Assembly: GCA_017516925.1 (NCBI GenBank)
Contig: JAFXAQ010000043.1
Span: 242-64,241 of the forward strand
Direction of reading: 5' to 3'
Source: Oscillospiraceae bacterium
GTDB lineage: Bacteria > Bacillota > Clostridia > Oscillospirales > Oscillospiraceae
DNA: 64,000 nucleotides
Shown: one piece after another, positions 1-64,000 of the stretch
How positions within the stretch are numbered: position 1 is the stretch's first letter
Layout: each line of letters begins with the position of its first letter
Made by a program: the position numbers and the translations under genes
The notes under the pieces: model-generated
What the model saw: the letters and a program-made list of their open reading frames with translations, nothing else
Database searches by the model: none
Told to the model about the DNA's origin: nothing

Positions 1-77
1 TAATACTAATTATGTTTTGGCGATTTGGGGGTTCTTTGACACTCTGACGCTTCGGCTCAGGGAGCCGAAGCGTTTCG

Positions 78-1013
78 CTATGCTTCATAATCTAAAATTT
101 CTCTGGTAATATATATTGGTCTGTGCTTGCTTTGCTCAAAAGCGCGTCCGGTGTATTCGCCAATGATACCGATGCACATTAGCTGCATTCCGCCGAGAAA
201 CAGTATCAGCACAATAATTGTTGCATAACCCGGGATGTCAATACCGGTAATCAATTTTTGCAGAATAACAACGATCAAATACAGCAATGCTGCGAAGGCT
301 GTCAGCATTCCGGAGAAGGTTGCGATTCGCAGAGGCTTCGTGGAAAAACCGATAATGCCGTCAATTGCGTAATTCATCAGCTTCCAGAAATTCCACTTTG
401 TAGTGCCGGCAGCACGCTCACAGGCAGTGTAAGGGATATAGCAGGTGTTGTATCCAATCCAGGCGAAAATACCCTTTGAGAACCGATGATATTCCCCAAG
501 TGATAATATGCTTTCTGCGACACACTTGCGGAACGTTCTGAAATCACTGGCATCAGCCTGCATGGTGATATCCATCAATTTGTTAGAGAGCTTATAGAAG
601 GATTTTTTCAGAAATTTCAAGATACTTCCTTCGCCGCGTCTGTCCTGGTATGCAGCAACAATGTCATACTCCGGCTTTGTCTCCAGTATTTCAACCATAT
701 CCCGGACAATTTCCGGACGCTGCTGCAAATCTGCATCAATCAGCGCAATATACTCACCGCTTGCCCGCTGCAGACCGGCATAAAGTCCGGCTTCTTTGCC
801 AAAATTCCGGGAAAAGCTAATAACCTTAACCGGACATTTTTGTTCCGCATAAACCGACTTTAATACTGAAAGCGTCCGGTCAGTGCTGCCATCGTCAATA
901 AATATAATTTCGAAATTATAATCGCAGCCGTCAAAGGTGCGAATTGCAGCATCCTGAAATGAACGGATGTTTTCTTCCTCGTTATAGCAGGGGACAACCA
1001 TAGATAGTTTCAT
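78..1013 (-). CDS. GT2 family glycosyltransferase (GtrB/YkoT-like polyprenol-phosphate glycosyltransferase)
   Basis: MKLSMVVPCYNEEE start, IDDGSTD, FSRNFGKEA, DADLQ motifs, two C-terminal TM helices; start trimmed from the ORF-track extension that overlaps the T-box. Confidence 0.9.
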   Translation of the reverse strand: MKLSMVVPCYNEEENIRSFQDAAIRTFDGCDYNFEIIFIDDGSTDRTLSVLKSVYAEQKCPVKVISFSRNFGKEAGLYAGLQRASGEYIALIDADLQQRPEIVRDMVEILETKPEYDIVAAYQDRRGEGSILKFLKKSFYKLSNKLMDITMQADASDFRTFRKCVAESILSLGEYHRFSKGIFAWIGYNTCYIPYTACERAAGTTKWNFWKLMNYAIDGIIGFSTKPLRIATFSGMLTAFAALLYLIVVILQKLITGIDIPGYATIIVLILFLGGMQLMCIGIIGEYTGRAFEQSKHRPIYITREILDYEA

Positions 1014-1142
1014 AGCATTCACTCGCAATCTGTGTTGGTTATTGTTATTATATTCCATAAGGCCAAATCCGTCAATAATTTGCCTGAAATTTGCTGTTTC
1101 TGGTTGACACAATGAAAATATTATGATAAATTTATCAAGATA

Positions 1143-1375
1143 AATGCGGAGATTGGGAGTTTTTACAGTATTTGTCGGCAAAGAGAGTGTACGGTTGGTG
1201 TGAGGTACGCCCGGTAGCTGTAAATTGTCGCCCATGAGCAGGTCCTTTGAAGGAAGTAGCTGGACCCGGGTTTGCCCGTTATAGCGTTCAAGTGCCCGCA
1301 AAGGCGGGAATTCAGGTGGTACCACGGAAATTGTAATTTTCGCCCTGAGCCGGTTGGCTCGGGGTTTATTTTTTT
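1143..1375 (+). promoter_or_regulatory. T-box riboswitch leader of valS
   Basis: T-box consensus AATTCAGGTGGTACCACGG at ~1309-1327, AGAGAG and GGTGTGAG stem I motifs, GTA (Val) candidate specifier, terminator CCCTGAGCC-GGTT-GGCTCGGGG plus T run before valS. Confidence 0.9.
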
Positions 1376-1389
1376 AAGGAGTGTTAGTT

Positions 1390-4029
1390 ATGTCCAGAGA
1401 ATTGCCGAAGGTGTATGAACCCCAGCAAGTGGAAAACAGAATTTATGATATGTGGGAGAGCAACGGCTATTTCCGCCCCAACAAAGGTCGGGATGCAAAG
1501 CCGTTTACCATTGTTATGCCGCCTCCCAATGTTACCGGTCAGCTCCATATGGGTCATGCCATGGACGCAACCCTGCAGGATACCCTGATTCGCTTCAAGA
1601 GAATGCAGGGCTATAATGCTCTGTGGCTTCCCGGTGTGGACCATGCAGGCATTGCTACCCAAATTAAGGTAGAAGAGGAGCTTCGTAAGGAAGGCTTGAC
1701 CCGCTATGATTTGGGCCGTGAGAAGTTTTTGGAGCGTGTTTGGGATTGGAAGTACCAGTATGGCAACCGAATTGTGCAGCAACAGAAGAAGCTTGGCGCC
1801 TCCTGCGATTGGGAGCGTGCTCGCTTTACTATGGATGAGGGCTGCTCCAATGCGGTTCGTGAGGTGTTTGTTTCCCTGTATGAGAAGGGTCTGATTTATA
1901 AGGGAAGCCGGATTATCAACTGGTGTCCTCACTGCGTTACCGCTTTGTCTGACGCAGAGGTGGAATATGTGGACAAGCCCGGTCATCTGTGGCATATTCG
2001 CTATCCCCTGGCAGACGGAAGCGGCGATGTTGTGGTCGCTACAACACGTCCTGAAACAATGCTGGGCGATACCGGTGTTTGTGTTAACCCTAATGATACC
2101 CGCTATACCGCAATTGTTGGCAAGAAAGTCGTTTTGCCTCTTGTCAACAAGGAGATTCCCATTGTTGCCGATGATTATGCGGAAATGGATTTTGGTACCG
2201 GCTGCGTGAAAATGACGCCTGCTCACGACCCCAATGACTTTGAGGTTGGTCTGCGTCACAATCTGGAGGTCATTCGTGTACTGGATGACAACGGTGTTGT
2301 CAACAGCTATGGCGGTAAGTATGAGGGTATGGACCGCTATGATGCCAGAAAGGCAATCGTTGCGGACCTTGAGGAGCAGGGCTACCTTGTTAAGGTGGAT
2401 GACCATGCCCATAATGTGGGTACCTGTTACCGCTGCCATAACGATGTGGAACCGATTATCTCCGCCCAGTGGTTTGTGAAGATGAAGCCTCTGGCTGAAG
2501 AGGCAATTCGTGTGGTAAAAGAAGGCGAAACCAAATTTGTGCCTGACCGTTTCAGCAAGACCTATCTGAACTGGATGGAAAATGTCCGTGACTGGTGTAT
2601 TTCCCGTCAGCTCTGGTGGGGCCATCAGATTCCGGCATGGACCTGCGCTGAATGCGGTCACATCACCGTTTCCCGTGAGGATGCCTGCAAATGTGAAAAG
2701 TGCGGCAGCGCCAATATTGAGCGTGATCCGGATGTGCTGGATACCTGGTTCTCTTCTGCGCTGTGGCCCTTTGAAACTCTCGGCTGGCCTGAAAAGACCG
2801 AGGACCTGGACTATTTTTACCCCACAGATGTGCTTGTAACCGGTTATGATATTATCTTCTTCTGGGTTGCCAGAATGATTTTCTCCGGCTGTGAGCATAC
2901 CGGTAAGACGCCTTTCCACACAGTTTTGATTCACGGTCTTGTCCGTGATGATAAGGGTCGGAAGATGTCCAAGTCCTTGGGCAATGGCATTGACCCTCTG
3001 GAGATGATTGAGAAGTACGGCTGTGACGCACTGCGTATGAATATGGTGACCGGTAACTCTCCCGGAAACGATATGCGTTTCTATGTGGAACGTTGCGAGG
3101 CAATGCGTAATTTCGCCAATAAGCTTTGGAATGCCAGCCGTTATGTGCTGATGAATTTGGGCGAGGATGCGAAGAACCGGCTGCCTGCTGCAGAAGAATT
3201 GACCATCGCTGATAAGTGGGTGCTTTCCAAGCTGAACACCCTGATTGCTGAGGTTACGGAGAATCTGGAGAAATATGAACTGGGCGTTGCTGTGCAAAAG
3301 GTTTACGATTTCCTCTGGGATACCTATTGTGACTGGTACATTGAGCTGACCAAGGCTCGTTTGTACAGTGAAGATGCGGCGCAGAAGCAAAGCGCACTGC
3401 AGGTGCTTGTGTATGTGCTTGACCAGACACTGAGACTGCTGCATCCGTTTATGCCGTTCATTACCGAGGAAATCTGGCAAACACTGCCTCACGAGGGTGA
3501 CGCTTTGATTGTAGCTTCCTGGCCTGAATTTAAGCAAGAATTGCAGTTTAAGACTGAGGAGGACCAGATGGAGGGTGTTATGAATGCCATCCGTGCCATT
3601 CGTAACCGCCGTGCGGAGATGAATGTGCCGCCCTCCAAGAAGGCTTCTCTGTTTGTCCAGACTGCAAAGCCCCGGATTTTTGCAGAAGGTGAGGGCTTTA
3701 TTCAGCGGCTTGCCTACGCAGACCAGGTGACCATTCTGGATAAGGAGCCGGAGAATATCGACGGTATGGTATGCTGCACCACGGCTGATGCAAAGCTTTA
3801 TATTCCTTTGGGAGAGCTTGTGGATGTTGCCAAGGAGCTGGAGCGTATCGGTAAGGAACTGGAAAAAGCAAAAGCAAATCTGGAAAGCCTTGAAAAGAAG
3901 CTGGGTAACGAAAACTTCACCGCCCGGGCGCCGGAGGCTGTTGTGCAGGACATCCGGGACAAGGCTGCGAAAGCAAAAGAGCTCATTGTGCAGCTTGAAC
4001 AGAGCGAAAAAGCAATGAAAAAGCTGTAA
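1390..4029 (+). CDS. valS: valyl-tRNA synthetase
   Basis: [13 protein letters not shown] (HIGH), [17 protein letters not shown] motifs, C-terminal coiled coil. Confidence 0.98.
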
Positions 4030-4041
4030 AACTGATAATTT

Positions 4042-4080
4042 TGACGTGCAAACTTTTTGTTTGCACGTCATTTTTTATTT
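4042..4080 (+). terminator. intrinsic terminator after valS
   Basis: TGACGTGCAAAC-loop-GTTTGCACGTCA followed by T run. Confidence 0.8.
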
Positions 4081-4142
4081 CGACTGTAAATGCTTATTTC
4101 AGCACGTATACTAAATTTGTATTTACGAAAGGAGATATGAAG

Positions 4143-4460
4143 ATGCGTCTTACAAGCTATCTGCAAGACAGCCGGTTGACGATTGAACTAACCGGCGAAA
4201 TTGACCATCATTGCGCAAAAAGCTATATCCAAACCATAGCCTCCAAAATTGAGGCATACACACCCCAGACCTGCATTTTGGATTTTGAACAGGTTACCTT
4301 TATGGACTCTTCCGGAATTGCAGTTGCCATCAACGCCTTGCGGAATATGGGGCGGATTGGCGGAAGTCTGCTGATTACCGGAATTTGCGGTCAACCCTTG
4401 AAGGTGTTCAAGGCATCCGGGATTGAGAAAATTGTGGAAATCAAGGAGTGTGTATTATGA
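4143..4460 (+). CDS. spoIIAA: anti-sigma F factor antagonist (STAS domain)
   Basis: GEIDHH and FMDSSGI motifs; first gene of spoIIA operon; GGAG RBS. Confidence 0.92.
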   Translation: MRLTSYLQDSRLTIELTGEIDHHCAKSYIQTIASKIEAYTPQTCILDFEQVTFMDSSGIAVAINALRNMGRIGGSLLITGICGQPLKVFKASGIEKIVEIKECVL

Positions 4461-4888
4461 AATTTGAGAACTATATGACCCTGGAAATCCCCAGCAGGTC
4501 GTCAAACGAAGCTTTTGCCCGGTCTGCGGTTGCTTGTTTTGCTTCACAACTGGACCCCACGATGGAGGAGCTGGGGGATATCCGAACCGCTGTTTCTGAA
4601 GCAGTTACAAATTGCATTGTTCACGCATATCCGGACGGCTTGGGCATCATCACAATCCGGTGTCGCATTTTAAAGGATAATACTCTGGATGTTGTGATTA
4701 AGGACAAGGGTGTTGGCATAAAGGATATCCAGCAGGCAATGCAGCCAATGTTTACCACAGGCGGTTTTGACAGAAGCGGTATGGGCTTTACCATAATGGA
4801 AAGCTTTATGACAACGTTTTCTGTTACCTCGCAGCCGGGGAAAGGGACTTGTGTACATATGCGCAGAAAGCTGCAGCGACGCAAATGA
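4457..4888 (+). CDS. spoIIAB: anti-sigma F factor / serine kinase
   Basis: NEAFAR, AVSEAVTNCIVHAY, RSGMGFTIMESF motifs. Confidence 0.96.
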   Translation: MKFENYMTLEIPSRSSNEAFARSAVACFASQLDPTMEELGDIRTAVSEAVTNCIVHAYPDGLGIITIRCRILKDNTLDVVIKDKGVGIKDIQQAMQPMFTTGGFDRSGMGFTIMESFMTTFSVTSQPGKGTCVHMRRKLQRRK

Positions 4889-5589
4889 GCACAACAGAAG
4901 AACTGATTGCCTTATCCAAGGCAGGGGACAAGCAAGCGGGGGAACGGTTAGTAAAGGAAAATTCCGGCTTAATCTGGGCGGTCGCACGTCGGTTCTTGGG
5001 TCGTGGTACGGAGGCGGATGATTTATACCAGTTGGGCTGCCTTGGCTTCCTGAAAGCAATTGAGGGCTTTGATCCCGAATACGGAACCCAGTTTTCTACT
5101 TATGCTGTGCCGAAAATCTCCGGGGAGATACGTCGATTCTTGCGGGATGACGGCGCAGTTAAGGTTTCCCGGGGAATTAAGGAACGGGCGGCAACCATTA
5201 AAACTGTCAGAAACCAATTGCTCCAGGAGCTGGGACGTGAGCCGACGCTTCAGGAAATTGCTGAAAGAACGGACATTTCGCCGGAGGACATTGCCATTGC
5301 TGAGACAGCAACAGCAAGTGTGGAATCCATTCATCAGGAAACCGGAGATGACGGTTTTACGCTGGAAAATATTCTGACAGATACAGAAACCGAAGAAGCC
5401 ATACTTGAAAAAATTTCTCTTCGACAAGCGGTTGAAAAATTACCGGAACGGGAAAAAACAGTTATTAAATTACGCTATTACCACGGCTTAACCCAGGAAA
5501 GAGTCTCAAAGGTAATAAACGTCAGCCAGGTACAAGTGTCCAGAATCGAGAAGAGAGCACTCCTGCGAGTGAAGGAATACATACAATGA
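4885..5589 (+). CDS. sigF: sporulation sigma factor F
   Basis: DDLYQLGCLG, FSTYAVPKI, SQVQVSRIEK; third gene of spoIIA operon. Confidence 0.9.
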   Translation: MSTTEELIALSKAGDKQAGERLVKENSGLIWAVARRFLGRGTEADDLYQLGCLGFLKAIEGFDPEYGTQFSTYAVPKISGEIRRFLRDDGAVKVSRGIKERAATIKTVRNQLLQELGREPTLQEIAERTDISPEDIAIAETATASVESIHQETGDDGFTLENILTDTETEEAILEKISLRQAVEKLPEREKTVIKLRYYHGLTQERVSKVINVSQVQVSRIEKRALLRVKEYIQ

Positions 5590-5592
5590 TTT

Positions 5593-7446
5593 GTGTGTAA
5601 AAATGCCGTCCGTGCCTTCGTGGCACAAAGCCTGTCTGAAGGCTTTGGAGAAGGTATGACGACTGTTTCCAATTTGGTGGCGGATACTCTGATTATGGCA
5701 GACAAGTCTGAGCTGAACCGCACAATCGAGGCTTACAGGGAACAGTACCCGGATTGGTCAGAAGAAAAGCTCCGCAGTGAAGCCTGGAAGGATTTGGCAA
5801 TCCAGACCGGATGGGATGTTGTTGGCGGCACAGTACAAGGCATTTGCGGATTTCCTGGTAAAGAAATTCGGAGAGAGCAGGGCGCGAATATTGAGGCTAT
5901 GGTCGCTCAGCAGCTGGATGCTGCAGACGAGTTTGACAAAACAGTTCCGGAAAACCAAAGAATCCATATGACGGAGGCTATGGCATTTGAAGAAGTGGTG
6001 GCGGACGCCTGTCAGCGAATGCTTCTGGATACAGATGCCGGCAAGCGGCTGGCAGAATTTGGCGCCCAGAGCGAACAGAACCGCAGCTTCCTGAAGCGGT
6101 TTACAAAGTGGCTCCGGGAGCTGCTGGAGAACCTGCGGAATGCTTTTAAGGATGTTACTCCGGATTCCCTTGCCGCAAAAGAGTTTGCAAGGTTTGAAGA
6201 AAATGTAAAGCAGACCCTTGCGGATATGTTCGTGAAGATGAACATCGACGCCGGCGAAAAGCTCAGCACCATCAAAGAAGCAGGCCTGACAGAAAAAATC
6301 ACCACCGAAAACGGCAGCGTGAAATATAGCCTTAGCAAAAACGCCAAGAGTGAACTGCATAAAGCTTTATATGATACAAAATATAGAAATGATGTATTGC
6401 TCCGGGATGAAACACCGGCCATTATGCTTGCGCAAAAAGGCGTGAGAAACCTTCCAATGGCAATGAAGGCGTCTCACATTCGTGAAAATGTGTTCACGGA
6501 GCAAGAGGCAAAGAAACTTGGATTAAGGGTTGATACGCATACCCACTATCATGGAATTGGCGAAACACGTTTTTTGCAAATTATAGATGGGCTGGACAAT
6601 GTTAAAGAGGCTTATCGTGGTACGAGAAACGCGGACGATAGTATGAGGCGTGAAAACTACTTTTTGCTTGTATCGGAATTTACTGATGATAATGGTAATG
6701 TTGTAAATGTCCCAGTTTTTATTGATGAACATGGACAGTGCAACCGGGTGTTTATTGATACTAATAAAATATCAACAGTATTTGGCAGAGAAAATTTTCG
6801 CGAGTATATTGCTAGACAGGTGAAAAAAGGAAATCTAGTGAGAGTAAAAAACAAAAGCAATCTAGCCAGTGAACGCTCCGCACTAATCGCGGAGGGTTAT
6901 GGAAAGATTGCTTCTAAGGACAGTATACGCAACTCTGAGCAAAATGTCAACAAAAACTTGAAAGAGCCTGTTGGCAGTCCCAAAAAAATCCCTGTAAAGG
7001 AATATGCCGCAGACCGAGAAATGCTGGTAGATATGTTTGAGCAGATGGTTACAAACTCTACTGAGTACAAGGTTTTGCAGGACTATAAGAGCCATTTTTA
7101 TGAGCTGTCTGCTCTTGAAGAAACCGTGGAAAAACTGACTGCGGAAATTGATAAGTATTCTAATTCGGAGGGGATAAAATATCCAGCAAAGCTCAAACAG
7201 CTGAAGCTGGAGAGGCAACAGGCAATCAACCGGCTGAACTACTACGACGGCAAGCTACTGGGCTTGGAGAAGTCCGGTGTTCTGAAGGCAATGATTGAAC
7301 GCAGTCTGCTCAGTACCAAGGCATACTACAAGCAGCGGAACGAACGCCGGGAGGCGGATATTCGCCAGTACTACCGGGAAAGCCGCCGGAAGATTTTTTT
7401 CTTTACCTTTTGGAGAAAATGCGGTAAAATAACAGAAAGTATTTAG
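5593..7446 (+). CDS. hypothetical protein resembling a fragment of a phage/MGE large polyvalent protein (candidate MuF-C-like domain)
   Basis: 617-codon ORF, no clear RBS; EEVVAD helix, KYSL linker, SHI...HYHG segment and DSIRNSEQNVN linker are typical of polyvalent proteins; start uncertain. Confidence 0.55.
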   Translation: MCKNAVRAFVAQSLSEGFGEGMTTVSNLVADTLIMADKSELNRTIEAYREQYPDWSEEKLRSEAWKDLAIQTGWDVVGGTVQGICGFPGKEIRREQGANIEAMVAQQLDAADEFDKTVPENQRIHMTEAMAFEEVVADACQRMLLDTDAGKRLAEFGAQSEQNRSFLKRFTKWLRELLENLRNAFKDVTPDSLAAKEFARFEENVKQTLADMFVKMNIDAGEKLSTIKEAGLTEKITTENGSVKYSLSKNAKSELHKALYDTKYRNDVLLRDETPAIMLAQKGVRNLPMAMKASHIRENVFTEQEAKKLGLRVDTHTHYHGIGETRFLQIIDGLDNVKEAYRGTRNADDSMRRENYFLLVSEFTDDNGNVVNVPVFIDEHGQCNRVFIDTNKISTVFGRENFREYIARQVKKGNLVRVKNKSNLASERSALIAEGYGKIASKDSIRNSEQNVNKNLKEPVGSPKKIPVKEYAADREMLVDMFEQMVTNSTEYKVLQDYKSHFYELSALEETVEKLTAEIDKYSNSEGIKYPAKLKQLKLERQQAINRLNYYDGKLLGLEKSGVLKAMIERSLLSTKAYYKQRNERREADIRQYYRESRRKIFFFTFWRKCGKITESI

Positions 7447-7462
7447 ATAGACAGGTGTACTT

Positions 7463-9838
7463 ATGAATGATATGATGATTTCCCGTTTTATTTCTGCAAG
7501 AGGGCAATATATTGCAAGCCAATTTTCTTCACTGAATCCAATGCAGCAAAAGGCTGTTTTAACGACTGAGGGTCCATTGCTGCTTTTGGCGGGTGCCGGT
7601 AGTGGCAAAACCACTGTACTGATTAACCGTGTGGCAAACTTGCTGAAATACGGTCGAGGCAGCGATTCCAACGAGGTCCCGGATACTGTTACGGAAGATG
7701 ATGTTCTCTTTTTGGAAAACCTCTCTGAACCACTGCCGGATTTTGACCGCAGCCGGGCAGATTACCTCTGTGCATTGGAGCCACCGGCTCCCTGGAATGT
7801 GGTTGCCATTACCTTTACCAACAAAGCGGCAAATGAACTGAAAGAGCGTCTTGTGAATATGCTTGGACCGGGGGGGCAGGATGTCTGGGCAATGACATTT
7901 CACTCTGCTTGCTGCCGCATCTTGCGCAAGGATATTGAGCGCCTTGGTTATTCCCGCAGCTTTACCATATACGATTCCTCTGATTCTGAACGGCTGATGA
8001 AGGACATTATCAAGGAAATGGGCTTGGATGACAAAACATTTCCCGCCAAATATGTGCTGAGCATTATCAGCAGACAGAAGGACAATATGTGTTCACCGCA
8101 GGATATGGAAGACACAATGGAAGACGGTAATGATTATCGTTTGCGCCACGTTGTGAAGGCTTATAAGCTTTATCAAAAGCGGCTGAAAGAAAATAATGCC
8201 CTGGATTTTGATGACATTATCTTCAAAACTGTGGAGCTTTTGCAGCAAAATGAGGACATCCGCACCTATTATCAGAGAAAATTCCGCTACGTATTGGTAG
8301 ACGAGTATCAGGATACCAACCATATGCAGTATTTGCTTACGTCACTGCTGGCTGGTGGTTATGAAAACATCTGCGTTGTGGGTGACGATGACCAGAGTAT
8401 TTACCGGTTCCGTGGTGCAACCATTGAAAATATCCTGAGCTTTGAAAATCAATATCGAGGCTCGAAAATAATTCGCCTGGAGCAGAATTATCGCTCCACC
8501 CAAGCTATTTTAAATGCAGCAAATTCCGTGATTGCCCATAATTTGGGACGGAAGGGCAAGCGCCTTTGGACCTCCAACGATGCCGGCGAACCAATCACTG
8601 TTTATGAAGCTGCAGACGAAACCCAGGAAGCGAATTTTGTTTCCGGACAGATTTTGTCTTCCTCCAAGGGTAAGAATTTCAAGGATTATGCAATTTTGTA
8701 CCGTACTAACGCACAATCCAACGCATTGGAATTTTCTTTGAAGCGTAACGGAATTCCTTACCGTGTTTTTGGCGGCATGCGTTTCTTTGACCGGGCTGAG
8801 GTTAAGGATATGCTGTCTTATTTGTGTGTCATCAATAACCGCAATGACGATTTGCGTTTGCACCGCATCATCAATAATCCTCCCAGAGGTCTCGGCGCAA
8901 AGGCCATTGAGACTGCGGACAGGTTGGCAAATGCAGAGGGAATGGGGCTGTATCACGTGATTTCTGACCCATATTCTTATGCGCCCTTGGAAAAGTCCGC
9001 AAAGAAATTCCGTGCTTTTACGGATATGCTGGACGAATTTGACCGTATGCTGGACAGTGGCATGGGGTTGCCGGAATTTTATGACGCAGTTATGGATAGA
9101 ACCGGATATGCTATGATGCTGGAGTTGAAGCCCACAGAAGAAAATAAGACAAGACTTGAAAATATCAAGGAATTGAAATCCAGCATTATTTCCTATGTGC
9201 AAAATGCAGAAACACCCACCCTGGCTGGATTTTTAGAAGAAATTGCTCTTTATACGGATTTGGAGCAATATAACGCAGGGGATGATGCAGTTGTTATGAT
9301 GACGATGCACGCAGCTAAAGGTCTGGAGTTCCCGCAAGTATTTCTTGTGGGCTTTGAAGAAGGCCTGTTTCCCGGTATGCGGGCAATTGGTGAAGCAGAA
9401 GAGATGGAGGAAGAACGGCGGCTTTGTTATGTGGCGATTACCCGTGCAAAGAAAAAACTGACCATCTCCTATGCCAAGCAGCGTATGCTTTACGGTCGCA
9501 CCAACGCATCATTGCCTTCCAGATTTTTATCTGAAATTCCGTCTGATATCGTGGAGAAAAAAGGCGATGTGTTCACACCACGGGCAAGCTACAATGCTTA
9601 TCAAAGTCCAAGACCTACAACCTCCTACTATAAATCTGAGGTTATCAAGGCTGCGCCTACAGCAAGCTTTCTTGAATTAAGCAAGGGAGATATGGTTCTT
9701 CACAGTGCCTTTGGAAAAGGAATGGTGCTCTCGGTTATGAAAATGGGCGGCGATGCCCTTTGGGAGATTGCCTTTGACCGGATTGGTACAAAAAAACTGA
9801 TGGCAAAAACAGCGTCGGTGCAAATCAAAAAGCTGTAA
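7463..9838 (+). CDS. pcrA: ATP-dependent DNA helicase PcrA/UvrD
   Basis: AGAGSGKT, FTNKAA, VDEYQDTN, VGDDDQSIY, HAAKGLEF, EERRLCYVAITRA. Confidence 0.97.
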   Translation: MNDMMISRFISARGQYIASQFSSLNPMQQKAVLTTEGPLLLLAGAGSGKTTVLINRVANLLKYGRGSDSNEVPDTVTEDDVLFLENLSEPLPDFDRSRADYLCALEPPAPWNVVAITFTNKAANELKERLVNMLGPGGQDVWAMTFHSACCRILRKDIERLGYSRSFTIYDSSDSERLMKDIIKEMGLDDKTFPAKYVLSIISRQKDNMCSPQDMEDTMEDGNDYRLRHVVKAYKLYQKRLKENNALDFDDIIFKTVELLQQNEDIRTYYQRKFRYVLVDEYQDTNHMQYLLTSLLAGGYENICVVGDDDQSIYRFRGATIENILSFENQYRGSKIIRLEQNYRSTQAILNAANSVIAHNLGRKGKRLWTSNDAGEPITVYEAADETQEANFVSGQILSSSKGKNFKDYAILYRTNAQSNALEFSLKRNGIPYRVFGGMRFFDRAEVKDMLSYLCVINNRNDDLRLHRIINNPPRGLGAKAIETADRLANAEGMGLYHVISDPYSYAPLEKSAKKFRAFTDMLDEFDRMLDSGMGLPEFYDAVMDRTGYAMMLELKPTEENKTRLENIKELKSSIISYVQNAETPTLAGFLEEIALYTDLEQYNAGDDAVVMMTMHAAKGLEFPQVFLVGFEEGLFPGMRAIGEAEEMEEERRLCYVAITRAKKKLTISYAKQRMLYGRTNASLPSRFLSEIPSDIVEKKGDVFTPRASYNAYQSPRPTTSYYKSEVIKAAPTASFLELSKGDMVLHSAFGKGMVLSVMKMGGDALWEIAFDRIGTKKLMAKTASVQIKKL

Positions 9839-9881
9839 ATTTCTTTCTTAAAACGCATACATATATCCTGGGAGGGATTGT

Positions 9882-12480
<2,599 letters not shown>

Positions 12481-12536
12481 AAGCAGGGCTGTAAAAAGCG
12501 TATCATTTTTCGCATGAATTCATAACATAAGGTTTC

Positions 12537-12605
12537 GGCGGGAGTAAACCTCGTCCTACGATACCAATTACGGTAGATGTTGTAGGGCGAGGGCTTGCTC
12601 CCGCC
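12537..12605. repeat. inverted doublet of GTAG-type REP-like sequences
   Basis: GTAGGACGAGGTTTACTCCCGCC (minus strand, 12559-12537) and GTAGGGCGAGGGCTTGCTCCCGCC (12582-12605) around a 22-nt spacer. Confidence 0.6.
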
Positions 12606-12651
12606 TGTTGTTTCAAATATTTATTCTGGTGTTTTATGGCACCTTTGGCTC

Positions 12652-12861
12652 TTATAAGGAAAAGTCTTCGTTATCGTATTTTTGGAAATCTGCAGCTTTG
12701 GCTTTGGGTGGGACGCGTTTACAAGGGTCGTATGTAAATTTTCTGCAGGTTCGATTGATGCATACAACTCCCCGTTTGACACAGAGGACTTCTTCGTCAT
12801 TTAGCAAAGTACTATGCTGGCAATATGTACAGCAGCGGGGCATTTTCTTTCGAAACAGCAT
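12652..12861 (-). CDS. small Cys-rich hypothetical protein
   Basis: GAGGTG RBS; CxxC...C...C pattern and YDPCKRVP; lies downstream of ylbJ. Confidence 0.7.
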   Translation of the reverse strand: MLFRKKMPRCCTYCQHSTLLNDEEVLCVKRGVVCINRTCRKFTYDPCKRVPPKAKAADFQKYDNEDFSL

Positions 12862-12894
12862 AAGGCGACACCTCATTCTTGCAAGTTATTGTCA

Positions 12895-13911
12895 TTATAT
12901 CAAAGAAGGTGCCATAATTCTACTATTATTTTTATTTCTATGCAATATCAAGAGAATTGTTAATATTCCGGCAGCCACACAAAAGAGTGAGGTGATTGAT
13001 ACGGTATAAATTTCTGCGCCTGTAAACAGAACTGGCTGCATGATTGCGGATAACAGGAAACTCAAAAAGCCTTGTATCAGTTTTCCCGGGAAATAGTAGC
13101 CTGTTCCTAATTCTTCTGTTATGGAAACGGTCTGCATTGTCACACAAATTCCGCCCAGGCTCAGCATAACGCTACATAAAATGAAACGTAAACCCGGAGA
13201 CGGTACACAGACTAAATCCACTACTCCGTTGGAGAGTTCGGCAATACCGGTAAGCAATACCTGAATTTCTACAGAAAATATCCAGAAAAACCAACGTTTA
13301 CAAAAGCTAATTACCACACGGAAGAGGATTACCCAGCAACAGACATTCGCCATTGTTTTTGTACTTTTTTCAATGTCCTTTAAAAAAGAACCCTCAGCTG
13401 CTTTTACCGGACGACAGACACTCCTTGTACGACCGGGTAATAATATGCCAACAATGATAGCAGATGCGATGTGAATTAACCACAGAGCCCATGGCACACT
13501 CGATTTCGAAAATAAGCTTCCTGCCATACCAAATATAAATGCCGGACCAGCATTATTGCAAAATCCCAGCATTCTTTCTGCGTCAATTTTATCCAAAACA
13601 CCCGCTTTTTCGCATTCCCTGATGTTTTGCGCGCCCACAGGATAGCCACCCAAAAGCCCCAGCAGCAATAACGATTCGGCGCCGATAGGCATACCACACA
13701 ACCGGCTGATTGGCCTTAAAAATGGCAAGGGCATTCCAGAGATGTTTCTGCATAAAAAGCTTGATAACACGAAAAAGGGAAGTAAGGATGGGATAACCGT
13801 CTGCAAGCATAACTGTATTCCTTCTTTTCCGCCGGAAATCGCGGTTTTGCTGTCCAATATCAAAAGAAATAAGCCAAATGCCGCTGAAATTCCAAACGCT
13901 GCTTTTTTCAT
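12895..13911 (-). CDS. ylbJ: sporulation integral membrane protein YlbJ-like
   Basis: VIPSLLPFF, GGYPVGA, FCNNAGPAFI motifs. Confidence 0.8.
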   Translation of the reverse strand: MKKAAFGISAAFGLFLLILDSKTAISGGKEGIQLCLQTVIPSLLPFFVLSSFLCRNISGMPLPFLRPISRLCGMPIGAESLLLLGLLGGYPVGAQNIRECEKAGVLDKIDAERMLGFCNNAGPAFIFGMAGSLFSKSSVPWALWLIHIASAIIVGILLPGRTRSVCRPVKAAEGSFLKDIEKSTKTMANVCCWVILFRVVISFCKRWFFWIFSVEIQVLLTGIAELSNGVVDLVCVPSPGLRFILCSVMLSLGGICVTMQTVSITEELGTGYYFPGKLIQGFLSFLLSAIMQPVLFTGAEIYTVSITSLFCVAAGILTILLILHRNKNNSRIMAPSLI

Positions 13912-13995
13912 AGACACCACCTCAGAAAATATCTATGCACAAATATGAAATTCTTCCCGGAATTTTCATAGGCTTACAAAAAGGAGTGGTGTATA

Positions 13996-14271
13996 TTGGA
14001 TAGAAAAAATATACTTGACCGATTGATGATGAGTGCAGATTTGCCGGGAGAGGCAACGCCCGGTATGCCCCTTGTTGAGATTATGGGAGAACATCGGGTT
14101 TTGATAGAAAATCACAAAGGTGTTTCCGGTTACGGAAAGACTGAAATTTGCGTAAAAGTAAAATTTGGGGTAGTGAAGGTTACGGGGTGTAGACTGGCTT
14201 TAGCAAGAATGTCCGGCAATCAGCTTGTCATCACAGGACATATTGACGGTGTTAACTTGTGCAGGAGGTAG
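13996..14271 (+). CDS. yqfC: YabP/YqfC family sporulation protein
   Basis: IENHKGV motif; upstream of yqfD; AAGGAG RBS with TTG start. Confidence 0.85.
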   Translation: MDRKNILDRLMMSADLPGEATPGMPLVEIMGEHRVLIENHKGVSGYGKTEICVKVKFGVVKVTGCRLALARMSGNQLVITGHIDGVNLCRR

Positions 14272-14272
14272 T

Positions 14273-15454
14273 ATGGCGTTTTGGAAATCTCTGGTTGGAC
14301 AGTACTGTGTGGAGCTTGTCAGTAGTGACATCGGACAAATGCTGTCGGCAATCAATTCTGAAGGCATTGTTCTTCAGCAAGTACAATTTGTGGATGAGTT
14401 GCATTTGCGCACCACAATTTCCAGAACCCAGTTTCCCGGTTTGAAGCAGATAATTACAAAAAGGGGAGAGGAACTGAATATACAGAAACGAAAAGGCATT
14501 TTTTGGAAGCTATGCAGCCTTAAGAAAAGACCTGTGTTGGTTTTAGGGCTACTATTTGTTTTAATGCTTTGCTTGCTAATTCCTTCGAGAATTCTGTTTG
14601 TAGAGGTTTCTGGAAACAGCAAAATTCCAGGAAATTATATTATTGAGACAGCAAAAAAATGTGGGCTTGATATCTTCGCTTCCAGAAGGGAGGTGCGAAG
14701 TGAAAAAATCAAGAATACCCTGTTGTCTGAAATACCACAATTACAGTGGGTGGGAGTGAATACAAGTGGCTGTATTGCCCGCATTTCGGTGCGTGAGCGT
14801 GAAGAGCAACCCCAAAATGAAGCATATCCGTTGGCGAGCAGCGTGATTGCAGAAAGGGATGGCATCATACAGGAAATCACGGTCCTGTCAGGAACTCCTC
14901 TTTGTAAGGTTGGACAAGGTGTAAAAGCAGGGGATGTTTTGGTTTCCGGTTACACGGATTGCGGACTTGTTATTAAGCTTCAGCAGGCTGACGCAGAGGT
15001 TTTTGCATACACATTTCGTGATGTGGAGGCGGTTACGCCCGGGAAAATCCTGAAAAGAACGGCTGAACAGTCTAAAAAAAGAAAAATAATGCTGCGAATC
15101 GGAAAAAATATTATAAATTTATGGAAAGATAGTGGAATTTCGGATACAAGATGTGTTAAAATGTATTCGGAAGAACATTTAACTTTGCCGGGTGGGTTTC
15201 AGCTGCCTGTTGCGCTGATAACGGAATACAGTTTAGACTATCTTCTTTCGGAGGAAGAGATTGAACCGCCGGATTGGTTAGGCGCATCAACGGAAGAATA
15301 TCTGCAGAGCTGTATGATTGCCGGTAAGATTTTTCAAAAGAACAGTGTTATTACCGATGAAGATAGCCTTTGCGTATTGCGCGGAAGGTATGTGTGTCTG
15401 GAAATGATCGGTCAGAAACGATACGAGGAGAATTTAATACAAAATGGAACTTGA
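14273..15454 (+). CDS. yqfD: sporulation protein YqfD (SpoIV)
   Basis: TM segment, WVGVN, GDVLVSG; canonical position before phoH. Confidence 0.88.
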   Translation: MAFWKSLVGQYCVELVSSDIGQMLSAINSEGIVLQQVQFVDELHLRTTISRTQFPGLKQIITKRGEELNIQKRKGIFWKLCSLKKRPVLVLGLLFVLMLCLLIPSRILFVEVSGNSKIPGNYIIETAKKCGLDIFASRREVRSEKIKNTLLSEIPQLQWVGVNTSGCIARISVREREEQPQNEAYPLASSVIAERDGIIQEITVLSGTPLCKVGQGVKAGDVLVSGYTDCGLVIKLQQADAEVFAYTFRDVEAVTPGKILKRTAEQSKKRKIMLRIGKNIINLWKDSGISDTRCVKMYSEEHLTLPGGFQLPVALITEYSLDYLLSEEEIEPPDWLGASTEEYLQSCMIAGKIFQKNSVITDEDSLCVLRGRYVCLEMIGQKRYEENLIQNGT

Positions 15455-16466
15455 ACGAATTGTCAGCGTTGACCGAGTTGAAGATTTGATATCAGTCTTC
15501 GGCTCCTTCGATGAAAATATAAAACGAATTGAAGAAGCGCTATCTGTTAGTATCATTAACAGAGGTAATGAGTTGAAGGTAACCGGGGAACCGGAGGATG
15601 TGGATAAAGCTGCCCGTGCGTTGGATGGTCTGCTGGCTTTGGCATCCAAGGGTGAAACCATCGACGAGCAGCGTGTTCGGTATTTGATTACTCTGGTTAA
15701 AGAGGGCAACGACGCACAGGTTGCCCAGATGGCTAAGGATGTTGTTTGTATTACAGCCAAAGGTAAGCCTATAAAGGCGAAAACCGTCGGTCAGCAAAAC
15801 TATATGAAAGCCATTATGAAAAATACGGTGACTATTGGAGTCGGTCCTGCCGGCACAGGTAAAACTTATCTTGCTGTTGCTGCAGCGGTAGCTGCTTTCC
15901 GTGAGCGAATTGTTAACCGAATCATTTTGACACGTCCTGCGGTGGAGGCTGGCGAGCGTTTGGGTTTTTTACCCGGTGACCTGCAGAATAAGGTTGACCC
16001 CTATTTAAGACCACTGTACGATGCTCTTTATGATATGCTTGGGGCGGAAACCTTTCAAAAATACCAGGAGCGTGGCTCCATTGAGGTTGCACCTCTGGCT
16101 TATATGCGTGGACGGACGCTGGATGATAGCTTTATTATTTTGGATGAGGCTCAAAACACGACAAAAGAGCAGATGAAAATGTTCCTGACAAGACTGGGCT
16201 TTGGTTCTAAAATTGTTATTACCGGTGATGTTACGCAAATTGATTTGCCGTCAGATAAAACCTCCGGTTTAAAGGATGCTATCAGCGTACTGGAAAATGT
16301 AAAGGATATTTCGATTTGCAGATTAACTTCTGCGGATGTTGTTCGCCATGCGTTGGTGCAGGAGATTATCAACGCCTATGAAAAAGCGGAGAAAAAGCGT
16401 GAAATAAAAAAGCCGGATGGTAAACCCATTCGTTACCAAAGGAAGCGTGAAAATGGCAAGAACTAA
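15444..16466 (+). CDS. phoH: PhoH family ATPase
   Basis: GPAGTGKT, RPAVEAGERLGFLPG, DEAQN. Confidence 0.95.
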   Translation: MELERIVSVDRVEDLISVFGSFDENIKRIEEALSVSIINRGNELKVTGEPEDVDKAARALDGLLALASKGETIDEQRVRYLITLVKEGNDAQVAQMAKDVVCITAKGKPIKAKTVGQQNYMKAIMKNTVTIGVGPAGTGKTYLAVAAAVAAFRERIVNRIILTRPAVEAGERLGFLPGDLQNKVDPYLRPLYDALYDMLGAETFQKYQERGSIEVAPLAYMRGRTLDDSFIILDEAQNTTKEQMKMFLTRLGFGSKIVITGDVTQIDLPSDKTSGLKDAISVLENVKDISICRLTSADVVRHALVQEIINAYEKAEKKREIKKPDGKPIRYQRKRENGKN

Positions 16467-16953
16467 AATCAATTTGACTTTTGATTTCTTTAGCTTACAA
16501 AAATATGCGGTCAGTTCTGCAATCCGTGAATGCATCCGCGAGACACTGGCTGCGCAAAAAGTGGAGGTTCCCTGCGAAATCAATGTGCTGGTAACCAACG
16601 ATAACGGCATCCGGTCAATCAATCAAGCAAGCCGAAAACTGGATAATGCCACAGATGTCCTGAGCTTTCCTATGTTTTCCTTTACTGCCGGAGTGCTGCC
16701 GGAGGATTGGAGCGAATATCTGGACCCGGAAACAGAGCTGTGTCCCTTGGGTGATATGGTGATATCCCTGGAGCGTGCGGTAGCGCAGGCTAAGGAATTT
16801 GGGCACAGCCTGCGCCGGGAGGTTGGCTACCTGACGATTCATTCCATGCTGCACTTATTGGGTTATGACCATTTGGATGAGGGACCGCAGAAAGCGCAAA
16901 TGCGTGAGAGGGAAGAGGCGATTGCTTCACGAATTTCCCGTATGTCCCGTTAA
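16453..16953 (+). CDS. ybeY: rRNA maturation endoribonuclease YbeY
   Basis: TDVLSFP and HSMLHLLGYDH motifs. Confidence 0.95.
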   Translation: MARTKINLTFDFFSLQKYAVSSAIRECIRETLAAQKVEVPCEINVLVTNDNGIRSINQASRKLDNATDVLSFPMFSFTAGVLPEDWSEYLDPETELCPLGDMVISLERAVAQAKEFGHSLRREVGYLTIHSMLHLLGYDHLDEGPQKAQMREREEAIASRISRMSR

Positions 16954-16976
16954 TTTACTTACAAAAGGAGAGAACC

Positions 16977-17864
16977 ATGGCTACGAAAACTGCTATGATA
17001 ACCATTGCCGGCCGGCCCAATGTGGGGAAATCCACATTGACTAATTATCTGGTTGGTGAAAAAATTGCAATTGTTTCCAATAAACCCCAGACTACCCGTA
17101 ACCGGATTTGCGGCATCGCCACAAAAGGTGATACCCAATTTGTTTTTGTGGACACACCGGGCTTCCATAAGCCCAGAACCAAGCTTGGTGACTATATGGT
17201 GAACGTCACAAGGAATTCCATCGCAGATGTGGATTTGACTGTTCTTGTGGTTGAACCCATTGCATCGATCGGTCCTCAGGAGGAGGGCTTGATTGCGCAA
17301 CTGCAAAGCAATAAATGTCCTGCGATACTGGCAATCAATAAAATTGATACAGTTGAAAAAGATACGCTGCTGGAAGTTATTGCAGTGTATTCTCAGGCAG
17401 CGGATTTTGACGCAATTATTCCTATTTCTGCAAAAACCGGTGACGGTGTTGCGCAGCTGCTGCAGCAGTGTGAGAAGTATGCCATTGAAAGTCCTTTCTT
17501 GTTTCCGGAGGATTCCACTACGGACCAGCCGGAACGGCAGGTGATGGCGGAGATTATCCGTGAGAAACTTTTATGGTGCCTGGACAGAGAAATTCCCCAC
17601 GGAACCGCTGTTGAAATTACAAAATTTTCAGAACGTGATAATGGCATTATCGATATTGATGCCACAATTTATTGTGAAAAAGCCAGCCACAAAGGAATCA
17701 TCATTGGCAAAGGTGGCGAAATGCTGAAGAAAATATCTTCTATGGCCCGGACAGATTGTGAGAAGTTTATGGGCACACGTGTGTTTTTGACTACCTGGGT
17801 AAAGTACAAGGATAATTGGCGAGATAACGATTTTTTGGTCCGTAATTTCGGTTACAGAGAATAA
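16977..17864 (+). CDS. era: GTPase Era
   Basis: GRPNVGKST, KPQTTR, DTPG, NKID, KH domain. Confidence 0.97.
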   Translation: MATKTAMITIAGRPNVGKSTLTNYLVGEKIAIVSNKPQTTRNRICGIATKGDTQFVFVDTPGFHKPRTKLGDYMVNVTRNSIADVDLTVLVVEPIASIGPQEEGLIAQLQSNKCPAILAINKIDTVEKDTLLEVIAVYSQAADFDAIIPISAKTGDGVAQLLQQCEKYAIESPFLFPEDSTTDQPERQVMAEIIREKLLWCLDREIPHGTAVEITKFSERDNGIIDIDATIYCEKASHKGIIIGKGGEMLKKISSMARTDCEKFMGTRVFLTTWVKYKDNWRDNDFLVRNFGYRE

Positions 17865-17918
17865 TTACCAGGACTAGCATTCGTGCATCCCGGAAATCCT
17901 GTATTTGGAGGGATGAGA

Positions 17919-18059
17919 ATGAATGCGCAAAGCTTCTGGAACGTGTTCCTGGAAACCGGTGCTCCGGAAATGTATTTACTATATTCACGGGCAAAAAAAT
18001 TGGAGGAAACCTATGTATCTGACTATCCGGGGGCTGGTGCTCCGGGTTGTGAATTATAA
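17919..18059 (+). CDS. YqzL-family small protein (not in ORF track)
   Basis: MNAQSFWNVFLETGAPEMYLLY...; GGAGG RBS; canonical era-yqzL-recO position. Confidence 0.75.
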   Translation: MNAQSFWNVFLETGAPEMYLLYSRAKKLEETYVSDYPGAGAPGCEL

Positions 18060-18771
18060 TGACACGGACGCTCTGCTAACCGTTTTAACCCATTCCAATG
18101 GTAAGTTAACAATCAAAGCAAGAGGACTGCGAAGAAAAAACAGTCCTCTTGCCGCACCCTGCCAGCTGTTGGCATACAATGAGTTTGTGCTTTTTGAGAA
18201 TAAGGGCTTTTATACCATCAATGAGGCACGCTGTATTGAACTGTTCTCCGAGCTGCAGCGTGACATCTGCAAGCTTTCTCTTGGTACATATTTTGTGCAG
18301 GTAGCTGAGGTGCTGTCTCAGGAGGATATGCCCAACCCGGAACTGCTTTCGTTGCTGCTTAATTGCCTGTATGCGGTTGCAAAGCTGGGTGTTCTGGAGA
18401 AGAAGGTTAAGGCTGTCTTTGAACTTCGAAGCGCTTGCATTGCAGGTTTTGCACCGGACCTGTCCGGATGCCGTGCTTGCGGCAAGGCTTCTGCTGATTA
18501 TTTTGATATTTCGTGCGGTCAACTGGAGTGCTCAGCTTGCAGAAATTATGCTGAGGGTGGCATTCGAATGCCGATCAATCCCGGAGCGCTGCAGGCTATG
18601 CATTATGTTTGTAGCTGTGACAGTAAAAAGTTATTCCTGTTTCAGATTGGGGAGGATTCTCTTGATTTGCTGTCGAATATTGCGGAAAGCTATCTTGTAT
18701 CCCAATTGGAACGTGGCTTTCCCACACTGGACTTTTACAAAACTTTAATCCTTGGAGATAATTATGTCTGA
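18013..18771 (+). CDS. recO: DNA repair protein RecO
   Basis: OB-fold N-terminus, ARGLRRK, CxxC...CxxC; follows era. Confidence 0.93.
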   Translation: MYLTIRGLVLRVVNYNDTDALLTVLTHSNGKLTIKARGLRRKNSPLAAPCQLLAYNEFVLFENKGFYTINEARCIELFSELQRDICKLSLGTYFVQVAEVLSQEDMPNPELLSLLLNCLYAVAKLGVLEKKVKAVFELRSACIAGFAPDLSGCRACGKASADYFDISCGQLECSACRNYAEGGIRMPINPGALQAMHYVCSCDSKKLFLFQIGEDSLDLLSNIAESYLVSQLERGFPTLDFYKTLILGDNYV

Positions 18772-21142
18772 ATTATACGAGCGCTCCATCATAAAATTGG
18801 AGCTTGATCTGATTCTTTCCCAGCTGGCTGACTGTGCAGACAGTGCCTTGGGCAAGGCTGCCTGCAGATGTATAACGCCGGTGTCTGATCTGGATGATGT
18901 ACGTGCGTTGCTGACTGAAACAACGGTTGCCTCCGGTATGTCGGTAGTGAAGGGTTACCCCGGCTTTTCAGGAGTGTGTGACGTTGCTGCTTCCTTGGAG
19001 CGTGCTGACCTGGGTGGCTGCTTGCAGCCCAGAGAGCTTCTGGAAATTGCGGGTGTTTTGCGCTCTGCGCGGCGAGTAAAGGATTATCGGAGCGAGGAAG
19101 ATAATAAAACTGTTTTGGATTCCCTGTTTTCTGCTTTGTTTACCAACAAATTTCTGGAAGAGCGTATCGAAAAGTCTATTCTCTCCGAGGAGGAAATAGC
19201 GGACACGGCAAGTACAGAGCTTGCAGAGATTCGACGTCATATGCGTGTTCAAAGCGCAAAAATTCGTGACAGTCTGCAGAAAATCATATCCTCTGCCACT
19301 TATTCCAAATTTCTCAGGGAACCCATCATTACCATACGTCAGGGACGTTATGTGGTTCCGGTAAAGTCTGAATGCAAAAATGATGTACCGGGACTTGTCC
19401 ATGATGTTTCTGCAACCGGGTCTACCTACTTTGTGGAGCCGATGTCTGCGGTCAGCGCAAATAATGCCCTGAAAGAGCTGGAACTCCGGGAAAAGAAGGA
19501 GATTGAACGGATTTTAGCGGAGCTTTCCTCTCAGGCTGCCGGATATAAGGACGAGATTTTGGATTCTGTCGCAATGCTGGTGCGTTTGGACGTGATTTTT
19601 GCCAAAGCAAAGCTTGCTTTTCGTATGAAGGCGTGCGAGCCTGAAATGAATTGCGACGGCACGGTGGTTCTCAAGGATGCGAGACATCCTTTGATTGATG
19701 CCAGAACAGTTGTTCCGGTTTCCCTGCATTTGGGCAGAGAATTTGACACGATGATAATTACCGGACCCAACACCGGCGGTAAAACCGTCACCCTGAAAAC
19801 CATTGGATTGCTTACATTGATGGCGGAGTGCGGGTTACACATTCCAGCCGGTGACGGCAGTGTGCTTTCAACTTTTGATACCATTTTAGCAGATATTGGT
19901 GATGAGCAGTCGATTGCGCAAAGCATCTCTACATTTTCAAGCCATATGCGCACCATTGTTGATATTGTGAATCAGTGTGACAGCAGAACGCTTGTCTTAT
20001 TTGATGAGCTCGGCGCAGGAACGGACCCTGCCGAGGGCGCTGCGCTGGCAATTGCGCTTATTGAGTTTTGCCGTAAGGTGGGGTGTCGGGTTGTTGCTAC
20101 AACGCACTATGCAGAGATGAAGCTCTATGCAATGCGAACCGATGGTGTCATAAATGCCTCGTGCGAGTTTAATGTGGAAACCCTGCAACCAACCTATAAG
20201 CTGCTGATTGGTGTTCCTGGAAAATCCAATGCGTTTGCTATTTCCAAGAAGCTTGGTCTGCCTGAGGATATTCTTAAAGAAGCGGCTGATTTGGTAGGGC
20301 AGAGCGATAAGGATTTTGAGGATGTGTTGTCACAATTGGAGCAGCAGCGTCAGCAAATGGAAAAGGCCAAGCTGGAAGCGGAGCGTCTGCGGGCTGAAAC
20401 AGAAAACATCAGGCAAAAAAGCGAAAAATTCAGCAATCAAATTGCTGCAGAAAAAGAAAAAGCCTTGGAACAAGCCCGTTTGCAAGCACAGAGAATCATT
20501 GAGGATGCCAGAATTGTTGCCAACGCTGCTACAGAAGAAATTAAGGCTATTAAGAGGCAGCTTTCCGAACAGGCGGATACCCAAGGCATCAATCAACGTC
20601 AAGCGGATTTGCGCCGGAGCCTGAATGAGGCGGAAGGAAAGCTTCTCGCAGCACGGAAGGAGCAGACACGTAAGGCACCCTCCAGAGCTGTGCTGGTAGG
20701 GGATACGGTGGAACTTTTGAAGCTTGGTACCAAGGCAAGCGTGATAGGTATAAATAAGGACGGAACTTACCAGTTGCAAGCCGGTGTTTTAAAGCTTACA
20801 GCCAAGCCTGACGAGGTATATCTCCTGGAAAACGAGAATCCCTATGTGCAGAAAGGCGCACGACCCGCACATTCCGGCAGACAAATGAAGATGACCGCTA
20901 TGGCCAACGAAGTAGATTTGCGCGGTATGGACAGCGTGGAGGCCGTCTGCGTTATGGAACGTTATCTGGATGAGGCTATGCGTGGAAACCTTCCCTCTGT
21001 CCGCATTATTCATGGTAAAGGTACAGGCGTATTGCGTAGTGCTGTCCACCAAGCTTTGCGAAAAAGCAAGTACATCAAGAGTTATCGGCTTGGTGTTTAC
21101 GGTGAAGGTGAAGATGGTGTTACAATTGTCGAATTCAAATAA
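18764..21142 (+). CDS. mutS2: endonuclease MutS2
   Basis: TGPNTGGKT, DIGDEQSI, DELGAGTDP, C-terminal Smr IIHGKGTG. Confidence 0.96.
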   Translation: MSELYERSIIKLELDLILSQLADCADSALGKAACRCITPVSDLDDVRALLTETTVASGMSVVKGYPGFSGVCDVAASLERADLGGCLQPRELLEIAGVLRSARRVKDYRSEEDNKTVLDSLFSALFTNKFLEERIEKSILSEEEIADTASTELAEIRRHMRVQSAKIRDSLQKIISSATYSKFLREPIITIRQGRYVVPVKSECKNDVPGLVHDVSATGSTYFVEPMSAVSANNALKELELREKKEIERILAELSSQAAGYKDEILDSVAMLVRLDVIFAKAKLAFRMKACEPEMNCDGTVVLKDARHPLIDARTVVPVSLHLGREFDTMIITGPNTGGKTVTLKTIGLLTLMAECGLHIPAGDGSVLSTFDTILADIGDEQSIAQSISTFSSHMRTIVDIVNQCDSRTLVLFDELGAGTDPAEGAALAIALIEFCRKVGCRVVATTHYAEMKLYAMRTDGVINASCEFNVETLQPTYKLLIGVPGKSNAFAISKKLGLPEDILKEAADLVGQSDKDFEDVLSQLEQQRQQMEKAKLEAERLRAETENIRQKSEKFSNQIAAEKEKALEQARLQAQRIIEDARIVANAATEEIKAIKRQLSEQADTQGINQRQADLRRSLNEAEGKLLAARKEQTRKAPSRAVLVGDTVELLKLGTKASVIGINKDGTYQLQAGVLKLTAKPDEVYLLENENPYVQKGARPAHSGRQMKMTAMANEVDLRGMDSVEAVCVMERYLDEAMRGNLPSVRIIHGKGTGVLRSAVHQALRKSKYIKSYRLGVYGEGEDGVTIVEFK

Positions 21143-21226
21143 TAGATGTTGACATTTTCGCTGGATTTGTTATCATATATCTGTAATAAGCACAGTTCCT
21201 TGTGCGTATAATGAGGAGTGTTTGGG

Positions 21227-21487
21227 ATGGTTACAAAGGAGATCGTTGTTCGCTGTGAATCCGGACTACATAATAAGCAGGCTACCTATTTTGTGCAGAA
21301 GGCAAACGAGTTTGATTGCGGTATCTGGTTAAGTATTGGCAACCGCAAGATGAATGCCAAAAGCTTGCTGGGCATTATGTCCCTGGGCGTAGTTACCGGT
21401 GCTACGGTTGAATTGACCGCTGAAGGAACCGGTGAGGAAGATGCACTCGCTGCAATGGAAGAGCTTCTTTTGCGTGACGTGTTTTAA
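21227..21487 (+). CDS. HPr family phosphocarrier protein
   Basis: GLH (His15) and NAKSLLG (Ser46) motifs. Confidence 0.9.
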   Translation: MVTKEIVVRCESGLHNKQATYFVQKANEFDCGIWLSIGNRKMNAKSLLGIMSLGVVTGATVELTAEGTGEEDALAAMEELLLRDVF

Positions 21488-21552
21488 TCGTTATTTAATT
21501 TCCGCCTCAGTGCCTTTCTTTTTGCATTGAGGCGTTCTTTTTTGGAGTGCGT

Positions 21553-23379
21553 ATGCAGGAGCTTAAGCAAATTGCAGCGAAATTACCGCTGTCTCCCGGC
21601 GTCTATATTATGAAGGATGCTACGGATACGGTAATCTATGTTGGAAAAGCAAAAAAATTAAGAAACAGAGTCAGTCAGTATTTTCAGGATACTGCCTCTC
21701 ATTCGCTGAAAACACGCCATATGGTTCAGCGCATTCATCATTTTGAGGTTATTGTTGCGGATTCTGAATTTGAAGCATTGGTGCTCGAATGCTCGCTGAT
21801 TAAGCAATATATGCCCAGATATAACATCCTTTTAAAGGATGATAAAGGATACCCGTATATACGGCTAAATATGAAGGATAAATATCCCAGCATAACTATG
21901 GTGAATAAGGTTACTGATGATGGTGCGGAGTATTTTGGCCCTTTTGGAAGCCGTGGTGTTACCGCAGATATTTTGCAAGCTATTCAACTGGCCCTGAAGC
22001 TTCCGAGTTGCTCCAGAAAATTCCCCAACGATACAGGAAAGGGGAGGGCTTGCCTTCACTACCATATGAGCCAATGCACCGGATGGTGTCGGGGCGATAA
22101 AACACAGGAAGAATACAGATTGCGTATGGAACAGGCTAGACAGCTGCTTATGGGTAACTATAAAGCGGTTGCATCCGCTGTTCGCAGAGAAATGCTGGAT
22201 GCCTCTGAGGCGCTGAACTTTGAGCTTGCAGCAGCCTTGCGTGATCGCCTGCAAGCTGTAGAAGCTCTGGGCAGAAAGCAAGTAGTAACAGCTGGAGCGC
22301 ATGCGGATATGGATGTCATTGGCTATTATCAGACGGAAACGAAGGCTTGCTTTTCTATTCTTCATTTTTCCGGCGGTAATTTGGTTGATAAGGAATATGA
22401 AATCCTTTCTGCACAAGAGAATACAGAACAAGCTATTTCAGCTTTGGTTAAACAGTATTATTTGCTTCGGAAATTTGCTCCCAAGTACATTCTCCTTCCC
22501 TTTGGTATGGAGGACGGTCACTTGTTTGAATTGTTACTGCAGCAGCAATTTTCTATAAAAACCTTGATTCGTGTCCCACAAAAAGGCGAGAAGCTGCGAT
22601 TGGTTGAGATGGCCGCCAACAATGCCAGAGAGGAAGCGGAACGGGTTACCGGATTGGAAGAGAGAAGAAATGCCGTACTTTCTCTGTTTGGTGATTTAAT
22701 TGGCATTTCAACGCCAAACCGGATTGAGTCCTTTGATATTTCGAACATAGCCGGGACAGATATTGTGGCCAGTATGGTTGTATTTCTGGATGGAAAACCA
22801 CGCCGCAGTGAATACAAGCGCTTTAAACTGAAGGATATGCAGGGTCAGGATGATTACGCTGCGATGCGTCAGGTACTCACCCGCCGTTTTACCCATTTCA
22901 AGCAAGGAGATGAGGGCTTTTGCCTGGCGCCGGATGTGCTGCTGATTGATGGCGGCGTTACCCACGCTATGACGGCGCGCAGCGTTTTGGAAACCCTTGG
23001 TATACAACTTCCGGTATTTGGAGTGGTCAAAGACGACAGACATCGCACCCGAGCTCTGGTCACGCCACAGGGGCAGGAGATTGCCATAGATGGTAATCAG
23101 TCAGTCTTTGCCTTCGTTGGTAATATTCAGGAAGAAACCCATCGCTTTGCTGTCGGCTATCATCGCAAGCTTCGCAGTAAGCGTTTGCGCTATTCTGAGT
23201 TGGATAGCATACCTGGAATCGGTCAAAAGAGAAAAGAGATTCTTCTTAAAGCATTTCATTCTGTAAGTGCAATTCGGGAGGCTGAGCTTTTACACCTACA
23301 GCAATTTTTACCAAAGGATGCTGCATATGCTGTTTATCAGCATTTTCACAACGACAAAATCCGGGAGGATGAACAATGA
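21553..23379 (+). CDS. uvrC: excinuclease ABC subunit C
   Basis: GIY-YIG (PGVY..YVGKAK), RIESFDIS, IDGG, HhH. Confidence 0.97.
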   Translation: MQELKQIAAKLPLSPGVYIMKDATDTVIYVGKAKKLRNRVSQYFQDTASHSLKTRHMVQRIHHFEVIVADSEFEALVLECSLIKQYMPRYNILLKDDKGYPYIRLNMKDKYPSITMVNKVTDDGAEYFGPFGSRGVTADILQAIQLALKLPSCSRKFPNDTGKGRACLHYHMSQCTGWCRGDKTQEEYRLRMEQARQLLMGNYKAVASAVRREMLDASEALNFELAAALRDRLQAVEALGRKQVVTAGAHADMDVIGYYQTETKACFSILHFSGGNLVDKEYEILSAQENTEQAISALVKQYYLLRKFAPKYILLPFGMEDGHLFELLLQQQFSIKTLIRVPQKGEKLRLVEMAANNAREEAERVTGLEERRNAVLSLFGDLIGISTPNRIESFDISNIAGTDIVASMVVFLDGKPRRSEYKRFKLKDMQGQDDYAAMRQVLTRRFTHFKQGDEGFCLAPDVLLIDGGVTHAMTARSVLETLGIQLPVFGVVKDDRHRTRALVTPQGQEIAIDGNQSVFAFVGNIQEETHRFAVGYHRKLRSKRLRYSELDSIPGIGQKRKEILLKAFHSVSAIREAELLHLQQFLPKDAAYAVYQHFHNDKIREDEQ

Positions 23380-23918
23380 GAGTGATATCCGGCACAGCAA
23401 GAGGGGTGGTGCTGAAAACACCTGAGGGTTTTGCTACAAGACCTACTGCTGATCGAGTAAAGGAAGCGCTATTTAGCATCATACAGTTTGACCTTCCCGG
23501 TGCTTCGGTATTGGATTTGTTTGGTGGAACCGGTCAGTTGGGAATTGAAGCCCTCAGTCGTGGAGCCAAAAATGCTGTTTTTGTCGACGAAAGGGGTGAT
23601 GCCTGCAGACTTATCAAGGAGAACCTGAAACGTACAAATTTCCAGGAACTGTCCAGAGTTTACCGAAGTGATTATGCAGCTTATTTGAAAAAATGCACTG
23701 AAAAATACGACATTGTCTTTCTAGATCCGCCATATGCAGAAGTTTTTTTAGAAAATTCATTAAATTTGATAACAGAAATTGACATTTTGCAATCTGGTGG
23801 TATAATAGTAACAGAACGCCCGCTTGGGAAGGAGTTGCTGTGCAGTTTTCCGGATCTGGAGCGTTCCAAGGATTACAAATATGGAAAGACACTGCTTACA
23901 CTTTATCGCAAGCGGTGA
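23376..23918 (+). CDS. rsmD: 16S rRNA m2G966 methyltransferase
   Basis: RPTADRVKEALF, LDLFGGTG, DPPY. Confidence 0.94.
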   Translation: MRVISGTARGVVLKTPEGFATRPTADRVKEALFSIIQFDLPGASVLDLFGGTGQLGIEALSRGAKNAVFVDERGDACRLIKENLKRTNFQELSRVYRSDYAAYLKKCTEKYDIVFLDPPYAEVFLENSLNLITEIDILQSGGIIVTERPLGKELLCSFPDLERSKDYKYGKTLLTLYRKR

Positions 23919-23936
23919 CGGTCAAGGAAGGGTTTT

Positions 23937-24440
23937 ATGAAGATTGCCATTTATCCCGGAAGCTTTGACCCGATTACAAGCGGACACCTGAATATTATCC
24001 AGCGTGCAGCCAATATATTTGACCGTTTGATTGTGTGCGTTATGGTTAATCATGCGAAATCACCAATGTTTACCCGAGAAGAGAGGGTGGATATGATTAA
24101 GCGTGTGGTTGGGGATATCCCAAATGTAGAGGTTGATTCGTCCGACGAGCTTCTTGCTGAATATGCAAAGCGTAAGGGGAGCTGTGTAATTATCAAAGGT
24201 CTTCGCGCAGGTTCTGATTTTGAGAATGAATTTCAGATGGCGTTAATTAACCGTAAAATTAACCCAACGCTGGATACTATGTTTTTATCGTCAGAACACC
24301 AATATATGTATTTAAGTTCCAGCACGGTGAAGGAATTGGGCGGCTATGATGTTGACCTTTCCGACTTCTTGCCGGAGCAAATTATTCCGGATTTTAAGCA
24401 GCGGGTTGCTGTAAAAAACCAAGGAGGAAATAGAAAATGA
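23937..24440 (+). CDS. coaD: phosphopantetheine adenylyltransferase
   Basis: YPGSFDPITSGH, SSSTVKE. Confidence 0.96.
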   Translation: MKIAIYPGSFDPITSGHLNIIQRAANIFDRLIVCVMVNHAKSPMFTREERVDMIKRVVGDIPNVEVDSSDELLAEYAKRKGSCVIIKGLRAGSDFENEFQMALINRKINPTLDTMFLSSEHQYMYLSSSTVKELGGYDVDLSDFLPEQIIPDFKQRVAVKNQGGNRK

Positions 24441-24943
24441 ACGAGCAAAATATCGAAGATATCATTTCCGCGTTGTATGACATGGTGCAGGATGCCAGAG
24501 CGTTGCCTTTGGGCGCCGACAAGTGTATTGTTGAGCGTGACAAGGTCTTGGATATGCTGGACGAAGTTATTGCACATTTGCCTGTCGAGCTGAAGCAGGC
24601 ACGCACGATTGTAGAATCCCGTAACGAGTTGATCGGTCAGGCTCGCCGTGAGGCAGAAGCGCTGATTCGTCAGGCTCAGGAAAAGGCTGATAAGCTTGTA
24701 GAAGAAGAAGCTATTTATCAGGAAGCCAAGCGTCAGTGTCAGGAGATGGTGCTGCAGACGCAGAATCGTATGGCTGAGCTTCGTAAGGTCAGCAATGACT
24801 ATATGGATGATGCCCTGCGCCGTACGGAAGAGGCAATTGCCTTGTCCCTGGAGGATGTTCGGGATACCCGCACGAAGTTCAAGGCACTGATTGAGAACCA
24901 GGAAAAGAAAGCAAACGCTGTAGCGATGGATGTTGAAGCGTAA
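24437..24943 (+). CDS. conserved coiled-coil protein (DivIVA-like/ATP synthase subunit B-like) downstream of coaD
   Basis: LPVELKQA motif, heptad repeats, position after coaD. Confidence 0.75.
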   Translation: MNEQNIEDIISALYDMVQDARALPLGADKCIVERDKVLDMLDEVIAHLPVELKQARTIVESRNELIGQARREAEALIRQAQEKADKLVEEEAIYQEAKRQCQEMVLQTQNRMAELRKVSNDYMDDALRRTEEAIALSLEDVRDTRTKFKALIENQEKKANAVAMDVEA

Positions 24944-25003
24944 TTTACAGAAAAACAGCTCAAATATTTTTTGGGCTGTTTTTTGAATCGCAGGGAGGTA
25001 TTT

Positions 25004-26698
25004 ATGGATTATTTAAAGACGTATGAATTTTGGTGTCAGGCTGATTTGCCGGAGGATGTTCGCCTTGAACTGGCTGAGATTGCAAACGAGACGGATGAAC
25101 TGAAGGCTCGTTTTGGCAGTGAATTGCAATTTGGAACCGCCGGTATGCGAGGAATAATGGGTGTCGGCAGTAATCGACTGAATTATTATACTGTCCGCAG
25201 AGCTGCTCAGGGCATGGCTGGTTGGCTGTCTTCTACTGAACTGCCGCAAAAGGCTGCCATTGGCTATGATTCTCGCCATAATTCTCAGCTTTTTGCTGAG
25301 GCATGTGCTGTAGCTTTTGCGGAGGCTGGTATTCACACCTATCTGTTTGACCGTTTGGCGCCGACGCCTATGTTGTCATACGCAGTACGTGAGCTTAAGT
25401 GTGGTTGCGGTATTGTTATTTCTGCCAGCCATAATGCAGGTGCGTATAATGGAGTTAAGTGTTACGGCCCCGATGGCTGTCAAATGACAGATGAACCTGC
25501 AGCAGTTGTTACTGAGAAAATCAGTCATATTCCGTATTTCATGCCGGAAACAAAAACCTTTTCTTCGTTTATGCAGGAGGGCCTGATTTCCTACATCAAT
25601 CAGGATTTGTGGGAAGCGTATTATCAAACTGTTTTAAATGAGATGGTTTCCCCTGAGCGAATCAAGCAGTCTGGTTTGAATATCGTGTATACGCCGCTTT
25701 GCGGCACGGGTAATGAACCTGTTCGTGAGGTGCTTGGCAGACTTGGCGTAAACATCGCTGTTGTGGAGTGTCAGGAGCAGCCTGACGGCGACTTTAAGAC
25801 CTGCGAATATCCGAACCCTGAAACGGATGCGGCGCTGAATGAAAGCTATAAGGTGGCACGCACTGTGCCTTGTGATGTTATTCTTGGCACAGACCCGGAT
25901 TGTGACCGCCTTGCAATTGCAGTGCCCGATGGAGATGGCTTTCGGAAGTTATCCGGTAATGAACTTGGTTTCCTTTTGCTGGATTATGTTTTGAAAGCGA
26001 GATCTGAGAAAAAGGATATCCCGGATGGCGCAATTGCTGTACGCAGCATTGTGTCGTCACCTCTTGCGGACCGGGTTGCTGAGCATTATGGTGTAACTAT
26101 GAAAGCTGTGCTGACCGGCTTTAAATATATTGGCGGTGAAATTCTTGCGCTTGAAGAGCTTGGTCAGGCAAACAGGTTTGTTTTTGGCTTCGAGGAAAGC
26201 TGTGGATATTTGAAAGGAACCTATGCAAGAGACAAGGATGCGGTGATTGCTTCAGCACTGGTCTGTGAGCTGGCTGCTTCTTTGAAGATTGAAGGGATGT
26301 CAATATTAGATGCTCTGGAAAACCTCTATAAGACGTACGGTTACTATCTGTCGTTTGTGCAGAGCGTTGAACTTACCGGTGCAGATGCAATGGAAAAAGC
26401 AGCCAAAATGATGACTGATCTGCGTCAAAACATCCCGGAACAAATTGGCGGCGCTAAGGTTGTTGGCGTTCGTGACTATAGAACCGGTATAGCAAAAAAT
26501 TTGAATAATGGTAAAGAAACAAAAATTGAACTTCCCAAATCCAATGTTCTGGAGTTTTTACTGGGTGAGCAGGGAAGCGTTATTGTCAGACCTTCCGGCA
26601 CCGAACCAAAGGTGAAATTCTATTACACAGCAATCGGCGAAACAAAGGACAGCGCTCAATTGCTGCTGGACAAAATGGTTGCACAAATGTCAATATAA
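25004..26698 (+). CDS. phosphoglucomutase/phosphomannomutase
   Basis: FGTAGMRG, SASHN, DPDCDR, FEES, RPSGTEPK. Confidence 0.95.
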   Translation: MDYLKTYEFWCQADLPEDVRLELAEIANETDELKARFGSELQFGTAGMRGIMGVGSNRLNYYTVRRAAQGMAGWLSSTELPQKAAIGYDSRHNSQLFAEACAVAFAEAGIHTYLFDRLAPTPMLSYAVRELKCGCGIVISASHNAGAYNGVKCYGPDGCQMTDEPAAVVTEKISHIPYFMPETKTFSSFMQEGLISYINQDLWEAYYQTVLNEMVSPERIKQSGLNIVYTPLCGTGNEPVREVLGRLGVNIAVVECQEQPDGDFKTCEYPNPETDAALNESYKVARTVPCDVILGTDPDCDRLAIAVPDGDGFRKLSGNELGFLLLDYVLKARSEKKDIPDGAIAVRSIVSSPLADRVAEHYGVTMKAVLTGFKYIGGEILALEELGQANRFVFGFEESCGYLKGTYARDKDAVIASALVCELAASLKIEGMSILDALENLYKTYGYYLSFVQSVELTGADAMEKAAKMMTDLRQNIPEQIGGAKVVGVRDYRTGIAKNLNNGKETKIELPKSNVLEFLLGEQGSVIVRPSGTEPKVKFYYTAIGETKDSAQLLLDKMVAQMSI

Positions 26699-26707
26699 GT
26701 CCCACCT

Positions 26708-26747
26708 AAAATACCTGAGATCAGTTGACGGTCTCAGGTATTTTTTT
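26708..26747 (+). terminator. intrinsic terminator
   Basis: AAAATACCTGAGA...TCTCAGGTATTTTTTT. Confidence 0.8.
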
Positions 26748-26787
26748 GCTTTTATAGAATACTATGAAGTAAAAGGGAGGGTTCAAA

Positions 26788-27207
26788 ATGAAGCAAACAA
26801 AATCTGTAGATAGAATTTCACTGTTGCCGATTGCTATCGGTACGAGTATCGCCTGCGTGTTTTCTTTTGCGGCAGTTTTTCTTGGTGCGCTACTGATCAG
26901 TAAGGAATATGTAGGGGAGGGCGGTAGTATATTTTTTCAAATAATTGTATATTTTCTGTCTGGTCTGTTAGGTAGCTTTGTGACGGGAAGATTTACCGCA
27001 ACGAATAAACTCGTTGCTTGCGGTATAACGGTAATTGCGTATTGTGCAATCCTGCTTGGTTCAGCCAGTTTGTTTTTTGAAGGCATTTCTCCCAGATTTT
27101 GGATAATCATAGTTGCTGTGCTTTTGGCATTTTCGGTGACAATGTTGTGGGCGTTAAAACCTCGTACAGCCAGGAGTAGTGCAAGACGCAAAATTGCCCG
27201 TCGGTAA
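26788..27207 (+). CDS. four-TM membrane protein (TIGR04086-like)
   Basis: four hydrophobic segments, basic C-tail, GGGAGG RBS. Confidence 0.7.
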   Translation: MKQTKSVDRISLLPIAIGTSIACVFSFAAVFLGALLISKEYVGEGGSIFFQIIVYFLSGLLGSFVTGRFTATNKLVACGITVIAYCAILLGSASLFFEGISPRFWIIIVAVLLAFSVTMLWALKPRTARSSARRKIARR

Positions 27208-27544
27208 TTTGTGCAAAACCACGAAGTGGTAGGGTGGCGCTGAAAATTTGGTAAAATGCCACAAAGAGGATGAGGAACAATATGTGGTATGCCATTTTGA
27301 TTAATTTAACTACATCTTGTTTAGATGTAAATTTTGTCCATATTAGTAAAGTGTGTTAACATAACATTGTTAACATAAAAATGTGCACAATCCACAAAAA
27401 ACGTAATTTTATCCATTTATTGCTTGCATTTCTTAGGGTTTTGGTGTATAGTAATCAAGCATATGTTATATCTGCAAATTTGTGCATATGGCTTTTTTGA
27501 TTAACTTTAGCACCGCTTTTGCTGTTTTACTATGGAGGTTTTCG

Positions 27545-28063
27545 GTGTCTATTGTTATTCATCGTTTTCATAAGCACAGGAGAAATGTTTTCGGTATTTC
27601 CCTTGCTTGGATTTTTGGACTGCTTGCTGGTCTGCTTGTTGCATTACGAACCGTTACTATACATAACACTTGGACGCGCTCGCTTCAACAAAGCGAATTG
27701 TCGGTCGTTGGTTTTCTTGCAACGCTTATCTTTCCTTATTTTTTGTCTGCTATCCTGTTTAAGGTGTCGTTGTGGGAGATGATACTTCCGCTGATATTTT
27801 TAAAGGCTTTTAGCTACAGTTGGTGCGCCACTTCGATTGTATGTATGTTTGGTCATTCCGGATGGCTGTTTCGGCTATTGCTGCTTTTCTCCGATTCCTT
27901 AAGCGTTTCGTGTTTGCTTTGGTTTTGGATACGGAATTATAGCGGCAATTCTGTTAGCGGTTGGCGCGATCTGCTCCTTTGTTTTTGTTTGGTGCTGGCA
28001 TTGGGGTGTTTTGATTGTTGCCTGATTTCCCCCTTTGCGGGTTATCTTTTGTTATATTATTAA
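27545..28063 (+). CDS. membrane protein, possibly divergent SpoIIM-like
   Basis: multi-TM; GGAGG RBS with GTG start; sits immediately before xerD as spoIIM does in Firmicutes. Confidence 0.5.
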   Translation: MSIVIHRFHKHRRNVFGISLAWIFGLLAGLLVALRTVTIHNTWTRSLQQSELSVVGFLATLIFPYFLSAILFKVSLWEMILPLIFLKAFSYSWCATSIVCMFGHSGWLFRLLLLFSDSLSVSCLLWFWIRNYSGNSVSGWRDLLLCFCLVLALGCFDCCLISPFAGYLLLYY

Positions 28064-28081
28064 GAAAGGGTAAGCGTTCTT

Positions 28082-28966
28082 ATGTTGGATTTAATTCGGG
28101 CCTACGAAAATTATCTTTCGAAGGTAAAACAGGCATCATCCAACACAATCATCTCGTACATACGCGATATTCGTCAGTTTTCGCAGTGGCTGTATCGAAC
28201 CGAGGGGTTGGACGTGATTGATGCGCAACAACTGAATATTTCCAATTTCCTCGGCTATCTGGAGGAGCAGGGACGGACAGGTGCGACAATTTCCAGAACC
28301 CTTGCCAGTCTTAAGAATTTTTATGCTTATGTAGTTTCGTCCGGCTTTCTGGAGAAAACACCTGTAACGGATATCCATATTGACAGGGGAGAGAAGAAGC
28401 TTCCGCAGGTGCTTACCGGACGCGAGATTGAGCTGCTTCTTGCGCAGCCTGTTTGTGTTGATGCAAAGGGATATCGAGACAAGGCAATGCTGGAGCTTAT
28501 GTATGCTACAGGTATTCGTGTCAGCGAACTAATTGAGCTGGACATCGGCGATGTTAATCTGGAGCAGGGTATTATTAAGTGCAACAGTGACAAGAAGACG
28601 AGAATCATACCGCTTTATCCGGCAGCGCTTAAGGCGTTAAGCGCATATATAAAGGATGTTCGACGCGGGATGCTTGCTACAGCAGATGAGCAGGCCTTGT
28701 TTGTGAATATTAATGGTGTGCGAATGAGCCGTCAGGGCTTCTGGAAAATCCTGAAATATTACCAGCAGTCTGCGCACATTGATAAGGAAATCACGCCGCA
28801 CACGCTGCGACACAGCTTTGCTGTACACCTCCTGGAAAATGGTGCCGACTTAGGCTCTCTGCAGGAATTGATGGGGCACAGAGATATTTCTTCCACGCAA
28901 ATGTACACCCATCTTATAAATCAAAAAATTAAATCTGTATATGAAAAATGCCACCCTAAGGCATAA
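28082..28966 (+). CDS. xerD: tyrosine recombinase XerD/RipX-like
   Basis: RDKAMLELMYATGIRVSEL, SRQGFWK, HTLRHSFAVH, MGH, TQMY. Confidence 0.88.
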   Translation: MLDLIRAYENYLSKVKQASSNTIISYIRDIRQFSQWLYRTEGLDVIDAQQLNISNFLGYLEEQGRTGATISRTLASLKNFYAYVVSSGFLEKTPVTDIHIDRGEKKLPQVLTGREIELLLAQPVCVDAKGYRDKAMLELMYATGIRVSELIELDIGDVNLEQGIIKCNSDKKTRIIPLYPAALKALSAYIKDVRRGMLATADEQALFVNINGVRMSRQGFWKILKYYQQSAHIDKEITPHTLRHSFAVHLLENGADLGSLQELMGHRDISSTQMYTHLINQKIKSVYEKCHPKA

Positions 28967-29005
28967 AAAAGACTATCGCTTCCTTGGAAACGATAGTCTT
29001 TTTTA
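28965..29005. terminator. bidirectional terminator between xerD and pfkA
   Basis: AAAAAAGACTATCG...CGATAGTCTTTTTT. Confidence 0.85.
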
Positions 29006-29977
29006 TTAAATTCCGGTCATGGCCGCCAGGACATCAACCTCGATTGGCTGAATTCCCCGAGCCATAGCCAAACCCTCCTGAATGTCAACATCACGGAAGC
29101 TGCCATCCTTTGTGCAGATAATCCGGTTCGTCTTTCCGTTAATCAGCATTTCAACGGCCAGATATCCCATCTTGGTTGCATTGACACGGTCTCGTCCGGT
29201 AGGGCAACCGCCACGTTGAATATGCCCCAGAACGGTAACCCGGGGGTCCAGGTCTACGGCGTCTTTAATTTTCGCTGCGATGTCAGCGGCAGAGCCGGCG
29301 CCTTCAGCAACCACAATCATATAATGCGTAAAGCCGTTCATTCTTGCCTGGCGGATTTTTTCCACCACATCTTCTTCAAAATCGATTTCCTTTTCGGGCA
29401 CCAGTACAGCCGTTGCGCCGACAGCCAAGCCAACATACATTGCTAAGTAACCGGCATTTCTACCCATTACCTCAACAACAGAGCAGCGCTCATGGGATTG
29501 CATTGTGTCTCTGAGCTTGTCAATGCATTCTATTGCTGTGTTTGCTGCGGTATCAAAGCCGATGGAATAGTTGGTACAGCAAATATCGTTGTCAATCGTA
29601 GCGGGAATACAAATGACATTGATACCAAATTTGGATAGGGCAGCCGCGCCACGAAAAGTGCCATCGCCACCGATGGCAACAATTCCGTCTAAACCAAGAA
29701 ATTTGCAAGTAGATGCAGCCCGTTGCTGACCTTCCTCGGTTAAGAATTCTTTACTTCTGGCGGTGTACAGAATTGTGCCGCCACGGTTAATAATGTGACT
29801 GATATTTTTCTCGTCCAGCCTAAGTACATCTCCGGTAATCAAACCATTGTATCCGCGCCGGATACCGTAGCACTCGATACCATGATACAGTGCGGTACGC
29901 ACAACAGAACGTACACAAGGGTTCATGCCGGGGGAGTCACCACCACTTGTTAAAACACCAATTCGACGAACAGACAT
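29006..29977 (-). CDS. pfkA: 6-phosphofructokinase
   Basis: TSGGDSPGMN, GGDGT, TIDND, EVMGR, LGHIQRGG. Confidence 0.97.
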   Translation of the reverse strand: MSVRRIGVLTSGGDSPGMNPCVRSVVRTALYHGIECYGIRRGYNGLITGDVLRLDEKNISHIINRGGTILYTARSKEFLTEEGQQRAASTCKFLGLDGIVAIGGDGTFRGAAALSKFGINVICIPATIDNDICCTNYSIGFDTAANTAIECIDKLRDTMQSHERCSVVEVMGRNAGYLAMYVGLAVGATAVLVPEKEIDFEEDVVEKIRQARMNGFTHYMIVVAEGAGSAADIAAKIKDAVDLDPRVTVLGHIQRGGCPTGRDRVNATKMGYLAVEMLINGKTNRIICTKDGSFRDVDIQEGLAMARGIQPIEVDVLAAMTGI

Positions 29978-30096
29978 AAGAAAGCCTCCAAAAATTATTT
30001 TCTTTTTATATTTTAATGCCTCGATTGGGAATTGTAAAGTGTTATTCACACGAATAATGTGGAAACATTCAATTATAACAACACATCCTGCACGCA

Positions 30097-30126
30097 AACG
30101 TAGCAAAACCATTATTTTGTTGCCGA
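30097..30126. other. dif-like site a / left attachment junction
   Basis: AACGTAGCAAAA-CCATTA-TTTTGTTGCCGA; contains the 17-bp direct repeat CAAAACCATTATTTTGT also at 33708-33724. Confidence 0.7.
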
Positions 30127-30200
30127 GCCAATCTGCCGAGGGGTAGAAGGCTTGGAAAGTTCACTCGGCAAACCTGCCGATTTTTTCTTTGAACAAAACG

Positions 30201-30233
30201 AACGCAACAAAATGACAGAGGTTTTGTTGCGTT
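30201..30233. repeat. dif-like palindrome b
   Basis: AACGCAACAAAA-TGACAGAGG-TTTTGTTGCGTT, perfect 12-bp arms, 9-nt spacer. Confidence 0.8.
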
Positions 30234-30291
30234 AGTGGGTGTTCACAATAAAGCGGGACGGATATGACGAATATCAACCGTCCCGAGGCAT

Positions 30292-30385
30292 AAAAAAACC
30301 CTCGGGATTTCTCCCGAGGGTTTCTAGCTGGCCTTTGGACACCCGCCAGGGTGGAGCGCTTGCGCGCCCAGGCAAACAGCCCCGC
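30292..30385 (-). ncRNA. candidate ~95-nt structured small RNA
   Basis: TTGACA-17-TAGAAT promoter at 30420-30392 (minus strand) and terminator AAACCCTCGGGA-GAAA-TCCCGAGGGTTTTTTT; no RBS-led ORF between them. Confidence 0.55.
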
Positions 30386-30416
30386 ACAACTATTCTAGCG
30401 CAAATGTTCGGAAATG

Positions 30417-30716
30417 TCAAGCGGGATTATCCCGCTTGCTTTCCACGCGCTGCAGCTCGTCAATGAGGGCATCCGGTACTTCAAAAATGAAATCCTCCGG
30501 CTTTTTCCGGACATTCGGAAAACCGCCGGGCGTGCCTTCAAATTCGGCAAATACCTCACGGGTGACCAAATCAACGATTACGCAGGCTTTTGTTTTCGTG
30601 GTGCTTTGCAAAGCCCACAGCTGAAGCAGGGCGCATCCTAATGCGGTCATTGATGTGTCGATTTTTCCGGTTTTCTTACTAAAGCGGACAAGTCCAAATC
30701 TGTGCATGTCGTTCAT
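30417..30716 (-). CDS. hypothetical 99-aa protein of the element
   Basis: GAAAGGAG RBS 10 nt before ATG; globular composition; no recognised family. Confidence 0.7.
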   Translation of the reverse strand: MNDMHRFGLVRFSKKTGKIDTSMTALGCALLQLWALQSTTKTKACVIVDLVTREVFAEFEGTPGGFPNVRKKPEDFIFEVPDALIDELQRVESKRDNPA

Positions 30717-30759
30717 ATTTTGCACGCTCCTTTCTGCCTTGCGGCGTTGACCAATGAGC

Positions 30760-31950
30760 CGGGGAAGTCAAGGCCGCACCATCTTGCCCTTGCTTTATGC
30801 CAGGGCAAGACGGTGCGCCGTCAGGCTTGGCCTTGACCCCCGGATACAATGGGAAGACGCAGGCAGAACACAGACGGCACCAAACTCCGGGGGGGCCGCC
30901 CGCGCAGCGGGTGGGGGCCGCAGCCCCTGTGAAACAGCCCCGCGCTTCCACGGAGCCCCCAGCGGGGGCGGCGGGGACGGGAGGGGCGCAGGGGAGAACG
31001 CCGCCCAGACGGCCGCAGCAGCGCCCACAGAAGCGCTGCGAGCGTGCACGCAGCGCAACAAGAGCTCGGGGGCGGGCGAAAAAAAGCGGGGCTTGCCCCG
31101 CTACGCCCCCGAGCAAGGAGCAGGACACCCCCGAAGCCCACAGGGGCTGGGCAGGGGGGACCCGCCGACAGACGGACTGACCACAGGCGAGCCCGCACGC
31201 AGCAAGGGCAACCGAATAGGGAGCCCGCAGCGCAGAAAGGGCAAGCCAAGGTCACCGGCTGGAGCGAGAGGGGTTCGAGGGCGACGCAGGAGCCCGCAGA
31301 AAATCCCCCGAGCTCTCAAGGCGGGGGGCTGCCCAGAGGGGTGTCGAGGGCTGAAAGCCCGAGCGCAAAGCGCCTGCGGGGCGCTGGGGCTTTTGCGGAC
31401 GCATTCTGCGAGGCAATGCCGAAGCAGAATAAGTGCGGACGCAAAATGCCCCATAAAGGCAGCGAAGCTGCCAAGCGCCAAATACATTCGGGGTTTGGGC
31501 GGTCGCCCAACCAAAGCAAGGCTTGTGGGTGCTGCTTGCGGGCGAAGCTACCGCATTCGCCCGCAAGCAGAGTAAGCCCACGGCTGCCTTGCTTTGGTGC
31601 TATGCACTCTCGATAGCCCACCATAGCTTGGCTGCGGAGTATCTGCAGCCAAGCTATGGTGGTGCGGGCTGACGCACTTGGAAACTGCAACAGGCTACCG
31701 ACTACTGCTTGAGGTATCTACGCGGTATCACTATTTAGCGTCTGCGTTTTTGGTGCGTAGCACCAAAAACACTGACGCCCGATACGCAGAGCATTTGCCC
31801 GCGGAGAATGTGCGGGCAAATGCGACCGCATTTGCGCTGCCGCTGCTGCGAAGGCGGCGTAGCTGCCGCCGCGCAGCGGCAGCGTAGCGAGCTTGCGAGC
31901 GCCCGCTTAAGCGGGCTGCGAAGCAGCGAGCGTAGCGAAGCGAAGCGTTT
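30760..31950. other. GC-rich multi-hairpin non-coding region (candidate single-strand origin / packaging region)
   Basis: many inverted repeats, e.g. 18-bp perfect arms at 31618-31662, also 31790-31823, 31834-31883, 31900-31916; TAGCGA motifs near 31885 and 31933. Confidence 0.55.
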
Positions 31951-31951
31951 T

Positions 31952-31976
31952 GGGGTGCACCCCTATACTTGATATT
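31952..31976 (+). other. candidate double-strand origin (rolling-circle nick site)
   Basis: GGGGTGCACCCC palindrome followed by ACTTGATATT, matching the phiX174/pC194-type CTTG^ATA nick motif, 35 nt before rep. Confidence 0.65.
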
Positions 31977-32010
31977 CGGACATTATTCCTTCACAGCGGG
32001 AATGTGAATA

Positions 32011-32775
32011 ATGGCAAAATCCAAAAATGAGTTGTTCCACAACTCGAAAATTTACGTATACCCCAATGGCTTACAAGATATCGTTGTCAGCACGTCTGCA
32101 GATTTCCACCCGCCAGGGTGGGAGGTTGCTGACGATTGGGGGCAACGCAAAATGCCCCTTGAAAAGGGGGTTCGCAAGGTTGCAGACCCCGCTTTTGAGG
32201 ATATGCAACGCTCAATGCGTCGAGCTCGGGGTAAACTGCGTCGGCTTGCTTTAGCAAACGACTTTCGTTGGTTTGTGACTTTAACGCTTGACCCTCAGAA
32301 GGTTGACAGTCACGACGGCAAAGCCGTTGTGCAAAAGCTGAATAGCTGGTGCTCTAATATGGTCCAAAGAAACGGACTGAAATATATTCTTGTTCCGGAA
32401 CGGCACAAGAAAGGTGGTATCCATTTCCACGGCTTTTTCAACGATGTTGTGGAGTTTTCCGACAGCGGACATACCGACAGCCAAGGTCATAAAATTTTCA
32501 ATCTTCCTCAGTGGACACTGGGTTTCACTACGGCTATCGAATTATACGACGATTATCATAAGGCTGTCGGGTATGTCTGCAAGTATGTCGGAAAACAAGG
32601 GGAAAAACCTGCGGGCAGATGGTATTATTCAGGCGGTGGTTTGAATGAACCAAAGGTCATTTATGCTGACTTGGATTTTCAAGACTTTGTCGCAGAAAAT
32701 CAGGGGAAATGCTTTGAATTCGAGGTACCCGGCAAACGGCTTGCCGTTATAAATGGATACACAGAAAGTACTTGA
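32011..32775 (+). CDS. HUH rolling-circle replication initiator (inovirus/plasmid-like Rep)
   Basis: motif I FVTLT, motif II IHFHG, motif III YVCKY; SMRRAR upstream helix. Confidence 0.88.
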   Translation: MAKSKNELFHNSKIYVYPNGLQDIVVSTSADFHPPGWEVADDWGQRKMPLEKGVRKVADPAFEDMQRSMRRARGKLRRLALANDFRWFVTLTLDPQKVDSHDGKAVVQKLNSWCSNMVQRNGLKYILVPERHKKGGIHFHGFFNDVVEFSDSGHTDSQGHKIFNLPQWTLGFTTAIELYDDYHKAVGYVCKYVGKQGEKPAGRWYYSGGGLNEPKVIYADLDFQDFVAENQGKCFEFEVPGKRLAVINGYTEST

Positions 32776-32803
32776 GCAAGTACAAATGAAAGGGGGTGTT
32801 GCT

Positions 32804-32953
32804 ATGCTTTATGGTCGTTTTGTGGTCCTGATTGATTTGTGTATTAAACTGCTGAATATGGTCAAAAGGGAAGTTATGAAGGAGCAAGCTGAATTGCTTG
32901 CGGTGTTCGCTGAAAATAACGACGCGGGGGAAGATGTCGAAGATGTGGATTGA
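32804..32953 (+). CDS. small hypothetical protein (49 aa, acidic tail)
   Basis: AAAGGGGGTG RBS before ATG at 32804, directly after rep. Confidence 0.5.
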   Translation: MLYGRFVVLIDLCIKLLNMVKREVMKEQAELLAVFAENNDAGEDVEDVD

Positions 32954-32968
32954 CATTTTTCGGAAAGT

Positions 32969-33015
32969 AAAATCCCGGAAAATCCCCGCGTAAGCGGTGG
33001 GTTTTCCGGGATTTT
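32969..33015 (+). terminator. strong hairpin between rep operon and recombinase
   Basis: AAAATCCCGGAAAATCCC...GGGTTTTCCGGGATTTT. Confidence 0.55.
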
Positions 33016-33051
33016 CGGGAAAAACGTTCTTACAGAAAAGAGGGGGAACAA

Positions 33052-33588
33052 GTGAAAACGGAATATCTTATGGATAGGGAAATGGAGTTGGTGCTTTCCG
33101 CACTTATGCCTGAAAATCGCCTGATTATGCGCCTTTGCATGCATACAGGGCTTCGGGTGGGTGACGCGCTGTGCATTACCACTCAGCAACTGGAACATAG
33201 GCGGTTTTCGGTGTTGGAGCATAAGACAGGGAAACGTAAAACCATAACACTACCAGATACCCTGCTTAGCGATTTACGCGAACAGGGTAGGGGAAGTGTG
33301 TTCGTTTTCCCGCATAGGTCAAAGCCTGACCAGCATAGAACGCGTCAGGCTGTCTGGGCTGATGTGAAGAGGGCAGTTAAGGCGTTCCGCCTTAACGTGA
33401 ACGCTGGAACACATTCAGCCCGTAAGGCTTTCGCGGTTGACCTTATGCGGAAATATGGTGACATTGAACGCGTAAAAAATGCCCTCAACCATTCTAGCGT
33501 TGAGGTCACGTTGCTTTATGCTATGGCTGACGCGCTCCGGAATGAACGGCACAAAGTGCCGAGAAAAAGACGGAGCAAGTCAGGCTAA
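33052..33588 (+). CDS. small tyrosine recombinase (catalytic domain only)
   Basis: TGLRVGD, KTGK, HSARK, LNH, terminal Y: full R-K-H-R-H-Y set in 178 aa; GAGGGGG RBS, GTG start. Confidence 0.88.
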   Translation: MKTEYLMDREMELVLSALMPENRLIMRLCMHTGLRVGDALCITTQQLEHRRFSVLEHKTGKRKTITLPDTLLSDLREQGRGSVFVFPHRSKPDQHRTRQAVWADVKRAVKAFRLNVNAGTHSARKAFAVDLMRKYGDIERVKNALNHSSVEVTLLYAMADALRNERHKVPRKRRSKSG

Positions 33589-33613
33589 GCCGGGGCTGAA
33601 AATCAACTCGGAA

Positions 33614-33642
33614 TTGACAAAGCGTTCGGGCGGGTGTATACT
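33614..33642 (+). promoter_or_regulatory. sigma-A consensus promoter at right end of the element
   Basis: TTGACA-17 nt-TATACT. Confidence 0.7.
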
Positions 33643-33699
33643 GACAGTGACACTTACGAAAGGAGCACCGCAGAAGTCCCGCCAAACCTTACGACCACA

Positions 33700-33729
33700 A
33701 ACGCCAACAAAACCATTATTTTGTGGGTC
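33700..33729. other. dif-like site c / right attachment junction
   Basis: AACGCCAACAAAA-CCATTA-TTTTGTGGGTC, same 6-nt spacer as site a. Confidence 0.7.
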
Positions 33730-33788
33730 GGGAAGACCCGTATGCGTTCATTGGCTGAACTCAGCCAATGATTTATTTTGAAGACAAT

Positions 33789-33820
33789 GAACGCAACAAA
33801 ATAAAAATTTTGTTGCGTTC
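33789..33820. repeat. dif-like palindrome d
   Basis: GAACGCAACAAAA-TAAAAA-TTTTGTTGCGTTC, perfect 13-bp arms, 6-nt spacer. Confidence 0.8.
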
Positions 33821-33841
33821 GTTGTAAAGATGTGTTATACT
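33813..33841 (+). promoter_or_regulatory. sigma-A promoter overlapping palindrome d, facing the xer gene
   Basis: TTGCGT-17 nt-TATACT with extended TGn. Confidence 0.55.
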
Positions 33842-33858
33842 ATCAATAACAAGGACGT

Positions 33859-34644
33859 TTAGAACAATTCGTCTAATAAAATATAATAATGTATTAGTTC
33901 CCAGTCCGGTTTTATGCCCAGAGCATCAAAAAGCATCTCGTCCTTAAATCCGGGATATTTCTTTCCATCATATACGCCATTATAATTATTAGACAAGCTT
34001 CTGTATACCAGTGCAATATCTTGCCACCGATCCGCTGTACCGGACCGGCCAAGGTCAATTAAACCTGTAAGTCCTTTGTTATTTAGAAATATATTTGGAA
34101 GGCAAAAATCTCCGTGTGAGATGACTGCTGTTTCTTCCGGCTTGTTAACAATTAGCCAATTAAGTAATTCTTCGGGATTTTTAAAGCCGTTTTGACCGAA
34201 TGTATCCGGTTGTGCATCCTCAATGCTGACATTACCTGAAATTACATTATCTTCAGCGTGGCGCAGTCGTTTATCCAACGACCAGCTGCATGGACAATCC
34301 TCCGTTGGAATGCTCCACAATTTATGTAACGACTCAGCAAGTAATTCTACCTGTTTTACCGGATTAGACATATATTTTTGATCGCAGCTCATAATGCCTT
34401 CGCATTTTGTCATTAGAATATATGAACACTCGTTTTCGATAGTATGTTCGATTATGTTCGGCACTGGGATTTTGCCTTTTAACCATTGCAGCATCTGAAT
34501 TTCGTTGTCTGCTTCAATGGAAACTGGCTGAATCTTCAGAACCACACTATCGAACAAATATACTCCTGCGTCAGATTTTCCAATTCTATCCGTTTGGAAG
34601 TCATTTTGTTTTATAAATTGTTCAAATATCTTAGGAAAATACAT
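33859..34644 (-). CDS. aminoglycoside phosphotransferase, APH(3') family
   Basis: IGKS..VY, HGDFCLPN, IDLGRSG.ADRWQDIAL, YYILLDELF C-terminus; AT-rich. Confidence 0.88.
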   Translation of the reverse strand: MYFPKIFEQFIKQNDFQTDRIGKSDAGVYLFDSVVLKIQPVSIEADNEIQMLQWLKGKIPVPNIIEHTIENECSYILMTKCEGIMSCDQKYMSNPVKQVELLAESLHKLWSIPTEDCPCSWSLDKRLRHAEDNVISGNVSIEDAQPDTFGQNGFKNPEELLNWLIVNKPEETAVISHGDFCLPNIFLNNKGLTGLIDLGRSGTADRWQDIALVYRSLSNNYNGVYDGKKYPGFKDEMLFDALGIKPDWELIHYYILLDELF

Positions 34645-34673
34645 TGTAAATCACCATTTTGGAGGTATTTTTT

Positions 34674-35675
34674 ATGCAAAAATATTCAGATTGTCCTATG
34701 GTTTTGCGTGATTTTTTGGTCTACCATGAAACAATTAAGGGTCAATCACCGCAAACCATACATGAGTATTATTTAGATTTGAGGATGTTTTTTCGTTTTA
34801 TAAAGCTTATGCAGAATGATATGCCAATTCAAACAAAATTAGAGGACATTCCCATAAAGGACGTTGATATTGCGTTCGTTAAAGGCATCACAACATCGGA
34901 TATATTTGATTTTTTATTATATCTTGCAAATGACAGAGTTGTTGATGCAGATAAACCATATGCGGAAAAGGGTGTCTCCCCTACTACCCGCGCTCGAAAA
35001 CTTTCAGCGCTAAAATCCTTTTATAAATACTTAACTGTTCGAACCAAGCAGCTGGAAGAAAACCCGGTTGCAGACTTGGAGTATCCAAAATTAAGAAAAA
35101 GCTTGCCCAAATATCTGACATTGGAACAATCTTCCAAATTATTACAAGCTGTTTCTGGTCAAAATCAGGCGCGGGACTATGCAATTTTGATGCTTTTTCT
35201 CAATTGTGGGATTCGCAGAAGCGAATTGGTTGGTTTGAATATGACCGATGTGTATGAGGATAGAATTCGTGTTGTCGGTAAGGGCAATAAAGAACGTATT
35301 GTTTACTTTGGCGCCTCTTGCAGAAAAGCCATTGACGCATATTTAGCAGAACGAAACAAGCTGGTCCTGACAGACAATCGTGCATTGTTTGGTTCACGGA
35401 ACGGTAATAGGATCAGTGTTGATGCTGTTCACGCATTGGTGAAAAAAGCATTTTTGAAGGCGGGCTTGGACGCAACGCAATTTTCTGCGCATAAACTGCG
35501 CCATACGGCAGCAACTATGATGCTATCAGGCGGTGTGGATGTAAAAACCGTACAGGAAGTTCTTGGTCACGAGAACTTAAATACTACACAGATTTATACC
35601 CATATCGAAAACACTGAGCTTAAAATCGCAGCTGAAGCCAATCCCCTATCTAAGCTGGATTTTTCTGAGGAATAA
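34674..35675 (+). CDS. tyrosine recombinase XerC/XerS-like
   Basis: RARKLSALKSFYKYL, RDYAIL..CGIRRSEL, GKGNKER, HKLRHTAAT, LGH, TQIYTH; GGAGG RBS. Confidence 0.9.
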   Translation: MQKYSDCPMVLRDFLVYHETIKGQSPQTIHEYYLDLRMFFRFIKLMQNDMPIQTKLEDIPIKDVDIAFVKGITTSDIFDFLLYLANDRVVDADKPYAEKGVSPTTRARKLSALKSFYKYLTVRTKQLEENPVADLEYPKLRKSLPKYLTLEQSSKLLQAVSGQNQARDYAILMLFLNCGIRRSELVGLNMTDVYEDRIRVVGKGNKERIVYFGASCRKAIDAYLAERNKLVLTDNRALFGSRNGNRISVDAVHALVKKAFLKAGLDATQFSAHKLRHTAATMMLSGGVDVKTVQEVLGHENLNTTQIYTHIENTELKIAAEANPLSKLDFSEE

Positions 35676-35679
35676 TCCA

Positions 35680-37035
35680 TTACAATACGAATTCAACTGC
35701 CTCCAACAAGTTTTTTACTCTAAAAACAGTCAATCCCTGCGGAATTTCCAATTTATCTGAACCAAATTTCGGTATGATGCATTTTGTGAAACCCTGTCGG
35801 TAAACCTCGGTTAATCGTTGGTTCATATGGGAAACAGAACGGATTTCTCCGGTTAAGCCAATTTCGCCAATTGCAACCAAATCGTCTGGAATAGGCTTGT
35901 CCCGATAGGAAGAAGCAACTGCCAGCGCAACCGGTAAATCCGCACCGGGCTCATCCAGGTAAAGACCACCAATAACATTGATATAAGCATCAAATGCGCT
36001 AAGCTTTAACATTGCCCTTTTTTCTGCAACCGCCAGCAATAGCGCTGCGCGGTTAAAATCAAAGCCGTCAGCAGTTCTTCGGGGCACGTTAAAAGAGGTT
36101 TTTGCAACAAGGGCTTGTACCTCTGCCAAGACCGGTCTTGTTCCCTCCATTACGCAGGCAACGCAGGTGCCAGAGGCGCCATGCGGTCTTCCCTGTAGCA
36201 GCATTTGCGATGGATTTGGTACCTCTACCAAACCTGTGTCAATCATTTCGAACACACCGATTTCATTCGTTGAGCCGAAACGGTTCTTTGCTGCCCGCAA
36301 TAGACGGTATGGAGAATTGGAATCTCCTTCAAAATACAAAACGCAGTCTACCATATGCTCCAGCACCTTGGGTCCGGCAATGGCACCGTCCTTGTTTATG
36401 TGGCCTACAACAAATACGGTAATTCCCTGTGCTTTGGATAGCTGCATAAGGCTTATTGTGCAGTCCTTAACTTGTGAAACACTGCCCGGCGTTGATTCGC
36501 TTGCTTCGTTATATAAGGTTTGTATGGAATCCACAATTAAAATATCCGGATTCAAATTATCTACAGTTTCCAAAATTTCAGAAAGTCTGGTTTCGGACAG
36601 AATGTACAGGTCATCTGATGCCACACCAATACGCAAAGCACGCATTTTCAGCTGCTTTTCACTTTCCTCACCGGATACGTACAAAACCTTGCGCTCATCA
36701 CAAAGACTTTTGCAAATTTGAAGAAGTAATGTAGATTTACCAATTCCGGGCGCACCGCCGACCAATACGAGTGAACCTGCAACCGCACCTCCACCAAGCA
36801 CTCTATTCAGTTCTCCGATGCCTGTGGAGAACCGAATTTCTTCATTGGTGTCCACTTCGTTCAGGCGTACCGGAACTCTGCTTTGACCGACGCCAACTCT
36901 TTTTGTTAGAGTGTTTGGCTTTTCGATGTGTTCCTGTAGTGTGTTCCATTGCCCGCAGGATGGGCATCTTCCCTGCCATTTCGGCGTTTCATTACCACAT
37001 TGCGTACAAAAATATACAATCTTCGATTTTGCCAT
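35680..37035 (-). CDS. radA: DNA repair protein RadA/Sms
   Basis: C4 Zn finger, GAPGIGKST, KNRFG. Confidence 0.97.
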   Translation of the reverse strand: MAKSKIVYFCTQCGNETPKWQGRCPSCGQWNTLQEHIEKPNTLTKRVGVGQSRVPVRLNEVDTNEEIRFSTGIGELNRVLGGGAVAGSLVLVGGAPGIGKSTLLLQICKSLCDERKVLYVSGEESEKQLKMRALRIGVASDDLYILSETRLSEILETVDNLNPDILIVDSIQTLYNEASESTPGSVSQVKDCTISLMQLSKAQGITVFVVGHINKDGAIAGPKVLEHMVDCVLYFEGDSNSPYRLLRAAKNRFGSTNEIGVFEMIDTGLVEVPNPSQMLLQGRPHGASGTCVACVMEGTRPVLAEVQALVAKTSFNVPRRTADGFDFNRAALLLAVAEKRAMLKLSAFDAYINVIGGLYLDEPGADLPVALAVASSYRDKPIPDDLVAIGEIGLTGEIRSVSHMNQRLTEVYRQGFTKCIIPKFGSDKLEIPQGLTVFRVKNLLEAVEFVL

Positions 37036-37089
37036 TTCCGTTCTCCTTATGTGACTTTGATATTATTATAACAGCACGAAGAATGGCGG

Positions 37090-37809
37090 TCAAGTCATTG
37101 CGTTTTCTTTAAGAAAAGAACTGAGCGTTGCGGCAATCACACAGCACAGTTTTTTCTGATATCCAGCATTACGTAGCAAGCTTTCCTCTTCCGGGTTTGA
37201 CAAAAAACCACACTCTATTAAAATGCCTGTAGTTTGAATGTTTTGCATCAAATATACACCATCAGCTTTTTTGGCTTTTCGAATACTACCCGGATTGAGT
37301 GTTGCTACAAAATTATTTTGTAGCAGCTTTGCCAGGGCTTCACTCTCCCCTATCCGATTATAAAACACCTGGGCACCCCTGTATTTATCTACCGGAAAGT
37401 GATTTTGATGTATACTGACAAGAAGCGCGTTATCTGCTTCGTTGACTATCTGCACCCGATTTTTCAGGTCAGATATTTTTTTTGCAGCAATGGTAGTACT
37501 TCCTTCCGTATAAATGGATTCATCGGTGGTTCTGATCATTTTTGTCTTATGGCCCATTAGTTGAAGCAAGTCGTTTAGGCGTAATGCGATTTCTAAATTG
37601 ATGTTGCTTTCCATCACCCCGGTGCATGATGTTGCACCGGTATCCACACCACCATGCCCGGCATCAATGATGATACAAACCCTGTCTGAAGGTTCTGCGT
37701 CTTCTGTCATTACCGTAACCGCTTTATCACCTAGGAATGCACACAGAAACAAGAACACCAATATAATTGCATATGCCGGTGTGAGTTTAACAAGAATATG
37801 ATTTTTCAA
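37090..37809 (-). CDS. N-acetylmuramoyl-L-alanine amidase, CwlD-like
   Basis: IDAGHGG, SIHQN, GAQVFY, IECGFLSN; N-terminal TM; GAGGTG RBS with TTG start. Confidence 0.88.
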   Translation of the reverse strand: MKNHILVKLTPAYAIILVFLFLCAFLGDKAVTVMTEDAEPSDRVCIIIDAGHGGVDTGATSCTGVMESNINLEIALRLNDLLQLMGHKTKMIRTTDESIYTEGSTTIAAKKISDLKNRVQIVNEADNALLVSIHQNHFPVDKYRGAQVFYNRIGESEALAKLLQNNFVATLNPGSIRKAKKADGVYLMQNIQTTGILIECGFLSNPEEESLLRNAGYQKKLCCVIAATLSSFLKENAMT

Positions 37810-37927
37810 CGCAAACACCTCTTTAAATGTTATGCAAGGCATCAATGCAAATGAACATATTTCGAAAATTCGGCATAGTATGCCAAGGAACGACAGTTCC
37901 AAGGATATATGATTGGAGGAAACAACG

Positions 37928-38371
37928 TTGGAAAAGCGACAGAGCATGGAGCGTTATTCTGAGGGACGGCTTCCGGCAATGGCACCCTTGGCCAACCCAT
38001 ACGTTCCATTTCAATTGGAGAACCCGCCAAGATATGAGGCATCCAAGGCGTTGGTGCGAGGAACGCTCTTCCCCGGTCTGGACCTGCCCTTGTTAGGGAT
38101 GGTTAACAAAAATGAATTACCAGTAACTCCCCTGACTCAGCTGCAGACCATGGCGTTTATGATACAGGAATTAGCACTGTATCTGGACACGCACAGAGAT
38201 GATATGGAGGCCTTGGAGGTCTACAGAAGCTACCAGAAAATGTACCAGGATGCAAAGAAGGAATACGAGAAAAACTGCGGACCGCTAACCCATATGACCC
38301 ACAATGAAGGCCCATACAGATGGTTGGATGAGCCTTGGCCCTGGGAATATGCAAAAAATCGTGAGGTGTAA
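37928..38371 (+). CDS. fused CotJA-CotJB spore coat protein
   Basis: N-half PYVPFQ...GTLFPGLDLP (CotJA), C-half ELALYLDTH...WLDEPWPWE (CotJB); SigE-like promoter upstream. Confidence 0.85.
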   Translation: MEKRQSMERYSEGRLPAMAPLANPYVPFQLENPPRYEASKALVRGTLFPGLDLPLLGMVNKNELPVTPLTQLQTMAFMIQELALYLDTHRDDMEALEVYRSYQKMYQDAKKEYEKNCGPLTHMTHNEGPYRWLDEPWPWEYAKNREV

Positions 38372-38374
38372 TCT

Positions 38375-38971
38375 ATGTTTATTTATGATAAAAAGCTTCA
38401 GTACCCTGTTAAGATAGATAAGCCGAACCCCAAGTTAGCATCTGTGATTATCTCTCAGTATGGCGGTCCAGATGGCGAGCTTGGGGCTTCACTGCGGTAT
38501 TTATCCCAAAGATATTCGATGCCCTTCGACGAGCTCAAAGGACTCTTAACAGATATCGGCACGGAGGAATTGGGCCATCTGGAAATGGTTGGTGCTATTG
38601 TGCACCAGCTGACCAGAAACCTGAAGGATTCGCAAATACAGGATTCTGCCTTTGCGCCGTATTTTGTTGACCACACCACAGGGGTCTATCCACAGTTTGC
38701 CTCCGGTACACCGTGGAATGCGGCTACAATTGCAGTCAAAGGTGACCCTATTGCGGATTTAACAGAGGATTTGGCAGCAGAACAAAAAGCCCGCGTAACC
38801 TATGATAACATTCTGCGACTGAGTGATGATCCCGATGTGAATAACGTGATTAAATTCCTCAGGGAGCGTGAGATTGTGCATTTTCAACGCTTCGGAGAAG
38901 CATTGCAGTTACTCCGTGAAAAACTGAACCAAAAGAATGTATACTATATGAACCCATCCTTCGATATGTAA
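38375..38971 (+). CDS. cotJC: CotJC manganese catalase family spore coat protein
   Basis: QYGGPDGE, IGTEELGHLE, REIVHFQRFGE. Confidence 0.93.
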   Translation: MFIYDKKLQYPVKIDKPNPKLASVIISQYGGPDGELGASLRYLSQRYSMPFDELKGLLTDIGTEELGHLEMVGAIVHQLTRNLKDSQIQDSAFAPYFVDHTTGVYPQFASGTPWNAATIAVKGDPIADLTEDLAAEQKARVTYDNILRLSDDPDVNNVIKFLREREIVHFQRFGEALQLLREKLNQKNVYYMNPSFDM

Positions 38972-38981
38972 TTTGAGGAAG

Positions 38982-39021
38982 AAAATCGCTATGATCGGCT
39001 TATGCCAATCATAGCGATTTT
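38982..39021. terminator. bidirectional terminator
   Basis: AAAATCGCTATGAT...ATCATAGCGATTTT between convergent genes. Confidence 0.8.
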
Positions 39022-39031
39022 TACAAATAAA

Positions 39032-39910
39032 TCAAGAAATTCTGGTTGTAAGTGAATTTGCAAGACCAATCATGCACGCAGTATTATCAAACGCACTAAG
39101 TGCGGCGATTGCTTTTTTTGTGTGATAACGTACAAGCCGGTCACATTCCTCAAGCCCATATAGATGCACAAAGGTGTTTTTACCCACATCGGCACCAACA
39201 GCCTTGCCCAAAGTCGACGCATCGCCTATAACATCCAGAATATCGTCACGGATTTGGAATGCAAGACCTAAATTACTTGCAAAGTCACCGGCAGCAGCCA
39301 ATTGCTCCCTGGTGCCTCCGGCGGCCAATACTCCCAATATGCAGGCGGCGCGGATGAGAGCTCCGGTTTTTCTGCTCTGAATATCCAGTACTTCCTGGTC
39401 TGTACACAAACGCTCTTCACTCTGTATGTCCAATACCTGACCGCCAACCATTCCCAGCTCTCCTGCACAATCAGAAAGAACAGAAACTGCATCAATGCGA
39501 ACCTGTGCAGAATAATCCGCCTTCGCCAAATAGGAAAAAGCAGCAGTCAGCAACGCATCACCGGATAAAACCGCAATTGCCTCCCCGTAAACCTTGTGAT
39601 TGGTCAGGCGACCACGACGGTAATCGTCGTTATCCATACAAGGCAGATCGTCGTGGATAAGGCTGTAGGTGTGGACCATCTCCACTGCTGCGGCAAAATG
39701 GGAAGCTTTCTTCCAATCTCCACCGCACATTCTGCAAAAATCATAAACAAAAATCGGGCGTAGTCGCTTTCCACCAGCCAGCAGGCTGTAGCGCATGGCA
39801 GAAAAAAGGGTTTTCTGAGGCTCTGAATCGTATTGAAAGCACTTTTCTTGAAAAAAGGCTTCAATATATTCCCGATACTCATTTAAAAGCTCCTGCATAT
39901 CAAGGCTCAT
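39032..39910 (-). CDS. ispA: geranyltranstransferase / farnesyl diphosphate synthase
   Basis: GGKRLRP, HDDLPCMDND, FQIRDDILD. Confidence 0.92.
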   Translation of the reverse strand: MSLDMQELLNEYREYIEAFFQEKCFQYDSEPQKTLFSAMRYSLLAGGKRLRPIFVYDFCRMCGGDWKKASHFAAAVEMVHTYSLIHDDLPCMDNDDYRRGRLTNHKVYGEAIAVLSGDALLTAAFSYLAKADYSAQVRIDAVSVLSDCAGELGMVGGQVLDIQSEERLCTDQEVLDIQSRKTGALIRAACILGVLAAGGTREQLAAAGDFASNLGLAFQIRDDILDVIGDASTLGKAVGADVGKNTFVHLYGLEECDRLVRYHTKKAIAALSAFDNTACMIGLANSLTTRIS

Positions 39911-40133
39911 AGTCAAACACCTCTTCCACAGGCGTTCCGTCGGAGCCTGCAGATATTTTCGTTACCTGGAGTTCTGCATTATCCAACAGCTTACCACAGC
40001 GGGCAACCAATGCAGTGCCCTCCTGGAACAGTTTTAATGATTCCTCCAAAGGAACGTCACCACGCTCCATAGCACGAACAATTTGTTCCAGTCTTTGCAT
40101 ATTCTCTTCAAAGGTCTTGTTATCCTTATTCAT
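39900..40133 (-). CDS. xseB: exodeoxyribonuclease VII small subunit
   Basis: FEENMQRLEQIV..LEESLKLFQEG. Confidence 0.95.
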   Translation of the reverse strand: MNKDNKTFEENMQRLEQIVRAMERGDVPLEESLKLFQEGTALVARCGKLLDNAELQVTKISAGSDGTPVEEVFDYEP

Positions 40134-41341
40134 AGCGCATCCTCCCTCTTATCCAAAATTTCTGCTGAGATAATTCCGTCTTTCAGCCGGATATCAATTG
40201 GCGTGTTTTTAGTTACCTGTTGTATCGAGTGCACAACTGCTCCGTCGCAGGATTGCACCATTGCGTATCCTCTTGACAAAACCTTTAATGGACTCATTGC
40301 ATCCAGCTTTGCGGTCAGGGAAACAAAATTCTGCTTTTTCTTGCTGACAAATTGTGTTCCGGCTGAAATTAGCCTTGTCTGCATATGTGCAAGCGTGTCC
40401 CGCCGTAGGTGAATATATTTCGCCGGACTTTGAAGCGTGGTACTGCCTGACAGTGCATTTAATTGCTGTCTTGCAGTTCGAAGCTGTCTTAAAAGAAGGG
40501 TTTGCATTCTGTCCGTTGCACTGTCGAGAACCTGTCGTAATGCATTTTGGTCCGGCACAGCCAGCTCTGCTGCATTCGACGGAGTGGCTGCTCGTAAATC
40601 CGCAACATAATCAGAAATTGTTACATCCGGCTCGTGCCCAACCGCAGAGATAATCGGGATTTTGGATTGATAAATGGCATTGGCCACACGTTCATCGTTA
40701 AATGCCCATAAATCCTCAAGAGAACCACCGCCTCTACCGACAATCAAAAGGTCAGCAAGCTGAAAATGATTGGCATAAGCGATGGCATTTGCAATTTCGC
40801 CTGGCGCTTCAACACCCTGGACACGAACAGGCAACAACACTGCTTTTGTTAATGGATAACGCTTGTTTAGAATGCGAAGCATATCGTGAATTGCAGCGCC
40901 GGCAGAGCTGGTAATAATTCCAATGACTCCGGGATATTGCGGAAGCTTTTGCTTATGCTCCGGATTAAATAGCCCCTGTGCAGCAAGCTTTGCCTTCAGC
41001 TGTTCAAACGCTGCGTGCAGGTCCCCTACCCCATCCAATGCCAATGCCGAGCAATAAAGCTGATATGCGCCGTCTCTGGGATAGACAGAAATCTTGCCCA
41101 TAGCAATGATTTTCATTCCGTTCTCCGGACGGAAACGCAAGCGTAATGCGCTGCCTTTAAACATAACGCACTTTAAACTGGAATTCTCGTCCTTTAGCGT
41201 AAAGTAATGGTGGCCTGAGGGATAGACCTTATAGTTGCTAATCTCACCGCGTACAGCCAGCGCAGTCAAAGCTGGGGTGCTATCCATCAAGGTGCGGATA
41301 TATTCATTTATTTGGGTGATTGACAGCACCTGCTGATCCAT
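40130..41341 (-). CDS. xseA: exodeoxyribonuclease VII large subunit
   Basis: GEISN, GHHYFTLKD, GRGGGSLEDLWAFN, ATPSNAAE. Confidence 0.97.
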   Translation of the reverse strand: MDQQVLSITQINEYIRTLMDSTPALTALAVRGEISNYKVYPSGHHYFTLKDENSSLKCVMFKGSALRLRFRPENGMKIIAMGKISVYPRDGAYQLYCSALALDGVGDLHAAFEQLKAKLAAQGLFNPEHKQKLPQYPGVIGIITSSAGAAIHDMLRILNKRYPLTKAVLLPVRVQGVEAPGEIANAIAYANHFQLADLLIVGRGGGSLEDLWAFNDERVANAIYQSKIPIISAVGHEPDVTISDYVADLRAATPSNAAELAVPDQNALRQVLDSATDRMQTLLLRQLRTARQQLNALSGSTTLQSPAKYIHLRRDTLAHMQTRLISAGTQFVSKKKQNFVSLTAKLDAMSPLKVLSRGYAMVQSCDGAVVHSIQQVTKNTPIDIRLKDGIISAEILDKREDAL

Positions 41342-41342
41342 A

Positions 41343-42266
41343 TTACCCCTCCTGACAGCGGTAGGTTAAAACTGCGACGCCCATAGCGTTATCTGTTGAA
41401 AATTGCGGCTGACAAAAAATCGGAGATATCTCCCCCAACTCTCTGCGCAGTATCGAGTTGGAAGCAACACCACCGGAAAAAACAACCGGTAAGCCTGGAT
41501 AAATCTTCAGGGCATTCTTTGTTGCCTTCAATACGCCTGCACAAACGCTGCGCAACGCATAGGCAGCTGTATCTGCCTGATTTTTGCCAGTATCCCAGTA
41601 CTGCTGTACCTTGTTTTGTACACCGGAAAAAGAAAATTCCAGAGCGTTACATTTAACGGAGAAAAAATCAGAATGAGTGGCATTGGCACTTATTGTGTCC
41701 AAATGCTTTCCCGCAGGAAAAGGTAAACCCAAAAGCTGACCGGTTCTGTCGATTAGCTGACCGGCAGAAATATCCGTTGTGCCACCAATCCTTGTGCATC
41801 TCACATTACGGTTATCCGGCTCTACCAACAATAGTTCCGTTGTTCCTCCGGACAGATGCCATGCCAAAAAGGGCTGGTCCATAAGCTCCGGTCTACCTGC
41901 GCTCCACAGAGATGCTGCCACGTGACCCTGTTGATGGGAGCATTCCACCATAGGCACGTGCAGCGCATCTGTCAGAAGTTTGGCATGACTATACCCAACC
42001 ATAAAACAGGGCATATAGCTGCCCTTTACCGCTCTGGGGCGGGTGCTGACACCAATTGCAGTAATTTCACTGACATCGATATTGCAAAACAGCCTGCCGG
42101 AAAGCTCCGGCAGGCTTTTGGTATGGTGAAAAACGGCATCGCTTTGCCGAAGCCCAAGTTCACCGGGCTTCACGGGCAAAAGCTGGGAGTAATTTGTGCC
42201 GGAAACACCGTCAAAATATGCAATTGAGGTAGTGTAATTACTGGTATCAAAACCAATTACGCTCAT
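41343..42266 (-). CDS. TsaD/Kae1-like (glycoprotease M22 family) paralogue
   Basis: DTSNYTTS, HQQGH, LSGGTT, SGGVASN, DNAMG. Confidence 0.82.
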   Translation of the reverse strand: MSVIGFDTSNYTTSIAYFDGVSGTNYSQLLPVKPGELGLRQSDAVFHHTKSLPELSGRLFCNIDVSEITAIGVSTRPRAVKGSYMPCFMVGYSHAKLLTDALHVPMVECSHQQGHVAASLWSAGRPELMDQPFLAWHLSGGTTELLLVEPDNRNVRCTRIGGTTDISAGQLIDRTGQLLGLPFPAGKHLDTISANATHSDFFSVKCNALEFSFSGVQNKVQQYWDTGKNQADTAAYALRSVCAGVLKATKNALKIYPGLPVVFSGGVASNSILRRELGEISPIFCQPQFSTDNAMGVAVLTYRCQEG

Positions 42267-42721
42267 TTTTGTACCTCTTGCGTTAAGCTGCGGGCGAAAG
42301 CACCGAGAATGCCGTTCACAAATGCGCCGGTATCATCACCGTCATACATCTTGGCAATTCGCACTGCTTCCGAAATGGCAACACCGGTGGGAACATCTGC
42401 AAGATAGAGTATCTCGAAGATTGCCAGCTGTATAATGGCACGTGTCAGCTTGGAAATGCGACGGACATCCCAACCGATAGAGAATTTTTGGATGTAGCCG
42501 TCGAGTTCCTCCAGGCGATTTGCCACACCGCCCACAACCGTATCCAAATAGGCTACTTGCTTGCCGGACGGCATTTCCGTATAAATCTGATTTTCACCGG
42601 AAAGCAAGGCATAATAGTCCTTGTTCAACCGTGTGGCAATTATTTGTGCAGGTTCCTCACCGGTGAATTCCCGACCATAAATTAAATGTACTGCCAGTTC
42701 TCTGGCATCTGCTCTTGTCAT
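42263..42721 (-). CDS. nusB: transcription antitermination factor NusB
   Basis: ARELA, VAISEAVRIAK, FVNGILG. Confidence 0.93.
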   Translation of the reverse strand: MTRADARELAVHLIYGREFTGEEPAQIIATRLNKDYYALLSGENQIYTEMPSGKQVAYLDTVVGGVANRLEELDGYIQKFSIGWDVRRISKLTRAIIQLAIFEILYLADVPTGVAISEAVRIAKMYDGDDTGAFVNGILGAFARSLTQEVQK

Positions 42722-42730
42722 AAATGCTCC

Positions 42731-43099
42731 TTATTGACGGATGATACCACAGACATTGATATTCACAGAAGTAACCTTCACGCCGGCAGTGGATTCAATG
42801 GCGGAAGAAACGGCCTCCTGGACAGCCTTCGCAACGGCAACAACACTTTCTCCATAGCCGATATTTACGTTGCAATCAATACTCAACTCATTTTCATTAG
42901 AGATTGCAATCTTGATTCCCTTAGCCCAGGCCTTCTTTCCGATTTTTTCAGCAATATCGGAGCCGGGCTTTACGCTCAGACCTACAATGCCCTCAACTTC
43001 GCTGACCGCATTGGCAACAATGGAAGCGATTACGTCCTCAGAAATCAGAACGTTTCCATTCTCCTGAACCTGCGTGATGTACTGCTTGTTATCAGCCAT
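42731..43099 (-). CDS. Asp23/Gls24 family protein
   Basis: ISEDVIASI, VQEAV..IE.TAG..V..VNINV. Confidence 0.9.
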   Translation of the reverse strand: MADNKQYITQVQENGNVLISEDVIASIVANAVSEVEGIVGLSVKPGSDIAEKIGKKAWAKGIKIAISNENELSIDCNVNIGYGESVVAVAKAVQEAVSSAIESTAGVKVTSVNINVCGIIRQ

Positions 43100-43230
43100 T
43101 CCAAATACCTCCTGAATAGCGTCACCTATCGTAACGCATTTTGTTTATTGTAACACAAATCCGAAAAAATACAACTGTTTTTCTTTCAAGTATTGAAAAA
43201 CCCCAAAGGCAAATACCTTTGGGGTATGTT

Positions 43231-43788
43231 TTACAGGACCTCAACAACGTGAATATCTTCTATCGTGTAGGAAGACTGTGTCATTACAATATCAGCTATG
43301 ACAGCAACATCAGGCTTTTCCAAGCCACCCTCCGGAGATGCAACGGCTACCGATACACCCTCGTCACTAATATAAGCAACGCAGTCCGTATAACCCTTCG
43401 CAATCACAAGACTTTCAATTTGCGCTTCGCAAAGAGCCACCTGAACAAGCTCCTCCAGCTTCTTATTGGATTGCGCTGCTTCAGCATCTTCGCTGTATGC
43501 CATTGCCTCCTGCAGTATGCTCACGGCACTGTCCCGTGCCTCCTGGCGAGATAAACGAACTGCTGCAAAATAATCTGTAATTGTTGTGTCGTTTACTTCT
43601 GTGTCAACTGACAAGGTACTACCGTCGTTCATCACTAACATATCCGCCGACATAAGCTTTTCCTCATTTAGGGTGTCGGTCAGGTTTGCGGTGGTTTGGT
43701 CCTCGGTGTACAGCCAGTTGACATAGATTCCTGCACACACCGTCACCAAAACAGCGCCTGCCACCAGGTTCTTTTTCCATGTTTTCAT
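43231..43788 (-). CDS. spoIIIAH: stage III sporulation protein AH
   Basis: TM, YFAAVRLSR, IESLVIAKGY; last gene of operon. Confidence 0.88.
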   Translation of the reverse strand: MKTWKKNLVAGAVLVTVCAGIYVNWLYTEDQTTANLTDTLNEEKLMSADMLVMNDGSTLSVDTEVNDTTITDYFAAVRLSRQEARDSAVSILQEAMAYSEDAEAAQSNKKLEELVQVALCEAQIESLVIAKGYTDCVAYISDEGVSVAVASPEGGLEKPDVAVIADIVMTQSSYTIEDIHVVEVL

Positions 43789-43802
43789 AAATTTTCCTCC
43801 AT

Positions 43803-44306
43803 TCATTTCATTTTCAATACTGTTATGCAATGCGTACCTATTCCAATCAGCCTGGAAACTGCATTGATGATATCGTATCTCACACTGGGGTTATCTGCAC
43901 CCTGACATAAAATAATGGCGCCTCTGTATGTAGCCGGTACAACTTGCTTTATAAGTCCCGTTTCATTACGTTCAGCGTCGGTCACGGTCACGGTATCTGT
44001 ACGGACTGTGACATTGCTACCATCATTTGCACTGTCTTCGTTTGTTTGGTATAAGGTTTCTTCTCCGTATTGCTGTGTTAAGATGACCTGTACCTCCCCT
44101 GCCCCCTCCACGCAGCTGAGAACGGATGCTAATCTATCTTCAAATTCAACCTCCAATTTGTAGGTTGAGGCTTTTGCCTCAGAAACCTTTTCTTCTGCAT
44201 TCATAGGAATAAGCATCAAGGCTAATCCGATTGTTAAAATCAATGCCGCATACTTATATTTCTTGAGAAATGCTGCTGTTTTTTCCAATAGTGATTTTAC
44301 TGCCAT
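43803..44306 (-). CDS. spoIIIAG: stage III sporulation protein AG
   Basis: VEGAGEVQV, GAIILCQGAD. Confidence 0.88.
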   Translation of the reverse strand: MAVKSLLEKTAAFLKKYKYAALILTIGLALMLIPMNAEEKVSEAKASTYKLEVEFEDRLASVLSCVEGAGEVQVILTQQYGEETLYQTNEDSANDGSNVTVRTDTVTVTDAERNETGLIKQVVPATYRGAIILCQGADNPSVRYDIINAVSRLIGIGTHCITVLKMK

Positions 44307-44770
44307 ATTTGTTGCTCCTTGGGTATCCCGATTTCCTCTGCCAGAAACGATTGCAGCACTTGCTTATTATAGGGGGAAACAGCGCCTTGGATTGTTACGG
44401 AATCCGGCGCAGGTGGTAAATCCTCTGTCAGGTAAACATTCACGTCCACATCCAGCTGTAATGCAGACGCTTTGTCCAAAATATATGCTTCCAGATTTTC
44501 CTTTATGATTTTGTGCATCTCATCCCTGGCTATATTTTTTCCTGCATCAACGGCATATGACGAATCCAGAGAAACATCCTTATAAAAACGCATATAATCC
44601 CGTATTTCCAATTTTAAAACCGGACGTAGCATTACAAGCGCCAGAAAAATGCCGCACACAAGACGGATGACGGAATTGTTGCCGCCCTTCATCCTGACTA
44701 CGGAGGTAACAATTCCCACAATTATGGATGCAGCAACAAGGGACATTAAGTATTGGCGTACTAGCTCCAA
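44297..44770 (-). CDS. spoIIIAF: stage III sporulation protein AF
   Basis: two N-terminal TMs; operon position. Confidence 0.75.
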   Translation of the reverse strand: MELVRQYLMSLVAASIIVGIVTSVVRMKGGNNSVIRLVCGIFLALVMLRPVLKLEIRDYMRFYKDVSLDSSYAVDAGKNIARDEMHKIIKENLEAYILDKASALQLDVDVNVYLTEDLPPAPDSVTIQGAVSPYNKQVLQSFLAEEIGIPKEQQIWQ

Positions 44771-45811
44771 TCAACCAACCCCCTTCATAAAGCAAACTGT
44801 GCTTACAATGTGCAGTAAGCAAACAGTTCCTGCCATGGCTAGCAGAATGCCCATAATCGAGGTGAAATTTTCAATCAGCTTACCGGATGCTTTGTCACCT
44901 AAAACGGCGCACACAGCCGCTGTGAGCTTTAAAAGAATATAGTGTAGGGCGATTTTAAGAAAAGGTGTAATACATATGGCGATGAATGCCAGCATACCTC
45001 CAACTCCGGCTGCGTTCTTCATGGTGCGAACACTGACAAGAATTGCTTCCGACGCATCGGACATCACACCGCCCACCACCGGGACGAAACCGGATAGCGC
45101 AAGCTTTGCAGCCTTAACGGAGGCGGCATCAACGGTACCGCTTACAACACCGGTTATTCCCAAATATCCGGTAAACAGATATAAACTGATTTTCAGGCTC
45201 CAGGTCATTAACCATTTTATAAAATCCTTCAGGTTTTTCAGCACATTCTCCCCTGTCGCACCTTCTGCGATACACAACACAAGAAAAATGTATATCATTG
45301 GCACTATCAGTTTTGTAATACCTGTCGACAAAAGGGTATTAAAAACAACTGTTCCCGCATACAATCCGGTAGCAGAGGTAATTCCTCCTTCAGCCGCCAG
45401 TGCGGTTGTCATCACCGGTAGAAATAGCTTTCCGTATTCACACAGCTGATTTATCGTACTTACACCTAGCTGAATAAAGGTATTGGAAGGCTTGATTAGC
45501 AGTACAGCAATGCATATTGTACTGGCCAGACGAACTGTTTTTTCCGCCATGGGCTTATAACACCCAAAGACGGAACAAACCATAACTACAGAAATCAGTC
45601 CAGCGCAAATGCCGGCTGCTTGCGTGATATCCGGTCTTAAATTTGAAATTGCCTCTTTAAAAATATACCATATGTCCTCGCCGAAGCTCGTGGACTCTTC
45701 AGGAAGCAAGTCCTGTGCGCTACCTTCTACCGGCGGCGCGGTAAATTCCTCGGCTTTTACCGGAACTGTAATGAGGACTACCAGAAACAGCAACATCAAA
45801 ATTCGCTTCAT
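44771..45811 (-). CDS. spoIIIAE: stage III sporulation protein AE
   Basis: multi-TM, FVPVVGGVMSDA, KNAAG. Confidence 0.9.
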   Translation of the reverse strand: MKRILMLLFLVVLITVPVKAEEFTAPPVEGSAQDLLPEESTSFGEDIWYIFKEAISNLRPDITQAAGICAGLISVVMVCSVFGCYKPMAEKTVRLASTICIAVLLIKPSNTFIQLGVSTINQLCEYGKLFLPVMTTALAAEGGITSATGLYAGTVVFNTLLSTGITKLIVPMIYIFLVLCIAEGATGENVLKNLKDFIKWLMTWSLKISLYLFTGYLGITGVVSGTVDAASVKAAKLALSGFVPVVGGVMSDASEAILVSVRTMKNAAGVGGMLAFIAICITPFLKIALHYILLKLTAAVCAVLGDKASGKLIENFTSIMGILLAMAGTVCLLHIVSTVCFMKGVG

Positions 45812-46203
45812 ATTGTCACCAATATTTCTTCAATTAGCTCCATAAGACTTGTAAATAAGGGAACACACAACCATAAAATGACACCGGAGGCTAAAATTTG
45901 AATGGTTTTACCCATGGAGCTGTTGCCGGAATCCTGACATATGTGCTCCACAATCTCCGAAATCAGCGCAATTCCGACGGATTTAAGCAATATTTCAACC
46001 GTCTGGGTATCCAGGCTCCCCACTGTGCGCAATTTCTCAACTAACTCAAATACAGGTTCAAGATACGTTATGGCAATAACTGTGACCATTACACAGACAC
46101 CAACGCTGAACAAAATCGAAAAGTCCTTATTTTGCTTTGCCAATACTAAGTAGATTACCAATGCTGCCAGAACGCAACCGGTTGTTTTCAAAAATGTATC
46201 CAT
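45808..46203 (-). CDS. spoIIIAD: stage III sporulation protein AD
   Basis: LLKSVGIA, ICQDSG. Confidence 0.88.
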   Translation of the reverse strand: MDTFLKTTGCVLAALVIYLVLAKQNKDFSILFSVGVCVMVTVIAITYLEPVFELVEKLRTVGSLDTQTVEILLKSVGIALISEIVEHICQDSGNSSMGKTIQILASGVILWLCVPLFTSLMELIEEILVTI

Positions 46204-46397
46204 TAGAAACCAAACAGTGACTTCACCAAATCGAACAAATCCGCAATTTCTTTTGCAATCATCATCAATACAACCACAAGTGCAGCCAATGTTGTCATAG
46301 TGGCCTGCTCATCACGGCCGGACCGTGACAGCACCTGATTGAGTATGGATGTAATAATCCCTATGGCTGCAATTTTAAATATCAAATCAATATCCAT
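46203..46397 (-). CDS. spoIIIAC: stage III sporulation protein AC
   Basis: MDIDLIFKIAAIGI, SGRDEQA. Confidence 0.93.
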   Translation of the reverse strand: MDIDLIFKIAAIGIITSILNQVLSRSGRDEQATMTTLAALVVVLMMIAKEIADLFDLVKSLFGF

Positions 46398-46398
46398 A

Positions 46399-46917
46399 TT
46401 AAACAAACAGGATAGCTAAGGCAGCACCTGCGCAGATGCTAAGTGTTTGGTAGCTGCGAAGCCTTATGTCCTGATTCTCTGTGCTTTGCGCTAAGATACT
46501 CTCGACCTCTTTCTGGATGGTCTTCAGTCCTTTGATCTGACCATCTATATCAAAACGACCAAGCTCACGACCAAGCAAAAGAAGAATTCCTTTTGTTTTT
46601 TCCGGCAGCCCTTTTGTTCGTGCCACTGCAGCAGCCATACAGGTGTAAACCTCGGGAGATATCTGGTATTCAAGCTCCTCGGCAAAGGCAACAAATAACT
46701 TTGACAGACACTCCTCGCAGACCTGCGCTGATTTCCTGCATAGTTCTGATAACGGAGTTAAGTGGTACTGTAATTCACATTCAAAAAATAAAAGTGCAGA
46801 TAGTGTGCTCCGCAAATAACGTACCTCCTTGCGATGCATAAAGGAAAACAAAAAGCCGAACCCACCACATCCAAGGATAATCAATATTCCGCCTAAAAGC
46901 TTTAGTGTCATTTGCAT
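46399..46917 (-). CDS. spoIIIAB: stage III sporulation protein AB
   Basis: N- and C-terminal TMs, LGRFDIDGQ; operon position. Confidence 0.85.
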   Translation of the reverse strand: MQMTLKLLGGILIILGCGGFGFLFSFMHRKEVRYLRSTLSALLFFECELQYHLTPLSELCRKSAQVCEECLSKLFVAFAEELEYQISPEVYTCMAAAVARTKGLPEKTKGILLLLGRELGRFDIDGQIKGLKTIQKEVESILAQSTENQDIRLRSYQTLSICAGAALAILFV

Positions 46918-47756
46918 AACCTCTCCCCTGTCCAGGTTTTATCAAAATTCATAATTAGCAACGTATCAAAAACACCGCTGTCAATAAGCGGTTTATATAT
47001 CGGTCTGTTTAGTAAGTCCTGCTTGCATCCCGCATGCGCCGTTGCCAGCAGCTTCACACCGCACCACCCGGCGTGGAGCAGTGCTTCACAATCTTCCTCT
47101 GCTGTAATTTCATCCACGGCAATGGTGTGTGGTGTCATATTTCTTAAAAGGATTTCGATACCTTTCGGTTTGCTGCATCCGGATAAAACATCCGTATGCT
47201 TGCCGGGATAAAAACAGGCTTGTCCATTCGCAGTTGGAAATATCTCTTCACGCTCGTCTACTACGGAAACAAATTCTCCTCGAACATCCGATAGCTGACG
47301 GATATAGTCCCGTAATAATGTGGTTTTTCCAACACCCGGTGCGCCGATGATAAGAACAGAACCATCATACCTTAATGCTTTTGAGGCAATATTTTGAAAA
47401 TCTCTGGCGACACGAATACAAACAGATGTCGGTATCCTGATGCCATGCATAGTATCCTTTGATACTGTACATTCTCCGCATATCCCAACACGGTGACCTC
47501 CCGGTGCTGTAATATACCCTTTGGAAATTGTGGTAGCTGCCCATGGGGAATATCGGGATGTAACGTTGATGCAGAAGCTAAGGTCTTCAGCAGAAATCAT
47601 CCTTGAAAATTTAATAGTTTCTTTGCAACCAACAAATTCTGGGTATTGATTGATGCGTAGCCTGATTTCCTGAAGATAGTCTCTCCCAAATTTATCAACA
47701 TCGCTTCGCATCCACACAGGTAATATGTTAATCAAGGACTCCCATGCACATTTCAT
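46908..47756 (-). CDS. spoIIIAA: stage III sporulation ATPase AA
   Basis: EIRLR, GGHRVG, GVGKTTLLRD, VDEREEI, ATAH. Confidence 0.92.
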   Translation of the reverse strand: MKCAWESLINILPVWMRSDVDKFGRDYLQEIRLRINQYPEFVGCKETIKFSRMISAEDLSFCINVTSRYSPWAATTISKGYITAPGGHRVGICGECTVSKDTMHGIRIPTSVCIRVARDFQNIASKALRYDGSVLIIGAPGVGKTTLLRDYIRQLSDVRGEFVSVVDEREEIFPTANGQACFYPGKHTDVLSGCSKPKGIEILLRNMTPHTIAVDEITAEEDCEALLHAGWCGVKLLATAHAGCKQDLLNRPIYKPLIDSGVFDTLLIMNFDKTWTGERLCK

Positions 47757-47802
47757 TGCGATCACTCCCACTCAAGACTATGCTGTGGGGACAGGCATAT
47801 GC

Positions 47803-47840
47803 AAAAAAATAGCCGACAGCATTTGCTGTCGGCTATTTTT
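47803..47840 (-). terminator. terminator after ftsK
   Basis: AAAAATAGCCGACAGC...GCTGTCGGCTATTTTT. Confidence 0.8.
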
Positions 47841-47845
47841 AGAAA

Positions 47846-50469
47846 TTATTCCTCGTCAAAAGTATCATTAATTTGAGAAACATCATCAAACTCAAGCTGT
47901 TGACCGCCGTTTTTCATCGCATTCCATTGCTCTTTTGTAACAAGAATTGCTCTGGGCTTGCTACCGGCAAAGGGACCTACAATCCCCTTTTCCTCCATTT
48001 CGTCTACAATTCTTGCAGCGCGGGCATATCCAAGTTTTAGTCTGCGCTGAAGCATCGAGACAGATGCCTGTCCTGTTTCCAGAATGATATCTACAGCGGC
48101 CGGGAGCATTTCGTCACCGGACAATTCATCAGCACTGCTCTCAACAACACCGGATGTCCCTTTACTTTCGGCCTGTTGCGCCTTCTTTTCAATCTCGTCC
48201 ATTACTTGCTGGTCATAAACGGTTTCGAAATTCGATTTCACGTAGTTTGCAACAGCCTCCACCTCGGGATCGCTGACAAAGCAGCCTTGTACACGACGAG
48301 GCTTACCGTTTCCGATTGGCGCATAAAGCATATCGCCCTTGCCAACAAGCTTTTCTGCGCCCTGTGTATCCAAAATAATTCTGGACTCCATCGCGGAAGC
48401 AACCGCAAAAGCAATTCTTGAAGGAATGTTAGCCTTCATAAGACCGGTGATTACATCTGCAGAAGGGCGTTGTGTTGCAATAACAGGTGAATGCCTGCGG
48501 CACGGCCCATTTGGGCAATGCGACAAATGGATTCTTCAACCTCCTTTGCGGCAACCAGCATCAGGTCAGCCAATTCGTCAATAATCACAACTACCTGAGG
48601 TAGCTTCTTCCCGTCGATTTCCTGGCTGTCAATAATGCTGTTGTAGGATTCCAAATCACGAACACCGGCATCGGACATTGCTTTATATCTGCGCATCATT
48701 TCCGTTACAGCCCACTGCAGCGAGCCTGCCGCTTTTTTAGGATCGGTCACCACAGGAATCAGAAGGTGTGGAATTCCATTATATATACCCAACTCCACCA
48801 TCTTAGGGTCAACCATAATAAGCTTTACATCCTCAGGACTGGCTTTATACAGAAGTGAGATGATGATTGAATTCATACATACGGATTTACCGGAACCGGT
48901 GGTACCGGCAATCAGCATATGGGGAAGCCGGGAGATATTACCAACGATGCAGCTGCCGCCAATATCCTTACCCACAGCAAATGCAGACTTGGATTTAGCC
49001 TTGTTAAACTCTTGAGAATCAATTACCTCACGCAAGGAAACCATCGTCACCGCACGGTTAGGCACCTCAATGCCCACAACGGAAATCTTTCCGGGAATTG
49101 CTGCGATACGTACACCGGTTGCACCAAGGCTTAATGCTATATCGTCGGCTGCGGATGTGATTTTACTGAGCTTAACACCCTTAGCGAGCTCTACCTCATA
49201 CCGGGTAACGCTGGGACCACGTGTTACATTGATGATATGCGCATCAATCTTAAAGCTGGCCAGTGTTTCGTTTAAGCGACGGGAATTCTCTCGCATTTCC
49301 GCTGTACCGTCCATTGCTCCCTCAGAGGGCAGCTTCAGCAGGTCAATGGGCGGGAAAGAATATTCCGGCTTTTCCAGCTGCTCTGCTTGCGCAATTTCTA
49401 TAGCCACCTCAGCAGCAGCCAGCTCGGAATCCTGTTTTGTAACTTTTTCCTTTGCGACGGAAGAAAGCGCCTCCTTCACAGGTGTAGTTTCGAAAGTCTC
49501 ATCGGTTTCCAGTGGGGGCATGACGGCAGGCGCCTTCTCCAAAGGCTTGTTAGAAATTGGGATAATCTCTGGGTCTACATGGTCTTGCGCAGGAGTGTTC
49601 GTTGCTGCAGCAGCAACCGGGTCCTCCACATCCGCATCAATCTGACTGATGATTTCATTGAGCTTTTCCTTCTTCTGGGGAACCGCAGTTGCGGCAACTG
49701 CCTCTTCCTCCTCTAAACGTGCTTGCTCAGCCAGCAGGCGCTGACGCTCTAAATAAGCAATCCGTTTATTGGCAATATGATTCACAACAACCGCAGCCGG
49801 CTCCTCACGAGTCTCGGGCACATCCTCAAACTCCGGACGTGGACGGTTTTTGATTGCCCGAATAATGCTGGGAATGGTAATCTGCATACCGCCCAATAGG
49901 AGGATTAGTCCGGCAATCACAAGTACAATATAAGAAACAATCGGCCCGCAGAGCAGTTTAATTAGGATAGCGATGCATCCGCAAAGTAATCCTCCGGTGG
50001 TGCCGTCTGTACCGCCAATATAAAGCTCCTGAACAAAAGCAAAGCCACTGGGAAGACCCTGTGGGTTTATGGCGAGGTGCGCAATGCAGCCACAGGTTAA
50101 AACAAAGGACACAAGGAAGATTGTTCGTGCCTTAATCGGTCTTTTTCCGCTAAATGCATGGATGATGAATATGTAAAGAAGTGCGGGAATTGCTACAACA
50201 AAGCCCGTTTTTCCGATCAAGCCGTGAATTAGGTTGTTTAAAAATGCCAGAATAACCCCTTCCGGTAAAAGGAAAGCAATCAGGAAGAGTATAAAAAGGC
50301 TAAGAGATACCACGGAACTAATCACACGAACAGGAATATCCCTGGTTTTTTCATTGGCGGGCTTTACGCTTTTCCCTTTGCCGTTTGTCTGCGTTTTGGA
50401 AGTTCTCTTCTTGTTTTTAGATTTGGAAGCGGCAAGTTCCGCTTGGGATTTATGTACTTTATCGGCCAT
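47846..50469 (-). pseudogene. ftsK: DNA translocase FtsK/SpoIIIE with a 1-nt frameshift near 48485 (real or sequencing error)
   Basis: TMs, AGTTGSGKS, IDELADLM in one frame up to RAAGIHL; VIATQRPS, GAEKLVGKGDML and gamma domain (SVSMLQRRLKLGYARAAR) continue in another frame. Confidence 0.85.
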
Positions 50470-50480
50470 AATGAACCTCC

Positions 50481-51296
50481 TCAAACAGCGAATAAGTATA
50501 ATAAAAATGTTAGCAGCGCAGCGCCCCAGCTATAATAGGCAAATCCGGAAAATCCGACACGCACCATAACAAGGCGAACCAGCTTAATTGCGCAATAGCC
50601 TCCGGTAAAGCTGCCAGCTGCAGAAAGGATGTAGGTAAAAAAGCTTGACCAAAACGGAATACTGTCCACGGTGAACATTTGCAGCACATCCATAAAAGCA
50701 AATACAACCAATGCAGGCATACTCAGGTTGAGAGCCCAGTTAAGAGCTTGTTGCCGGTCTGCGCCCCTGGTAATGGCAAGACCGGTTTGACAACCGAGCC
50801 TGGATATACCTGTTATAGAACCTAAACCGCCGATAAAGCCAAGGAGAATGCTGTCCAGCTGGGACATAGAACGTGCATCCTTATTGCCCTGTAGCATCCG
50901 ACCGGGAACAAATAACAGCACACCGTTAATTAGAAGCATACCGGAGCAAATCAACAAATTTCCGTTTATGCCGCGAACAGTATACCAAAGGACAATCAGC
51001 CCGATTACCATTGGAAGCGTGGCTCCTTTAATGAGGCGCTTATCAATCATTTGTCTTGAAACATACTGATTGTGCGATTTTCTTCCACCTTGAACCTGCT
51101 GAAACATAGGCGTGCATGCATAATACAAAGCGAAAATCAAAGCGATGTGTACCACAAAGTTCCGAACAGGGTCATATTGCGAGACACCAAACAGAAGCAT
51201 TGCCAATTCCTGGTGGGCTTTGGAGGAGATAGGCAAAAATTCAGATATACCGGAAATCAGCCCATATACAATGCTTTCCAGCCAACTCATATTCAT
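50481..51296 (-). CDS. uppP: undecaprenyl-diphosphate phosphatase (BacA/UppP family, divergent)
   Basis: GISEFLPISSKAH, GISRLG, multi-TM. Confidence 0.8.
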   Translation of the reverse strand: MNMSWLESIVYGLISGISEFLPISSKAHQELAMLLFGVSQYDPVRNFVVHIALIFALYYACTPMFQQVQGGRKSHNQYVSRQMIDKRLIKGATLPMVIGLIVLWYTVRGINGNLLICSGMLLINGVLLFVPGRMLQGNKDARSMSQLDSILLGFIGGLGSITGISRLGCQTGLAITRGADRQQALNWALNLSMPALVVFAFMDVLQMFTVDSIPFWSSFFTYILSAAGSFTGGYCAIKLVRLVMVRVGFSGFAYYSWGAALLTFLLYLFAV

Positions 51297-51371
51297 ACCA
51301 TCCCCTCCTTTGCACATATTTTATTTATTTTAACATAAAAACCTTCAAATTTCCAGTACGATATCAAAATT

Positions 51372-52076
51372 TTAATGATTATATGCTTCTTTTTCCTTTT
51401 TGTTCTCGGCAATCATTTTGTGAAGCGCATCCAAAGCATCGCTCAATCCACCCAGATGGTCAATAAGACCGGAGGAAACAGCTTCCTTCCCGTAGAGGAT
51501 AGTACCTACATCTGTGGCCATTTCGCCTGTTGCCATCATATATTTTTCAAACTGTTTTTTTGAGATTCCAGAGTTCTCTGTTACAAAATCCGCTATTTGT
51601 TCCTGTATCCGCTGAAAATAACGGAATGTTTGCGGAGCGCCCACAACAAGTCCGGTCATACGAACCGGATGCACCGTCATACTGGCTGTAGGCGTAATAA
51701 AAGATTTTTTCGTACATACAGCCAAGGGAATGCCAATGGAATGTCCGCCCCCAAGTACCAATGACACAGTTGGCTTTTTCATTCCTGCCACCATCTCGGC
51801 GATTGCCAGACCTGCTTCAATATCACCACCAACAGTATTGAGCAACAGCAAAAGTCCGTCGGTTTCATCGCTTTCCTCAATGCCGGCCAAAAGCGGCAGC
51901 ACATGCTCATACTTCGTTGTTTTTGCATTTTCCGGAAGCACCTGATGGCCCTCAACCTGTCCGATAATTGTTAAGGTGTAAATATTGCCTTTTTCGCTTT
52001 TTGTGATATCAGATCCAAGTTCTACAATCTGCTCACGTTCTTCCTTTTTTGTCTCCGCATTGTTATTATTGTGCAT
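51372..52076 (-). CDS. tepA: ClpP-like translocation-enhancing protein TepA
   Basis: IIGQVEGH, TKYEHVLP, GGGHSIG; upstream of ftsK/spoIIIE. Confidence 0.85.
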   Translation of the reverse strand: MHNNNNAETKKEEREQIVELGSDITKSEKGNIYTLTIIGQVEGHQVLPENAKTTKYEHVLPLLAGIEESDETDGLLLLLNTVGGDIEAGLAIAEMVAGMKKPTVSLVLGGGHSIGIPLAVCTKKSFITPTASMTVHPVRMTGLVVGAPQTFRYFQRIQEQIADFVTENSGISKKQFEKYMMATGEMATDVGTILYGKEAVSSGLIDHLGGLSDALDALHKMIAENKKEKEAYNH

Positions 52077-52175
52077 ATTATTACCTCCCAGATAATATAG
52101 GCTAACCCATTTGCTGCAAATAATTCGTACTTGTCAAGTTCGTAATTATATCGTATAATACCAGCGGTGATGGTA

Positions 52176-52649
52176 ATGGCAACAAAGACAAATGCCGTGC
52201 GGCTTGCAGAGCAAGGCGGTTTCCCCTGCAGGGAAGTATTTTACGAATACGACGAGAATGATTTAAACGGGAACCATGCCGCTGCAGCAATAGGGCTTCC
52301 GCCGGAGCAGGTATTTAAGACGCTGGTAACCCGTGGTGCGCACACAGGCATTAACGTGTTTTGCATTCCTGTGTGTTGCGAGCTGGATCTTAAACTGGCT
52401 GCAAGAGCTGCCGGCGATAAAAAAATTGAAATGTTGCCGGTTAAAGAGCTGCTTGGCGTCACCGGATATATCAGGGGTGGTTGCAGTCCAATCGGTATGA
52501 AGAAAAAGTATCCCACGTACATTGATGAAACCTGCCAATTATTTGATGAGATTGCGGTTTCTGCCGGAGAGCGTGGACATCAGATGATACTGCCCTACGA
52601 AGCTATATTGACACTTGTTAATGCAAAAATTGCCGAAATTATCGCATAA
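52176..52649 (+). CDS. ybaK: Cys-tRNA(Pro) deacylase YbaK/EbsC
   Basis: KTNAVR, QVFKTLV, GYIRGGCSPIG, SAGERG. Confidence 0.92.
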   Translation: MATKTNAVRLAEQGGFPCREVFYEYDENDLNGNHAAAAIGLPPEQVFKTLVTRGAHTGINVFCIPVCCELDLKLAARAAGDKKIEMLPVKELLGVTGYIRGGCSPIGMKKKYPTYIDETCQLFDEIAVSAGERGHQMILPYEAILTLVNAKIAEIIA

Positions 52650-52663
52650 GGAGAGAAATTGAA

Positions 52664-52909
52664 ATGCAATATGAATATAAAACAAAAGGGACCTGTTCCC
52701 AGCGAATTCTATTTGAAATCGAGGACGGGAAAGTAAAAAACGTCCAGTTTATCGGTGGTTGTAACGGAAACCTCCAAGGTATCAGCAAGCTTGTGGAAGG
52801 TCGTGATGTGCTGGAGGTTATTGAAAAAATTGAGGGCATTCACTGCGGTGTGAAACCTACCTCCTGCCCTGACCAGCTGGCAAAAGCCCTGAAAGAAGCA
52901 ACAAAATAA
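52664..52909 (+). CDS. TSCPD-domain protein (TIGR03905-like)
   Basis: GTCS, GGCNGNLQG, TSCPDQLA. Confidence 0.9.
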   Translation: MQYEYKTKGTCSQRILFEIEDGKVKNVQFIGGCNGNLQGISKLVEGRDVLEVIEKIEGIHCGVKPTSCPDQLAKALKEATK

Positions 52910-52913
52910 AATT

Positions 52914-52947
52914 TGCCGTAGCGCTGTGTAGCGCTACGGCAGTTTTT
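52914..52947. terminator. terminator between convergent genes
   Basis: TGCCGTAGCGCT-GTGT-AGCGCTACGGCA then T run. Confidence 0.8.
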
Positions 52948-53530
52948 ATGCATTTACAGCAGATAAAATCAGGCTTACAAGCTCATCCCGTCCAGTGCCC
53001 TTTTCGGCAGAGAAAGGGATGATTGGACATTCCTCCGGAAGTTCCAAATCTTCACGAATGTTCTGCAGATTAGGCTCGATTTCGCTTTTTTTCAGCTTAT
53101 CCAATTTGTTAGCTACCACAACAAAAGGACAACCTGTTTCCAGGAACCAACGAGCCATCGTGATGTCATTTTGGGTTGGTGCGTGTCGAGAATCAACAAT
53201 AAACACACCGAGATCGATTCTGTCAGAAGCGAAATAGCTGTCCATCAACCTTCCCCAGCGATCCTTTTCCGCTTGAGAAACCTTGGCGTAGCCATAGCCG
53301 GGCAGGTCAACAAAATAACAGGTGTTATCAACCGTAAAATAGTTGACGTGGATGGTCTTACCGGGCTTCTCCCCTACTCTTGCAAAATTTTTCCTTTGCA
53401 AAATCCGGTTAATGACCGAGGACTTACCAACATTTGACTTTCCGGCAAACGCAATCTCCGGAAGCCTGTTCCCCGGAAAATCCTTAGGTGATGCTGCCGA
53501 AATCAGAAAATCAACCTTTTGAAAATTCAT
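52946..53530 (-). CDS. engB: ribosome biogenesis GTPase YsxC/EngB
   Basis: GKSNVGKSS, DLPGYG, NKLD; follows lon. Confidence 0.95.
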   Translation of the reverse strand: MNFQKVDFLISAASPKDFPGNRLPEIAFAGKSNVGKSSVINRILQRKNFARVGEKPGKTIHVNYFTVDNTCYFVDLPGYGYAKVSQAEKDRWGRLMDSYFASDRIDLGVFIVDSRHAPTQNDITMARWFLETGCPFVVVANKLDKLKKSEIEPNLQNIREDLELPEECPIIPFSAEKGTGRDELVSLILSAVNA

Positions 53531-53539
53531 AAGTTAACC

Positions 53540-55942
53540 TCACTGACGGATAACGGAATTCCGTTTTTTGATTTTAACATCCTCGGGAATATCCTGCAAA
53601 ATTGTGGGGATGGTTTCACTTTTGCGGTTGAGCGCTGTGGCCAGAACCGTGTCCACAGTTTGCGCAGTAACAAAATGCAAAGCATTACGCACAACAGGGT
53701 CAATGTCATTTAAATCCCGTTCATTATCCTTGGGGATAATCACCGTGGAGATGCCGTGACGTAATGCAGCCATTGTCTTCTCCTTGAGTCCGCCAATGGC
53801 GAGCACCCGACCACGCAGGGAGATTTCTCCTGTCATTGCTACATCTCGCCGAACAGTGTTACCAGTCAAAGCAGACACAATAGCGGTGCATACTGCGACA
53901 CCAGCAGAAGGACCGTCCTTAGGAACTGCACCCTCCGGGAAATGAACGTGAATGTCTTTAGTCTTATAAAAATTTGGTGCAATATCAAGCTTTTCAGAAT
54001 TTGCACGAATGTAGCTCAGGGCTGCATGTGCGGATTCCTTCATAACGTCACCCAAATTGCCGGTAAGCTCCAGTTTGCCGGAACCATCCATAACATTGAC
54101 TTCTACCTCAAGCGTTTCTCCACCAACTGAGGTCCAAGCCAATCCTGTAACCAAACCAACCTGATCTGCGCCGGGCAATCTGTCCGGTAAATACTTTCTT
54201 GTTCCGAGGAACTCTTCAATATTGCTGCCGGCGACAGATATCTTCTTAGGCGCATTCTCACCCACCAACATCATCGCAGCATTTCTGCAAATTTGCGCAA
54301 TTGAACGCTCCAAATTACGCACCCCGGATTCTCTTGTATAGCAACAGATGATCTCACGAATTGCCTCTGGAGCAATTCGAATCTGGGCTTTTCGCAGACC
54401 GTGCTTCTTCAACTGTTTGGGTATCAGGTGATCTGTAGCGATCGCAAGCTTTTCCTCGTCTGTATAAGAACTCAATTCGATGATTTCCATTCTGTCCAAA
54501 AGCGGTCTGGGAATGGTATCTGTGGTGTTGGCAGTGGTTATGAACATCACATCGCTCAAATCAAACGGAATTTCTAGATAATGATCCCGATATGTCTTGT
54601 TCTGTTCGCCATCCAACACCTCCAGCAAAGCGGCACTTGGGTCTCCACGATGGTCGGAACCCAGCTTGTCCACCTCGTCAAGAAGAAGCAATGGATTTAC
54701 GCTGCCCGCCTGAATGATTGCGGAAAGGATTCTTCCGGGCATTGCGCCCACGTAAGTTTTTCTGTGGCCACGGATATCTGCTTCATCATGGACACCACCC
54801 AAGGCAATACGAGCCATTTTTCGGTTCAGGCTTCTGGCAATAGAATAAGCAATGGAGGTCTTACCAACACCGGGAGGGCCGACGAGACAAAGTATTTGCG
54901 GCGGCATCTGGGGCGCAATCTGGCGCACAGCGATGGTCTGCAAAATGCGTTCCTTCACCTTTTGCATTCCAAAATGGTCCTTATTCAAAATTTTTTCGGC
55001 AGCAGCGACATCCAAACGTTCTTTTGTCTTTACATTCCAAGGAATATCAAGAACGGTATCCAGATAATTACGCAATACAGAAGCCTCAGCAGAGCCAAAG
55101 GGTTGCTTGCGTAATCTCTCCAAATCTCTTAAAAGCTTGTGCTCCGCATCCTGCTCCAGATTGAGCGTTAGAATTCCCTTTTCATACTCAGCAAATTCCG
55201 AATACTCGTCATCCTCGCCTAATTCCTCACGGATGGCCTTCATTTGCTCTCTGAGATAATAGTCTTTCTGATTCTGGTCGATGTGTGCACGTGTCTTTTG
55301 TTGAATGTTATTTTCCAAATGCAGCATCTGCACTTCTTGTCTCAGTAAGGTAAGCACCTTTTCAAGACGTTTTACTGGGTTCAGCTGGCACAAAAGTTTT
55401 GCCTTGTCCGGATAGTCTATGCCGGAATTTTGCGCAATGCAATCGGCCAGGAAGCCGCAGTTATCCGACGCAAGCATTTGCAGCTGGACAGCCTGCGCCT
55501 GATTTTCAACCATTTCTGCATAGTTTGTGTACAGGGATTTCGCTTCACGAGACAATGCTTTGGTTTTCAAGGATTCGGCATAGGTCGTCTCTAAAAGCTT
55601 TTCAACAGTACCGGACAAAAAAGGGACAACCTGATTAAGCTCCGCAATTCTTGCTCGATATAAGCCGGTAACTAAAACACGGATATTATCCCCGTGAGAC
55701 TTCAGTATCTGCTTGATTCGTACAACCGTACCAACAGGATACAATCCAATCAATCCGGGGTCGTCCTCCAAAATATCTTTCTGAGGCACCAACAGAAGTG
55801 TTTGATCATGCTTCATAGCATTTTCCAGCGCCAGCGCGGATTTTAATCTGCCAATATCAAAATGAACCGTCTGCTCCGGAAACACCGCCAAACCACGCAG
55901 CGCCAGAACAGGCATACGTCTTAATACCTTTTCCTCACTCAT
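53540..55942 (-). CDS. lon: ATP-dependent protease La
   Basis: [23 protein letters not shown]. Confidence 0.97.
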
Positions 55943-55998
55943 AGGGTTCTCCTTCATACTATGGAACAAAAAGGGGGTAGCTCACTACCCCCTGCTGG

Positions 55999-57243
55999 TT
56001 AATTCTTTACACTAAGCGCTTCACGTGGCTTAGCTTTGCTGCGGACAATCTTTGGCTGACCGCCATTGACACATTCCGCTGTAATAATTACCTTGCGAAT
56101 GGACAGGTCCGACGGAATTGCAAACATAATTTTTGTCATAGTTTGCTCCATAACCGCACGAAGACCTCTGGCGCCTATTTGCCGATCAATCGCCTTCTGC
56201 GCTACAGCTTCCAAAGCGTCCTGTTCGATTTCCAACTCCACATTGTCCAACGCCAAAAGCTGTTGATATTGCTTTGTCAGCGCATTTTTCGGCTCAACCA
56301 ATATCCTGACAAGGTCTTCTTTCTTCAAGTCCTGCAGTGCTGTAATCACAGGCAGTCGACCTACCAGCTCCGGAATAATACCAAATTTCAGCAAATCGTG
56401 GGGCTGCACCTGAGAAAAGAGCTTGCCGATATTACTGTTTTTCTTGCTTTCCACAGGCGCATCAAAGCCAATGGCAGATCGGTCTGTTCTGGTTTCTATA
56501 ATTTTATCAAGACCGTCAAAGGCACCACCGCAAATGAACAAAATATTAGTAGTATCCACAGGGATTGTTTCCTGCTGCGGATGTTTTCTGCCACCTTGTG
56601 GTGGAACATTAGCGACAGTACCCTCCAGAATCTTCAACAGAGCCTGCTGAACGCCCTCGCCGGAAACATCACGGGTAATGGAAGTGTTTTCGCTTTTTCG
56701 GGCAATCTTATCCATCTCATCGATGTAAATGATACCGCGCTGCGCAAGCTCTACGTCAAAATCAGCAGCCTGCAGAAGACGAACCAGAATATTTTCAACG
56801 TCGTCACCCACATAACCGGCTTCTGTCAGCGTGGTGGCATCCGCAATGGCAAAGGGTACATTTAAGATTTTTGCCAGCGTTTGTGCAAATAGGGTTTTGC
56901 CGGAACCGGTGGGACCAATCAGGAGGATATTACTCTTCTGCAGTTCCACATCGGTATCCTGGGCAAGATATATTCTTTTATAATGGTTGTAGACAGCAAC
57001 AGAAAGCGCTATTTTTGCGTCTTCCTGACCGATAATGTAGCTGTCCATATATTTTTTCATTTCCATCGGCGTAGGCAGATGGTCTGGCATTTCCTTGTTC
57101 TGCGTATCCTGTTGCAGTAAATCGCAGCATGCCTGTACGCAGTCACTACAAATACAGACATCCGGACCGGCGATCAAGCGAGCTTGATCCTCCGGCTTGC
57201 CGCAAAAAGAACAGAACAATTTCTGCTCATCCATTTTTGCCAT
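55999..57243 (-). CDS. clpX: ATP-dependent Clp protease ATPase ClpX
   Basis: C4 Zn domain, [21 protein letters not shown] loop. Confidence 0.98.
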
Positions 57244-57267
57244 GAACAGCTTCCACCTTTCAAATAC

Positions 57268-57852
57268 TTACCCATGGTGGGCAATTACACGGTCAATAAT
57301 ACCAAAATCATTTGCCTCCTGGGCTGTCATAAAGTTATCCCGCTCACAGGCCGCGGTAACTTCCTCTACGCTCTTACCGGTGTTCTCCGCAAGAATGGTA
57401 TTCATACGGGTTTTGATAGTCTCCAATCGCTTCATATGGATAGCCATATCCGTGATTTGACCTTGCGTGCCGGCCGAAGGCTGGTGAATCATAATTTCAG
57501 AATTGGGCAGCGCCATACGTTTTCCCTTGGTGCCGGCAGAAAGCAAGAATGCGCCCATAGATGCGGCCATACCCACACAAATAGTGGCTACGTCACACTT
57601 AATGTACTGCATTGTATCATAAATTGCCATACCGGCTGTCACACTGCCACCGGGGCTGTTGATATAGAACTGAATGTCCTTATCCGGGTCCTGTGCTTCC
57701 AGATACAGCATCTGGGCAACAATCAGGCTGGCAGTGGTATCATTGACTTCCTCTGACAGGAAAATAATCCGGTCATTCAGCAGACGTGAGAAAATATCGT
57801 AGCTTCGTTCACCACGACTGGTTTGCTCTACAACATAAGGGATAAAACTCAT
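57268..57852 (-). CDS. clpP: Clp protease proteolytic subunit
   Basis: [23 protein letters not shown]. Confidence 0.98.
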
Positions 57853-57904
57853 TGGTCATGTCTCCTTTCAGGGTTTAAAACATTCTAACCAAGCGTATGG
57901 AAAA

Positions 57905-59206
57905 TTATTCCTTGTCAGTTGTTTCTTCTTTCTTGGCTACCGCAACAGCAGAATCCACAATCACTTTGACGGCCTTACGGGTCTGCAGGCTTGCCTTAAC
58001 CTCTTCAACAGGAACCATTTCCTTGACCTTATCCAGTTCCAGATTGTACTGCTTAGCCATGGCCTCCAGCTCCTCGTTGATTTCCTCTTCGGAAACCTCG
58101 ATAGCCTCAATCTCGGCAATCTTGGATAAAGTAACATTGATCTTTGCCTGCTTCTCGGCAGCGGGGCGGAATGCGTTGCGCATAGTGTTCATATCGCCGC
58201 CCATCATCTTGGCATAAGCATCCATAGAGTAGCCACTCATCTGCAGCTGATAGCCAAAACGCTCCATCTGGTTATCCAGCTCAGCTTCAACCAGAGCCTT
58301 GGGCATATCTACAGTGGTGTTCTCAGCTGCCTTCTCTACGCAGGCCTGCTCGAAAGCATTGTTAATCTTCTTCTCCAGGTCTTCCTGAGCCTTTGCGCGG
58401 ATATCGTTCTTCAGTGCTTCCAGAGTGTCGAATTCGGAAACATCCTTGGCAAACTCATCGTCCTTGGCAGGAACATTGGTCACACTAACCTTGTTCACCT
58501 TAACATGGAACACAACAGCCTTACCGGCCAGGTCCTTGTGATAATCCTCAGGGAAAGTAATGTCGATATCCTTTTCCTCTCCGGCAGACATACCAACAAC
58601 CTGCTCCTCAAAACCGGGCACAAAGGAACCGGAACCCAGCTTCAGGTCGAAGTTATCACCCTTGCCACCATCAAAGGGAACACCGTTATCAAAGCCTTCA
58701 AAGTCGATATTTGCAGTGTCGCCCATTTCAGCAGCGCGCTCGACAGTTTCGGTGGAAGCCACATTCTGCGCCATACGGTCCAGCTCAGCCTCAACCTGCT
58801 CCTCGGACACAGAGGCTTCTTCCTTCTCTACCTCCAGACCCTTGTAATCGCCCAGAGTAACCTCGGGATAGACCTCGGTGGTCAAAGTCAGGGTCACAAT
58901 ACCCTCGTCGCTGATGTTCATATCGGTCAGGTTGGGACGGCCAACAGCCTTTACATCCTGATCAACCACTGCGGCTTTATAAATCTCGGGGAAAATCTCC
59001 TCCAGACCGTCTTCGTAGAAAACGTGAGCGCCGTACATAGCCTCGATCATCTTCCGAGGAGCCTTACCCTTACGGAAGCCAGGAAGCATAATGTTCTTAC
59101 GGGCCTTCATATATGCCTTCTGAACACCGGACTCCATCAATTCCTTGTCGATTTCCACAACAATTGTTGTTTCGTTACCTTTTCTTTCAATGCTCTTTAC
59201 GTTCAT
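57905..59206 (-). CDS. tig: trigger factor
   Basis: GFRKGKAP, FKBP domain (FVPGFEEQ, FPEDYH). Confidence 0.97.
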   Translation of the reverse strand: MNVKSIERKGNETTIVVEIDKELMESGVQKAYMKARKNIMLPGFRKGKAPRKMIEAMYGAHVFYEDGLEEIFPEIYKAAVVDQDVKAVGRPNLTDMNISDEGIVTLTLTTEVYPEVTLGDYKGLEVEKEEASVSEEQVEAELDRMAQNVASTETVERAAEMGDTANIDFEGFDNGVPFDGGKGDNFDLKLGSGSFVPGFEEQVVGMSAGEEKDIDITFPEDYHKDLAGKAVVFHVKVNKVSVTNVPAKDDEFAKDVSEFDTLEALKNDIRAKAQEDLEKKINNAFEQACVEKAAENTTVDMPKALVEAELDNQMERFGYQLQMSGYSMDAYAKMMGGDMNTMRNAFRPAAEKQAKINVTLSKIAEIEAIEVSEEEINEELEAMAKQYNLELDKVKEMVPVEEVKASLQTRKAVKVIVDSAVAVAKKEETTDKE

Positions 59207-59324
59207 TTTTCTGAAACCTCCAAATTATATCAGGTCAGGTATTCTGACCGTCTATTTACATTTTTTGCATCCGAAATATTCTAACAGAGAAAGTGAAAAA
59301 TGTCCACTGTTTTCTTAAAAAACT

Positions 59325-60014
59325 TTATAAAATTACTGGAAATGGCTGAAAATTCAGTTTATCAGCCGAAACAAGGCGATATTCCACCCCATCCCACAGT
59401 CCTTCCATAGCCAATCCGTGGCTTGCGCCGTGTAAGTGCCCGTAAAAACAGCGTCTGACATCATACTTCTTTAGTAGCTCCAAAATCTCTTCACATTCAT
59501 AGCCTTTGTATCTTGGCGGGTAGTGAAGAAAAACAATTTTCGGCGATTCTCCTGCAGATTGCAAGGATGCTTCCAGACGCAGTAATTCCCGCTTAAAGAC
59601 TTTTTCGTCATGCGTTCCGGAGCGTTCCTCCTCGAAAAACCAGCCGCGGGTGCCGCAAATGGCAAAACCATCATATTCATAATGATTATTATTTAAAATG
59701 AATTGGTTTGAAAAGCCGTTGTCATTGCAAAAACGATAGAATTTTGCAGCAGTGCTCCACCAATAGTCATGGTTTCCTTTAAGGATAATCTTTCTGCCGG
59801 GAATAGCGTCAATCCAGGCAAAATCATCTTTCGCTTCTTCCAGTCCCAAAGCCCAGGACAAATCTCCCAACAGCACCGTCGTATCATCCGGACCAATCAC
59901 GGACATCCCCTGCCTTAGCTTGTCCATATACCCTGACCAGGCGCCGCCGAATACATCCATCGGCTTTGGTGCGCCAAGGCAAAGGTGAAGATCGCCTATT
60001 GCATATAGTGCCAT
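59325..60014 (-). CDS. calcineurin-like metallophosphoesterase
   Basis: DLH, GD, GNHD, H, GHLH. Confidence 0.9.
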   Translation of the reverse strand: MALYAIGDLHLCLGAPKPMDVFGGAWSGYMDKLRQGMSVIGPDDTTVLLGDLSWALGLEEAKDDFAWIDAIPGRKIILKGNHDYWWSTAAKFYRFCNDNGFSNQFILNNNHYEYDGFAICGTRGWFFEEERSGTHDEKVFKRELLRLEASLQSAGESPKIVFLHYPPRYKGYECEEILELLKKYDVRRCFYGHLHGASHGLAMEGLWDGVEYRLVSADKLNFQPFPVIL

Positions 60015-60023
60015 AGTTTCTCC

Positions 60024-61034
60024 TTAGGAATTTAATAATTTCTGTAATGCTTCCTTTTTAAGACCTGTAGCACAGGAAATATCATCCGCATAGTGTAAAG
60101 GCGTTTCCTCAGAAAGCAAAAGCGTCAGCTTACTCTCCCCTGTCTTGGAGCGAAAATCCTGAATGCCGCCAAAGCAAAGCGCAGTTTCCGGGTCAATGAC
60201 GTAGCTGTTTGTGCGATAAACGCTGTTAACCGTTGTAAAAGCACGGTTTTCACCGGCTACTGTAACAAAGAAGCCGTTATTTAAAAGAGGGAGTTGTTCC
60301 TCGGTAACAGAGTAGGCATTTTTGTTCTGGCAGCAGGTCATAAACCGGACTGCTTCCTCCGGAGCAAACACAGCCGTGAGAAGCCTCTCCAAGCCCTCCT
60401 GAAGAGCTTTTGGGGTACCGGCAGGGTTATATATTCCCTTATGCAAAAAGTCCCAAACGGCACTATCCTCCACACCGGTGCAAATAATTGTTCCAATCGG
60501 AAGACCTAGCTTTCGGGCATACCAGGCAGCCATAGGCGCAGAAAAGTTGCCCTGTTGCACAGAAATATCAAATGTTGCGCCTTCAGAAAGCATACCATCC
60601 CGGAGCATCTCAGCGTAGATGCCGAATAACACTGCGACCCGTATACCAATACTCATCCAATTGGAAACCGTCGTTTTTCCGCAGCCTTCACAAATCCTTG
60701 CGGCCAGGCAACGAACAACATAGGCAAACTGCCCGTCCAGATTGCGCCACAATTCTGCCACAACAATTCTGTGGTTCATTTGCATAAAACGGATTGGATT
60801 TCTACCGATACAGAAATCTACATCCCATCCGGTTAAGCGGGCAGAGAAAAAGATATTCAAAACATCCGCAACCGCTTGAGAAAAGCCTTTATCCTTCAAT
60901 GCAGCAATTTCTTCACCGGAGAATTCCGGTAATGAAAACGGAATGTAGCGTCCACCATCCGGACCGTATTCTTCAAAAATCGCACGATGCGCCGTGAACG
61001 CATCTCGCTTATCACGGGTCGTTACATACAGCAT
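60024..61034 (-). CDS. degenerate threonine-synthase-like protein
   Basis: MLYVTTRD, DGGRYIP, GNFS..AAWYARKLGLPI, YVIDPETA are ThrC-like, but the FKD catalytic motif is absent and the protein is short (336 aa). Confidence 0.7.
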   Translation of the reverse strand: MLYVTTRDKRDAFTAHRAIFEEYGPDGGRYIPFSLPEFSGEEIAALKDKGFSQAVADVLNIFFSARLTGWDVDFCIGRNPIRFMQMNHRIVVAELWRNLDGQFAYVVRCLAARICEGCGKTTVSNWMSIGIRVAVLFGIYAEMLRDGMLSEGATFDISVQQGNFSAPMAAWYARKLGLPIGTIICTGVEDSAVWDFLHKGIYNPAGTPKALQEGLERLLTAVFAPEEAVRFMTCCQNKNAYSVTEEQLPLLNNGFFVTVAGENRAFTTVNSVYRTNSYVIDPETALCFGGIQDFRSKTGESKLTLLLSEETPLHYADDISCATGLKKEALQKLLNS

Positions 61035-61963
61035 TTCTTCATCACTCCCACTGCATTATTCCAGAAAATATTCATAACCGTATTGTTATCCAGACCACGC
61101 TGGATCAAATGTTGTGCAATCGCAGGATAAGACTGAATTCCTTCGACATTTTTGGGTAAGGAATCAATACCATCCAAGTCGCCTCCAAGAGAAATGTGGG
61201 TACCGGTTGGGTCAAGCTCAAGGAAGTGGAACACATGATCACAAACAGTATCCAATGTGGCATTTTCACCCAAAAAATCCGGATACAGATTGATGCCGGC
61301 TACGCCACCGGTCTTGCAAATTTCCAAAAACATCTCATCAGTCAGATTGCGCTTCACATTCCACATATGCCGACTATTGGAGTGGGTGGCAATGACAGGG
61401 GCATCTGTAATATCCATAATATCCCAGAAGCCTTCATCGCTGATATGACTCACATCAATCAGCATCCCAAGCCGTTGCGCTTCCCTAACATAGCTGGCGC
61501 CCATATCTGTTAAACCACCACCGGTAACGCAGGAGCCGGTTAGCGGATTCTTTTCGTTCCAACCCAATGAGGTAATTCGGAATCCTATCTTGTATAAATC
61601 CTCTAATATGGCGGGATCAAAACCAAAGCCAGCAGAGCCTTCAATCGTCAAAACTGCAGACATCATACCGTTATTGAGATTAGTCTCGATGTCTTCAGCT
61701 GTGTAAGCGAGTTGTATCATATCCTTGTTCTTTTCAATTTCACTTAGAATAGCAGACAGCTTCTTCTCAAAAATATCTGCAGGCTTATTTTTTGAACCCG
61801 TTGTCGTGAAACAAGCAAAGCATTGGGTGTAACCAGGTAGCTTCCCTGCTCTTTCAAGGTCAATATGCGCAGAATTGCGCCTGAGGTCAGAACAGGGCAC
61901 ACCGCCTAAGCCGATCAATTCGTTGGCAGTATCGCAATGCAAGTCAAATACTGGAAATTCCAT
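61022..61963 (-). CDS. membrane dipeptidase family (M19)
   Basis: DLHCDT, IEG, DVSH, ATHSN, RNLTD, GGDLDG. Confidence 0.92.
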   Translation of the reverse strand: MEFPVFDLHCDTANELIGLGGVPCSDLRRNSAHIDLERAGKLPGYTQCFACFTTTGSKNKPADIFEKKLSAILSEIEKNKDMIQLAYTAEDIETNLNNGMMSAVLTIEGSAGFGFDPAILEDLYKIGFRITSLGWNEKNPLTGSCVTGGGLTDMGASYVREAQRLGMLIDVSHISDEGFWDIMDITDAPVIATHSNSRHMWNVKRNLTDEMFLEICKTGGVAGINLYPDFLGENATLDTVCDHVFHFLELDPTGTHISLGGDLDGIDSLPKNVEGIQSYPAIAQHLIQRGLDNNTVMNIFWNNAVGVMKKCCM

Positions 61964-62325
61964 TAAAAAGCATCCTCCAAATGAAAAATATCCGGTTTCT
62001 TTGTGTCTGTACCGTTGGGCGCATAAATCTCAATAACATCAAAGCGTGGTTGTAGATTCGTTGGATACTCAGACAAATACATTTCCGCAGTGGTGCGGAT
62101 TCTCATCTGCTTGTGATAATCCACGTGCTCTAAGGCTTGTGCAAAATCCGCAGATTTTCGCAGTTTTACCTCCACGAATACCAGATATTTGGAATTGGCA
62201 ACAATCAAATCAATCTCTCCGAAACGGCAACGGTAATTTGCAGCGATTGTACGGTATCGTTTCTTCCTTAAGTATGCAGCAGCCAAGGCCTCTCCCCAGG
62301 CGCCAACCATATTATTCCGTCCCAT
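61963..62325 (-). CDS. YraN family protein (UPF0102)
   Basis: GEALA, GEIDLI, FVEVK, RFDVIE. Confidence 0.93.
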   Translation of the reverse strand: MGRNNMVGAWGEALAAAYLRKKRYRTIAANYRCRFGEIDLIVANSKYLVFVEVKLRKSADFAQALEHVDYHKQMRIRTTAEMYLSEYPTNLQPRFDVIEIYAPNGTDTKKPDIFHLEDAF

Positions 62326-62926
62326 AAAGCTTCTTCAAAAATGTCATTCTGTGTATCGGGCAAGGACCGTTGCTTCGCAACGCATCATAATGCGCTCTTG
62401 TACCGTAGCCCTTGTGTATCTCAAATGCATAACCGGGATACTGCTTTGCCATTTCCAGCATAACATCGTCCCTTGTAACCTTGGCAAGAACAGAGGCGGC
62501 AGCAATGCTGGCGCTGAGGCTATCACCGTGTACAACTGTACTGGATGGGATGCCGAAATCCTTATTACGGTTGCCGTCAATTAAAATATGCTCCGGTTTG
62601 ACAGATAGCTGAGAAATGGCACGCTCCATCGCCAGAAACGTTGCCTGCAATATATTGATTTCATCAATTTCTTTTTCGTCAGCAAACCCAATGCCGTATG
62701 CAATTGCATTTTCCTGGATTATGGGAAATAATTCACGGCGTTTCTTATCCGAAAGCTTCTTGCTGTCGTTCAGGCCGGGGATTTCAATGTTGGGAGGAAG
62801 AATAACCGCCGCAGCGCAAACTGGCCCTGCAAGGGGTCCTCTGCCTGCTTCATCGACACCGCATACAAGGGTGATGTTTTTTTCGTAGAACGCTTCCTCG
62901 ATAGCCCACATATTCACATCACTCAT
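62312..62926 (-). CDS. rnhB: ribonuclease HII
   Basis: GVDEAGRGPLAGPV, DSKKL, AASVLAKVTRD, HKGYGT. Confidence 0.97.
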   Translation of the reverse strand: MSDVNMWAIEEAFYEKNITLVCGVDEAGRGPLAGPVCAAAVILPPNIEIPGLNDSKKLSDKKRRELFPIIQENAIAYGIGFADEKEIDEINILQATFLAMERAISQLSVKPEHILIDGNRNKDFGIPSSTVVHGDSLSASIAAASVLAKVTRDDVMLEMAKQYPGYAFEIHKGYGTRAHYDALRSNGPCPIHRMTFLKKLYGTE

Positions 62927-63792
62927 TGCTGTTCCTCCGGCATTTCCAAAGTAAAATAACCAAGCTTTCCGGCCCGATACTCGTCTATCAGAACCTTGCT
63001 CATCCGTTCAGTGTTAATTTCACCCCGGGCAAGCAAATATCCACGTTTGCGTCCCATCTCTTCAATGAGCATATATCCGGGCAGTCCGGGTTCAACGTCA
63101 ATTCCGTAACGATTGCGCAGGGTGTCGGGATAATACTTCCACAGAAGCTCCGCCAAATGGCAGGCGAGCTCCTCGATATCAATGATATTTTCCTTCACAG
63201 CACCGGTATAAGCGAGCATCATTCCTACTTCGGGGTCTTCAAATTTTGGCCACAAAATACCGGGTGTATCCAGTAAAAGGAGCCCTGTATCCACAGTGAC
63301 CCACTGCTTACCTCGGGTAACGCCAGGGCGATTCTCTGCTTTTGCGCCTTTTCTTCCGGAAATCTGGTTAATCAGGGTAGACTTACCCACATTAGGTATG
63401 CCCACAATCATAACCTTTAAGGGCCTGTTCAGTCCTCTGGCAGCATCCCGCTCCAATTTCTCTTTCAGAACAGAGCGAACTGCGGGCTGAAAGCTGTTAA
63501 TTCCTCTCCGGGATTTGCAGTCCGTAGCCACTGCCGCAATGCCTTTTTTCTTAAAGTACTCTGCCCATCGCTTTGTAGCGTTGGGATCAGCCAAATCCAT
63601 ACGGTTCAAAACAATAATTCTAGGCTTATTTCCGCAAATCGCATCAATGTCCGGATTTCTGCTGGACATTGGTATCCGGGCATCCACAATCTCACAAACT
63701 GCGTCCACAAGCTTTAAATCCGCTTCAATCTGCCGACGGGTTTTTGTCATATGACCGGGATACCATTGGATATTCATCGGTTTTTCGTCCAT
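62923..63792 (-). CDS. rbgA: ribosome biogenesis GTPase RbgA/YlqF
   Basis: WYPGHM, DARIP, PNVGKST, DTPG. Confidence 0.96.
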   Translation of the reverse strand: MDEKPMNIQWYPGHMTKTRRQIEADLKLVDAVCEIVDARIPMSSRNPDIDAICGNKPRIIVLNRMDLADPNATKRWAEYFKKKGIAAVATDCKSRRGINSFQPAVRSVLKEKLERDAARGLNRPLKVMIVGIPNVGKSTLINQISGRKGAKAENRPGVTRGKQWVTVDTGLLLLDTPGILWPKFEDPEVGMMLAYTGAVKENIIDIEELACHLAELLWKYYPDTLRNRYGIDVEPGLPGYMLIEEMGRKRGYLLARGEINTERMSKVLIDEYRAGKLGYFTLEMPEEQQ

Positions 63793-64000
63793 CAGGATAT
63801 CACCCCGATTCTACCAAAGTCACGTCCGTTGTTATCGCCGGGGAACATCAGCAAAATTGCCTTACCAAGTATTTCCCGACGGTCAATCAATCCAATTTCT
63901 GTGCTCCTGCTATCTTTTGAAACATTTCGGTTATCGCCCATAACAAATATGCAACCCTCATCCACAGTTAATGGAAACTCGATGCCCTCCTGCAAATTGG
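63792..64000 (-). CDS. lepB: signal peptidase I, C-terminal part (runs off window)
   Basis: FVMGDNRNVSKDSR box E; canonical position before rbgA. Confidence 0.85.
   Translation of the reverse strand, partial: NLQEGIEFPLTVDEGCIFVMGDNRNVSKDSRSTEIGLIDRREILGKAILLMFPGDNNGRDFGRIGVIS

Follow-up and report, generated by a model that had tools for sequence, protein, structure and literature searches.

A capsid-less rolling-circle element at a likely dif site of Oscillospiraceae that probably integrates as a folded single strand

The 64-kb Oscillospiraceae window (the whole stretch of DNA that was analysed, 64,000 nucleotides) contains a mobile element that spans 3589 bp, with crossover points at 30212/30213 and 33801/33802. 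Its core genes encode a rolling-circle Rep and a tyrosine recombinase and are the sole genes common to all 56 complete elements of its family (2.5–3.9 kb). We consider it probable that this capsid-less element occupies a likely dif site, which it enters as a folded single strand by means of host Xer, in the manner of CTXphi. We classify it as a CTX-class IMEX variant in Clostridia. CTXphi-class elements have no recombinase of their own, and the element is filed as a variant rather than as a plain member of the class because each of the 56 complete elements encodes its own tyrosine recombinase. The original prediction that a rolling-circle element without a capsid uses a non-canonical dif in a spore-forming gut bacterium is thus supported, with evidence beyond what a first reading could show; its borders, which had been placed at 17-bp repeats enclosing a 3604-bp unit, are replaced by the crossover points above. 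The features, by position in the window, are as follows.

28082–28966, plus strand: host XerD-like recombinase, outside the element (TIGR02225, 323.7 bits; cut-off 329.6)
30097–30200, plus strand: site A1 with its own loop, which gives rise to the 17-bp repeat and lies beyond the borders of the present element
30201–30233, plus strand: attL, host left arm plus D*, the long-centre site of the element (centre of 9 bp at 30213–30221, right arm), from junctions in relatives
30234–31959, plus strand: hairpin-rich, mostly non-coding region (folding, relatives)
30292–30420, minus strand: possible short RNA, with promoter-like 30420–30392 and a stem with T-run near 30292–30321 (patterns)
30417–30716, minus strand: variable cargo ORF, 99 aa (homologues in loci L130 and L142; no Pfam family)
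31960–31992, plus strand: likely double-strand origin with nick-like motif (consensus from 55 elements)
32011–32775, plus strand: HUH rolling-circle Rep, ORF2/G2P family, 254 aa (PF23343)
32804–32953, plus strand: 49-aa ORF at the variable position that separates rep from the recombinase gene (no family)
33052–33588, plus strand: mini tyrosine recombinase, catalytic domain only (PF00589, residues, model)
33614–33642, plus strand: conserved promoter of sigma-70 type directed across site A (11/12 consensus)
33701–33752, plus strand: site A (A2), half of the putative folded attP, 6-bp centre 33713–33718 (covariation, fold)
33725–33789, plus strand: attP loop separating A from D; contains terminator-like hairpin 33748–33771 (fold, relatives)
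33790–33819, no strand assigned: site D, host dif-like palindrome with 12-bp arms and 6-bp centre, regenerated as attR with its left arm from the element
34659–35675, plus strand: host Xer-like recombinase, 338 aa, outside the element (profile scores, conservation)

Loci carrying both rep and the recombinase gene numbered 149, and 115 of these were parsed (34 were not): 48 have site A, loop and D* in a row, 35 have both junctions and 32 the right junction only. The same attL junction is found in the 35 integrated loci, and D* directly follows site A in the 48 free-form loci. Copies are stacked in tandem at L122/L271; 20 distinct terminally redundant contigs also occur, which may be collapsed tandem arrays. 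The family, from gut Oscillospiraceae, is large, with at least 1706 Rep clusters and at least 3840 recombinase clusters. No relative was found in IMG/VR, scanned with Rep and a Rep alignment, while PLSDB and phage records gave nothing beyond distant Reps (28–36% and 26–41% identity, respectively) and generic integrases near 30%. Searches of the literature outside subscription journals found no paper on the element, on IMEXs in Clostridia or on the dif type. In four DNA read runs, three of them possibly the source of the window, neither a circle joint nor one of an empty site appeared, since the shared palindrome breaks the contigs; read depth over the element in these runs equals that of the flanks.

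The predicted HUH Rep was confirmed with an E value of 1.5e-15. It is 26–41% identical to gut inovirus Reps, with no phage record above 41%, and its family is also found on 1.4-kb staphylococcal plasmids. The nick-like motif at 31968–31974, which had likewise been noted, precedes rep in 121 of 130 loci and, as we take it, resembles the phiX174 and pC194 nick sites. With both Rep and motif present, the element may pass through a single-stranded rolling-circle intermediate. The DNA described as rich in hairpins proved to be so, with folding z scores of -2.8 to -6.7 in six of nine 200-nt windows against +0.6 to -3.0 in six coding controls. A G-rich block near 30935–31000, conserved in 23–25 of 55 elements, is a candidate single-strand origin or packaging signal. 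Long GC-rich ORFs over 30754–31690 were rejected as genes, as they are not conserved.

Both small orphan ORFs hold up (99 aa and 49 aa, neither with a Pfam family), and the Atlas matches of the 99-aa ORF all lie below 0.8. The slot between rep and the recombinase gene carries Spo0A_C-type genes in 14 of 56 relatives. The candidate sRNA keeps its promoter and terminator patterns but gains no Rfam family above threshold, with only chance miRNA hairpin matches beneath it, and its region is poorly conserved (common to 2–4 of 55 elements). The promoter at 33614–33642 is present in 110 of 115 elements, compared to a 3.3% background, and is followed by a Shine-Dalgarno-like stretch, here without an ORF.

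The target, site D, is a non-coding dyad of about 30 bp near the terminus and beside a xer gene, as are single-recombinase dif/Xer sites. The 30-bp sequence recurs unchanged, between unrelated flanks, in 25 of 29 loci of the genus, has one or two mismatches in two more and is single-copy in the assembly, where no canonical Firmicutes dif core was found. It lies at the GC-skew switch (skew maximum at 35566) and is intact again after insertion in the 35 loci with both junctions. Of 20 genomes from other families, 13 have a related palindrome next to the xer orthologue, none being detected in the other seven stretches (about 3.7 kb each); in one complete genome (G045) the related palindrome lies 51% of the chromosome's length from dnaA. 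Position, geometry and conservation make site D the likely chromosome dimer-resolution (dif) site. The dif type is apparently not previously described; a survey of dif sites (PMC3025954) has 19 Clostridia rows, from which Oscillospirales are absent, and every site that it lists is canonical.

The adjoining Xer-like gene is present in 30 of 30 near-complete relatives and in 55 of 61 chromosomal element loci. Its product scores below the XerC and XerS cut-offs (159 versus 267 bits for the XerS family, NCBIfam PRK05084) and is likely the enzyme that acts on site D, with the XerD-like protein as a possible second partner. The XerD-like gene lies 4.8 kb away, so that one-enzyme action on D is putative only.

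The free forms contain two dif-like sites 28–168 nt apart, one with a 6-bp centre and the other with a centre of 8–11 bp. Centre length is well kept, being 6 bp in 106 of 115 A sites and 8–11 bp in all 83 D* sites. In the window, the right arm of site A is interrupted by an extruded hairpin (33725–33739), and the loop has homologues in the free circles L137, L136 and L130. A forked hairpin is the minimum-energy fold in 71 of 83 cases, the other 12 not being forked; in the window it ties with local hairpins (-32.0 versus -32.1 kcal), and in the natural circle L137 the fold has a z score of -6.2. Moreover, the A and D* centres covary: among 40 distinct pairs the paired run is 2.08 versus 1.13 (0 of 10,000 permutations, a test that ignores kinship), and the compensatory pair types C:G, G:C, A:T and T:A are scattered across a weakly supported recombinase tree. 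Pairing with host dif at the left border holds for the D* strand in 83 of 83 cases and for the A strand in 82 of 83, while the right border could pair with host dif in just 4 of 83. These properties make it likely that the element inserts as a folded single strand.

Across genera, element arms match host arms (22.0 versus 19.4 of 24; 0 of 10,000 permutations, again ignoring kinship). They track host Xer more closely than the element's own enzyme, with Spearman correlations of 0.75 versus 0.49 and partial correlations of 0.68 versus 0.30. The arm data lend indirect support to host Xer as the catalyst of integration, a role also suggested by inoviruses of related genomes that lack an integrase and yet sit at this site. 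Strong Zot matches number six among 300 family genomes, five of them adjoin this site with no integrase found, and one of these dif-site inoviruses (L298) has the same forked attP.

The predicted lack of Zot, coat and relaxase genes is borne out, since the 56 complete elements contain no pI/Zot or coat gene, no relaxase and no conserved ORF beyond Rep and recombinase; three hydrophobic ORFs occur among their filtered ORFs, none common to several elements. A helper inovirus in the same genome was looked for and not recovered (no Zot in an assembly 83.6% complete), and an element-type Rep and a dif inovirus coincide in just one of the genomes seen (G162). As to whether relatives carry pI and coat genes, the element's own complete relatives have neither. 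The three inovirus records nearest in Rep have Zot and no annotated integrase, and a pattern search found no matching attP in them. The element shows satellite-like traits, namely its own replication, no morphogenesis genes and an insertion site common with inoviruses of related genomes, and the latter are candidate helpers. Its distribution is patchy and Xer-recombinase congruence is weak (0.42), and therefore horizontal spread is indicated.

The mini tyrosine recombinase, also correctly foreseen, is 178 aa long and matches PF00589 only. Residues R35, K58, H121, R124, H147 and Y156 are invariant in 44 of 44 recombinases. The structural model (pLDDT 88) matches integrase catalytic domains, the top ones including an integron integrase, and neither Pfam nor the model contains a core-binding domain. 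Every one of the 56 complete elements has the gene intact, and it invariably lies immediately upstream of site A; thus host Xer may not be the sole catalyst. Counts of 9-mers in 51 elements revealed no conserved second recombination site for the enzyme, and its family was found in only two other genomes, both of the same order, in a 399-genome class sample (two genomes unscored). Because CTXphi-type insertion should be irreversible, the mini-recombinase might serve to release or monomerise circles.

In the mechanism that we propose, Rep would nick the origin and free the plus strand, as its family and the conserved motif suggest. The circle carries site A, loop and D* in a row, as seen in relatives, and once single-stranded, A and D* are predicted to pair into a forked hairpin with two dif arms and a mismatched centre, which the covariation supports. 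As in CTXphi, host Xer would swap one strand pair at the left border, the sole side with homology, and the junction would then be resolved by replication. The outcome, observed in integrated loci, is a long-centre hybrid on the left and an intact dif on the right, on which more copies and inoviruses can stack. Freeing or monomerising circles would most plausibly fall to the mini-recombinase, a tentative assignment, and spread from cell to cell would most likely occur in the coats of same-site inoviruses, to which we give about an even chance.

The same folded attP and target could instead serve a mini-recombinase that is required for integration, alone or together with host Xer. Its invariant catalytic residues, its constant place beside site A and the partial correlation with the arms that persists at 0.30 fit such a role, as does the fold match to an integron integrase, an enzyme that acts on folded strands. 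We nevertheless regard this as unlikely, given the missing core-binding domain, the closer fit of the arms to host Xer and the entry into the same site of integrase-less inoviruses, one with the same hairpin. Less probable still is that a double-stranded 3604-bp circle moves in and out by ordinary recombination of 17-bp repeats through its own recombinase. The repeat is indeed present and exact (30104–30120 and 33708–33724), both centres are 6 bp and L051 and L061 have the same layout; the 17-mer is absent elsewhere in the 1.65-Mb assembly even allowing one mismatch, and such a repeat is expected by chance about 0.001 times in 6 kb and 0.09 times in 64 kb. However, 29 of 32 integrated relatives have no left copy, most empty loci have no A site, free circles match the loop after the right-hand copy and not the left-hand one, and the 3604-bp joint sought in the four read runs, whose contigs break at the shared palindrome, did not appear. 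Empty sites exist in relatives as anticipated, but they keep the 30-bp palindrome, which in the window lies 66 bp right of the second copy and is separate from it, mostly without the 17-mer, which is thus neither att core nor dif. The A1 loop resembles that of a different element, L135 (73%), and not loop 2, and A sites without an element, that is scars, occur in L039, L042 and L049. A1 with its loop is therefore likely the scar of an earlier, different family member, and the repeat is present because this copy landed beside it; where such a scar exists, recombination between the repeats could be a secondary route.

A conserved extended -10 promoter reads towards the xer gene, and its -35 position overlaps site D; this overlap, with the seven stretches in which no palindrome was detected, would fit an operator of that promoter or some other recombination hot spot rather than a dimer-resolution site. 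We give this very little credence: D is at the terminus, has dif-like geometry, is single-copy in an assembly with no canonical dif core found and is used by unrelated integrase-less elements, and a site adjoining the recombinase gene is the XerS and XerH pattern (PMC5357621). Regarding transmission only, the element could be an integrative cryptic plasmid that spreads by mobilisation, transduction or uptake without a helper coat, a view to which we assign slightly less than an even chance. In its favour are the lack of IMG/VR relatives and of phage records above 41%, the absence of Zot from its own genome and the small staphylococcal plasmids with the same Rep family; against it are the 56 elements with neither a relaxase nor any further conserved gene, the Rep family and target site in common with resident inoviruses and the horizontal spread implied by patchiness and weak congruence.

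Folded-strand integration by host Xer, if true, would carry the CTXphi route beyond Proteobacteria into Gram-positive bacteria of the gut, and onto a dif that is an almost perfect palindrome. It would also give Oscillospirales a candidate chromosome dimer-resolution site and account for the 3-kb circles of gut metagenomes, a very large family that the searched virus and plasmid collections had missed. It raises the question of why an element able to use host Xer retains a catalytic-domain-only recombinase, and the site suggests a neutral integration locus for poorly tractable commensals. More speculatively, and in our judgement doubtfully, gut Oscillospirales may have their own dif/Xer system with a guild of parasites, integrase-less inoviruses and thousands of 3-kb satellites entering as folded single strands, in which a recombinase without a core-binding domain, recruited into the host Xer complex, would make CTX-type integration reversible and the conserved promoter across attP would help to expose the folding strand.

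Like XerS/difSL and XerH/difH, the host system has an atypical near-palindromic terminus site adjoining a long Xer gene, and as in XerL/dif with LME-1 (PMC9765430), the dyad arms are perfect and the site was found through a mobile element. It differs from all three in arm sequence, in a host protein beneath the XerS cut-off and in the XerD-like gene that is also present; in addition, the passages covered on LME-1 describe no folded attP. The element resembles CTXphi/RS1 of Vibrio cholerae in having two inverted dif-like sites that would fold into attP (centres 5–7 and 12 bp, about 90 nt apart there), in one-sided homology, a regenerated dif, tandem arrays and a rolling-circle Rep (PMC4246890). 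It is unlike CTXphi/RS1 in its Gram-positive host, an unrelated dif with perfect 12-bp arms, a PF23343 Rep, its own catalytic-domain recombinase, the lack of morphogenesis genes and a helper that is a candidate only. With the TLCphi satellite it shares a small capsid-less dif replicon encoding a factor with a bearing on Xer recombination (XafT, cited in PMC9765430); there, attP is single and double-stranded and its use reversible (PMC4246890), whereas here it is bipartite and the accessory protein is a tyrosine recombinase itself. Finally, Clostridia gut inoviruses (Enterocloster inoviruses, bajarodino and Dulem viruses) have a related ORF2/G2P Rep, and an account of gut inoviruses (PMC10061712) reports flanking direct repeats, with Xer unmentioned. 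The element is half their size and its 56 complete members are without pI/Zot, coat or pIII, yet Oscillospiraceae inoviruses and the element have their insertion site in common.

The element in the window inserts at a separate host palindrome, site D. The features concerned are as follows.

32011–32775, HUH Rep of the ORF2/G2P family, between the copies of a 17-bp direct repeat
33052–33588, tyrosine recombinase of 178 aa with the catalytic domain alone (mini-recombinase), between the 17-bp repeat copies
33790–33819, site D, a perfect 30-bp palindrome with 12-bp arms and a 6-bp centre

The repeat copies also enclose two small orphan ORFs and structured DNA amounting to ~1.7 kb; the original prediction had placed the Rep, the recombinase, two orphan ORFs and ~1.2 kb of hairpins there. 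No coat, ATPase or relaxase gene was found in the element. A nick-like motif, which we take to resemble the phiX174 and pC194 origins, is present 5′ of rep on the plus strand in 121/130 loci. An inverted copy of this motif occurs in 19/56 elements, 50–210 nt inside the left end (near 30265–30280 in the window).

Several observations indicate that site D is likely dif. Cumulative GC skew across the window is highest at 35566, on a plateau from ~28 to 36 kb, which places the element in the terminus region; in G045, a complete genome, the site lies at 1,145,997 of 2,229,578 with dnaA at ~1 kb. Of 29 loci of the genus taken from the surroundings of the xer orthologue, 25 have the exact site, two have it with 1–2 mismatches and two lack it (one at a contig end); the flanking DNA shows no relationship from one species to the next. 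In other families of the order, 13/20 genomes have a related palindrome, its outer arms altered, near the xer orthologue. The window's own assembly (1.65 Mb, 83.6% complete) yielded no canonical Firmicutes dif core, and an FtsK-family gene is present. Conservation, terminus position, xer adjacency, the missing canonical core and the FtsK gene also served as criteria for the Legionella site in PMC9765430. The 19 Clostridia rows of PMC3025954 supplement 2 include none from Oscillospirales and the listed sites are all canonical. Site D also lies across a promoter directed at xer. The host is likely an Oscillospiraceae bacterium: its Xer-like protein is ~80% identical to proteins of records labelled Faecousia, and sporulation genes are nearby.

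Order-wide, palindromic dif-like sites adjoin a 330–350-aa Xer-like gene and their outer arms vary by lineage (33790–33819; L212–L231). Between D and xer, outside the element, lies an APH(3′) aminoglycoside phosphotransferase gene (33859–34644; NF033068, above cut-off); among relatives L002, L032 and L063 it is present in two and fragmented in one, and most relatives lack it. In eight loci (L031, L033, L040, L047, L048, L056, L100, L156) pfkA and the dif-like site are separated by variable DNA of 1.6–6 kb, in some cases containing degenerate copies of the site; these stretches are likely relics of other insertions. A second palindrome with a 6-bp centre and other arms has four dispersed copies in the window's genome (G000:C29:25461, C40:29213, C51:35049, C10:27192) and is perhaps a repeat element or operator.

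The family is large, with at least 1706 Rep and at least 3840 recombinase clusters, mostly from contigs of 1–4 kb. Of 110 genome and 259 metagenome matches, 78 and 80 loci respectively were kept; 149 loci, window included, carried both rep and recombinase, and 115 were parsed and 34 were unparsable. In 48 loci the order after the recombinase gene is site A (6-bp centre), a 28–168-nt loop and D* (dif arms, 8–11-bp centre), which together form attP; terminally redundant contigs of 2.8–3.85 kb account for 22 of these loci, 20 of them distinct. Both junctions are visible in 35 loci, the left consisting of the host left arm and D* centre and the right of A, loop and an intact D, which puts the crossover at the centre's left border. 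In the window it falls at 30212/30213 and 33801/33802, giving a unit of 3589 bp. An xer orthologue lies alongside in 55/61 chromosomal loci, and tandem copies are seen in L122.

Rep and recombinase are the sole genes common to all 56 complete elements, with variable small genes occupying the slot between the two. In 14/56 elements the slot gene encodes a stand-alone Spo0A C-terminal DNA-binding domain (L061:7755–8114; PF08769, E 1.8e-19), which may link the element with the control of sporulation; in three (L054:7967–8308, L052, L130) it has a weak, below-cut-off match to the terminase small subunit (PF03592, E 1.7e-4). A conserved sigma-70 promoter (110/115 elements; window 33614–33700), followed by a Shine-Dalgarno-like sequence that in most cases has no ORF, is aimed across attP and, in integrated elements, towards host xer. 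Rep matches occur in 22/300 family genomes, some being inovirus Reps. Element contigs binned as Akkermansia, Paludibacteraceae or Hallerella (L053, L055, L065, L086–L088, L112) have Oscillospiraceae-type arms and are likely mis-binned.

The 17-bp repeat, originally taken to bound a 3604-bp unit at a dif-like site, is exact and has no other copy in the assembly, but it does not mark the element ends. The right copy forms the core of site A, and the left copy occurs in only 3/32 integrated loci (window, L051, L061). The loop 3′ of the right copy matches free circles at 84–90%, that 3′ of the left copy another element at 73%, and element-free A sites with loop precede D in L039, L042 and L049. 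The most plausible reading of the left copy is a scar: an older element would have regenerated D, and the present one would have inserted there. In 5/6 scars the junction lies within ~40 nt of A and the arms are A-type.

Site D is also used by inoviruses. Six strong Zot matches were found in 300 family genomes. Five of the matches adjoin site D and xer, and in these five no integrase turned up in tblastn searches with three recombinase queries. The following loci were noted:

L298:7620–13278 (genome G076), L263 (G340), L262/L295 (G309), L296 (G296), L297 (G071) and L300 (G162), inovirus prophages without integrase at the dif-like site

They span 5.6–7.1 kb, with one tandem pair. The L298 inovirus has the same forked attP in reversed order, and L296 and L300 have ends with one divergent arm. 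These would be Xer-exploiting inoviruses of Clostridia, apparently not described before. Whether the element is an inovirus satellite or an integrative cryptic plasmid stands at about even odds. The D-site inoviruses, two of which carry its Rep family, are candidate natural helpers, and element and inovirus were seen together once (G162). No helper inovirus was found in the window's own genome (83.6% complete), and four DNA runs gave no circle junction and flat depth, contigs breaking at the shared palindrome. The original prediction of a rolling-circle element at a non-canonical dif in a gut spore-former is supported, with other boundaries.

Element-derived and host-derived arms match across genera at 22.0 versus 19.4 of 24 positions (14 arm sets), and over 51 non-independent loci arms track host Xer distance (0.75; partial 0.68) more closely than that of the element's own enzyme (0.49; partial 0.30). 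This tracking, together with the integrase-less inoviruses beside D, makes it very likely that host Xer could be exploited without any element enzyme. The mini-recombinase is nevertheless intact in every element. Because single CTX-type copies cannot excise, its putative role is most likely the release or monomerisation of circles; 9-mer counts in 51 elements found no target site for it. The main rival is that it acts in integration.

The CTXphi attP, as described in PMC4246890, comprises two inverted dif-like sites, with centres of 12 bp and 5–7 bp and 90 bp between the sites, which fold on the plus strand. XerC swaps a single pair of strands at the point where the centres share homology, replication completes the reaction, and it is irreversible. 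Sites A and D* agree with this description point by point. A forked hairpin is the minimum-energy fold in 71/83 sites, ties with local hairpins within 0.1 kcal in the window, and is also the predicted fold of one natural circle, with a z of −6.2. Over 40 distinct centre pairs the outer-base pairing run is 2.08 versus 1.13 in permutations (0/10,000; inflated by kinship). Centre pairs include C:G, G:C, A:T and T:A, and the variant pairs turn up in separate parts of the recombinase tree, whose support is weak. Homology to host D is found at the left border in 83/83 and 82/83 strands and at the right border in 4/83. Both strands of the host centre start with T, so either insertion orientation is expected, and both are observed (L058, L099).

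In the accessible portions of the literature, including PMC4246890, PMC3025954, PMC5357621, PMC8136486, PMC10159846, PMC10061712, PMC6813254, PMC9765430, PMC1914069, PMC11281440 and 10.1101/2025.08.03.668216, we found neither this family nor IMEXs in Clostridia nor a D-type dif described; virome and inovirus supplements may contain such sequences unremarked, and PMC10159846 states that satellite-like elements lacking structural genes were removed. Comparison across loci strongly supports an element that would operate like a CTX-class IMEX, from which it departs in host phylum, dif type and a recombinase of its own.

What the first reader, a model, noticed from the sequence alone, without database searches (positions are those of the whole stretch)
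30097..30233. Reconstituted attP folds like the CTXphi single-stranded attachment hairpin
Seen: circularising at the repeat gives site 1 = AACGCCAACAAAA-CCATTA-TTTTGTTGCCG. About 75 nt downstream is site b, whose reverse complement is AACGCAACAAAA-CCTCTGTCA-TTTTGTTGCGTT. On one strand both arms can pair, leaving a 6-versus-9-nt central bulge paired only at the CC next to one arm and the last A. The loop has its own stem (TGCCGAG 30134-30140 / CTCGGCA 30164-30170). Established: CTXphi attP(+) is formed by two inverted dif-like sites ~90 nt apart, with a mismatched overlap region that allows a single strand exchange and makes integration irreversible. Inference: the same ssDNA-hairpin integration logic on a different dif sequence; the a-b...c layout is what such an event would leave.
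Basis: partly seen in the sequence, partly recalled or inferred. Interest (0 to 1): 0.8.

Follow-up and report, generated by a model that had tools for sequence, protein, structure and literature searches.

The report
Cholera-phage-style integration in gut Clostridia
A family of small rolling-circle DNA elements and a filamentous prophage of gut Clostridia sit at a conserved palindrome near the chromosome's replication terminus and likely insert there as folded single strands using the host's Xer enzyme, a trick so far described mainly for the cholera-toxin phage and its kin.

Summary
The host site is not a/c but a fourth site, d (33790-33819): a palindrome near the GC-skew switch, found upstream of the Xer gene in 21 of 21 same-genus relatives. 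The 3,589-bp element (HUH Rep, nick-site motif, 178-aa catalytic-domain tyrosine recombinase) runs 30213-33801. Its attP is site c + loop + site b; a plus its loop is a scar of an earlier element. 35 of 37 chromosomal junctions lack 'a'. Natural attPs fold cross-paired (41 of 50), with strong compensatory pairing (189/252 versus about 119 shuffled). Site 2 fits the host centre only at the loop-proximal end, and 30 of 32 insertions follow that homology. An integrase-free inovirus uses the same layout, and the arms track each host family's palindrome. Best reading: a CTXphi-type single-strand exchange by the host Xer at a difSL-like site, but cut on the loop-proximal side, the reverse of CTXphi. 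Catalysis is untested, and the element's own recombinase is unexplained. My ten paper searches found no such system for Clostridia. The scan noted a similar hairpin on an unrelated IS91 element (e1-9805175).

The parts
30097..30125 (+). Site a: site-1 remnant of an earlier element (scar); centre 30109-30114 identical to site c
   Evidence: scar-only chromosomes (site 1-loop-d, no rep/int) in G009, G151, G214, G296, G351, G401
30126..30200 (+). Scar loop, with terminator-like hairpin 30165-30180
   Evidence: 85% identical to the loop of the element-free scar in G214/L221, its only foreign hit
30201..30233 (+). Site b = left junction: arm 30201-30212, element 9-nt centre 30213-30221, element outer arm 30222-30233 (attP site 2)
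30235..30238 (+). Outer-stem extension that pairs with 33695-33698 in the circle
   Evidence: P 0.91-0.98; covariation of this flank in 63 elements
30213..33801 (+). Integrated element, 3,589 bp (first T shared, so ends can be shifted by one base)
   Evidence: 14-bp b/d repeat ending 30213/33802; comparative layout
30417..30725 (-). 102-aa ORF, no family match
30750..31950 (.). GC-rich (63%) hairpin-rich non-coding region; likely single-strand origin (inferred)
   Evidence: similar DNA in many homologous elements
31966..31982 (+). Predicted rolling-circle nick site (TACTTGATA ... GGACA), defining the + strand as the displaced strand
   Evidence: CTTGA[TC]A on the rep strand in 64 of 65 rep-upstream regions (not de-duplicated by genome), on the opposite strand in 1; CTTGATA is the pC194/phiX174-type nick motif (PMC10378824)
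32011..32775 (+). HUH rolling-circle Rep, 254 aa
   Evidence: Pfam PF23343 E 1.5e-15; PHROG 3419
32753..32953 (+). 66-aa ORF, no family match
33052..33588 (+). 178-aa tyrosine recombinase, catalytic domain only, R35-K58-H121-R124-H147-Y156 invariant
   Evidence: PF00589 E 5e-21, no SAM/core-binding domain; alignment of 17; best PDB match 5DOR integrase domain
33614..33642 (+). Sigma-70-like promoter firing across site 1 into the loop
   Evidence: 11 of 12 consensus matches; promoter-like in 47 of 48 natural attPs, controls 0 of 48 and 0 of 45
33700..33729 (+). Site c = attP site 1 (outer arm 33700-33712, 6-nt centre 33713-33718, inner arm 33719-33729)
33730..33789 (+). The element's own attP loop, with terminator-like hairpin 33748-33771
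   Evidence: 95% identical to the loop behind int in the G171 element
33790..33819 (+). Site d: regenerated host dif-like palindrome (12-bp arms, centre 33802-33807); its right arm overlaps a predicted -35 box
   Evidence: 21 of 21 same-genus xer loci; skew maximum 35,566
34674..35675 (+). Host Xer-family recombinase, 333 aa, linked to d; candidate catalyst
   Evidence: below the curated cut-offs for both XerC and XerS

Best explanation
This is a 3.6-kb rolling-circle element that likely integrates as a folded single strand into the host's predicted dif site by one strand exchange, most likely catalysed by the host Xer encoded next to that site. Steps: (1) Rep is predicted to nick the + strand at 31966-31974 and release a single-stranded circle (motif shown, nicking inferred). 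(2) On that strand site 1 (c) and site 2 (arm + 9-nt centre + arm of b) pair into a stem that mimics the palindromic host site, with an asymmetric 6-versus-9 bulge (fold predicted; covariation shown). (3) The recombinase cuts site 2 and the host top strand at the loop-proximal arm/centre border (position shown by junctions). The host's freed TAA pairs with the last three bases of site 1; the element's freed T-purine-A pairs with the host bottom strand (A:T or G:T at the middle base). (4) The far end of the bulge is paired within the hairpin but never matches the host, so a second exchange is likely blocked and replication fixes the insertion (inferred from CTXphi). The product is b...element...c-loop-d with dif regenerated, so arrays can build up. 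The duplex prophage has no compatible pair of sites unless an older site-1 scar such as 'a' lies upstream. The element's own small recombinase is most likely used for another job (multimer resolution or excision) rather than for recognising dif.
For: Host site: d in 21 of 21 same-genus xer loci, similar AAAA-N6-TTTT palindromes in 6 of 8 other-family loci; single copy; near skew switch. Junction: 35 of 37 left junctions begin at b with no site 1; tandem arrays c-loop-b (L097/98, L160/197). Natural attP: 19 of 79 pattern hits are terminally repeated 3-4-kb contigs; 41 of 50 selected attPs cross-pair on + (36 on -); the b/d circle of this element cross-pairs at P 0.86-1.0 on + and 0.75-1.0 on - in three context lengths. 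Covariation: flank positions 2-5 Watson-Crick 189 of 252 vs partner shuffles mean 119, max 144; collapsed to 37 haplotypes 102 of 148 vs mean 58.5, max 78; slid controls 46-61 vs 146; far-end dinucleotides complementary in 62 of 63, in four types. Cut-side homology: site 2 base 2 is a purine in 63 of 63 and base 3 is A in 62 of 63, neither fixed by my search pattern; 30 of 32 right junctions read TAAA[A/G]A in element orientation, including two hosts where the site is flipped relative to neighbouring genes. Strand: nick motif is on the strand the junction requires. Host catalyst: an 8.35-kb inovirus-like prophage (pI/Zot-family ATPase, CRESS-type Rep; L171) has the same layout and fold and no tyrosine recombinase; arms change with the host palindrome in other genera and families; 3 of 7 deposited circles with the small recombinase show no hairpin.
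Against: No biochemistry. That d is a true dimer-resolution site is inferred; it also overlaps a predicted promoter of the xer gene and could be an operator too. The host also encodes a XerD-like protein (28082-28966), so a single-enzyme system is not shown. The element's recombinase keeps all catalytic residues and sits beside attP in every small element. Only one integrase-free family was seen. 9 of 50 natural attPs do not favour the cross-paired fold on +; 2 of 32 insertions are in the orientation with only one base of homology. No circle of this particular copy was seen in Logan contigs, which fits irreversibility but gives no direct junction. Circular contigs could include collapsed tandem arrays. 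Related elements are not independent, so shuffle counts overstate significance.
Confidence: 0.68

Rival explanations
1. Same folded single-strand substrate and same crossover, but the element's catalytic-domain-only recombinase is needed: it catalyses the exchange itself or pairs with host Xer in a mixed complex.
For: Six catalytic residues invariant in 17 aligned homologues; int lies directly upstream of site 1 in all complete small elements; the host site is symmetric, so a second enzyme could impose the one-sided cut.
Against: No core-binding domain; an integrase-free inovirus has the same attP and junctions; 3 of 7 deposited circles carry the enzyme without a detectable hairpin; arms follow the host site across families.
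Confidence: 0.22
2. One reading: exchange at the loop-distal (CC) side as in CTXphi, or duplex a x c recombination, so the element runs a to c and its attP carries the 30126-30200 loop.
For: Exact 17-bp a/c repeat and a well-folded a/c join; in 2 of 37 other junctions a site 1 also precedes b; duplex a x c recombination could still excise this copy.
Against: Empty hosts lack any site 1; 35 of 37 junctions lack 'a'; loop a matches an element-free scar while loop c matches element loops; the CC end never matches the host centre.
Confidence: 0.05
3. Ordinary duplex attP x dif recombination at site 2; site 1 is only an accessory or regulatory binding site and the fold is incidental.
For: Both sites are palindromes that can fold alone; a promoter-terminator unit spans site 1, so RNA-level pairing might contribute; another inovirus at this locus (L069) seems to have a single site.
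Against: Site 2 has a 9-nt (elsewhere 7-12-nt) centre against a 6-nt host centre; compensatory pairing links sequences upstream of site 1 with sequences downstream of site 2, beyond the predicted terminator, and across the bulge.
Confidence: 0.05

Closest known systems
CTXphi-type IMEX (CTXphi, RS1; attP(+) at dif1/dif2 with XerC/XerD)
   Same: Two inverted dif-like sites 33-106 nt apart that fold on the + strand; one normal and one over-long centre; homology to dif on one side only; new dif regenerated; tandem arrays (PMC4246890, PMC3442271, passages read).
   Different: Host site is a symmetric palindrome beside one Xer gene, not XerC/XerD arms. In CTXphi the new dif stands alone and attP1+attP2 flank the other end (PMC3442271 Fig. 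1 legend); here the lone site is site 2 and the new dif abuts the loop, i.e. the cut is loop-proximal (my inference from the layouts). Both orientations occur. The small elements encode their own tyrosine recombinase and no virion genes. Host is Clostridia, not gamma-proteobacteria.
XerS/difSL (streptococci, lactococci) and XerH/difH single-recombinase systems
   Same: Site immediately upstream of the recombinase gene at the terminus; inner arms AAAA / TTTT as in difSL (PMC1914069, PMC5357621, passages).
   Different: Perfectly symmetric 12-bp arms with a 6-bp centre; the protein scores below the XerS cut-off (159 vs 267 bits) and the XerC cut-off (239 vs 335); a XerD-like gene is also present.
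LME-1 with XerL/dif of Legionellales
   Same: A mobile element mimics and reveals an atypical single-recombinase dif (PMC9765430, abstract and section 9).
   Different: LME-1 uses one short duplex att identical to dif and excises at about 1%; no folded two-site attP is described in the parts read.
Rat-caecum cryptic circles pRGI00836, pRGI00891, pRGI00952, pRGI01058 (HG796380, HG796394, HG796404, HG796421)
   Same: Deposited circular members with the small recombinase and, as shown here, the same cross-paired hairpin with other arm sequences.
   Different: Deposited without product names; the source paper (PMC3913684, passages) counts integrase domains and has no occurrence of 'hairpin' in its main text.
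Integron attC / IntI
   Same: Recombination of a folded single strand with a duplex site, resolved by replication (recalled).
   Different: The 178-aa enzyme has no room for the IntI-specific insertion and scores far below integron-integrase cut-offs; there are no cassette arrays.

Membership tests
CTXphi-type IMEX | Inserts at the chromosome dimer-resolution site | tested here: inconclusive
   d is single-copy, conserved, terminus-proximal and Xer-linked, but dimer resolution at d was not tested.
CTXphi-type IMEX | attP made of two inverted dif-like sites that fold on one strand | tested here: met
CTXphi-type IMEX | Overlap homology to dif on one side only; duplex sites incompatible | tested here: met
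   T-purine-A start of site 2 and TTA-like end of site 1 match the host; far end does not
CTXphi-type IMEX | Single-stranded circular stage of the integrating strand | tested here: met
   HUH Rep and strand-specific nick motif; ssDNA itself not observed
CTXphi-type IMEX | Encodes no recombinase of its own | tested here: not met
   178-aa tyrosine recombinase at 33052-33588; met by the inovirus in L171
CTXphi-type IMEX | XerC catalysis with XerD structural, at asymmetric XerC/XerD arms; new dif alone at one end | tested here: not met
   Arms are symmetric and the regenerated site abuts the loop; enzyme roles not testable
CTXphi-type IMEX | Host Xer catalyses one strand exchange; replication resolves; irreversible | not testable with these tools
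   Indirect only: no circle in laid contigs
XerS/difSL | Site immediately upstream of the recombinase gene near the terminus | tested here: met
   (here an aph gene lies between them)
XerS/difSL | Protein belongs to the XerS family | tested here: not met
   NF003462 159 bits, cut-off 267
XerS/difSL | One recombinase is sufficient | not testable with these tools
   Symmetric arms suggest it; a XerD-like gene is also present
Inoviridae prophage | pI (Zot-family) ATPase and small coat proteins | tested here: not met
   None in the element; no PF05707 match in this 84%-complete assembly

The most novel reading that the evidence does not exclude
Gut Clostridia have an undescribed symmetric, single-Xer dif that at least two unrelated classes of single-stranded elements enter by an independently evolved, mirror-image version of the CTXphi hairpin, and the small elements add a catalytic-domain-only recombinase that works with the host Xer to break the site's symmetry or to excise through site-1 scars, while a conserved promoter across site 1 helps expose the folding strand.
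Probability: 0.25. Interest if true: 0.88.

Novelty: new variant of a known kind. Interest (0 to 1): 0.74.

Why it matters
Folded single-strand integration through Xer has been a Vibrio/gamma-proteobacterial story built on two different recombinases. Here the same logic appears in another phylum, on a symmetric site probably served by one enzyme, with the opposite cutting geometry, so it is likely convergent. It names a candidate dif for Oscillospirales, explains a large family of 'cryptic' 2-4-kb gut circles (1,706 Rep and 3,840 recombinase relatives at E<=0.001, though how many carry this attP was not counted), and gives dozens of natural compensatory variants that make the rules of single-strand Xer recombination directly testable with short oligonucleotides. 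It may also offer a site-specific integration tool for poorly tractable gut commensals.

Tried and rejected
Viral-contig scans with Rep, Int and the site-b pattern found nothing useful; Int had no match in the phage collection. Rfam: no match in 29900-34700. Logan contigs of 7 runs showed no circular junction of this copy; in X1 and X2 one contig runs unbroken from 30970 (X1) or the edge of the laid stretch to 33805, and depth over the element equals the flanks; contigs drop rare forms, so this is not proof of absence. One search's joined folds lacked one base and were redone. One search crashed. One search folded L248 and L255 in the wrong orientation (redone; L255 has withheld bases and was not used for a fold). 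One search was a mis-specified alignment and is ignored. A short recalled pattern for a canonical XerC/XerD-type dif found nothing in the 84%-complete assembly, which is weak. Rejected: the claimed loop stem; a/c as host site; the idea that 'a' came from a cut at the CC side (scar arms and flanks are element-type and scar left ends vary). L094 was dropped from the junction count (palindromic centre, other side of pfk). Ten paper searches showed no report of a dif or hairpin IMEX for Oscillospirales/Clostridia in their listings; the library lacks most subscription papers and I opened no supplements. Das et al. 2010 (homology rules, wobble pairs) was not available, so that point is recalled. No structure or complex prediction was run.

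Full report
Setting. The window spans a replication terminus: cumulative GC skew plateaus from about 28.7 kb and peaks at 35,566. Named records with the same locus are labelled Faecousia sp. or Oscillospiraceae. Between a phosphofructokinase-like gene (name from its sequence, my reading) and a 333-aa Xer-family gene (34674) lie four sites that share arms: a (30097), b (30201, 9-nt centre), c (33700) and d (33790, perfect 12-bp arms around a 6-bp centre). Between b and c are an HUH Rep (PF23343) and a 178-aa tyrosine recombinase with only the catalytic domain.

Observation. The loop stem it names does not form (P<=0.01). It overlooked d.

Which site is the host's. Of 24 same-genus genomes searched, 21 gave an xer locus, and all 21 carry d within 1.5 kb upstream; 6 of 8 loci from other families carry their own AAAA-N6-TTTT palindrome. 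In 9 of the 21, pfk lies directly beside d with no site 1. The exact arm occurs only at b and d in this assembly. A site directly upstream of its recombinase gene at the terminus, with AAAA/TTTT inner arms, is the difSL arrangement (PMC1914069, PMC5357621; passages read). The protein is not XerS by the curated cut-off, and a XerD-like gene is also present, so 'single-Xer dif' is an inference.

Where the crossover is. Rep homologues were found in 17 of 151 genus genomes. Complete elements read b, rep, int, c, loop, d. Among 126 loci from the two site-b scans, 85 distinct junctions had a marker gene upstream: 47 had int (43 with site 1 detected), and 38 had a host gene; dropping one odd case, 35 of 37 had no site 1 before b. 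So the element begins after b's left arm and ends at d's left arm (30213-33801), and its attP is c + loop + b. That circle cross-pairs at P 0.86-1.0 on the + strand in 140-, 320- and 520-nt contexts. 'a' plus loop is a scar: element-free chromosomes with site 1-loop-d occur in at least six genomes among the 29 of 401 with the exact site-1 core; loop a is 85% identical to one such scar, whereas loop c is 95% identical to an element's loop. Scar left ends vary and one keeps the end of int, so they look like decay products.

Natural attPs. I picked the 50 with int and/or site 1 upstream: 41 cross-pair on the + strand and 36 on the - strand. In 63 elements with distinct flanks (natural attPs plus integrated copies), site 2's centre is 9 nt (fixed by my pattern), site 1's is 6 nt in 60, and the two far-end bases are complementary in 62 (CC/GG 57, CG/CG 2, GC/GC 2, CA/TG 1). 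Flank positions 2-5 outside the arms are Watson-Crick in 189 of 252 cells against 119 (max 144) in 10,000 partner shuffles, and 102 of 148 against 58.5 (max 78) after collapsing to 37 haplotypes; slid registers give 46-61 against 146. Kinship inflates such counts, but all four pair types occur at positions 3-5. In integrated copies these partners are 3-8 kb apart, so the pairing only makes sense on a circular single strand.

Mechanism at the cut. Tyrosine recombinases cut between arm and centre and the freed 5' ends must pair beside the cut (PMC4246890, passages). The junctions require a cut in site 2 on the + strand at the loop-proximal border. The host's freed TAA meets the TTA end of site 1 (last base A in 58 of 63), and the element's freed end is T-purine (63 of 63)-A (62 of 63), which pairs with the host bottom strand by A:T or G:T (tolerance of wobble pairs in CTXphi is recalled, not read). 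The far end never matches the host. Thirty of 32 right junctions show the host centre in the orientation that gives this 3-bp match, including two hosts where the site is flipped relative to its neighbours; 2 show the other orientation. A pC194/phiX174-type nick motif lies on the + strand before rep in 64 of 65 regions (PMC10378824, passage), the strand the junction requires.

Which enzyme. An 8.35-kb inovirus-like prophage (pI/Zot-family ATPase, small coat-like ORFs, CRESS-type Rep) in L171 has the same b...site 1-loop-d layout and fold and no tyrosine recombinase by Pfam on 13 ORFs or by a six-frame profile search. In other genera and families (11 of 401 order genomes had the small recombinase) the element arms change with the local palindrome. 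Of 7 deposited circles with the enzyme, 4 have the hairpin and 3 do not by my scans. This favours host Xer. Against it, the small enzyme keeps R-K-H-R-H-Y in all 17 aligned sequences and always sits beside attP in the small elements.

Comparison. It works like CTXphi: two inverted sites, one over-long centre, one-sided homology, regenerated dif, arrays (PMC4246890, PMC3442271, passages; bioRxiv 10.64898/2026.06.12.731946, first fifth read). It is not a member in the strict sense: symmetric site, own recombinase, and the new dif abuts the loop, whereas in CTXphi it stands alone opposite attP1+attP2 (PMC3442271 Fig. 1 legend). LME-1/XerL is the nearest single-recombinase precedent but uses a duplex att (PMC9765430, abstract and one section). 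The Enterocloster inovirus preprint has no occurrence of 'Xer' or 'dif' in its main text. PMC3025954 and PMC8138268 were read as passages only and gave no Oscillospirales site. PMC7072734 was read as passages for the pC194 origin. Ten searches showed no report of this system; supplements were not opened. An earlier scan note (e1-9805175) describes a CTX-like hairpin on an IS91-plus-recombinase element in another genome; I did not check it and it is not support.

Verdict. Observation partly confirmed; interpretation right in kind, wrong in geometry. New variant of a known kind, interest 0.74. Folded single-strand integration at d: about 0.9; host Xer as sufficient catalyst given that: about 0.75.

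Noticed in passing
window 33859-34644 (-): Intact APH(3')-family aminoglycoside phosphotransferase gene (NF033068 above cut-off) between the dif-like site and xer, outside the element; a broken homologue sits at the same place in G256 (L218). The d-xer gap varies from about 50 to 885 nt among relatives.
   Followed up: partly
window 33614-33642 and 33748-33771: A sigma-70-like promoter before site 1 (47 of 48 natural attPs) and a hairpin plus T-tract before site 2 (T-tract in 34 of 48) predict a short transcript across site 1 whose non-template strand is the integrating strand; role unknown.
   Followed up: partly
window 33811-33841: The right arm of d supplies a TTGCGT -35 box with an extended -10 17 nt downstream in most relatives, so Xer bound at d may repress its own gene.
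   Followed up: no
L069 (G114) 4741-10872; also L216, L070: A second inovirus-like prophage at the same site, with genes on the opposite strand, an 8-nt-centre left site, a roughly 55-nt direct repeat and no evident site 1; possibly a single-site (VGJphi-like) route.
   Followed up: partly
L171 / L179 / L112 family: Integrase-free inovirus with a CRESS-type Rep-helicase and an 868-aa NlpC/P60 protein, seen in many gut metagenome contigs.
   Followed up: partly
pfk-to-b interval in relatives: Length ranges from 160 nt to 9.6 kb, suggesting a graveyard of older insertions left of dif; L173, L203 and L185 have site 1-loop followed by degenerate sites and further DNA before d.
   Followed up: no
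window 28082-28966: XerD/RipX-like recombinase only 5 kb from the dif-like site; whether it partners the 34674 enzyme is open.
   Followed up: no
L154, L156, L161, L183, L187, L193, L198: Free-circle-sized contigs of this family are binned into Akkermansia and Paludibacteraceae genome records, most likely binning errors.
   Followed up: no
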